A stretch of 63,674 bases of DNA, counting the filler, from Reticulomyxa filosa (Eukaryota; Protista; Foraminifera), in the NCBI GenBank assembly GCA_000512085.1. It is 21 parts of 21 records of this genome, joined end to end, with 100 filler letters (N's around TTAATTAATTAA, not from the genome) between each part and the next. Parts side by side here need not be neighbours in the genome. Positions count along the whole stretch, not along the records: positions 36,075 to 39,055 come from ASPP01003278.1; 20 more parts are not named here. One strand, 5' to 3'. The position numbers and the translations under genes are program-made. Positions 1 through 63,674 of this stretch are shown piece after piece (position 1 is the first letter of the stretch; every line of letters begins with the position of its first letter). Under the pieces are notes generated by a model. It did not search any database, was not told the origin of the DNA, and saw only the letters and a program-made list of their open reading frames with translations.

Positions 1-498
1 AGGCACGATTGTCAACTTTTTCTCGAAAATTTTCAAAAATCAATTAAATATTCACATTTTTTAAACAATTATGAAAGATGTAATAAGAAACTAAATTAAA
101 AATGATATTTAAAAAGTACACGATTTGTAGATTTTTTTAAAAAAATTAAGTCTGAATGTTGTTTTTTCATGTAGAAATCAATCATCTCTATAATACCGTT
201 TTAGGTGTCAACTTTACTTTGCATTCTACTGTATTATAAATTAAGATTGTTCAACTAGAGTGAGTAACTCTTTTAAATTTTGAAAAGCAATCTTGTTTTG
301 TAATTCGATTAGTCATGTTAGTAATCTTGATATTGAATAGAATTTCTTTATATTTTTATCTCTTTTTGCAATACATCAATTATAAATTTTTTATAATTTG
401 ATTAAATGTTTGACAATGTTTAAAAATTTTTTAAGAAAAATAAAAGGTTTCAAGTAATTAAGAAACATTTATTTTTTTAAATGACAACAAAATGATAG

Positions 499-857
499 TT
501 ATCTTTTATCATGAGTTAATTGATACAAAAATCCACACATCAATACCATACTAGCCATAAATCCTGATGTTGGTACTTGTCTCATCATTTTTGCAACACG
601 ATAAGGAAGCTTTGGTTCAGTTTTATCAAATGAATATCCAGCACTTCCACCTAAACCAACCATCGCTCCAAAAAAAAATGCATATCCAAACCCAGCAGAC
701 AAATGTCGAGTTGTTGGATCAAGTGAATTAAATCTTTGCTAGTGTATTTCATAAAAAGCCTTGTGTTTTTCCTAAGAGACAAAGAATAATAGAGTCTCAC
801 CTTTAGTCTTTCATGTAATGGAAGAGTACTTCTTGGCTGAAGCGAGATAGCAGACAT
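499..857 (-). CDS. Small two-exon membrane protein (98 aa), possibly Romo1/Mgr2 (Tim17-related)-like
   Basis: Exon 857-801 (MSAISLQPRSTLPLHERLK), GTGAGA...TAG intron 800-739, exon 738-499. Two Gly-rich hydrophobic segments (GFGYAFFFGAMVGLGGSAGY; TSGFMASMVLMCGF). The family call is from pattern resemblance only. Confidence 0.5.
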
Positions 858-1216
858 TTTTCACTAAGTGGGGTTAGCACTTAAAAAAATTTTTAAAGTT
901 CAAAAGAAAACTGTTATACGTTCGTAAAAATAAATCAAAAATTAATGATAAACAAGAAACAAGATAAAAAAGTAAGATAATTTAGTTTTGCCTCCGGTGA
1001 ATAATCACCTTTGACATGATTCCGCGTCATTCTAGTGTTCATGTAATGTAATCAAGTTAAAACTTTGTGATGTGTGTTTAATGTTACCATGCAAAAATTC
1101 ACTTTATTAATTTGTAAATCATTACAATTGCATTTTCTCTTTTTTTTCATAAAAACCTCAAGATTAATGTAATACTGAGCATATACAAGCAAAATTTGTG
1201 CTTGAAGAAGTTCTTT

Positions 1217-2386
1217 TCATCCCCATATTCCTATTGTAAAACCAGTAGAACCTGACACAATAGTATTACCATCTGGTGAAACATCTATAGATCTCACACT
1301 AGCAGAATGTCCTTCTAATTTCTGTATTTCTTTTCCTGATTTCACATCCCATATACGAATAGTTTTATCATCAGAGCCAGACACAATAGTTTGACCATCT
1401 GGAAAGTATATTACAATATTTACATTACTTGAATGTCCTTGCAAATTTTTCACTTCTCTTCCTGATATAACATCCCATATTCGAATTGTTTTATCCGATG
1501 AACAGGATACAATAAATTGACCATCTGGAGAAAAGTTTACGTGTCGTATGGAATCTGAGTGTCCTGTTGATTGCTGTAATCTTTTACCTGATTTTACATC
1601 CCATATTCCAATGTTGCTATCATGAGATACTGATACAATCAATTTACCATTTGGTGAAAATTGAGCATATGGTATACCTATAGAATGGCCTAGCAACATC
1701 ATAATCTCTTTTCCAGTTTCTATATCATATATTCGTACTGTATTATCTTCTGAACTTGATACAATATATTTACCATCTGGGAAAAGTGTGCACACCACAC
1801 TATATCTGAATGTCCTTCCAATTTCATCATTTCAATTCCTGATTGCGTGCTCCATAATCGAATTGTCGTGTCTAATGCGCACGATATAATAGTACGCCCA
1901 TCTGGTGAAAATTCTGCAATATTGACTGGACTAAAATGTCCTTTAAAAACTTGGATTTGCTTTCCCGATGCAATATCCCATAATCGAATTGTTCCGTCAT
2001 ATGAACAAGATAGCACATTATGTCCATCTGGCGAAAATTTTGCAGTATACATTGAACCCGAGTCTTCTCTAAAAGTTTGAATTTGTTTTCCTGATCCAAC
2101 ATCCCAAATTCGAACTGTGTTGTCACGTGATGATGAAACAATATTGCTGCCGTCAGGTGAAAATTTTACACTTCGTATTACATTTTCATGCCCTTTCAAA
2201 ATTTTTAGCAGTGTAAATCCCACGACTTGTAAGTTAAATGTTGACGAGGAAGAATATAGAGTCACTTTACTTTATCGTTGAACAACAATACTTAACGTAT
2301 TTAGCAACAATTTTGTCAAAGTTATTGATCCATCCTAACTTAATATTTACCTCTTGAATCCAATATTGAATAATTACTTTTATTTT
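1217..2386 (-). CDS. WD40-repeat protein of an expanded family; one 1-nt frameshift
   Basis: About eight GH..V..V.FSPDG..IVS.S.D.TIR.WD repeats. The frame switches at TTTTCCCAG (~1777-1785), where FSPDG is expected. Upstream exon 2374-2297 encodes IIQYWIQEVNIKLGWINNFDKIVAKY, followed by a GTTAAG donor. Confidence 0.9.
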
Positions 2387-3058
2387 CTTTTCACATTATT
2401 TATTTGAGTTAATTCATACCATCTTCATTTTGATTACATCAGATTTGTTTGTTAAGTATATACTGTTTACGCTTGTACCAATTGCTGCGTTTTCGCATTT
2501 TCATTGGCAGCTATCGTCTCTCGGTCTTTATTCGTAACGCGATTATCAGTATTTTGACTAGCACCCATTCCAAATCTCTATTTGAAGTTTCAAGATTCAA
2601 ATACAAATCATATCTTTAAAAATAAACTTTGAGCATATGAGTCCCTTGGCTTTTGCTTGTAGTCGAACACACTATTTCAAGATTTTCTTCAATTTAATAG
2701 TTTTTTCATTTGAATTAAATTTTGCATAATTTTTACACTTTGTCATGGTTAGTACGAATTTCAACATAACCACTTTCGTTGCTTTCAATGAAATTCAATT
2801 ATTATCTACATACAGTGTCACGCTTGCAATCCCTATGTTCGCAGTATGTTTAATTTTGTAGCCAGCACAAATATTTTATTAAATTGATAAATTGTAAAAA
2901 AGCCAAAAAAAAAAGTAAAGACAATTGCCCAAATCAACCATGAATGATTTACAAAAAATTTTTTTATTACATGATACAAAGCAATTTCTATGTAAGCAAC
3001 GCCTTGTTATTATTTTTATATAAACGATATTTACAGCTCGAAATTGCATTGTAAGAAC

Positions 3059-3947
3059 CTAAAGCAATGCTTGCCACAGTTGAATTGCTCCATCCCTAGA
3101 TGATGTTATAATTGTATTTGCATCTTGCGAGATATCTATCCCGGTCACATTATCAGACAGGTGAAATAGTTGTATTTCAGTTGCAAAAGTTACATCCCAC
3201 AATCGAATTGTTTTATCATTTGAGCATGAAGCAATAGTACGACCATCCGGAGAATATCGTACACCCCTTACCAGAGATAAGTGTCCCTTCAATTGTTTTT
3301 CTTTTTTTTAAATTGCACATTCCAAATTAGGATAACTTATCATCCGAGCATGACACAACATGCCTACCATCTGGAGAAAATTGTACTTGAATTATGCGTG
3401 ATAAATGGCCATGCCATGTGATCAGCTTGCAATGCGTCCTTACATGCCATAAGACAACGTCATCTGTATTGGAGGACCCCACAATGATTTCACCGTCTGG
3501 TGACAACTCCACATTACTTAGCAGGCCTAATTGTGTTTCTATTTGCATCACTTCCTTCCCAGAATTCACATCCCAAAGTCGAATTGTATTATCTCTTGAG
3601 TTGGATACAATTGTATTTCCATCGGATGAAAACTGTGCACTTATTATAGCCTTTGAATGTCCTTCCAAAATTTTCACTTGTTTTGCGATCTTCACATCCC
3701 ACAATCGAATTGTTTTATCACTTGAACATGACACTATCATACATCCATCAGGTGAAAATTGTATACTGTTGATTGCATCTAAATGGCCTATTAACACTTG
3801 CACTTCTTTTTCCAATGCAATATCCCATATTTGAATGATTGGGACATTTGAAGAAACAGCAAAGCTGGTACCATCGGGAGAAAATTTTACATTTTTTACA
3901 TAGTCAAAATCTCCACGAACAGTTTTCAATGGTTTGTAATATTTCAT
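3059..3947 (-). CDS. WD40-repeat paralogue, 5'-truncated by the contig end; two 1-nt frameshifts (error or pseudogene)
   Basis: Repeated FSPDG/TIRLWD motifs. The exon starts after TAG| at 3947. Two bases are missing between 3340 and 3292. Confidence 0.85.
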
Positions 3948-3958
3948 CTATTTTTCGG

Positions 3959-4000
<42 letters not shown>

Positions 4001-4002
4001 AA

Positions 4003-4102
4003 NNNNNNNNNNNNNNNNNNNNNNNNNNNNNNNNNNNNNNNNNNNNTTAATTAATTAANNNNNNNNNNNNNNNNNNNNNNNNNNNNNNNNNNNNNNNNNN
4101 NN
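4003..4102. other. Artificial contig-joining spacer (first of 20)
   Basis: N44-TTAATTAATTAA-N44 puts stops in all six frames. Identical copies start at 4003, 6898, 13079, 14660, 16833, 18040, 27655, 31379, 33364, 35975, 39056, 40371, 42262, 46163, 52879, 53979, 55141, 57605, 59007 and 62467. Confidence 0.98.
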
Positions 4103-4928
4103 AGACATAGTCAGTAGGACATTTCTTGATAAAATGCCCGCAGTACAAAAACAGCAGTCAAGATTGGGAAAAGAATGCAAAAGACATAAAGCCAGAAATC
4201 TCATTTGACGTAAGCAAGCTGAAGATACTGACCGTTGGATCCGTAACTTGTGCTCCTGAAATCATGATCAAGATAGTTCAAGAATTTGTGAAATTTGTTG
4301 TGGCAACAAAAAGAAATATACTAACTTTGCAATATTAGCAAGCATAACAAATTTCTATCCCTTGCTTATGAAACGAAAAGATTTCTTTTATCGTGTGGTC
4401 CTCGCAAAAATCAACCCATTTTGATACTTACTTTTAAATATCAGTTAACATTTAAAAATAATTCATTCAATAACATCATTATTATTTAACTCGTATTGCT
4501 AATAAAAGCGATTTTTAAACTGAATCAAACCAAGTGTTTTACATAGCATACGACTGTTCTAAATTTGCTATACTTATAACTTTTGTTTTTTATTTAATAG
4601 ATACTTATTACAAATTGCATTTTGTCAATAAAAAATTATAATGAGACTAGACTTTCATTATTTATCTAGTCACACATTAATTGGTGTAAAAACTGTTTGT
4701 GAAGATCTCAAACTAATGGATTGTAAATGCCATTGATAAAAAAATTTTGAATGAACTTTTTAAAAAAATATTTATTGGTTTGAACAATTCGATTTTCTGT
4801 TTTATCCACAACGACTCTTTGAAACTAGTTTTGTTTATGTCGATACAAATTACAACGCTTTTGAAAACTTGGAAAAACTGAAAGAAAGCAGTATAGCTGA
4901 TGAGTAATTTCCAGGTCAATCACACGAA

Positions 4929-6074
4929 TCATTTTAAGAACATATTGGATTTTTTCAGCTGAATATTGTTTGATTCCTTCATACAATCGCCACAATATCT
5001 CATTTTTGAATTTTCAACATACAGCAAGCCGTACACTTTTCCAGCCAATTTTGATCTGTAGCAACAAAACGTGAGCCATGTCATTTCAAGCAAAGAGTTG
5101 ACAAATATTGAAAAGAAACACACCCGCAATTGTCGCATGTAAAACACGACAAATGAAATTGTTCTCCATTGGCATTTTGGATGCCCCTTCCAAAAATTTT
5201 TTCTTTACATTTCCAACAAGTCCCAGGTATGAGTTGAAGGTTTCCATGATCGACATTTGCAGCGGCGCTCGAACTTTGGCTATTTTGTAATTGACTTATC
5301 AAGTCTGCCATTTTATTGTTCTCTTCTTCGATTTTTTTGATTTCCTCGTCGTTGTGTTTTTTGGTGCAATCAGCACAATAGTAAACTAATTTCCCATCGT
5401 TGTCTTTGCGCGTTCCAAATTTTTTTCCAATTAGTCCTTTCCTAACATTGCACATACAAAGGAAAACTGGTAATGTTGGCGTTTCAAAAAAAAAAAAAAA
5501 ACTGGTCTGTTCTTGTGTACATTTAAAAAATAAATAAATAAGTAAATAACTGGCACAAGTCACACGCAAAGCATTTGTGATGATATAGCCCTCCTGTAAA
5601 CGCTTCAAATGCCCTGGATTTGATTATCTCACAGCATTTCTCACAATATCGAACGCCCTCCTATGATCCGCAAAAACCAACAATCAGTACACACAATACC
5701 GTTTCAAAACTTGACATTTCCTTTACATGTGTGAGAACAAAGGCTATCTGTTCAACTTTTTTGCTGTGATCATGTTTGTCTCTAGCTCCTCGTCTGTAAA
5801 ATGACAACTCTTCGCGTAGACAAGCAACTTCCTTTTTCAATAGTTCGACTTCCTGAACATTCATCGAACAACTCATATTTTGGCCGCTCCTTTATTTAGT
5901 TTTTTTTTTTTTTTAAAATTATATATATATATAAACTTCTTTCAATGCAACAGGATCGGTGGTGGACTCAGTTTGATCTTTCACTTGCTCACTCTGCTGT
6001 TGAACGGGTCCTTTTTGTTCTTCAATGGAATCCTAAGATGTATGATGGACGAATTTATTTATTATTATTTATTA

Positions 6075-6121
<47 letters not shown>

Positions 6122-6774
6122 CTTTACGAATGAAACTGGTCCACTCCTCTCCTCTCCTCTCCTCCACCTTTCTTATCCATTGGGGAAAACAAACCTTGTG
6201 TTGTGACATTGTCAATTCCTTTTTCTCTGGTGGTAACAGAGGGTCTTGCAACTGCAACTGGTCTTGCACTTTGTTTTGATCGAGGGAAATAGGACAAGCT
6301 TCTTTTTCCAACGATTCTTTGGAAAAATGAAAATGCGTGGCAATGGTCAGACGCTTGTCCTTCGGCACTTTGATAGGTGTCGAAGATGCCCTTCTCCAAC
6401 ACTTGATTATTTACATCATCCATATCCATTGGGATATTCACGGCCATGTTACGAGCGGGTTCGTTGTCATTGCCTTTCGTTGGCACAGTTGCACTACGTT
6501 TTCTCTGCACAGTAATCAAACCATTTGAACCATCAAAAGCAAAGATGAAACATATATACACATATATATATATATGTATATATGTATATATATATATATT
6601 ATTTTTTTTTTCATATGCATTGATATGATTATATTTTGTGGAATACTCACTCACCGTAGAGATCTTTTGGTAATGTTGCTCTGCACTCGTTCCGGGCAAG
6701 TGAAGCTCAGTCGCGTGCAAATAGTCGCCTCGTTTTGTCCTCGCGGAGATCTTGGGCGTTTCAAAGCCTGGCAT
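4929..6774 (-). CDS. Multi-exon protein with two C-terminal LIM zinc-binding domains, 5'-partial
   Basis: Spliced LIM1: CEKC..HHKCFACDLC / YYCADC. LIM2: CWKC..FHLSCFTCDNCG / RYCGDC. GT-AG introns. Confidence 0.8.
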
Positions 6775-6853
6775 GTTTGGACGATCTTTCTCACTTTTTG
6801 TTTATTTTTGTCACACACACACACACACACACGCACATACACAATGTGTTTGA

Positions 6854-6897
<44 letters not shown>

Positions 6898-7064
6898 NNN
6901 NNNNNNNNNNNNNNNNNNNNNNNNNNNNNNNNNNNNNNNNNTTAATTAATTAANNNNNNNNNNNNNNNNNNNNNNNNNNNNNNNNNNNNNNNNNNNNTAG
7001 TGTGTGTGTGTGTTAATTTTTTTTTTTTTAAAAAAAAAAAAAAAAATTACAAAACAACAAGTGT

Positions 7065-8840
7065 TTGTTGGACTTGGGAATGCGATCTCGCTATCGCATG
7101 CTATTGAGTCGCAATTATTTGGACTGGTATACCATTGCGTTGCTAGTGCATCACAAAAATGTGACAATATCGAAAGCCATACTCGAAGCATTCTTTACTC
7201 GTCTGAAAGACTTTGTCTTGCCAATGCACTTTGCCTGTGTCCTGCCGCTGGTCGCCACTGTCCCTGACAAGCCCCTTCGTCTGCTGCACGCAAAGAGATT
7301 GACCGCGTTGCTGAACCGCATGCGTCGCACCTATTTGCATCGTATCCAAGGCGAACATGTACGTTCGGCTAACAAAGCCTCCTCCTCCTCTTTGGTAATC
7401 GATCCTGTTCAATTGCTTTACGTACCTGAATTCGTTCTCGTTTATCTCATTCATCTATTGTCACACCATCCGGATTTCGATCCAGCATTGGCCAAACAAG
7501 AGTTGCATACTATCAGTTATACGTATTTATTTATTTATTTTTTTTTTTTTTTTTTTTTTTGTTAAATTAAAAAAAAATTTGATTGAAAAGGACGACAAAG
7601 TATTTCCGGAACGCCAGTTCAAAAACAACTCTCCAACCGACGTTCCCGGAGATCTACTGGAAGTTATGCTGAGCCAACGCAGTTGGAGAAAAAACGTCGC
7701 TCCAACGAACAAGAAGGCAGTGTCGTGGAGTACTTTGGAGCGATAATCGACTTTTTTTTGGAGGCATTATTTCAAAAGCAATCAACGGCCAATGTCCCGC
7801 TTGTCATTGCATTGCTGGATCGTATTGAACAAAGCACAGACGACCTCTCTATTTTCAGCAAAAATCATCACTATTTGGTGCTCATTGCTAGATTGAGACT
7901 CCGAAACAGATCTCGAGTTAGTTTGTTTGTCTTTTCAATTGTATCAGCTGATAGTGTATCTTTGGCACATTATTTAGCACACTAACAACAAAATGATAAA
8001 TAATAATAATAATAATAATAATAATAATCTCAGCAACAGAAATGGGACGTTTATCCTGGAAAAATAGTGCTTCCATCGAAATTGTTCAAGCTTAAGGAAG
8101 AACAAGAAGCCGAAGAGGATATCAAGTTTTGTACAAAACAAGATAACCTGAGAGGTCAATACTTTTTTTTGTTTTCTCACACCCTTTCCTTCACACATAT
8201 TCCTCGATAGTGCTATCCCTGAACCGCCTCCGACTCATCTGTTAGATCCAAACTTGTCACATCTCGAACAACAAGAACATGCCAATACGACATCCGTGGA
8301 TATCAGTCTCTTGCAGTTTGACTCGTTTTTTTTTTTTTTTGTCTTTTGTTTCGCCTTGGCCTTCTTGAGTGTTCGTGGCCAAGTGCCAAACGAATGCCAC
8401 CCCCCCCCCCCCCTCCCCTCATTTTTGTTAATTTGCAAAAAAAATTGGTTAGTGTTGAAAAGTCGGCAAATGCAAGCGAATTACAAACACCACTTGGCAG
8501 AGGTGAAACTACAACAACCGAAGTGGATCAACCACCTACCAATCAAACTGAGCCAAATGCAAAAAGCAATGCTTTAGAAATAAGTTCGAGAAACGAGATA
8601 TCTCCCGATGCCCAATCAAATGCGCCTACTAGTGAAACTCATCAAGGATCGAAACCAAAAAAGAGATCCCGAACAGATATTGAATCGGAAACAAAAAATA
8701 ACCTGGACAAAGGCATGTCTACCTCTTTTGTTAATGCGACATCCCCTAAATATATATATACATATATATTTACAGATGAATGTGATATATCACCTCCCTC
8801 CAAACGGCTTCGGATTGAAAACAACACATTATCTACTTGA
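7065..8840 (+). CDS. PDS5: Sister chromatid cohesion protein PDS5, C-terminal exons
   Basis: LPMHFACVLPLVA..LNRMRRTYL..VPEFVLVYLIHLLSHHPDF matches the PDS5 C-terminal HEAT region (LP.EY...PEYVVPY.IHLLAH.PD). Disordered tail with basic NLS-like patches. Confidence 0.8.
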
Positions 8841-9299
8841 AAGGAAAAAATTAAAACAAAAACAAAAACATTTGTAAGCATTTGATTAATGCATTATATG
8901 CAGCTTAAAGGTTGACATTGCAAACATATGTTGTTATGTTAACCATTACACCTTTTGAATCATAATATGCTTAACCAATAAAAAACCAAGGCCAAAAATT
9001 TGAACAATGATAAAATTTTAAATTTTTATAAAAATTTATTTAATTCAATCATCACATCGATATAAAATATCTGTGTGGACTGACAATAAAAAAATTTCAA
9101 TTTATGAGTTAAATTCACAATTATGAAGTGTCGATAAACACATTGAAAAAGAAAGAAGACTAAGAATTGTACACATTATTTGAATTTGTGTTATGGTTCA
9201 TGCAATGGTCTCGTTCATATTTGGGGATAATTTACTTTTTTGTTGAACAAGAAATGAAGGTGTCTTTGATTAAAAGAAAAGTAAACTTGTTTGATTTGG

Positions 9300-9875
9300 T
9301 TAAGCACACTGAAAGATTTGTTTCATCATACTTTGTTGTTTAAAAAAGTTGAAAAAACTGCGTTCAATGTTTTTTAAAATTGAAAAGTATATAAATAAAA
9401 ACTGCGCTTTGAAATTAGGTTATATTTTTGTGGTCTTATAAAACTTTATTCAAATCAATTTGAATATTATTGGAAGAGGACGAATTTATGACTTTGATGA
9501 AATGTTAAGTTATTTAACAATATAATATTCAACTTATTCTAAAACATTTAAAAACGAAAATTTTATATGGACATTCGATTACATAATGAAAGAGTGTATT
9601 TTAATCTAACAGCAAAGTTGATGAGTTTCATTTAATATTTCATGAATACATTTATTATAAAATAATTATCAAAATTGAGTTCAAAGATTGATGACAAGCT
9701 CAGCACGGATCAATGGTTTGGATATAACTTAATGTGTTCACAAATAGCTTGTGTACACTGATGCATAGGAGAAGTCAACAAACTGACGCTGAGGATCTTT
9801 AAAAAGATTTGTTGATATGTGGTGAACAACCTAAGATGTCAGATTTGACAAATGCAATGACGATGTACGCGTGAT
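9300..9875 (+). pseudogene. Heavily decayed coding relic, possibly PPR-like
   Basis: Stop-interrupted RSQQTDAEDL*KDLLICGEQPKMSDLTNAMTMYA loosely resembles a PPR motif. Boundaries are approximate. Confidence 0.2.
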
Positions 9876-10279
9876 GCTAGTGATATTTGAACAAAATAAA
9901 TTTCGTTTTGCAAAAAAGAATTAAAAAATGAAATTTTTTTAAAGCCTGTGCCCTAAAAAAAATTGTTCTTAATTAAAAATTAATTTTTGTGTTGAAAAAA
10001 TTAAGTATTTGCGGCTCTAGTCACGAAAACGTTTTGTACACCTTATGTAAAAACTTGTTTAAAGAAATCCCACTTTCGATTATCCGCTTGATGTGCTAAA
10101 ATAAGAAAGTATTGTCATTGATAGTGGAGAGGAAACAAAAATGGGGTTAAAATATGTTTTGAAGCTTTGGTTACATGAAGTTACTTCGTGATTGGTTTAT
10201 TTATTGTTGAATTGATGCTGAACACAAATTAATATTTAGTGAAGAATATTTAAAACAAAACGAAAAAAATAAAGATACA

Positions 10280-11109
10280 TCAACCAGTAATGTGTGATTT
10301 AATAACAGTTTTATTGTTTTTGGCGACAGTCTTGCTTGTCTTTTCGTAGTTTTTCATGATAGCTATGCTGGTTGTAATTTCATTCAAATTCGTCTCCAAC
10401 ACCATGCCCCCCATGACAATTTCGTCTAAGACATTGTTCACCTCATCAAATCGAAACACAATATCTAACTCGCACACATTTTTGAATCTTTCATCCAATG
10501 CCTCAACAAAGACTTGAATCAAATCCAATATGCCTTTTTTCGAGTGTCATTGCGTGCAGATTGTGGCAAAGACAAAAGGGCATGTACATATTCTTTCAAG
10601 TTTTTGTTTGTTTTTTTTTTTTTGAACAGAGCTAACCTAATTCGCTCTCAGATTGGTCGACCAAAAATACGAAAAATAGCGTGGCGTAGTGTCGATAGAT
10701 TAATTTACTGTCAAAAAATTCAGACAGTTCCCTTTCTTCTTTGACCTTTTGAACTTGAGAATCTTTTTTGGGGTCAATTTTGTCATCGCTTCTGTTCAGT
10801 TTTTTGTACAGTTTTTGGCCTCGAAAAAAAAAAAAAAAAGAAAAAAATGATAAAATAGATCCAATTGAAATTAGTTCTTTTGTGTGTATTTTTTAACATT
10901 ACAACTGTGGACAATTTGTCCAAACTTCTGTATTTTTCTTGCCATGATTTTGAAGGTTCCACAAAGTTACATACGGCATCACTGCGTTTGGATACAATGG
11001 CAAACACATCTCTAACAATTTGCTGTTGCTTCTGCTGACTGATCTTCGCATAAAAGCGTGACAAACGCACTTTTCCGTGATTATTGATTATTAAAATACC
11101 TTTGATCAT
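10280..11109 (-). CDS. AP3S: AP-3 adaptor complex sigma subunit, three exons
   Basis: MIKGILIINNHGKVRLSRFY..VCNF / KLIYRHYATLFFVFLVDQSESELG / ILDLIQVFVEALD..NVCELD..VMGGMVLETN is diagnostic of sigma3. Intron 10636-10534 is GTTAGC...AAAG. Confidence 0.93.
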
Positions 11110-11361
11110 GATTACGTCGATAGAAGCAAAATAAAACAGGGGTTTGATCTTTTAGCTCAAACCGGTCAGAAAAAGGTACAAGAAGTAAAACAACACGAAC
11201 AATTGTCATAGTCGTCACTACCGTTATCATAAAGTGTATAATTTTTTTTCATTACAAGTCAAAGAAGTTACGCTTTCCAGAAGGTTTTGAGTTGCGTCGA
11301 CATAGGTTTTTTTTTTGGGTTTTTTTTTGGTCTGAAAATAGGCAGTTGCATATTGAAGCGA

Positions 11362-12345
11362 ATGTCCTGGCTACTGAATCCCTTAGCTTGGTTGTTTTCT
11401 CGCAAAAGGACTTTTAGTGAAATGATGTCTTCAACCTTGGAAGAGAAGATAGATAAAGAAAGTTTACCAAACGGGGTGGGTTTATTAGAATCGAACGAAA
11501 AGGTGGACGAAGAGATGAAGGATAGTTGGTTATCCAGTGGTCCCCCACAAAAGAAAAGACGAATGAACAAGACTCTGTTATTGGGAACAACTCCAAACAT
11601 AAGTAATGATACATTGATAATGAACCGAATTCGTGCACACTCGCGTGTGTGCAAGACGGAAGTGTTCAATAACCTCTCGGTGCTGGCCGTGGACCAAGCG
11701 CATCCTATCTTTGTAACCTCTCCAAAGGACACAATAGTATTTAACCCAATGGAGCACTGCCACGTCGGAGATAACGTGTATTATTACCCAAGCGGAGCAA
11801 GCACGCCAGTGGAGGCGTGCATAATCGATCGCAGCTTTCGAAAGAATCGCATTTGTGTGGAATACATATTGGGGAGCAATCACAAAAGAAAAAAAAAAAA
11901 AGAAAGAAGAAAAGGAAGAAAAGGAAGGAAAAAAAAAAAAAAAAAAGAAGTGCACCAAGGGCAAGGACACATAAGAGGGAGAGATCGTAGGAGCACTAAT
12001 GTAGGCTTTGAGAAGGGCCAAAAGAGCTCTCCCAAGGTCCGAAAGTGGTTGGACCTGAATAACAAAGACGATCGAAAGCAGCTATTTTTGGAAAAGCAAT
12101 TGTGTGAATTATTCCAATTTGTTAAATATTACAGTGAATGCGTGAAGAAACAAGACACCATTTTGTTGTCGTGGCCGGCGTTCCTTTGTTCTCTGCAGTA
12201 CGCCAGCAACAGCAGCAGTGACAGCGACGACGACGACAACGACAACGACAGCGATAGCCATAGTAATAGCAATAGTCAAAGTCACAATCAAATTCAAATT
12301 CAAAGTCAAAGTTATAATCTAAATAATAATAGTAATAACAATAAC

Positions 12346-12401
<56 letters not shown>

Positions 12402-13020
12402 TAACAATAATAATCTAAATAACTATCAAAATCAAAACATAAGCAAACCCAATTCACGCAAGTCTCTATTGCAACTAAAGCAGAGCACGCGTGGATTGCG
12501 CTACTTTCAATGTCGTGTGCGCGATCAGTCGTATGCCAACACGCTGTGGAAACTCAAATACCCTCACGTTCTTCGGAGAGAGTGCGCGGCCAATGGCCTG
12601 GTTTTACCCGAGTTTTTGGACTTGACTCGACCTCATGCAAAACACTGGCTGCTTTGCAAAATGCGCAAATGCGAGGAAGATAAGCAGCAAGACATTGATA
12701 CCTACGGCATCACGGCCGAGTGCATGAAGGCCATGGAAGTCGACCTTGGCCCTTGGCGACTTCCCACCATTGAAAGCAGTTTTCGCGTGGCCTTCAACAC
12801 CAACTACGAATGGTGCAATCGACGCTGTGAGAACGGCTGGGTGCACATGCTGACGTTTACGCAAGACATGAGCTATTGCGTGTCATTGCTCTACTTGCGA
12901 ACACGTTGTATCTTGAGTGACTTTAGCCACGTCACTGACCTCTTTGGTCACATCAACATTTACAAAGTCATTAAATCCGATCCCGCACAATTTCCACTGT
13001 TCCAAAAGATCCGTTTCTCT
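11362..13020 (+). CDS. Hypothetical protein with poly-Asn/Asp and Lys-rich tracts, 3'-partial
   Basis: Long open frame from ATG 11362, divergent from AP3S. The segment VGDNVYY..EACIID..ICVEY..VRKWLD is weakly Tudor/SH3-barrel-like. Confidence 0.6.
12322..12420 (+). repeat. (AAT/AAC)n coding microsatellite (poly-Asn)
   Basis: Directly visible trinucleotide run. Confidence 0.95.
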
Positions 13021-25300: not shown

Positions 25301-27479
25301 GGCGATTGACTCTTTGAGGCAATTGGCTGACAAGTTTTTAGAAAAGGATGAGCTATCCAACTTTAATGTTATCTTTCTTTCTCTTTTGTGTGTGTATGTG
25401 ATTTTAATTGAAGTAATTTTTTTTAAAAAAAACAAAACAAAAAAAAAACGGTGTTTGAAATACAAAATGGATCACAGTTCCAAAAAGATTTTTTGAAGCC
25501 ATTTCAACTGATAATCTTGAACACAACCTCAAACGACGTTCGTGAATTGGTCGTGCAGTGCATGGCCCGGTTGATCAAGTCTCGCTATCGAAACATCAAA
25601 TCCGGATGGAAGTGCGTATTTGCAGTGTTAGGAGCAGCTGCTCGTCATTCGAATGAGCAGTTGGTCATTAGTTGTTATGACACGATGATCACCACGCTGG
25701 ATCTGTATTTCCCAATGATCGAGCAAATCTCAACCCGTCCGTTGTCGAGACTGACCGAAGAAGAGGCCATGAACGCGATGACCGACGTGAAGATGGCCGA
25801 GTCCAACGACACGCAAAGCAACAACGAAAAGCAATTCAACGAATTGCAAAGCCAAAATCCAAACGATCACGCCATTCAACACAATCGCCATGGTCATCGC
25901 CATTATCAAAACGATATTTCCGGCGTCGTTTCCGAAGAAAGTGTACGCAGATTGAAATTGCTGCGAACGGACGCGCTCTCCGATTGTGTGGATACTTTGA
26001 TCGCATTTGTTCAAAACCAATTCACAGACTTGTCCATCTCCGCCATTGATTATCTGAGCAAAACTGCACAGTATTTGTTCGACTCTGATCACTATTTGCC
26101 TGTCAACTCTTTGACCGGCAGCACGTTGCAAGAGAGCGAAATGCAGTGGGCTTCCTTTGGCTCCAATGGAGGCGCTCACTCCTTGGTCTTTGTTAGCAAT
26201 TCGTTGGCGGGTGGCATTCCGGATATGAGTAGGCCTTTAATTAAGGCATGGTTTTTATGCTTGCTTGGCTTGAGCAAAGCTGTCAATGATCGTAGATTGG
26301 AGGTACTCATTTTTTTTTATCCATTCGTTCATTTTCTCAACAATAAAAAAAAAAAAAAAAATAGCAATTGTAAACTTACAAAGGTACGAACTCATGCATT
26401 GACGGTGATGTTTCGATTATTACGAGCCCAGGGCAGTTGCTTTGACGAACTGATGTGGACAAGGTCATTCCAACGTCTGATTTTCCCCGTTTTCGCAGAG
26501 CTGCGACAATCAATGGGACCCATGGCAAATGCCAATTGCGACTTGGATATGAAGTTGCAGCCTTTGACCAAGACATTGAGTGAGACTGGTCATCACAACC
26601 ACGATGGCGCAAACAACGCTAATGACACTTGGAGCAGCTTGGCCAATCTCAAATCCACTCGTCTAGTGAATCGGTTATCGGATGAGTCGATCAAGATAAG
26701 CAACAAAGTCGTAACCACTCCCACCGGAAGGGCTCGACGCGGAAGTGACGGATGTGAGCCCAAAAATCGTCGAAATCGTTCACAATCCAATTCCAATGAA
26801 GCCGAGGATACATTGATCACAAAGGTGTCCATACAAACTACCATTTATGAGGAATACACGTGGCTGGAGACAACATGTCATCCTGCTCTGTCGGCCATGG
26901 TGGAGCTCTTCAACCAATTCTTCACTGTTGAAAATGTCTTGCTGCATGAAATATTGCTGCTATTGACTAATTTCATTTCAATGGTAATGCTTATAGAATA
27001 TGTATAACATATACATAATACAATTAATCGTTAAACAAACAAAACAAAATTGTATGTCTTTGAATGCTTATGTAGAAACAATCTACAGAGGCATCGCAAA
27101 TTGGATTGCAATGCTTAACCCGATTGATCGAAGCTAATTCGGCTCGCTTTACTACAAATCATTGGTCGATAATCATCACTGATATCATTCAAGCACTTCA
27201 CCATGCTTTGCCACGAGCTTTAATATCCAACACACTCAAAAAACATCAATCCCAGATAAAGTCGTCGTCAGGACACGAGCAGAAAGTGGAAGTTAACGTA
27301 TTTATTTGTTGTTGTGGCCGCTGAGGCAATATGTTCAAAACATTTTTTATTATACACTGAGCTCATTTCAGCAACGAAACGGAACTGATGCTACCAAAGA
27401 ATCTCTCCGCGTGACAAATCCCAAAGAATTTGTTGTTTTGTCGGAATCCCTTTTGAATTTGTTACAGCTTTTACGTCAA
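19304..27479 (+). CDS. BIG/Sec7-family large ArfGEF (DCB-[TPR]-HUS-Sec7-HDS), about 16 introns, 3'-partial, two frameshifts
   Basis: DCB LACET..ISLDGIQKLV; HUS LFLNYDCS; Sec7 FLLPGEAQKIDR with the catalytic Glu; HDS [54 protein letters not shown] and NIKSGWK. Frameshifts at ~19685 and 21066-21072. Confidence 0.95.
21053..21405 (+). other. Three-TPR module similar to Hop/Sti1 TPR2A, inside the Sec7 gene
   Basis: With one A restored: LADLEKKRGNQCYSKGHHREALVHYKKAQELNPRHPAYLVNQA..CVKAIEIGR..AKSFSTLA..IRFYRLSLSEY. Confidence 0.85.
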
Positions 27480-30400
27480 GTTAAGAAAGAATTCAATGTA
27501 CATATATATACGTACATATATACGTCATGCACTTTTCTTTTTTTTTTTTTTTTTTGCATTTGTTGAACTCTTTGTAATTGATTTGTTAGCGGATGGGTTG
27601 GAACCGAAAGGGTTGGAACCGAAAGGGTTTGAATTCCGGGTTTTTAAAAACCCGNNNNNNNNNNNNNNNNNNNNNNNNNNNNNNNNNNNNNNNNNNNNTT
27701 AATTAATTAANNNNNNNNNNNNNNNNNNNNNNNNNNNNNNNNNNNNNNNNNNNNTTTTTTTTTTAATATATGTACATATTCAATAATTAATAGCAAAACA
27801 ACATCTTTATACGTAGATTGATTATTTATTTTTAGTATGTGATATGTGTTGCTTGAAATATTTTAACAGATATTCCAAAGTGTATCAGCGAAGTTTTGGA
27901 ATGCGAATGGATACTTTTTTGCTGTTTATATTGCTGTTGGTGCTGCAGCGAGTTCTCAGCGATAATGGCAATTATGACAGCAATATCGATGGTTGCATAC
28001 ATGAAAGCAAACGTGGCAATATCATGGTCGAATTGTTGCTAGTGGAAATCCAATATCTCGTCGAATCATGGAAGCCACACTACAACGCACGTATCTATCA
28101 TCTTTTCAATAAAAGTATTTGTTCGTCATTGAACAAATATTTATTAATGATGGCGTGCATTAAATATGGATCATATTATTTCGTTTTGAATGATGTAGAG
28201 TTTGAAAAAAAAACTGGAGGTCCATATTGTGTAGTGTGATTCATGATGAATTGAAAGTGGTGAGCTGGATATTATCGTGATTATATTTGCAACCTGTATT
28301 CCACGTTATAATATCTTTTTGTTATGTGATTGAAATATGTATGACAATACATACGTACGTATATAACATAGGTCTGCAAATAATGTAATACATGTCTATC
28401 AATAACTTGGAAAGTAGCTGTTGTGGTTGCGGTGTCAAGCAAGGGTGAAAAAAAGTACAAACAACGCAAAATTTATGGCATATTTGATCGCAAGTATTTA
28501 ACGCTTGCCTCACATTTTTTGATTGAAAATGTATCTTTTTGTGTAAATTGTGCTTTTTTGAATTTTTCTTTTAATGATGATTGTAATGTCCCACCTCCAG
28601 CTCACTTGACTTCTTTAATCAAATCATACCATCGTAAAAAAATTTCTGGACTTTAATATTTTAAATTAAAAGAAAGCGCGTTGGACTGTGCGAAATAGAA
28701 ATTGATTCTTGTCACTATTGGCAAAAAAGACTTCGAGTATTATCTTCTTGCTGCCATGTAGGTGTAGATGAAAAGAAGAATACGTATAATATGAAGATGA
28801 TAAAGACAATTGCGAGAAAGAACTTGCATTGTAAGCGTTTTTGTATCACAACCAATGTAAGAGAACACGTATTTTCCTCCATGTTCGATTTTTTTTTTAT
28901 TTTTCAAAGGCTTCACTGCAATGGCAATGAAGAAAAAACATTAGAAGATTTAATTCATTGACATTATTTTTGTATGTTGTAGATCAGGTGTTTGTGGTGA
29001 CATGGGTTGTACATATTTTTTTTGTCACTGTTTTTTTTTTTTAAATATTCATGAAATTTGGCATCTCCAAATGCAAGGTTCAGTTCACTTTCACCAATAC
29101 TTTTGAAGGTGTTGCTTCAACAATAGTGGACGTACACTTATTTTCAACTTTCTAGCATCTCACCAAACCCGAAAGGGTTTACCTTGATGCGCACAGCTTT
29201 TTACCAAGAAAGTGGCTTGTCTACTATTCCGCGTCGTACACATCATGATGAATAACATTGTTATTATTTTTCATGACTCCGGCGTAAGACATGCCTTAAA
29301 AATTCCATACGTGAGATATTCATTCAATCGACAATACAAGCACAGCACCGAAGTCGATTGGAATTCAAATGCACTGGGATCTTCACTTGCACGAAAAAGG
29401 ACACCATAACAATAGTGTTCATTATTTTTGCCTTTTTTTTAAAAAAAAAATAGTCGGACCGTCTCTATCAAAAAATATTTCCCTTTTTCTTTGGAAAAAA
29501 TGAGACCGTCCCGAAATTTTTCTAAATATCTGTTCTCCCTTTCATCCGTGATGACAACGTTTTTGCTGTAATGCTTCCCTCAAAAATTAAATGCGAATTT
29601 GCCAGTGATTGCATTTTCAATCTCCTGAATTTTTTCACAATTTGCTGTTGGGGACAGTGTTTCGTTCATCAACAACTCTCCACCGTACATTAGTACATCT
29701 TTGATTAAAAAGTCGTGTCTATGAAGGGACTCCTTCCAATATTGTCCCCAAATATTCCTGGACACACTTCAGAGGGTGTTTGTTCTGGATCAAAGAGGAG
29801 ATACACAATTCCAATAAGCTTTTGAAAACTGCTTCTTCTTCTGGGGTTGGGAAACTTAAAAAATTGTATGGAGGACTGGATCTTATTTCTGACATTTTTC
29901 TTTGAAAAAGAAAAGGGGGGCTTTTGTTGGTCCTTAAAATACTGATAACAAAACAGTTTGCTAACATTTCTGAATTTGGAAAATCTTAAGTTGCTCATAG
30001 TCAATAGAACTTAATTTTATATGTTTTTCGGCTGATTTGAATACATAAATGAAATAAACATTCACATAATATTACCATATTATGTGAATCACACTTTTTA
30101 TTTAAAAAATTATTTTTAGGTTTTTTATTATCAAAGTATGATAATATTAAATATTTCTTATTGTTTGTTGGAGACTGTATGATATTTTTGATCTTTTTTA
30201 AAAAAATCGAATAAAATTTGTTTGATACAAATAAAAATGAATTTTTGTTGGATTTCAATTTTACATTAGTATTGAAAGTTCGATTAAGATTAAGCATAAA
30301 CAAAACAACAATCAACAAAATAGTTCAGGCTTGTTACATTTTATTAATTGTAAAATATATCCACAAATAATTTTTTCTTTAATAAAATGCTAAGTTAATT

Positions 30401-30591
30401 TTCTTTTAAAATGCAAATTGAATTATTCATATAAGTTCCGAATATTATCTTTTTCTTTTTTGTATTTTAAATAAATGGGCATTGTTGATATAGTAACCAT
30501 TTGTCACCTTTTTGAAAAAGTCATTTATTTAATTCTAATCTCAACATCAGTGCTTTTTTTTTTTGCAAAAATGAACTTGATGTTGTCCGTA

Positions 30592-31017
30592 TCAACATCC
30601 ACATAATTTGGCCAAAAGATCGGCATTCTGTTCCAATGATAAGTAAATAGTAATTTTAAACTTCTTTTTATTTCTGGAGTCAAATGATACATCATATTCG
30701 GGGATATTTGGAATCTGATCTTCGACATTAGAGTCAAGTTCTTCGATTATAGGATTGTTATTCACCGGGGCTGCATTGCCTTCAATGGCTCTATCCTCGT
30801 ATTCGGAGTACATCCAAAATGTTGTCTCCATTGCTTCTTCCAATGCCCGTTGGTTCATTTTGTGCTCTTCATTTTGGAGCAGCTCATCGACTTTTTCAAA
30901 GGCTTTAACACATGCGCTGCGATGATGATTGATATATTTCACCATATCGATTTCAAAATTTTCTAATCTTGAAAAAATTGAGCAAACAGGATGATAAAGG
31001 TTGACAATATGTTTCAA
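30592..31017 (-). CDS. Hypothetical protein fragment
   Basis: 141-codon ORF with protein-like composition and no recognised motif. Flanks look decayed. Confidence 0.3.
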   Translation of the reverse strand: MKHIVNLYHPVCSIFSRLENFEIDMVKYINHHRSACVKAFEKVDELLQNEEHKMNQRALEEAMETTFWMYSEYEDRAIEGNAAPVNNNPIIEELDSNVEDQIPNIPEYDVSFDSRNKKKFKITIYLSLEQNADLLAKLCGC

Positions 31018-33006
31018 ATGTTAATTGTGTTTTTGTTTTTCTCATCTTCCACGCGAATAATTTTTGTTTGAGTTGAGCAAGATCAAAGTATCCCAACTCC
31101 ATAGCGGTATTAAGGAGTGAATGAGGAACCAATTTTTTTTTCGTTAAGAAAATCCTGTCTTGAAACCGATTTCTTTTCTTCTTGGTGCCACATGATATAT
31201 ATTTTCTTGTTTTCGGGATGCTTGGATTAGAATCAGCACTTGTTCTATTATTCGGAAGCCATCACGTTATTGCTTGATTTTTTACAAACCTTTTTTTTTG
31301 TTTTCCCCCCCCCCCCCTTTGCAATACATTATCAATGTTAACAGATTTTAGTGTGGTGTATGATTACAATGAAAAAATNNNNNNNNNNNNNNNNNNNNNN
31401 NNNNNNNNNNNNNNNNNNNNNNTTAATTAATTAANNNNNNNNNNNNNNNNNNNNNNNNNNNNNNNNNNNNNNNNNNNNCTCTATTTCTGAGATTGTCTTA
31501 GATGATGTACGATGAAAAAATGAATTTTTTCTTAAGATCAACAAAGGGAGCGTCCAAAGTATTGACGATACAATCAAATTGAACATTTATCAAGCAAAAT
31601 AAGTTCAAAGAAGAATTATTCCTCTTACTGAAATAAAGATCTTAAGGCAATCTCCGTTTCATTTTAACTTTTTTGAAATTTTGTTTTCTTTAGTTATTAT
31701 TGTATGCAATTTGTAGTTGAATCAATTAGAAGAAAAAGAAATTCAAATCATAATATGATTTTTTAAAAAAAACATCTTGAGTGATTTAATTTTCTTTTGA
31801 ATAATTAAATGAAATAATTACTTCCACCTAACGAATTAACACACGTATTTAATTATTTTTCTTCTTTCATAGACATTTTGTTTGTAAATTGCATGCACTC
31901 AATTACGTTCACTTTGCACATTTCAGAATTATACAAGCAGCATTCAATAATAGGTATACTTGTTATCAAATGTTCAGATTTTTTTATAATATATCACATG
32001 TAATACACTTTCGCTTCTTGTTTCAAACACCGCATAACTGGATATTCTTGTCTTGCTCCAATCGTAGTTAAATCTCCCACTTCTTTATCTTCAGTACTTC
32101 TTTTTTGGGGATTTGTAATCTTCTTTCCCATCTACTTAATCTTAATAGGTTTAAATTTGACATCGAGTACAATTCATTTTGGAGAATATCCAAAATTGAT
32201 GATGAAATGATAATTTTTCTATTTCATTTTCATCTAACGCTTCCATTATTTTCAGATGACTTACACTTTTGAATAATATCATATTATTTACAAAAAGGAA
32301 AGTAAAAGAGTATATAGATTATCATCAAATCATACAATATCTTTTCTAATTGTTAAAAGATGCAAACTCAAAAAAGTCAAGCGTATTGTATTAATATTGA
32401 ACGTTATATGATTGTTAATGAACAGAAACAGTCTATTTTTTATTAATTTCTGACAATAGAAAAATAAAGGAACAAACATGTTTATGATGCAATTACCTAC
32501 TTTTATGAAAATTAACAATATTCTTCTTCAAAAGTAAGATTCTGTTATTTGACAGATAAATTCAATATAATCAGTCTTGTAAAAAATATTTGTTCTACGT
32601 CAAATACTTCTTCAAAAAAAATTACCTTTGTAATCTATTGAATGGAAACATAAATAACATTCAACCGCTTACTTTTTTATTAGGCATTGTCTTAGTCCTC
32701 TCTGGTGTAAATGTGGAAAATGAAACAAGAAGTGTTTGACACCCGTCAAAGGCTTGAAAAAAGAAAATGATAATTACAAGGAGACTCAAACAGATTTACA
32801 AGAAATGATGTTCCATTTGATGCCAAGATCATGGACAACAATGTTGGAAGAGAGACAATAAACAAAGTGATTCGAATGACAGCGACGGAATAACAGTTAT
32901 ATAAGAGATTAAGCAAGGTGTTGGATGACAAAAAAGGGATTGGTGGACGTCGTCGAAGTCGAAACAGGCAGACAAAGATGGCGTGTGAAAAAGTATTATG
33001 AACTAA

Positions 33007-33363
33007 ATGAAGTGGAGGAAAACACACTTCGCAATACCTTTGGGACGCTCCAAGCGGTTGGTGTTGTATGCTTATGACGTATCACGTGCAGATCACATAA
33101 TAAGCGTGCCCGATATCCCCATTGTAGAGCCCGAATATGCATCAAAGCTGCAAAAGCGCACTTTGCAGGTCTATGTGCTGTTGAAGAAGTCCAAGTATGC
33201 ATACGACCCTTACATTTGTTACAAAGCGCTTTGTTTGGCCAATGACAACGAAAGCAAAGCCATTCAATGGTTTTCCACAAATCGAAAACAACCCGACACA
33301 CTTCACAAAGTTGCGCCTTCATACGTAGAATCAACTTTTACTCGATACAGTTGGGATTTCAAA
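33007..33363 (+). CDS. Hypothetical fragment with a UBA-like segment
   Basis: CYKALCLANDNESKAIQWF resembles UBA helices 2-3. Confidence 0.3.
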
Positions 33364-33480
33364 NNNNNNNNNNNNNNNNNNNNNNNNNNNNNNNNNNNNN
33401 NNNNNNNTTAATTAATTAANNNNNNNNNNNNNNNNNNNNNNNNNNNNNNNNNNNNNNNNNNNNGGGATTTCTTTGTAATT

Positions 33481-35974
33481 GTGAAGTTCATGTCACAAGA
33501 GTATGGAACCAATTTGAGTGCATCAGTATACAATATATTGACAAAATTCTTAGAAAATTATCAAAAGGTTTCTAACTTATCCCATTTGGATCTCTTTTGT
33601 CTTATTCCATGTCTTAATTACTTGCGTTCTATACAAAGTAATATATCAGATACTCGATTCTTCAATGATCAAAACATCAAATCGCAAGAAGAATCGAAGG
33701 AAAATAATATGAAAGAAATGATACTTACTATTCTGCAAACAGATTTGCGTATTCGCCAATCGAGAGATATTACACCAGAGATATTCACAGAAGCATATGT
33801 ATTTCGATTATTATACATTCAACAAGATCACAAACTATCTCATTCCATTTTACAATTTCTATTCGAACAAAAATGAACAGATTTGGATTAATATCACAAG
33901 TATAGATAATGATATAAGCTGCGAAATTATTTTGGTGTGTATGGAAAGAGTTTTAAACAATAGATCTCATTCTTAGTATTATTAAAAGAAAAATATATTT
34001 TAGATCAAAGTTCCATTCGCAATCAATTTTTTAATATTTTCAATGGCAGTGAATTTCGTGAATTACTTAGTGATCCAAAAGATTTTGAGGATTTTATCCA
34101 CTTCATAAACTATCAACACCAAAAACAAATAATTTGTTTTCTTTATGATGGATGTTCTTTTTATGATACAAAAAAGGATGGAGATAAGCATACTTTATTG
34201 AAACCTATATTGGAAGTATTCATCATTATGAAAAGATATTATATTTGGTTGATCTTTTATGAAATGTTAAGTCATATATATTTTGCAAATATACACACAT
34301 ATAATTTTGTTTTGTTTTGTTTATTTTTTTTATAGACTGTTTTGATGGGAGAAACGTATGCATTTTATTTTTATAAATAATTTCTTATTACAAACAAATA
34401 AACAAATGAAAAAAAACAAACAAACAGAGGATGCGGTAAAACAACTTTAATAAAATTTCTTGCTTATGCAATGGATGTTAAGCTAATAGCAGTGAAAATT
34501 ATGGAGGATTTGAAAGAACTCACGTTTGTCAAACAATTGAGGAATGCGAAAAAAAATTGAGAGAAATTAACGGTGATAATGGTTTTGATATTACAGATTC
34601 AAAAGAAGAAAATATGGATAAAAAAACTAATTCCAAAGAAATATGGCTATTTTTAGATGAATTTAATACATCACCAGATATTGAATGGTTCTGAGATGAT
34701 AAATTGAGTATATTTATATGTCATGTTTTTTCATTGAGTGAAACAGTAAAATTTTATATTTGGCAATTTGGATCCTTATATTTTGGAAATGACAAAAAAT
34801 TGGAAATAACATTTACATCAAAATATTTATGGAATATTTGACAAAGAAGTGAATGGTATTATTGAACAAATTTGTACAAACAAGATTTTGTTCGTAGAAA
34901 ATTACAAGATAGAGCTGTGGTATCTTTACGAGATGTTGAAAGATATCTTAAAATATTTATTTGGTTTGTTAATACTTATACTACTGAACATTATGATGAA
35001 ATATGGATTCAACAATACTTGATTATTGCTATGGGAATATGTTATTATTTTCGACTTCACAAACAAGATGAGAAGAATATACAAATTTGATAATAATAAA
35101 ACGTATTCCATTTTTGAAGATATTAACAGACAAAATAAAGAAACTTTGCGAATTATTTGTGGTTGGTTTTTTTAAAATGTGATATAAACTTTACATAACT
35201 TTATTTAACAATAAAAAAAGATGCTGCAAAAACTCAAGCATTGAAAGAGATGTTATTTATGTTATTTGTGTGTATAATAACAAACACACCCAATTTTGCG
35301 TTTTTATTATTTATTAAAAAAAAGTAATTATTGTTGAATATCCTGGAACATCAAAAACATTATCAATTCTTAAAAATAACTTAACTGAATTCAATCACAA
35401 TGAATTTCAACAAAGATTGATTAAAAAAAACTTAAACATACCAATTAAACCTCTTCATATTGTTTCATTTCAATGTACTCAAGATAGCAAACCATTTGGA
35501 ATTGAAAAATGATAGAAACAAGCCAAGAACTTAGAAAATGATAAAACTAAATCAATATTATTATTGGATGAACTTGGATTGGAAGAAAGATCGTCTCATT
35601 CTTCATTAAAAATATTGCACCACTTATTAAAAAATCCAGATATTTCATTTGTGGGATTATCTACTTGACCCTTGGATGCGTCCAAAATGAATCGTGTGAT
35701 AATACATCGCATTCCAAATCCGACGCAGAAAGAGTTAAAGAAAATTGGTAAAAAGATGCTTGGAGATAATAAAAACGTACAAATATCGGAAATAATGATC
35801 TTTGGACTTGCTGATGTGTTTCTTTGGTTAAGAGATCACCTGGATTCCAGTGCAAAATTCTGTTGGAAAGAGAATCTTTTGGGAACAAGAGACTGTTATG
35901 CTCTGTTTTATCGTTTTTTATTCAAGAAACAACAAGGAGAATTTTTTGAAGGTATTATGTGGAACTTGGGAGGA
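33481..35974 (+). pseudogene. RNF213 (mysterin)-like tandem AAA+ ATPase pseudogene fragment
   Basis: Ordered motifs LMGET/GCGKT (split by an intron), WLFLDEFNT, VSLRDVER, CYYFRL, PGTSKTLS, VSFQCT, LLDELGL..LKILHHLL and FVGLST*PLDASKMNR. Multiple in-frame stops and frameshifts. Confidence 0.85.
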
Positions 35975-36074
35975 NNNNNNNNNNNNNNNNNNNNNNNNNN
36001 NNNNNNNNNNNNNNNNNNTTAATTAATTAANNNNNNNNNNNNNNNNNNNNNNNNNNNNNNNNNNNNNNNNNNNN

Positions 36075-36803
36075 TTTCTCTTTTTTCTCGTTTCCATTCT
36101 CTTTCCCTTTCACATTCTCTCTCTTGTTGTCTTTCTCTGTTGTTTCTTTGCTTTGTCTTTCACGCTGAATAAATTCGAATTCATTATCACGAGAGTATTG
36201 TCTAAGTTCTTCTTTGTCTCCACCAACTAGTTCATAGCGAGGAAGATAACGATTTCGAATATCCGGATGATGTGAGCCAAGACTGCGAGAATGTTCAAAT
36301 GAGACTTGACTGCTTCCCCTTCGAACAAGTGTTTGATGATGATGATGACGATGATGATAATGATAATTATCAACTTCTTTTCCTGGTCTCAAAGCAGGGC
36401 CAACAGTAGAGACAGATATCGACTTTGCTTGCACATTAGCACTCGATCGGAGCTCATCCACAAAATGAGCATATTTGCAACGTGCGCCAAACTTGCATGA
36501 TCCTGTTCGTTGAAAGTCGACACAATATGAGGTTTTGTATAATGGATGACGACTCACATCATTGAGTCTGGATAACTCATTTCGAGGCAAATTGGAACGA
36601 TGTTCTACAGCAATAGAGTGTCTTTGTCAGCAGGATACTCAAATTTTTCATTTCGCATTTTTTCTTGGACATGACGAACTTTCAATTTATCTTCATATTC
36701 ATCTTCATATTTATTTCGATATTCATTTTCATTTGGATATCGATATTGATAATAATAATGATCTTTATCTTTGTAATTATCCTATTTTATAATAAATAAA
36801 TAA

Positions 36804-36841
<38 letters not shown>

Positions 36842-37527
36842 TTATTATTATAAAATACTTTTTTTTTACAACACCTGAGTTTCATAGCTCTGTGGAAGGT
36901 CGTCAATGGGACGATTGGTGGGATAATGGTGAATGGGTTCTTTATCTTTTCCACTCGTATATTCGCGACTCCTGCTTTCTTCAATCAAAGCACGTCTTTC
37001 TTCGTAGTTACGCATGTCACTTCGAACCACGTTTTCCTTTTTTTAAAAAAAAAAACATTATGTTTATTAAAATTTCATTATAACAAATTTAAAAAAAAAA
37101 TTGTGTATTTTTGCTAGTATACTTCATAATGGTCAATTTGTCTCGATTGATAATCATCACTAGGATAGTGTATGTAAACGTGATTATTGCCATGAATTGA
37201 TCCTTGTCGTGGAGATACAACTACACTTTTATGTGGCAACTGACGATATTCTATGCTTTTTGACGTAAGTTGCGCATGTTGGGATGAATAGACTGGATAT
37301 ACAGCATTCACATTCTCTCCTGTTGGCATACCGTGTGAAACATAAGTGTCCGAATATCCGTGATTGGATGCATTTTCCGTTGTTACTGTGTTCGTTTGAG
37401 GTAATGCACCACGTGAACTTGTCTCATACACTCTTAATCGTTTGGACTGAGGTTCCAGTGGATATGCAGCATATTCTTCAGCAATATCATCATATGGATA
37501 ATGCCTCTTTCTGAGATTTGAATGCAT
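36075..37527 (-). CDS. CCCH zinc-finger RNA-binding protein (TIS11-type finger), multi-exon, 3'-partial
   Basis: LYKTSYCVDFQRTGSCKFGARCKYAHFVDELR (C-x8-C-x5-C-x3-H with a YKT lead-in). Confidence 0.75.
36783..36857. repeat. 75-nt AT palindrome filling most of a 93-nt intron
   Basis: TATTTTATAATAA...(TA)n...TTATTATAAAATA, within minus-strand intron 36874-36782. Confidence 0.9.
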
Positions 37528-38345
37528 TTTCAAACAGTAAAGTCTTTGGTTCTCAAGAAAAAAACAGAACAACTCAATTATTTTTCAATAATCAACAAAA
37601 ATTATATTCAAAGAAAATAGACAACTTTGCAAAAACATTAAAAATATCTTATTGAAAAAAAAGTTTCTTTTAATAAAAAAACAACTTTATAACCGACCAA
37701 TCAAATCCGTTTTGATAAAGTTTTCATAAAAAACGTTCAATCAATTTCAATAAATAAAAATAAAACAAAAAAAATCTTTCTTGTCCACGGGAGTATATGC
37801 TATTGATTTATTTTCAATCATTACTCCAAATATCACTGTTGTTGCTATTGATGATTACAGCGTAAAACGTCATGACGATGTAAAATTAGTGAATTAATTT
37901 TCAAATTTAAATAGTAATAACAGTGCAAAACAAATTTAAAAAAGAAATAAAAGTTAGCTGTTTTGAAACGGTGTCAATTCTTGTTTTTTGTTGTACTAAT
38001 TTTCATCAATTATATGAAAAATTTCAAGATTTTGATTAATGCTATAATTTGATATGACTTAAAAACAATCGATTTTATTTTTCGTTTAATATGAATGACT
38101 TTTTGCAAATTTTTTGATGAAAGATTTATTTGTTGAGTATTCTCTCATTAGAATTGAGACATACAGACCAAAGTTATAGAATAATGCAACAACAGTGATA
38201 AATAGTCTACATTAGGTTATATTACGTCCCACTTCTTACATGCAATTAATGTAACGAAGACAATCCAAACGAACAGACTGTTTTTACAACCAAAACTGAA
38301 CGAGTTTTTTGGTTTCACCTTTTCCAAGGGGAGCATTAAAAAAAA

Positions 38346-39000
38346 ATGTCAGTCGAGATCGCCCATCAATCGAACGGCAACATCACTTCCACAAATGGAA
38401 CTGTTTCCTCTGTGAGCTCTTCTTTTCAAAAAACGGACTCAAAAGGTGCAGAACTGGCGACGTCAGTGAAGACAGTGAGTGACAGTAGCCAAGCAAGCAC
38501 AGTGAAAAGTAACGAAGTGGCAGCAGTGAAAAAGGAAACAACGCCAGAGCCGAAGAGTGCGGTATCAGCAGTGAGCAATGGTCCTAGCAGCAGTGCGACG
38601 TCGACGTCTACCACCTCAACGGACGAGAAGAAGGGTCCAGATAAAAGCAATGGAAGCGTGACCACAACAGCAACAGTAACAGCAACGGTAACAGCGACAG
38701 CAACAACAGCAACAACAACAGCAACATCAAGCATCCTAGCACCAGCACCAACGACAATAGCAACGACAAGCAATAGGAGCGAGGGCCAAAGTGCGGAGAT
38801 CACCACAACAAGCGAAGGAGAGGAAGAAAAAGACAAGAATGCGTCGTCACATAATCAGCTCGGGTTTGATGCCAACGGTCAGTTGATGCCAGGATTCGAG
38901 GATGTTCAAGACACTTGTTTATCATTTATCAGTGATTCAGACTTTACTATATTTAATCGTCAAATCACCAGCGACATACCATTGCAAAGAGTCAGTACAA
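38346..39000 (+). CDS. Ser/Thr-rich N-terminal exon of a hypothetical protein, 3'-partial
   Basis: ATG in an A-rich context opens a long frame that runs into a T/A-run intron. Confidence 0.6.
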
Positions 39001-39749
39001 CTTTTCATTTCTTTTTTTTTTTTTTTTTTAAAAAAAAGGGAAATAGCAAGAAATANNNNNNNNNNNNNNNNNNNNNNNNNNNNNNNNNNNNNNNNNNNNT
39101 TAATTAATTAANNNNNNNNNNNNNNNNNNNNNNNNNNNNNNNNNNNNNNNNNNNNAACTTTAAGGAATTAATTTTGTTTTTTGACTTGTTTTATGTTGAA
39201 CATTAATCACTTTTTAATGTATTCATTGGTAATACCACTTGAATTATTACGGTTTAGTAGCTTAAGTTGTTTGGAGTTTATTGAAAGATAAACTTGTTAT
39301 GTTACTTTTTGCATATTTCACAAGCTTTTCGATTTTCCTTTAGTAAACTTTTTTTTACGATAAACATAGCAACACAGTTTTGTAAAAGTTTATTGAATGA
39401 AAAGCAGAATTGATAGCAATACTTGAAATTTGCAAAAAAAAAAAATTCAATTAATGAAAAAGTTTTTTGAATCAAGTTAAAAAATTTGTATTCTAAATAA
39501 CAATTAGACAAAGGAAGCAACATACAAAGCATGTTGAAAGCTATTAAAAAAAGAAACTGCCTATTGTATAAAGTTGAAAAGGAGAAGGAAGAATATCCAG
39601 GAGATCTACCTTCAAGATTCCAGACATCAGCTACTGTATTATTTCTGACAGCAACAATGAAATCAAAATTGTGCATTGTAAGTGTAAGAGAAGGAGACAT
39701 GAGTGCGAGTTGTACTTTTGTGCCAATATTCAACATATCATTTTCAATG

Positions 39750-40370
39750 TCATTGGAAGTGGCGATGGTTTTTCTTGAAATCATTGACACAAGAGAAGTG
39801 CCATTGGTTACTTACCATTTCATCATTTTCAACAGTGTTATTTTCACTTTGTCGTTTCATGTCCTCCTCCTCCTCCTCCTTTTCTCTCTTCAAATTTTCT
39901 TCATTCTGGCCATTTGCAGAAGATCGAACCAAATAATCGAGGACATATTCGCGAGTCACCTGAGTGGTGATCGGTTCATTTGGCTTTGTTTTCAATGTTT
40001 GATTTCCAGCATCGACGACATTGAGAGCATATTTAACCGAATCTTCGAATTGGAATTGGACGACGCCTCTCTTTCATAATTGTTCAAGACCGTGATCAAC
40101 AGATGCAAGGCATTGACATGACTCGCGAACAAGTACTCACTGGATTGAACTTCATTTGCGAAAGAAGAGTAAATTTCCAACCTAATCACGAGTTCTCCAA
40201 TGTCTTGGCCGATCAAATCATAGTAATACTCTTTCGCAGTTGCCTTTGCGCACTCAATGACCCTTTTCATTTTCCCTCACTGATCCGTACAGCTCAAACC
40301 CTTTCAAATACAAAGTCTGTCTGCATTCATTCACCAAAAACTGTAGCATTTCAATCATCTTCGTTTTTCC
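39750..40370 (-). CDS. Hypothetical helical protein fragment (frameshifted)
   Basis: Adjacent ORFs 39992-40270 and 39750-39995 have coding-like composition. No family recognised. Confidence 0.35.
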
Positions 40371-40470
40371 NNNNNNNNNNNNNNNNNNNNNNNNNNNNNN
40401 NNNNNNNNNNNNNNTTAATTAATTAANNNNNNNNNNNNNNNNNNNNNNNNNNNNNNNNNNNNNNNNNNNN

Positions 40471-41513
40471 GAGAACGAGAACGAGAACGAGAGAGAGAAA
40501 GAGAAAGGGAGAGGGAAAGAGAAAGAGAAAAGGAAAAGGAAAGAGAAAGAGAAAGGGAAAAAGAAAAAGAAAAAGACGAAAGCGAAGATGGGGAATCAAT
40601 AAATAATAAGAGTAAATCAAAGACAAAAAGCAAGTCAGAATTCAAATCAAAAACAAAGTCGACATTGACATTGAGAAGAGAATTGAAATCGAACAGCAAT
40701 AAACACAAACATACGAATACGAATACGAATACAAATACAAATACCAATACAGATACAAATATAAATACGAATACAAATAAAAACAGAAACAAAAACAAAA
40801 GCAAAAAGAAAAATAAAAACAAAGCGAAAAACAAAAGCGACAAAACGAAAACGAAACACAAGATGAAAAATGCGAAAACGAATAAAGCGAAAAATCCAAA
40901 CAAAAAAAAAAAGGCGTCGAAAACGAAAGAAAAGATCAAATCCACCACAAAACAAAACGAAGAGGAAAAGATATTTGACAGCGTGGCCAGAGAGTTTCGA
41001 AAGCACAAGCAAAAGTTCCAAACGAGTGACATTTACAAAATTACCGTGAAGCGTTGCGGCAAGCGAATCATCACGAAATTTCGGGAAAAATTGACACTTC
41101 ATAAAAATGCCAATAGTGTTTCCGCGAAAATTTTTTTGGAAAAACACCAGCAATACATTGCCAAGCTTGTTAACAAGTATGTTACCAAACTATCGTCCCA
41201 ATCCGACAAAGATCATGGTCATGAGACTGCCAATGAACACAGTACCGATAGTACCCATCATGGTAATGAACATGAACATAAAAGTCAACATGAAAGTACG
41301 TGCGAACATTCGAAGGAAAATGCAAATGCAAATACAAATACAGATACAAATGCAAGTGCAAATGTAAATGTTGACACAAGTACCAATGCAAATGAGGGAG
41401 ATAAACACAAAGACACGAATCCGAAACTGGACGAACAGGGACACGAAAAAGATCAGAAGTGCGAAAAAGAGGCCGACGAAACAGACGGAAACAAAAACGA
41501 TCAGTCAAAATAA
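40471..41513 (+). CDS. RE/KE low-complexity protein with an SRI (Set2-Rpb1-interacting)-like C-terminal domain, 5'-partial
   Basis: (ER/EK)n tract followed by IYKITVKRCGKRII..FLEKHQQYIAKLVNKYVTKL. Confidence 0.5.
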
Positions 41514-43177
41514 ATTTTTACTCGACCCTTTTGTTTGTTTAGCTTGTGTTTTCATAAAGTTGTTGAGTTTTTAGTTTGCCTTGCTTTGTTTTCTTTTGTC
41601 TTGTTGTTATTGGCCTTGATTGCAAATGTGCTGTTTTTTTGATCTTGTGTTGGTCACTATGTGGAAATTTGATGTGTTTCGTTTCTTCATCGAAATGATT
41701 ATGCTTTTTAACAATATATAACCCGATCTAAAATCAAAAGTCCTTTTTGACCTCTTTCAATTAAAAATCACTTTGATATCATGATTTGCACAGATTATTT
41801 TGCATTTAACAAATATACAGCATTATTTACTCATATTAGCTTACATTTGTCTGTAACACAACTGTGCCATATTTGCTTTGTTATTTCAACAAGAAGTTGT
41901 TTTTTATCATTTTATTAATTGGACAAATCTTTATTTTATCAATAAAGATTTGAGAATGTATCTCACGAGTGTTATCCAAAGTAATCCTTGTTTTCTTTTT
42001 TTGAAATTTATTGCAAATTTGAATATAAGTTTGATATATCCAAAATAAATATTTTGATTAAAAATAGACGCTTTTGAGAAGTCTCAAAATCTGTTGAATA
42101 TAAAGAGCAAATACTTTTTACATTCAGACAACTATTAAATGATAAGTACGACATAGTTTAAGTTTCATTGGCAAAATGAACTAAAAGATTAAGTTAAAAC
42201 ATTTTCAAAATTATTTTAAGACTTTACGAAGGCTCGATCTTCAAAACTCAAAGGAAAAGAANNNNNNNNNNNNNNNNNNNNNNNNNNNNNNNNNNNNNNN
42301 NNNNNTTAATTAATTAANNNNNNNNNNNNNNNNNNNNNNNNNNNNNNNNNNNNNNNNNNNNATCATTTTCATTTAATCTTTTTGTTTTCAAGTCGCAGAT
42401 GCAATTATTATTCGAAATAACTCATTTGTTTTCTTCAATAAAATATTATTTGTGAAAAACATATTTAATACAGGTCCAGAAAAAAGTACATGTACGACAC
42501 ATTTTTTAAATATTTGTTTTTTTTTGTCGTAAGTTTAAAAAAAAACAATTTGATAGCACTGCAGGACAAAAATATCACTAAAAATACAAAATGATTATGG
42601 TTGATTTATTTTAGAAATATCAACGAACAAATCAACTACAAAAAAAGGGGTATGTGTTCATTATTTTTTTATTTTTTAGAGCTAGAAAGGTGAGAGCGCA
42701 GAAACACACACACAAAAATTGCAGAGTGCGAATACCTTTTCAAGGAATATGAGTCTTTTGTCTTTCGTTTAGTCTGCATGATTGTGCAATAACATTTTAA
42801 AAAATTCACTTTCAAAGAAGAAAAAAAAAGGGACCACAGTTATTTTGCAATGGTGCGAATATCTACACTTTCAGTCAAACAGTGGTTTTTATTTTCTGAT
42901 TAGATTGATGGATGTAAAAGTAGCTTGTTCGGTTCCACTTCTGTAAAAAGTTTCCTTTTCATTTCAAATATGGATCTGCATATTATTGTGAGTCATGAAC
43001 AACATGACTTCATAACTCGTTTAAATTTGTTTGCATAAGCATTTTTGCCATTCCTAAATAGAACTCAATAACAAAAAATTTTGACGAGAGAAAATGAAGT
43101 AAAAAAGCCCTTTCAAAAAATGAAGGTGTATGAACTGATATCTGCATGAAATGATTTAAATCACAAAATAAAAAAAC

Positions 43178-44704
43178 TTATTTTAAACAATCATGACGTG
43201 GAGGCACAGTTTGAAAAAATAATGAAACGTCTTCTTGATTCAAACATAAGATGGATTGATTTCGTCGATCGTTTTCCAATCGAATTGGAATTTTCCATTT
43301 CGTTAATTCTTGTTCAAAGATTTTGTTTGCAACATTATATTTATTACAAAATACTTGAACAGGGCCATTTTTAAATTTATCTCTTTGACATGTCATTGCA
43401 TATCTTAAAAAAAAGATACTTGTCTTAATAGACATAAAACGAAGGTCTAAAAGTAATTGTGATGGATTGGTAATATCCGTTGTCCAATAGTGAAATGAAT
43501 GAAGATAATTTGATTCTTGAAATAATATTTTTTCAATATCACCTATACTTTTCATCCAAGATTTTTTATTTAATAGCACGTAAGATTCAATTAAATTATT
43601 CATATCTGTTGTTGAAACAGAAGTCAATTTAAATGAAATATTTGGATATAATTTATTTTCAAAAATAGATAAAAATTGTTGATGATGAAATTGTAATAAT
43701 TGAATTTGGTCATCATTTAATAATTCTAGCATTTTTAAATGAGCAATACTTTTTAATATCATTAATTTTTTATCTTTTAAATTAATTGGATGTTTCTTAG
43801 CAAGTAAATTAGGAATCTTTTTATCAAAAAAATTAAATATTTCTTCAATTTTATTTGCTTTTAAAAATCCTGATATTATAATTGTGCACGTTATTTCATT
43901 GATATCATCTGATTCATTTAACAATTTCATCATTTTAATTGTATCTCCACATTTTGCATATACATTTAACATTGAATTATATAATATTCGATCTATTTTA
44001 ATATCACAATCATGTTTTATTTTTTTCCAAATTAATTCTGCATTTTTTAGATCACGATAACGTCCACAAATTGATAACAAATTTGTACAAATAGATACAG
44101 CAGGTTTAATAATATTATAATCGTCAATCATTTTATAAAAGTAATACAATGCTTGTTTCAACTTATTTTTTTTTAAATATACATTAATAATTGTATGAAA
44201 TGTAATATAATCAGGAATTAATCCATTTTCATTTTTATTAAACCATTGTTCAAAATAATCTCTTTGCAAATTAAATCGATCCAACATTCCTAAATATTTC
44301 AATACCGTTGTACAAAATATAACATCAAGTGGAAGATCCTTGTCATGTACAATTTGAATAATTTGATCAATTGCATTTGGATGTTTTAATTTTGAGCACT
44401 TATTGATCGCAATAAAATATGTGGAGATATCTTCAAATGAATTCATTTTCAAATATTTAATAATATCTTCCACATTTTCCATTGCACATATTCTTTTTTC
44501 ATGTTTGGACGTAACCGATATTGTGACGTCTTTCTCTTTCGATTTTCTAAAGTGTTCAATAGGCTGGCGTGCATTTGTTTGATAAAGTTGTCTACTCAAA
44601 AGAGAAAGCGGAAGTGGAGAAGATGAAAGAAAACGAAGCCGGAAGCATCTATCTCTGCAAATTCCACTTTTATAAAGTCCTCTCCCAACAGTTGCTAGCA
44701 ACAT
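43178..44704 (-). CDS. Pentatricopeptide-repeat protein, probably mitochondrial, with a degenerate SMR-like C-terminus
   Basis: PDYITFHTIINVY, ICTNLLSICG, DRILYNSMLNVYAKCG and NEITCTIIISGF are PPR repeats. Arg/Ser/Leu-rich N-terminus. W..LLLDLRFMS near the C-terminus. Single exon. Confidence 0.85.
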   Translation of the reverse strand: MLLATVGRGLYKSGICRDRCFRLRFLSSSPLPLSLLSRQLYQTNARQPIEHFRKSKEKDVTISVTSKHEKRICAMENVEDIIKYLKMNSFEDISTYFIAINKCSKLKHPNAIDQIIQIVHDKDLPLDVIFCTTVLKYLGMLDRFNLQRDYFEQWFNKNENGLIPDYITFHTIINVYLKKNKLKQALYYFYKMIDDYNIIKPAVSICTNLLSICGRYRDLKNAELIWKKIKHDCDIKIDRILYNSMLNVYAKCGDTIKMMKLLNESDDINEITCTIIISGFLKANKIEEIFNFFDKKIPNLLAKKHPINLKDKKLMILKSIAHLKMLELLNDDQIQLLQFHHQQFLSIFENKLYPNISFKLTSVSTTDMNNLIESYVLLNKKSWMKSIGDIEKILFQESNYLHSFHYWTTDITNPSQLLLDLRFMSIKTSIFFLRYAMTCQRDKFKNGPVQVFCNKYNVANKIFEQELTKWKIPIRLENDRRNQSILCLNQEDVSLFFQTVPPRHDCLK

Positions 44705-45569
44705 TGAGTTCAAAAGGAGAGATTCATTGATTAAAATGTTCAACAAAAAAAGTTTTGAGCTTTGGTTCCCCTTTAATTTTTTTGAAGTACTAATTAAGTT
44801 TTGCCAAAGTGCATAATGTTTTGGCTTGATATTTGAAATATATTTGTCAATGTTTTTCCATCATAAAATATAATGAACATATTTTCCAGTAATTCATAGC
44901 TTAACAATCCAATATCTGTCTTCACAGTTTGTTCTGTTTCAGTACTACTAAACCTTTAATTTGTTGTTTCGTTCCCCACATATTTTTACTCAATAAAAAT
45001 TTTTTGTTGAGAAAAAACTCTTCTTGGGGAGACGTTTTCTAAAAAGTTTAAGTTGCAAGAAATATATTTATTACTTGGATATCATTTTAAAATCGAGGGA
45101 CACATTTGTTTCAAATTTATAAAAAATTAAAAGTTAAAAATTTTACACAACATAAACCGACAACTAGTGGTAAATGATCACCAGGAAATATGCCATTCAA
45201 CATTGGAGGAAAGTCAAGGGAATGTCGTAGTTCTTGCGTATCGTCTTGACATTTTGGGATTGTTTTTTGTTTCACGTGCATCGACCTCCTCTTTTTGTCT
45301 TGACGAAAGCGACAATGTACCATCATTGTCATTATTATTTTCGTTTTCCATTTTCACTTTGTTCAATCCATGTTTAAACCACTAACCAGGCCTTTTACAT
45401 AATTATGTATGTATATACGTCTGCTTGTCGTATATATATAAAATACCTCTGCTCTTATGTACGTAGAATTGCTTCTTGTATGTGTACAATATCTGGACCA
45501 TACGCTTCAATTTGTGCTAATATTCTTGTGAAACGATATGTTCAGGTTCTGCTCTCCTTTTTTGTGTAC

Positions 45570-46162
45570 GAGTACGAATTTCCCAAAGCATATGCGGGAC
45601 CGTCTGTCACTCTACGGAAACAGAAAAACTATCCAATCAAATGTTATATTATCATGTGGTCGGAACAGAGCAAAGTGAGGATGTATTTTTATTGGATGCT
45701 CGGTCATGTGGAGATGCAAAATGGTTCATTAGTCCTCACGTATTTGACGATGGAAAATGGCTATTGATTTTCTTGTCTCCAAATTGTGACCCAGTTAATC
45801 GATTGTATTTGATTAAATTACAAGATTTGGATTTGAAGTCATTCTCCTTTGGTATGGAATGAAATTGTCAGTGAACACAAACGTAATCGATTGGCCGATG
45901 TGCTATGTGTTCACAAGGATTTGTTGCTACTTAATTATATGGAAGATTTGTCAAGATGCATTGCAATTGGTTGACTTGACTGGCAAACCCGTTAAATATT
46001 CCATTGCATTTCCTTCTGCACGAACTATCGTTTTCACTGGAAGAAAAACCTCGAATGAAGGCTTTTTCCATTTTACTTCATTCTTGTATCCAGGCATTAT
46101 CTATCTTTATGATTTTCGTCACCATTCCATGAAAATCCTTTTTGAAATCAAAGTACCTAATT
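45570..46162 (+). pseudogene. PREP: Prolyl oligopeptidase (S9A) beta-propeller fragment, disrupted
   Basis: LYYHVVGTEQSEDV, DDGKWLLI..CDPVNRLY and FTSFLYPGIIY are present, with internal deletions and frame breaks. Confidence 0.8.
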
Positions 46163-46272
46163 NNNNNNNNNNNNNNNNNNNNNNNNNNNNNNNNNNNNNN
46201 NNNNNNTTAATTAATTAANNNNNNNNNNNNNNNNNNNNNNNNNNNNNNNNNNNNNNNNNNNNAAAAAAAAAA

Positions 46273-46342
46273 CAAACAAACTAATTAACGAAATACATAT
46301 ATAAATAAATTTATATATGTATTTCGTTAATTAGTTTGTTTG
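46273..46342. repeat. Perfect 34-bp inverted repeat (intronic)
   Basis: CAAACAAACTAATTAACGAAATACATATATAAAT-aa-ATTTATATATGTATTTCGTTAATTAGTTTGTTTG. Confidence 0.97.
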
Positions 46343-46432
46343 GTTTTTGTTTAAATTATATAACTAAAAATGTGTGTGGATATTTCTTTTTTTCCTCTTT
46401 CCCCCCCCTCCCCCCCCTTTTTTTTTTTGAAG

Positions 46433-46842
46433 TGATATTCACGTTCATTGGCAGCCCCACGAAAGAAGAGATCAAAAAAATAACCGATCACAAGGCTCGC
46501 TATTATTTGTATGAACTCCCACACCACGAAGGCATGCCCTGGGAAGAGCTCGTCCCACGCACCAATCCTTTGGCCATCGACTTGATCTCCAAAATGCTCA
46601 CCTTTGACGTCGAGAAACGCATCACTGTCGACCAGGCCATTGAGCACCCCTACTTTGAACGTATTCGCGAACCCTTGCTGGAAAAAGTCCACAAGCCCAT
46701 CAAATTCGAATTCGAAGATCTCAAGCTCGACACCGACACCATGAAAGCATTCATTCTGAAGGAAATTATACATTACAATCCCGACGTCCAGGAGGATTTT
46801 GAAAAACTCAAGGTTTTCGACTGTCTCAACAAGCAACATTAG
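46433..46842 (+). CDS. MAP kinase, last exon
   Basis: IGSPTKEEI..ARYYL..NPLAIDLISKMLTFDVEKRITVDQAIEHPYF..FEFE..ILKEIIHY. Confidence 0.9.
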
Positions 46843-47822
46843 ACAACCTTTTTTTTTTTCTCCCTTCTTCCCCCTTTTTTTTTTGTTGTATGGGTTCCCT
46901 CTTTTTGTTAACATTGTCGTGTTTTTTGTTCTGGGCACTTGTTCGAAAGATAAGGTTTTCTTTTATGTGTGTGTGTATGTCTGCCCTCTCCCCCTTTTTT
47001 TTCCCATCATTTGTAGTTCGCAGCTTTTATCTGAACAATTGAGGGGACTTTGTGCAGTTTTTTTGTTGATTGGGAGAACTTTTTGTTTGCTTTTTTTTTG
47101 GTTTTTTGTGGGTGTTTTGAGGTGCGTTTTCTCTTGTCACAAAAATTTGCTGAATTTTCTTGACTTTCAAACGACAAAAATAAAAATGGTGGGAGAGGTA
47201 GTACGTAAATCTTGTGCTGTAGTTTGTGCACACTTACTCATATTTTATGCAAAAAAAATATTTTCATGTATTACGCTTGCGTGAAATGTACGGAATCAGT
47301 GAAAAATAGTGAACATTTTTTTTGTTTGTGTTTGAAGAATAAAGAAGAAGTAGGATCCATGTACATTATTACAAAAAGTACCGGTCAATTTTTTGCACAT
47401 GGATCTTTCATTCAATACTCAAATAAGTTTTTGAATGTGAAAACCTCCTTTACTAAATTCAAAAAAAGAAATGAATCTTCCCATAATAGATTTAGGTAAA
47501 AAAACGACCAATCCCCAAAAACCGACAATTGTTGTCAAGTGACCTCTTTTTCTTTCTCCTCTTATAATGTCATAATTCCAGCTAACTTTTTTTTTTTTGG
47601 TGTAAATCTTTGTTGGAAAAGAGAAAATCGGCACAAAAAAAAAAGTGCCAAAGAAGTTGATGCGAAGCAAAAAAAAGAAAGAAGTGGACTATGCATACGT
47701 GGTAAGCATATATTTTCAAAAAAATAGCAAACAAATCAAAAGAACACATATGATTGTTTAAAAAAAAAGTGTTTTTTTTTTTTTTATGTTTGTGTTTTTG
47801 ATGAAGAAAGTCTGTAAGAGAG

Positions 47823-48878
47823 ATGAAACTGATAATTGCAAATTGGCTGCGAAATGCAGACACCCCACTGGGGTGGATAAAAGAGTTTTATCAGATCGTT
47901 GGCAAATACGTTAATACTGATTACTGTCCTTTAAATTTTTTTTTTAAAAAAAAGCAAATTAAAAAAGAAATTTTTTTAAAATAATAATGACAATAATAAT
48001 AACAGGCCAGTTATTTCCAAAGACTAAAAATGATTTCAGCGCATACAAATAAAGTGAATAGGGTGGAATTTTCTCCCGATGGAGACAGTTTTCTATCTTG
48101 TGCGGATTACTCGGCTATCTGTTTGTGGGATAGATCAGGACAAAAAATAAAGACAATCGATATTAATTGCAGTTGGGGAGCAATTGCCACATTTCTTTCC
48201 GATGGGAAGAGAATTGCAGTTTGGGGATACGATCCGAAATTGCATCTGTTGGATGTAGAGTCAGGACGTGAATTCAAGACAGTGTCTTTGGCAAGTGGAT
48301 ATTCTTTGCTACAGATTATTCACAATGGCCATTCATTGTATGAGAGTGATGACTCTGAGAGATGTAGGATTTTGGATATAGACTCTGGCCAAATAACTCG
48401 AGAGTTTCCTCGAAGAAATAACAGAGTTGGAGCCACTCTTTCTCCTGATGGACGAATGGCGGCATCCGGTATTTATTGTACAACTATCAGTTTGTGGGAT
48501 TTTGTATCTGAAGAGGATATCCGACATCTCGAAGGTCATGTTGGCAGTATTAACCAAATTAACTTTTCGCCAGATGGAAAAACCATAGTGTCATGTTCAC
48601 AGGATACTACAATTCGATTATGGGATGTGCAATCTGGGCTTGAGATTCGAAAATTCGAGCATTCGATGCCCGTCAACAATGCCGTGTTTTCTCCTGATGG
48701 ACTAACCATTGCGTCTTGTTCGGATGATAGAACTATTCGATTATGGGATGTGGCAACTGGAATGGAAAAACAAAAATTTGATGGGCATCACCAATTTGTC
48801 ACTTGGATTAGTTTTTCACCCGATGGAACCACTCTTGTTTCTTGTGATAATCATGGAAAAATTGCATTATGGGGATAA
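47823..48878 (+). CDS. WD40-repeat paralogue with the family leader motif (start uncertain)
   Basis: Exon IIANWLRNADTPLGWIKEFYQIVGKY, intron 47910-48005 (GTTAAT..CAG), then an intact 7-blade WD40 exon. Confidence 0.9.
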
Positions 48879-49314
48879 TATTAAAGTCATTTTGCTATCT
48901 TTTTCTCCGAATAACAAGAAGCTCATACTGCTTTAAACAATTTAAAATACTCAAATTTATTTTAGATTTGTTCATATTATTTTCTGTTTTGTAAAATAAT
49001 TTGAAGCTTATTTCGTGAAGGCAGAACTTTTTTTTTAACATGCCGTCTATATAACTGTTGCATCTTTTGCGTTTTTTTTTTTGTGATCTTGTTGTGTAAA
49101 ATGTAAAAACTATCACAAACACATTAATTAATAAAAATATTTGCTGATTATTATGTTTTCCAAAACTTTAGTTAAGAACACAATTTTTATTGTCTCAGTG
49201 ATCCAACATAAATCAGCAAAGAAAAAAAAGCACAAAACGTTCCAGGGAGAAATTTTGTTTTTGAAAATATTTGAGATAATAATATAATATCAAACATCAA
49301 ATAGATCACACATC

Positions 49315-50834
49315 ATGGTAAAATTACCCAAAACAATATCTCTCTTTTTTCATGCATTAGAACAATACTTGCCCCATTTTTTTTCCCCCTCATAGCAAGT
49401 AAAAAAAAAAAAGGATGACACAAACGAAATAGCGTTTAACAGTGTTAAGTGGTCATAACAAGCCAATAAGTCAACTGAAACTCAACCGAGATGGAGACCT
49501 GTTGTTTGTGTCGAGTTTGGGAGCAGGTGGTGCAACGGAGCCGTTGTTAACAGTGTGGGACCCATTGTCAGGTGAGTGGTTGGGTTCGTTTGAAGGGCAC
49601 AGTGGTGCAGTGACGGACTTGGACGTGGATTTGAAGAGCCAGTATTTGATTAGTTCGAGCAACGACTCGACGGTGAAGATTTGGGATGTGAACAACGGCA
49701 AGGCGTTGTACACCTTCAATTTCACCGCGCAATGTCGCACTGTCTCGTGGAGCAGCGATATGCGCTTCTTTGTCACAGCAACACGTCCCTTTGGTGGAAA
49801 AGGCGCTCAAATACATATCGGAGAAAATCCTATTTTGGAAGGAGCTGACAAAGTCGATGAAGGAGGTTAAATAAATAAATAAATAAATAAATATATATAT
49901 ATACATATATATATATATATGTTTATTTATTTAATTTGTTGATAATGTTATTACTTGTTATTATTATTATTTAAAAGACTCGAAAGAGACAGAAAGAGAT
50001 GCGAAAAGTATGAAAGCGACGATAGACTTTAATGAAAACACCGGCGTACAGAGCACACGTGTCCTATGGTCTCCATTGGACGAACAGGTGTTCACTTGTT
50101 GCACTGATGGCACCATTCGCGTGTTCGACGTGACGAAACAGAAGGAAATCAAGAGCGTCGTGTTCGATCCCAAGTTCAGCGAAAAGTCCAAACTCGCTGA
50201 TGAAATTTCGCCAAGTCTTACCGACATGAAGTACGTCAATAATCACTCCGCTGTCATCATCTCCTCGCGAAATAAAGAAGCCAAAGTTTATTGTTTATTT
50301 TTTTAAAAAAAACAACTAATAATAATAATAATAATAATATATATACATATATGTATATATTTATTTATTATTATTATTATTACTTTTGCTAAACAAAACG
50401 AACGAATGAATGAATGAATAAATGAAAACCAATAAACGAATGAATAGGTATTTGATATTGAAAAATGGGATGTCATCAGAACATATTCAACAGATCGACC
50501 ATTGAATACAGTGGCGGTTCATCCGACCGCAAATGTGGTTGCTTTGGGAGGAGGTCAACAAGCGCAACAAGCCGCTCTAAGTGACCGAGAGGGGTTGTAC
50601 GAATGCTTGTTTCATCATCTGATTTTTGAAGAACGAATCGGTCTCATCCCTTGTGTTGAAAAGGAGGTCTTTTCTCCTTTAAATGCCATGTCTTTCTCTC
50701 CTGATGGCAATATCTTTGCCCTAGGCTATGAGCAAGGGCAGGTCTGCGTTTATCAAATGGATGATAGCTTTCAAAATACTGTTCAACAGATTGAAAAAAG
50801 ATTCATTACTGAAGAAGAGGAAGAAGAGCTTTAA
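49315..50834 (+). CDS. EIF3I: Eukaryotic translation initiation factor 3 subunit I
   Basis: Exons 49315-49317, 49433-49865, 49978-50285 and 50448-50834 give MRLTVLSGHNKPISQLKLNRDGDLLF..GHSGAV..DRPLN..LGGGQQA..FHHLIFEERIG..FSPLN. Confidence 0.9.
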
Positions 50835-51734
50835 ACCCATTTTTGTTTTGTTCTGTTTTTCAATTACTTCATCTTGTCTTAATCTTATTTTTGACTTATT
50901 TCTTTGGCCAAATAAAAACAACTTTTTCAGCATTCTTGCAAATGTCATTTTTCCGCAAGTTTTTCAATCTTTTTTTGCTCAGCTTTTTTTAGCTTGTTCG
51001 TTTTAGTATTTCTGATTAAGTGAACACAAAACAACTTTTTTCCGTTGATAAGTGTAATTTAGATTTCAACAAAAAAAGGGTTTGCAAAGAAGTGAATTCT
51101 GCGATTTGAAAATTCTGTTAAAGATGTCGCAAAGCGTTTCTCTTTTTGTTTTACAGCTTTTTCTGGCTTGTCAAATGACTTGGATACACTTGATTAAATA
51201 AATAACGATAAAACTCTGTCAAATCCAAAGGAGTTTTTAGCAAGATTTAGTTTGTTTTGTGGACCAGAGAGAAGTTGAATTTATACATTTTGCGAGTATA
51301 AAGATGCCACGTTCAAATCAAATCCCTTCAAATGCGTTGTCTGATTTTTGAAAGCTTCAAGAGCGAGTTTTTTGTTTAATTTGTTTACACACTATTTTTG
51401 TTGCAAAAGTCAAAAAAGGAAAAAAATTCCAGAATTTTTTGATCTACTTAAAAAATATAACAATTTAAACCACCCACTTACCGTTTTCAAAATTACACTT
51501 TCCAATTTGCTTTATAAAACACAAAATGAATGTTAATTTTTTTTTTAGTCATATTCTCAAACAAACAAAAATTATAAATTTTTATAAAATCTGCACTTCT
51601 TCTCCAATCTCTTGTGAACAGTTTTGATGGGAAATGGAAACCAAAAAAAAGATTCCATTTTTATAAGCACATTGTTTTGTGCAAATCTTTAAAAACAAAG
51701 AAGAAAAAAGACAAAAGCAAAAAAAAAAAAAATG

Positions 51735-52878
51735 TCAGCCTTCATATTGAGCAAGGAGCCGTTCCCGGTGTGTTTGCAAAGCGAGTAGACTGGGGATATG
51801 TGTATCAGAGCAATATTGGCAATTGAGGATGCTGATGATTAAGGAGACGCTTTTGGCTCGGATGGGTACGGATCGATGAACGTGCCTCCAAGGCATCGGA
51901 GGTAGCACGTGCAGATCGGACTTGTCAAAGGTGGAGGGATCGAACCCTTGCATCAACAGCGCATGTGCGTGGTCATACAAAGTTTGGAGTCCCTGAAGTT
52001 TGTAGCGCTCCACTTTCAAAGGATGGAGTCCCAGCAAGTATCGACTTAAGGAATGAGGAAAAGGTTTGGACGGATCGAGAAGGACAGGAGGATTGATATG
52101 CATAGGACAACGTTCCCTCCACACATGTTGCGAGTACTCTTGAGTATTCTCAGCCACCACGCCGACACTTCGGAGGCACGTCCCAAGCATGATATCTTCG
52201 GACACCCATTCGTTGCCTCGAACGCAAGTCAATTGCCTAGGAAAACCTCGGACCGGGAATGCGGTGGAATCGTACGTAAGATTGACGAGGGGGATCACTA
52301 ATCTCTCCAATGCTCCTTTGCTCAGGAACAGGTACCCTCCGCAATGATACACCAAGTTCAAGCTACGAGTAAAGTCATTGCCTCCAAGAGAATAGCCCAA
52401 ATAATGAGGGATCGCCGGGTTATAAAAAGATAAAAACTCGCGAATGTAAGGCACGAACAAATATGCATCCGCGTCCACTTTAATATACCAATCGCATACG
52501 TCCTCGTAATATCGATACATGTACAGATAGGCTCCGACCATTTTATCCCACGTCGGCATCGGCTTTTCGCTCTTTTTATTGTCATTATTTTTGTGTCTCC
52601 TTTCGTAATACACGTTTATATTCATCCACTCATCCAATGGCACAATCCAATACTCTTTCGGCACGTTCGCTAGTGGCGATACACGCACATCTATCTCCAC
52701 GTCCTTTGGGCTCCATTCCAACCACTCCACTTTGCCGGCTTGCACATGCTTCATACGTCGCTGCCACTCCATTTCTTTTATCTCTTTTGTATTCACACCT
52801 TCAGGGACGAATAATGTTGGCTTATCGATAACTGGAAAGCGCCATTCAAACGTACCTGCATGCATGTACGAAAGTGCA
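51735..52878 (-). CDS. GT31 glycosyltransferase (C1GALT1/Fringe-like), 5'-partial
   Basis: DWYIKVDADAY (DxD), HYLG, GGYLFLSKGAL and SEDIMLGTCLRSVGV. Confidence 0.85.
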
Positions 52879-55094
52879 NNNNNNNNNNNNNNNNNNNNNN
52901 NNNNNNNNNNNNNNNNNNNNNNTTAATTAATTAANNNNNNNNNNNNNNNNNNNNNNNNNNNNNNNNNNNNNNNNNNNNAAAAATTTTTTAAAAGATAGTA
53001 TTTGTACATTTCAGTTAAAAAATTTTCAAAATATGTTAGAAATTAATTTTAGCTAACTTAGATACTATAAATTGGGAAATTGCTTTTTCATATTTATCAC
53101 TTAAATAAACAGTAGTAAATTTACTTCATTTATCATAGTTTATGAAAGATTCATTTAGGAAAAAATAACTAAAAGAAGCTAAATTTTTCTTTTAAATTGT
53201 TAACAAATAGAAGCAAAAGAAAGCAGAGGTAATTGAAAAAAGCATGGCCAAGCACAGAAAAAACAAACGCAAACACACGAAGATTTCTACATGTGTTATC
53301 CTTATACACTTCGCTAACTCAGATTGAGGAACATTTTTGACAAAACGTTGATGCTTCAAATTATCAAAAAAAAAAGACAAAATCGATTATGTGACTTTCA
53401 AGGTTTCAATATATTTGTGGAAGATCATATATGGAGATTCTTTCAGGCACAACAATTATGTGAAATTTTTGTCACAATTAATCACTTGCCACAAATGAAT
53501 AGGAAGTACAGTTTTTCGAATTGAACCTTTAGATGACTATGCTCTTTGATGAAACTGTTACAAACTTTTAAAAGATTTGAGGGCAAATTGAGTGAGGAGC
53601 GATACATATCGGTACAAAAATCACATTACACACTAATAGCCAAAGCACAGAATCAATTTAAGTTTTTTACGTCAATTATAACGAACTTTTTTCGTTTCAC
53701 TATAATGGACAAAGAAAATGCAACAGTTAACAATTTGAGAGTGGGTTGCATATGAACATTCAAATTCAGATCTTTCAGATATTTGTGTTTTCAAATTTCA
53801 GTATTTATATTTTACAATGGATAAAATTTACAATTCAATCAAAGAAACATTGAGAACAACATAAATAACTAAATCTCTATCGGAAATTCAATGTGTTCAT
53901 TTTTATTAATCAAAAGTTGATGTTATCTTGCTTGTTATGCGGCACATTTAAATTTAACAGAACATGTTTTTTATTATGNNNNNNNNNNNNNNNNNNNNNN
54001 NNNNNNNNNNNNNNNNNNNNNNTTAATTAATTAANNNNNNNNNNNNNNNNNNNNNNNNNNNNNNNNNNNNNNNNNNNNGCAAAGTAAGCAATCTAGTTCT
54101 GAAGAGTTGAAAATGACGCACAAAAAAATATAAAAAAAAAGAGCGAATTACAACACAATGCAATCTGTTTTCCCTTTGTGTTTCGCTTTTCTAATCTATC
54201 GGCAAAAACAAAATGAGCTCAAAAAATTCCTATTATCATGAATACTTGAGACAGTCATCTGATAATGTTAATATCCGGTTGCTTTTCGACAAACGTTTCA
54301 ATTTTTTCTTTGCCCGAATTGAAATCATGTTGTGTATGTGGAATCTATTTTTTAGAAAGAGCAGAACAAGCCATTATTGACGGACAGAGGGGCGTATTTA
54401 ACTTATTTAGAAGTTCAGCTTGAGCGAGTGTCTTCAGCATGCATGACAGTAACCGCATTCAAAGACAGATTACAAGAAATAGAGACCCACAATAGAGAAT
54501 TAGAAGAAAAAATACAAAATGTAAATTAGTGTAACAAGCAACAGAACACACTCCAAATCTAGACGTTTGATCTCTGAAGTGGAGTTGTTTTTGTTTTTTT
54601 TTGTGCTTTTTAACGAAAGGAAGTCAATTCAAAAAAGCAATAGAACATTTTGGCTTCTCTATGTATAGCTACAGCGCATGACAAAACTTATAACAACCAG
54701 CGTGGAGAGAATTGAACATGAGAATAATCAAAGATTTGGGCAAAATGATGTAAAGCTATCAAACGTGGAAAGGCTCGCAAAGAAATTAGAATCTGACTGT
54801 AAGCTGTTGGTATACAGACAAAAAAAAAAATAAATAAATAAAAAAATAAAGCAATTCTGGGAGGGGGGAAATAAAACGTGATAATGACAATATTACTTAT
54901 TAATATGTAGAGCCATGAGACTCCAAGACTTGACAACCAGGTGCAGTTGACAGTTCGGAGGGAGTTAATAGAAATGAGTAAAAAGTATAACGAAATTGAA
55001 ATTCGCACTAGCAACTTAATTGAAGAGAGATTGGGCGGTTATTCTACTGTGTGTCAAGCTTTGGTTAGGTTTTTGTTTCGTTTATACGTTCTCC

Positions 55095-55130
<36 letters not shown>

Positions 55131-55589
55131 GAAAAAAAAANNNNNNNNNNNNNNNNNNNNNNNNNNNNNNNNNNNNNNNNNNNNTTAATTAATTAANNNN
55201 NNNNNNNNNNNNNNNNNNNNNNNNNNNNNNNNNNNNNNNNTACCAAAGAACAGCTCAAATCAATGTCTCTTTCTGGTAAATTAATTCTCCAATTTTATTC
55301 CCAAAATCACCAAAATTTTTATTTATTTATTATTTTAAATTGTTTTAACTTCAAATATCACAATTTATGTTTCCATACACATGAACACTTTTGTTGCTTT
55401 GACGAACTTTTTTCTCCCCCTTCATGTTTGTTTTATGATAATCTTTCTTTTATCTTATACATTAAAGAAGCTGAGAGATTTGTACAAGGTACTAACGTTT
55501 TACTCAATTACATGCTTACCTTGCTGTTTATCCCGCTGATGTGGCCTGACAGCCTGCCAGCATCAGTGCTCTATCTCTCGTATGATGTG

Positions 55590-56116
55590 CTCTTGGTGCT
55601 CAATCTGGTACTTTTTCTGAAGACACTTTTGATGCACAAGTATCAAATCTTCAAAAACGGGAATTTCAATGGAGACACTCATTCTGACAACATCATGATC
55701 ATGTCCGATGGACGTCTCAGGTTTATTGATTACGGCCACTTCAAGTATATTTCCAATGAGGAATTCACTCACTTGGCTGAGAATTGATCATTGACCTGGC
55801 CGATCGCAACTCGGAAAGTGTTGTCGAAAAGGTCGATGAAATAGGATTTCGATCCCCAAATGCATGGACCAATTACTTCATCAAAGTCATGACCACAATT
55901 GGAGTTAGTCGCTTGAATAATGATATTTGGAAAGGCATGTCGACCATCGAGTTTTTCACTCTTTTTGAGAAGTCTAGACGAATATGTCAAAGAACAGTTT
56001 TTCTCTTGCGATGCTGTCTCGGCCTGAATAGACTTATTAAAGAACAGCATCAAATGACAATTGTGCTGAAACATGTGCGACGACGACAAGAGTGTTTGCA
56101 AGAGATTGGAATTGTA
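55590..56116 (+). pseudogene. ABC1/UbiB atypical kinase relic
   Basis: QIFKNGNFNGDTHSDNIMIMSDGRLRFIDYG is a decayed DPHPGN motif. Followed by frame breaks. Confidence 0.65.
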
Positions 56117-57742
56117 AAGTGTTTTTTTTTTTTTGTGGAGGGATTTCAATCTTGTTTATTTACCTACAAGTCAAGATGAAACAAATCAATTTTTTTAGAT
56201 GATAATCCCTTTTCTCACCAATCAAAAAAAATGAAATAAAGTGTAAAACGATTGCGATATACGCACAATACACAAATATATAGACAGATACATTTCTCCA
56301 TCTTTCATATGATCAAAATTATAATTGAGCACCTTTGCATGGCTGGCTGCTCCGAACATACTTGTTCTTGTTTGGAAATTATGTTTATTTAGTCTTTTTA
56401 AGTGAAAAGAATATTTTGATAGAAAAAGACAAACTTTTTCTGCATTAAAATATGATAAATAAAACAAAATAAATTGCATTTTCAATCAACTCTGCATAAT
56501 TTCACAAATACATTCATTTGCCTCCAAATTTTTTCTTATTTTTGTCTTAAAGTGGCTTTATTTCTCATTGAACGTCCTTCCATTTCAGTTTGCTCAGTAG
56601 AAGTGGAGGGGACAAACGGAGAAGAAAATATTGAGTGAGCTTGTTATTTAAGCGGCAACATGAAATCCTCGTTGGTGTTAGTGGCACTGCTTGTAATAAA
56701 TGCATTCGTTGTGGTGCTGAATTCGAGTAAGATAAATACAAGCGAGACGAACGGACAAACACACTTCAACCAGCACATCAATATAAACATAATAATAATG
56801 TCATGTTATACGTTACTCAATTACTCAGTCAGCTACATGTGGAAATTTGAACAATATCTAAAATTTTACAACAGCATGTCAAGGGCATCATCAGCGCAAA
56901 TTTCTAGCAAAGAGTAGATGCTATCAAAAAACAACATTATACGTATTCTCCAAAGCACTTTTGTTACTAATGCAAAGCAGTCCAAGAATAGTTTGCTCAC
57001 AAAAACATCGGTAATAAATAAGTTCCGATCCACTTCAAGTATACTACTGATGACACACAAATTGAAATTCAAATCAATATTCAGGTACATAACAGTGATG
57101 GAAAGACTAAATGAAAAAAAAAAATGTTCATGAGAAAAAAAAAAAGGAGATGTTTACGTATATCACAAGAAAGTAAGGGGGAGGATGTATTGTGTATATG
57201 ATGGATTTTATTTAGAAAGAATTTAAAAAAAATAAATAAATAACAGTGTATTGAGAAATAGCAAAGCGAGGTAATGATAAGCGCGCTACAATCGAATACA
57301 GATGGCACAGTCAGAAGCAAATATGGATTGGAGACTTTGTCTGTGATAAATTGTTCCTGGTACAACGTCGTTACAAAAAAGATTGCAACCAACAACATTA
57401 TATGGCAAATTTATTTTCAACGTCTCGCCGTCCAATCCAGGCGTCACAATCCAAAATTTCACAAAGTCCAACTTCACGTCCAAGCCATATTGTCAAAGCT
57501 CTTGTCCAATACTGCAATGTTAAGTTCTTTTTTTTTTAACTTCCGTTTTTCGTTTAAGAATAAGCAAACAAACAAAATTAGATTGTGAGACTATTTAGTG
57601 CCTTNNNNNNNNNNNNNNNNNNNNNNNNNNNNNNNNNNNNNNNNNNNNTTAATTAATTAANNNNNNNNNNNNNNNNNNNNNNNNNNNNNNNNNNNNNNNN
57701 NNNNGTTGGGGGGGGGGGGAGAAATTGTGGGATCAAACGCAA

Positions 57743-59006
57743 TCAATACATTTGGAAGCAATATATATGATGAAGAGAGCTACGAACACAAGATAGTAAC
57801 TTAACCAGCTCATTGAAGTCCTGCTCTATTTCGGCGACGTCTTCCAATTTTTGGAGGAGGCTCACCATAAAGTGCGTGGTGGTCGAGTGTCGGATTTTGG
57901 ATATCAAATTGAAATCACTTTGATAACAAAGCGTTTGCCCGATTACTTCCTGGACTTTATTGCGGAAATTGTTATTGCTCTCCCCTGCGTTTTCGTTCAG
58001 TCCAAACTTGCTTCTCACTGCCGTTTCTTGTGTGAACGTGATGAACCCTGTGTCCTGCAAACATACGAAATAATTGTTTTTTTTTTTTTTTTTATTCCAT
58101 GCATATATAATTATATGCATATACAGAGACAAAGATATAAATGTGTAAAAACTTTTGAGTCTTTATTTCCAAAGCCTTTGCGAAGATTTCGTGAGATGAA
58201 ACTGTGCACAAACTTTTTTTTGTATTGTTTTGTTAACACAAATATACACACATGCCACGTACAAAACAAACAAACAAACAAACAAAAAAAAAAAAAAAGG
58301 TGATAATGGATTGCAAAACTTGGTTGGTGGGATCAACTTGATCCTTTGCAAAGCAGGAAAGAATGCCTTTGGAAACATTCTTGGGGCGTCGGAGTAAAAC
58401 GTATACTTTCTTGACTTGATATCGAGAATGGATTGTTTTTGTCGCTTGTACTTGTTATAGTCTTGTTCTTCATTTGGACCTGTCATCAAATAGATGCACC
58501 TCCCGACCCGTCGACGGCCAGTACGACCCGATCGTTGAACATTGCGCAACACTGACTTTGGAATGTCGTAGTTCACAACCATGTCCACTTGTCCAATGTC
58601 TAACCCTTCTTCACCGACGTGAGTGGAGACTAAGACATTGCAATTGCCCTCTTTGAACTCTTTGATTACACGCTATCAAACAAAAAAAAAAAAAGAGGTA
58701 AATCGTGGACAATAAAGAATAATATGAATATAACAATTACGTAACTAATTGTTCTTTTTGAGACAATCCTTTTGAAGTCGATGAATTTTGTCCAACAAAT
58801 GCATACGGTCGAACTTTTCCGGGTTTTTTTTTAAAGTGGATACGATATCTTGCACTGATTCTCGAAAGCTGGTGAACACAATAACTCGCGTTTCTTCATG
58901 CTTGGCTTCAAATTCCGTGAAATGTTGTTCCAGCAGTTCGATTAACTTGGCCACTTTTGGATGCAGCTGACCCTGTTGGATACGCTGTTCTACATCTTCC
59001 ACCAAT
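57743..59006 (-). CDS. FANCM: FANCM/Mph1 helicase, internal fragment; one frameshift
   Basis: HPKVAKL..TRVIVFTSFRESV..FVGQ..KGLSQKEQ..NVLVSTHVGEEGLDIGQVD..QRSGRTGRRRVG..SDAPRMFP. Confidence 0.92.
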
Positions 59007-59136
59007 NNNNNNNNNNNNNNNNNNNNNNNNNNNNNNNNNNNNNNNNNNNNTTAATTAATTAANNNNNNNNNNNNNNNNNNNNNNNNNNNNNNNNNNNNNN
59101 NNNNNNAACAAAAAAGTTTCTAAAAAAAAAAAAAAA

Positions 59137-59768
59137 GTGGTCGATTGGCTGTATATTCGCCGAATTGCTTCAGATGCTAAAGAAAATTGTCGACAGTTTG
59201 AACAACGAAAACCACTGTTTTCATCGTATCGCGGAAATGACACGTTCACGCTTTCGGATCGCATTAGTCAATTGGATGTAATTTTTCGAGTGATTGGCAC
59301 GCCCTCTCCGGAAGAGATCGAAAGCAGTATGATTCTGAACGAAAACAACAAAAAGTATTTGCGCAATTTGTCGCCCAAATTCGAGCCAATCAATTGGAAG
59401 TCCAAGTTTCCTGACAATGATAATGAAGAAGCTTTATCCTTGCTTAATGGTAGTTGATCGAGTTGTTTTTTTAGAGATACATACAAACAAACAAACAAAC
59501 AAATTGGAAACACAAACAGCACTATTGCAATTTGATTGCGAAAAACGAATGACGGCACGAGAAGCACTTCAACATTCATACTTTCCAACCGGAAATCAAA
59601 GAAAGCATTGACTGGAAAGCGGTCCACGAATCGAACAGAAAAGAGCGAAAGGTTCGCTCACATATTTACAAGTCATTGCAAGAATTGGAATCGAATTGGG
59701 ACCAAGACACTAACACTGAGGCCAATTATCGTAATCGTATCGCCGATGAAATCCTTTTGTTTTCCTAA
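59137..59768 (+). CDS. MAP kinase-like protein, C-terminal exons
   Basis: SQLDVIFRVIGTPSPEEI..ALSLL / LLQFDCEKRMTAREALQHSYF. One extra base near 59585. Confidence 0.8.
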
Positions 59769-61200
59769 TTTTGTTCTTTTTCTTGATTTGTGTGTATCCC
59801 AACTGCATCTGCACTCCATGCAAAGATTAAATATAGAGCACAAACTTGGTCAGGTCAATATGACTCATTCAACGCCGAATTCTTTCATATATTGTTTGTA
59901 CAAACATTTTCTTTTTTTTCTTTCTCTTTTTTTTTTTTTTTTTTGATTGCCACATTTGTTGCTTGTGCCACTCTCGTTCATGGTTTTTTGTTGTTAACGT
60001 GTGGCACACACACAAATAATTAAAAAGAAATATATATTTATATATTGCCCAGTTGGGCAATGGATGTATATCGTCATTGTTTTTCATACTTTTTGTTTTA
60101 AATCACATGTTTTTCTTTTCTTTTTTCTCTCATAACTGATGCTGTGTTATATTCCTTTTGTTTACTAGATTGTTGTTTACTTTCACTAACTTTTTTTCAA
60201 TGTACTTTTTGATCTTTTTTTTTTTTTTGCTTTTTTTGTTTGAAGTTTCTAGTTTTGCAATGTCTTCACGAAGTTATCTTTCTTAAAACATTTTTTCGTT
60301 TTGTTTGTACGTTTTGATTGAAAACACATTAAAATAATATTCATTTTGAGACTGATCAACATGTTGATGTTTTATGAAATGTTGCCATCACAAAAAAATT
60401 CTCCTGAAGCATTTTTATTATACTAGTCACATAATTACCGAAACTTAAAGTACATTAAAATCCTGTTTTTTTGATTATGACATTTGAAATAAGCGGTTAT
60501 TTGTTTAAAGATCAGGATCAAATATCAAGTTGTTCACATTCATTTGACTATAACATATTTGAACATGTTGTCTCTCGTACGTTTTTACATTTATATAATC
60601 GCAATTTGATATTTTTGGACAAACAATTTCTCTGAGATTGATTTTTTTTTTAAAGAAAAAAGGAAGAAAGACACAAACTTTTATATTGAAGCTGGACATG
60701 ATCAGCTGGATATATAACCAAAGAGCATTGAAATTTTGAAGGTATTGAATTACTGTAACTTGTTGTCAAATTTCTTTCAAAAAGTCTTAAACACATTTGA
60801 TGTTTTTTATCTGTTAGTTAGTTTTTATTATTGTCATTGTCAAACAAAACACGAATAAACAAAATGTATGCAAATCGACATAAAAAACTCGACCAAGTTC
60901 TTTGTATAATGAAAAGTTTTTGGGCATTATGTTGTCGTATATTCTCATGTTAGAAATGTTGTTGCTGTTTATGAAGATGAATAAAACAAAGAAATGAAGA
61001 AGAAAGAAAACAATCGAAAACACAATATCATGTGCAATGAGTAAAGTCAAAGCAATCCTTACCAAAAAAATAGGTCGATAGGATACATGTTTGCATATCT
61101 TTTGTTATAGTGATGCTTTGTTTACATTTCAATTATCTTGTCTCTTTTTCTCCTCCCAATTTTTCTGATGTTACCAAATGAACAATGTTGCTTTTGAAGG

Positions 61201-61514
61201 TATGTTCAACATAGAAAGTTTGGAGTATCGCACTCCAATGAAAAAAATTACAATTACAAAGGTAATATACTGTAGGGAGTCTACAGTGAAGAGCTTCACT
61301 AAATGTAATACGAAATAGTGTTACTCTCAATGAGAGTGACTTTCAGTAAACAAAAGTAAATTAAAGAATAAATCAAAGACAAAAGAAGTAAGAGAAAAAA
61401 CAAGTAAGAGGTAGTTTTTGTTGAGGAGGTTTAACCCAAAGGGAGCTCCTCAGTTCCATAAGCGTTCAGCCATGTGTGATAAGGGCTTGCCCTACAATAC
61501 ATGTGCTAACCTAG
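61201..61514. other. Cluster of short inverted repeats; candidate structured element
   Basis: Seven 5-7 bp stems within ~310 nt (listed in findings). Confidence 0.45.
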
Positions 61515-62977
61515 TGATATATACTAATGATTTTGACTAAAACAAGCAATCAAGATAATAACACTTTATTTTCATGTAGTCCTCAGGAAAAAGAACGTGC
61601 TTTCCGGCCAGTATGGATTCACTTCACTTTGCCAATCACATTGTACAATGGATTTGAAATATTGTTGGAGGTCTTATCTCTCCTATCGTGCGAGAACACA
61701 TTTGAGAACGAGAAGAGACAATGGATGGCCGAAGAGGATGAAAAAAGCGAATTTAAAGAGATCAAAGCAAATATTTAATATAAATTTTGGTCTTTAAAAA
61801 CAACAAAAAAAAAAAATTGTAATTGCAATGGCATTAAAAAACAAATATATGGCGAATAAAAATTGCAATGATAATGTTTTCAAAAAATTAGGTGGTAGTT
61901 TTGGGATTAAGCAAATTCATCATTTGTTTATTCGTGATAGTCAAAAAGTACTTTTGATAGTCGAAGGATATCAATCTATTTCATTCCTTTTTTTAGTATT
62001 AATTGCTTGAAAAGCTATTTAAAATATGTGCTGCTTTCCTTTCATCAATAACAAAAAATTGGTGTCCCTCAAAAAAATTGCACGTCTTGCCCCAATGTTT
62101 TCATCAAGTATATTGAAATATGAATATCTGATCAGATTACTGAAACAACGGCCTCATATAGTCCAGAAAGCCAGTGTATATAAGGTTTGGCATTCAACGC
62201 GACGTTGTTCTTCGAAAGTTGGTGAAGAAAGCCGTCTGAGTGCAGATGAGTTTGTGCGAATAGCACGTCTACTTGACCCACAGAAAGACAAAGATGTATC
62301 GAGCCAACTGCTCCCTAAAAACGGCAATGGCAACGCAAATAATTGGTATGACATCACACCAACAGTTGCCTCAAAGGTAAGGTATCACCAATGGCTTATG
62401 AGAACAACCATCGTAATCGGAAAAGTGGAATCACACCAGTTGAGATTACGATGGTAAAAAAAAAAANNNNNNNNNNNNNNNNNNNNNNNNNNNNNNNNNN
62501 NNNNNNNNNNTTAATTAATTAANNNNNNNNNNNNNNNNNNNNNNNNNNNNNNNNNNNNNNNNNNNNTTTTAGATTGTCAGATACTGTGGCAAAGATTAAA
62601 AAGTTTGTCGATGTACTTTAGTTGCAAAACTGAACGAGAACTCAAAGATATTTGGCAAGGTTTTGAAGGTCCCTTCCGACCTAAAAGTATTTCGATCTGA
62701 ATTAATCTGTTCAACGAAAAGTACCATCCACGAACGAGCAACAGGATCGGCGTGGAAGAAGATTTTGGAAGAAAAAAGAGAAGGAGGAATTGAGTAAAAT
62801 TATTGAAAAATCTCAAGTGAATCATCGTGTTGAAATATAGCTGCAAGACGAACAGGTTTATTTTAATAATCATTTATGATTTTGTTTATTCAAATGAATA
62901 AATAACAAAAAAAAAATATGTACACATATAATACCTTTAATACGTATACATATGTATGTGTATATGTATATGTGAAA

Positions 62978-63620
62978 GGAACGGTTCGATTTGTTTCACA
63001 AAATGGAATCAATGGCATTGGTGTGTTGAATGACTTTTCAACCAATGCCACGGACGATATAGTCAAATGGCCGGCAACGACTCGAGTGAGCGGATCCCCT
63101 TATTGGAGCGAGAGTTGAACACACGGAATCCCAATGCCAACGACGGAGCATTCAATAGACAAACCAAAATAGGCAGGGAACTTGTTCACTCGACGACAGT
63201 CAGTGTTGCAAGTGCTGTCGTCCAAATTGGACGCAGAGTCATTGTTCAAAGAAGAATAAGAAGGATGAAGAAGAGGATGATGAAGAGGGGAAGAATCTCA
63301 CGTTTTGTTGCATTCGGGAGAAGAAGGGATTACTCAGCAAACTGGTAAGTAAATTCTTATTGTGACATTGATCGGAAGTACCAGCAACTTCACCAAAGAA
63401 AGAGAAAAAACTCAAACCAATCAAACTGGCCGACGTGAAGCAAAATTTGGGCAAATATCAAACACCATTGCAACAGGAATTGCTGAAACATCTAAAAGTC
63501 GACGATCATGTGAGATTGATGCAAGGACGGATTGGTAAGATAAAGTATATTGACCCTGTGAGCGACGAGTCCTGAAATGATTGGTATCGAAATGGATTCA
63601 TGGTCTTTTTACCGCCACTG
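62978..63620 (+). pseudogene. CAP-Gly domain protein relic
   Basis: GTVRFV..GIGV and LKVDDHVRL..GRIGKIKYI..IGIEMDSW are present, with stops and frameshifts. Confidence 0.6.
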
Positions 63621-63674
63621 ACAATCGCACATATTTTGCAAAGCTCTCTGAAACTGTCGAAATCATTAAGAATA

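Follow-up and report, generated by a model that had tools for sequence, protein, structure and literature searches.

A 93-nt intron in a zinc-finger gene of the foraminiferan Reticulomyxa filosa is almost filled by an A/T palindrome that is real and striking. With moderate confidence, we read it as an ordinary GT-AG intron whose palindrome arose by fold-back copying around a central (AT)15 run and whose stem the spliceosome would open and tolerate but not need. Taken alone, this intron is extreme but has precedents among animals and fungi, in which hairpins that end at the acceptor and introns with internal symmetry are known. The class to which it belongs matters more. In the window, that is, the whole 63,674-nt stretch of DNA analyzed here, nearly all self-complementary microsatellites are held by introns and not by intergenic DNA, and these introns are without branch or pyrimidine signals.

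The host gene and the splice junction

The window consists of 21 short contigs chained with N spacers, and the intron lies on the minus strand of a 2,981-base contig, ASPP01003278.1 (36,075 to 39,055). According to frame views and a public protein, exon 1 (37123 to 37527, minus strand, as are all parts of the gene) runs for 135 codons from an ATG. It is followed by intron 1 (37037 to 37122; 86 nt), which has a T run and an A run ahead of its AG and was only weakly folded in the fold statistics (z +1.8). Exon 2 (36875 to 37036; 54 codons), identified from its frame, a homolog search and the public protein, is flanked by two phase-0 junctions. Next comes the hairpin intron, intron 2 (36782 to 36874; 93 nt, GT-AG, phase 0, 5% G+C), placed by frame logic and by the same join in the public protein. 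In the frame views, exon 3 (36608 to 36781) provides a 58-codon open frame and then shifts to the frame of a single CCCH zinc finger of the TIS11/tristetraprolin type (36465 to 36539; Pfam PF00642, E 3e-09).

The initial annotation had proposed a minus-strand intron of 93 nt at this place, with a CAG|GT donor and an AG acceptor, and the gene structure agreed with it in every respect. The donor follows CAG at 36874, the acceptor AG ends at 36782, both flanking exons are in phase 0, and joining this donor to this acceptor restores the frame of the zinc-finger gene, as for a GT-AG intron. When the intron is read through unspliced, a stop is met at the third codon. Of the three frames downstream, only the one that begins at 36781 is free of stops, over 58 codons, and from a phase-0 donor the acceptor ending at 36782 is the only one that opens it. 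Internal AG and the cryptic GT at 36858 were considered as splice sites and ruled out, since each keeps an in-frame stop. A search with exon 2 led to the public R. filosa protein RFI_03511 (100% identity), which joins exons 2 and 3 exactly at the predicted intron. RFI_03511 is an automated annotation in which a doubtful 41-nt intron (36608 to 36568) serves to repair a frame shift further along the gene, and its support for the junction is weak. Judged from the sequence, the 93-nt intron is probably real and is likely an ordinary GT-AG intron.

The frame shift itself lies at 36629 to 36605 (minus strand). The change would be accounted for if a single base had been missed in a short A run, and an alternative is a 17-nt GT-AG intron at 36638 to 36622 containing CTGAC. 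Frame shifts at single-base runs were also seen in conserved genes at about 1780, 19676 and 21050, where they are consistent with sequencing errors.

The best solved relatives of the zinc finger include ZFP36L2/BRF2 (E 5e-14) and tristetraprolin (E 9e-13). In proteins of the TIS11/tristetraprolin family, as described, a lead-in of the form (R/K)Y(K/R)T(E/K)L precedes each of two C8C5C3H fingers arranged in tandem (PMC3616968). A single finger, not a tandem pair, was found in the sequenced part of the gene, which is cut by the contig end, and its lead-in matches this motif in part; by its sequence, the host protein resembles the single-finger type. When exon 2 and the finger exon were used as queries for homologs, RFI_03511 itself was the only protein returned, and no ortholog was found. 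Upstream of the gene, perfect 15-base inverted repeats (37831 to 37845 and 38186 to 38200) with TA at their outer ends surround about 370 bases. This element (37831 to 38200) looks like a miniature transposon, of which the window contains no further copy.

The predicted hairpin

In the predicted fold of the intron, nt 18 to 92 (36857 to 36783) are paired, and nt 1 to 17 and the last G are unpaired. A near-perfect AT palindrome at 36783 to 36857 whose last paired base is the A of the AG had been described initially, together with about 17 unpaired nt between donor and acceptor; the predicted fold gave the same palindrome and left a 17-nt tail and the last G free. Comparison of the fold energy with dinucleotide shuffles, a check put forward in the initial annotation, bore out the strength of the structure: the energy was -25.3 kcal/mol (z -5.17), none of 200 shuffles was as stable, and the stem was the strongest among the 42 introns marked in the window. 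At 20°C, the predicted energy was -37.2 kcal/mol. All 36 Watson-Crick pairs of the stem are A-U, and they are interrupted by a single U-U mismatch and a single bulge. The opposite strand folded equally well (-24.8 kcal/mol).

Four segments can be distinguished along the minus strand. The unpaired 5' tail (36858 to 36874; 17 nt) contains the donor, an A9 run and a final AG whose G overlaps the cryptic GT at the stem foot. The A-rich 5' arm (36838 to 36857; 20 nt) matches the end of the 3' arm perfectly over its outer 13 nt. The central alternating (AT)15 run (36808 to 36837) is self-complementary and is the likely seed of the palindrome, and these 30 nt on their own folded to only -8.4 kcal/mol. 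The U-rich 3' arm (36783 to 36807; 25 nt), in which a motif search found UUAUUUAUU nonamers (three in the intron), has the A of the acceptor AG as its last base. The stem score was 31, a value reached by none of 150 block shuffles at each block size (4, 8 and 12 nt). Because shuffles that keep the local repeats never reach this score, the symmetry is real and exceeds the AT run. One fold computed with flanking sequence paired the acceptor with upstream exon sequence, weakly.

We also looked for branch-like motifs. Neither CTRAY nor YTRAY occurs in the intron, and nt 1 to 17, 5' of the stem, contain no YTNAY, TRAY or CTNA match. Four weak YUNAY matches are found in the 3' arm, at -27, -23, -19 and -15, and every branch-like match of the intron is buried in the predicted stem.

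That the junction is unused, or that the palindrome is partly an assembly artefact, perhaps in a pseudogene, seems to us very improbable. What backs the join is frame logic plus an automated annotation with a doubtful intron elsewhere, and the assembly does have single-base run errors (the Sec7/BIG and WD40 frame shifts), which make the run lengths in the stem uncertain. However, unique coding sequence continues in frame on both sides, the arms of the palindrome are imperfect copies and do not mirror each other, and the acceptor is the sole one to open the 58-codon frame from the phase-0 donor.

The geometry of the predicted fold also recalls 5'-tailed mirtrons and structured splicing-derived RNAs, in which the 3' end of the hairpin is the acceptor AG, the 5' tail is unpaired and the 3' overhang is short (PMC10508058). 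Hairpins ending at the acceptor, often with a 1-nt overhang, are reported there as the commonest mammalian mirtron class, spliced, when 5' tailed, by the normal machinery (PMC10508058). Here, the hairpin likewise ends at the acceptor, and a 5' tail, a 75-nt hairpin and a 1-nt 3' overhang are predicted. The likeness is one of predicted geometry, and unlike in those mirtrons, the stem is made of A and U only. Such a low-complexity product would be unlikely to serve as a specific guide, and an Rfam scan near the hairpin gave nothing near the gathering score, with three chance hits. A source of hairpin RNA that is processed to small RNAs after splicing is the least credible of the roles considered, with a very slight probability.

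Stems and repeats in introns and in intergenic DNA

For comparison, 42 introns of the window were marked by hand from three-frame views, 34 of them frame-consistent and 8 uncertain. The set is incomplete, and about six ambiguous candidates (near 5699, 8126, 28260, 34216, 54355 and 56914) were excluded before counting. Many introns from an automatic gene finder were implausible and were dropped; only its first Sec7/BIG intron was kept. A homolog alignment spans the join in 9 of the 16 class-A introns of the Sec7/BIG gene. The gene labels Sec7, kinase, helicase, PPR and RuvB come from this analysis, and the labels LIM, eIF3i, FANCM-like, AP-3 sigma and RNF213-like, used in intron marking, are tentative and based on motifs. 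All counts rest on this one window.

Fold z scores were below -2 in 10 of the 42 introns and below -3 in 7. Stems with a score of at least 12 were called long and those with a score of at least 15 strong. Long stems were present in 11 introns, with the 93-nt intron at the top of the list. Only 18 nt of it lie outside the stem, compared with 40 to 127 nt in the other 10 long-stem introns. With the least free sequence, it makes a fair test case and the best single substrate. The repeat units of the arms vary from intron to intron (AAAT/ATTT, AAT/ATT or T run/A run), and a search of the whole window for the 5' arm, allowing up to 2 mismatches, found only its own copy. The stems therefore seem to have arisen locally and independently of each other. 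We considered whether the palindrome came from a transposon or introner, an origin that is unsupported within the window, where no second copy of the arm exists. Repeat units are shared with the 93-nt intron by the intron at 49866 to 49977, and half-swaps among the long-stem introns scored at most 30. The 49866 to 49977 intron is 84% paired, and its second hairpin stops 3 bases short of the intron end; it and its neighbor at 50286 to 50447 (both plus strand) have a common build of A-rich arm, AT core and T-rich arm.

The abundance of repeats differed strongly between introns and a hand-picked intergenic set (G+C, 23% and 28%, respectively). Runs of (AT)4 or longer numbered 22 in 4,538 intron nt versus 1 in 17,215 intergenic nt, about 80 times denser in introns. 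Strong stems were found in 8 of the 42 introns versus none of 146 intergenic tiles (p 4e-06), and the class-A introns of Sec7/BIG alone gave 3 of 16 versus none of 146 (p 0.0008). A palindrome scan of the whole window found 17, of which 10 lie within marked introns and 3 are intergenic, and 4, by eye, are in introns cut by contig ends or beside exons and belong to neither set, so that the contrast shrinks if those 4 were intergenic. The flanks of 25 alternating runs matched each other more than permuted flanks did (p 0.0055; 0.013 without the 93-nt intron). About 4 of the 25 runs drive this self-matching, which fits occasional one-step inversions. The 3' flanks of the runs are T rich (257 T, 168 A) and the 5' flanks balanced, a strand-linked pattern. 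A metagenome scan with a Sec7/BIG exon gave three distant loci (32 to 43% identity), which have no (AT)4+ runs and are unusable as relatives. The confinement of repeats to introns may reflect transcription-linked mutation, or introns may be recognised by their repeat content.

Does structure define splicing?

The initial annotation had seen in this intron the clearest case of structure-defined splicing, with no free branch point or pyrimidine tract near the 3' end. The geometry stood up, with 18 nt left free and all branch-like matches inside the stem; the tests of signals, position and strand did not support the interpretation. CTRAY was found in none of the 42 introns. The pyrimidine fraction at -20 to -4 was 0.51, versus 0.53 in the intron body, and was at least 0.7 in only 6 of 42. 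Position -4 was A in 29 of 42, and donor position +3 was T in 23 of 42, which makes for weak donors. Because the pyrimidine tract and branch consensus are missing generally, hairpin or not, their lack does not single out the 93-nt intron; the absence of 3' signals characterizes the organism rather than the 93-nt intron.

The end of the stem at the acceptor had been taken as a sign of a role in splicing. However, only 1 of 11 long stems ends at the AG, versus 0.46 expected (probability of at least one, 0.38), and this coincidence is not beyond chance. The long stems end 1, 12, 17, 23, 39, 44, 44, 45, 52, 65 and 93 nt from the 3' end, and the mean share of free sequence lying 3' of the stem is 0.54; with ends so scattered, there is no positional bias to either intron end. 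Sense and antisense folding did not differ (Wilcoxon p 0.77 for z and 0.42 for energy; n=42), as a DNA-symmetric process predicts. This comparison thus gave no sign of selection on the RNA strand, at a low power given that the stems are almost purely A-U. The stem of the 93-nt intron holds no G-U pair able to tell the strands apart, and the mismatches of all stems (3 G-T, i.e., G-U, 1 A-C and 5 others) are too few to weigh. Structure-defined splicing at the 93-nt intron is possible but not favored, at a low probability, and the strong enrichment of stems in introns keeps a functional role possible.

A broader form of this idea is that the stem sets the acceptor beside the donor and replaces the weak branch and pyrimidine signals, the 93-nt intron being the extreme of a lineage-wide class. 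This, too, we consider unlikely. The enrichment of self-complementary repeats and stems in introns, seen also in the Sec7/BIG introns alone, speaks for it, as do the 42 introns without branch or pyrimidine signal and with weak donors. Yet 31 of the 42 introns have no long stem and signals that are equally weak, the stems are unlinked to intron ends, and the sense strand has no advantage. Stem-bearing introns are longer (median, 118 versus 98 nt; p 0.04), as such a role would have it, but more stems are expected in longer introns regardless.

The precedent is the zebrafish (AC)m-(GT)n bridged introns, in which mutation and rescue are reported to show that the stem, not U2AF2, is required (PMC4691745). 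In these introns, the pairing predicted between complementary repeats takes up most of a short intron, conceals the branch and pyrimidine signals and draws the two ends close to each other (PMC4691745), as in the fold predicted here. The repeats of the 93-nt intron likewise lie within about 40 nt of both ends (at nt 18 and at the A of the AG). They differ in being A/T units instead of AC/GT and in being joined via a self-complementary core. Moreover, the 11 long stems of the window are scattered, with 1 at an acceptor, and in this small sample are not enriched at intron ends as the zebrafish stems are. Zipper and downstream stems of yeast also shorten the distance between splice signals within the intron (bioRxiv 10.1101/2022.07.22.501175). 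There, as described, the branch point is free, whereas here the branch-like matches are all in the stem and none lies 5' of it in nt 1 to 17, so the yeast layout, with the stem between branch and acceptor, is not reproduced; this counts against structure-assisted splicing.

The type of the host finger raises a regulatory possibility. The stem would hide the acceptor and slow splicing, and the intron would be retained until the stem is opened by heat, by a helicase or by a protein that binds AU-rich elements, possibly the gene's own TIS11-type product acting on the UUAUUUAUU repeats. The three nonamers are the maximum among the 42 introns, a retained intron would bring in the stop at the third codon, and a trypanosome single-finger protein is reported to bind AUU and UAUU repeats (PMC3616968). 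Against this, the nonamer occurs in 5 of the 42 introns, 4 of them in unrelated genes, the sequenced part of the gene has one finger only and lacks the end of the gene, and the reading frame is interrupted downstream. We consider such a switch improbable.

A probably tolerated fold-back palindrome

Our preferred explanation remains an ordinary intron with a tolerated palindrome, for which we infer the mutational origin, the opening of the stem, the position of the branch and the use of the junction. Introns would fill with simple repeats, and self-complementary AT runs would occasionally seed fold-back copying (template switching). The resulting palindromes would be tolerated wherever located, and here one would fill the intron up to the acceptor. 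The standard spliceosome would open the U-rich 3' arm, in which the branch adenosine would lie, and would gain access to it either by unwinding the stem or before the stem has formed; excision would release a 5'-tailed hairpin RNA. Template switching is reported to create perfect hairpins in one event (PMC10710096). Like the near-perfect inverted repeats so formed, which are tolerated in introns, the palindrome here is nearly perfect; unlike them, where ancestral alignments show the origin (PMC10710096), it comes from a gene for which no ortholog was found.

Symmetrical introns of Hypoxylon (about 93 nt) offer a further parallel, and their symmetry is described as unnecessary for excision (PMC8469720). 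Like these Hypoxylaceae sister introns, the intron of R. filosa measures about 93 nt, has arms that meet at a central palindrome and is predicted to form a whole-intron hairpin. The fungal introns, however, are a multiplying family of similar sequence with canonical branch sites (PMC8469720), whereas the 93-nt intron is made of microsatellites and is present in a single copy in the window.

Three points go against a purely neutral reading. First, outside introns, palindromes and (AT)n runs are almost lacking, so a neutral DNA process needs an added cause, which may be, for example, transcription-linked mutation or selection for repeats in introns. Second, the last base of the palindrome is precisely the A of the AG. 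Third, every branch-like match is buried in a strong predicted stem (-37 kcal/mol at 20°C), which the neutral reading must assume to be opened.

It is doubtful, but would be of wider consequence, that in R. filosa, and perhaps in Foraminifera as a whole, the place of branch and pyrimidine-tract signals is taken by self-complementary A/T and purine-pyrimidine microsatellites that mark the introns, with splicing set by repeat content and structure. If this is true, the repeats would fold introns down, and the 93-nt intron would become an effective intron of 18 nt, the size of the tiny rhizarian introns; those of mikrocytids are reported to have 16 to 17 bases (PMC10245619). Rhizarian genomes are described as rich in simple repeats, with a mean intron length of 87 bases in R. 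filosa, and the accessible text of that study draws no link between repeats and introns (PMC13746701). Our literature search, with most subscription papers outside its scope, found nothing on palindromic or repeat-marked introns in Foraminifera, which is not proof of novelty. Should the pattern hold genome-wide, one could ask directly whether, in an entire lineage, repeats and structure take the place of the usual 3' signals; to date, this has been shown for a minority of introns in fish. Such a pattern would also help to explain assembly breaks inside introns and poor gene models.

Other features of the window

Many contig ends are A, T or CA runs beside exons (e.g., 6897, 13078, 18140, 46263 and 55140), suggesting that repeat-filled introns break the assembly. 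On its gene's minus strand, the segment at 6812 to 6887 has a CA run and then a GT run, in the order of zebrafish bridged introns, within what is probably an intron truncated at a contig end. No palindrome in the window is longer than that at 46263 to 46352, which has 44-base arms and a nonrepetitive, perfect core of about 25 pairs and lies where a contig begins, with a kinase exon downstream of it. It is probably intronic and a good candidate for a single fold-back, although a contig-end artefact is possible. A contig of higher G+C with an intron-free RuvB gene (16933 to 18039) is likely bacterial contamination of the assembly. Finally, a TPR-like segment (PF00515) is inserted in the Sec7/BIG gene at 21049 to 21405 (plus strand); it is also present in the relative P0006 and may be a lineage-specific domain.
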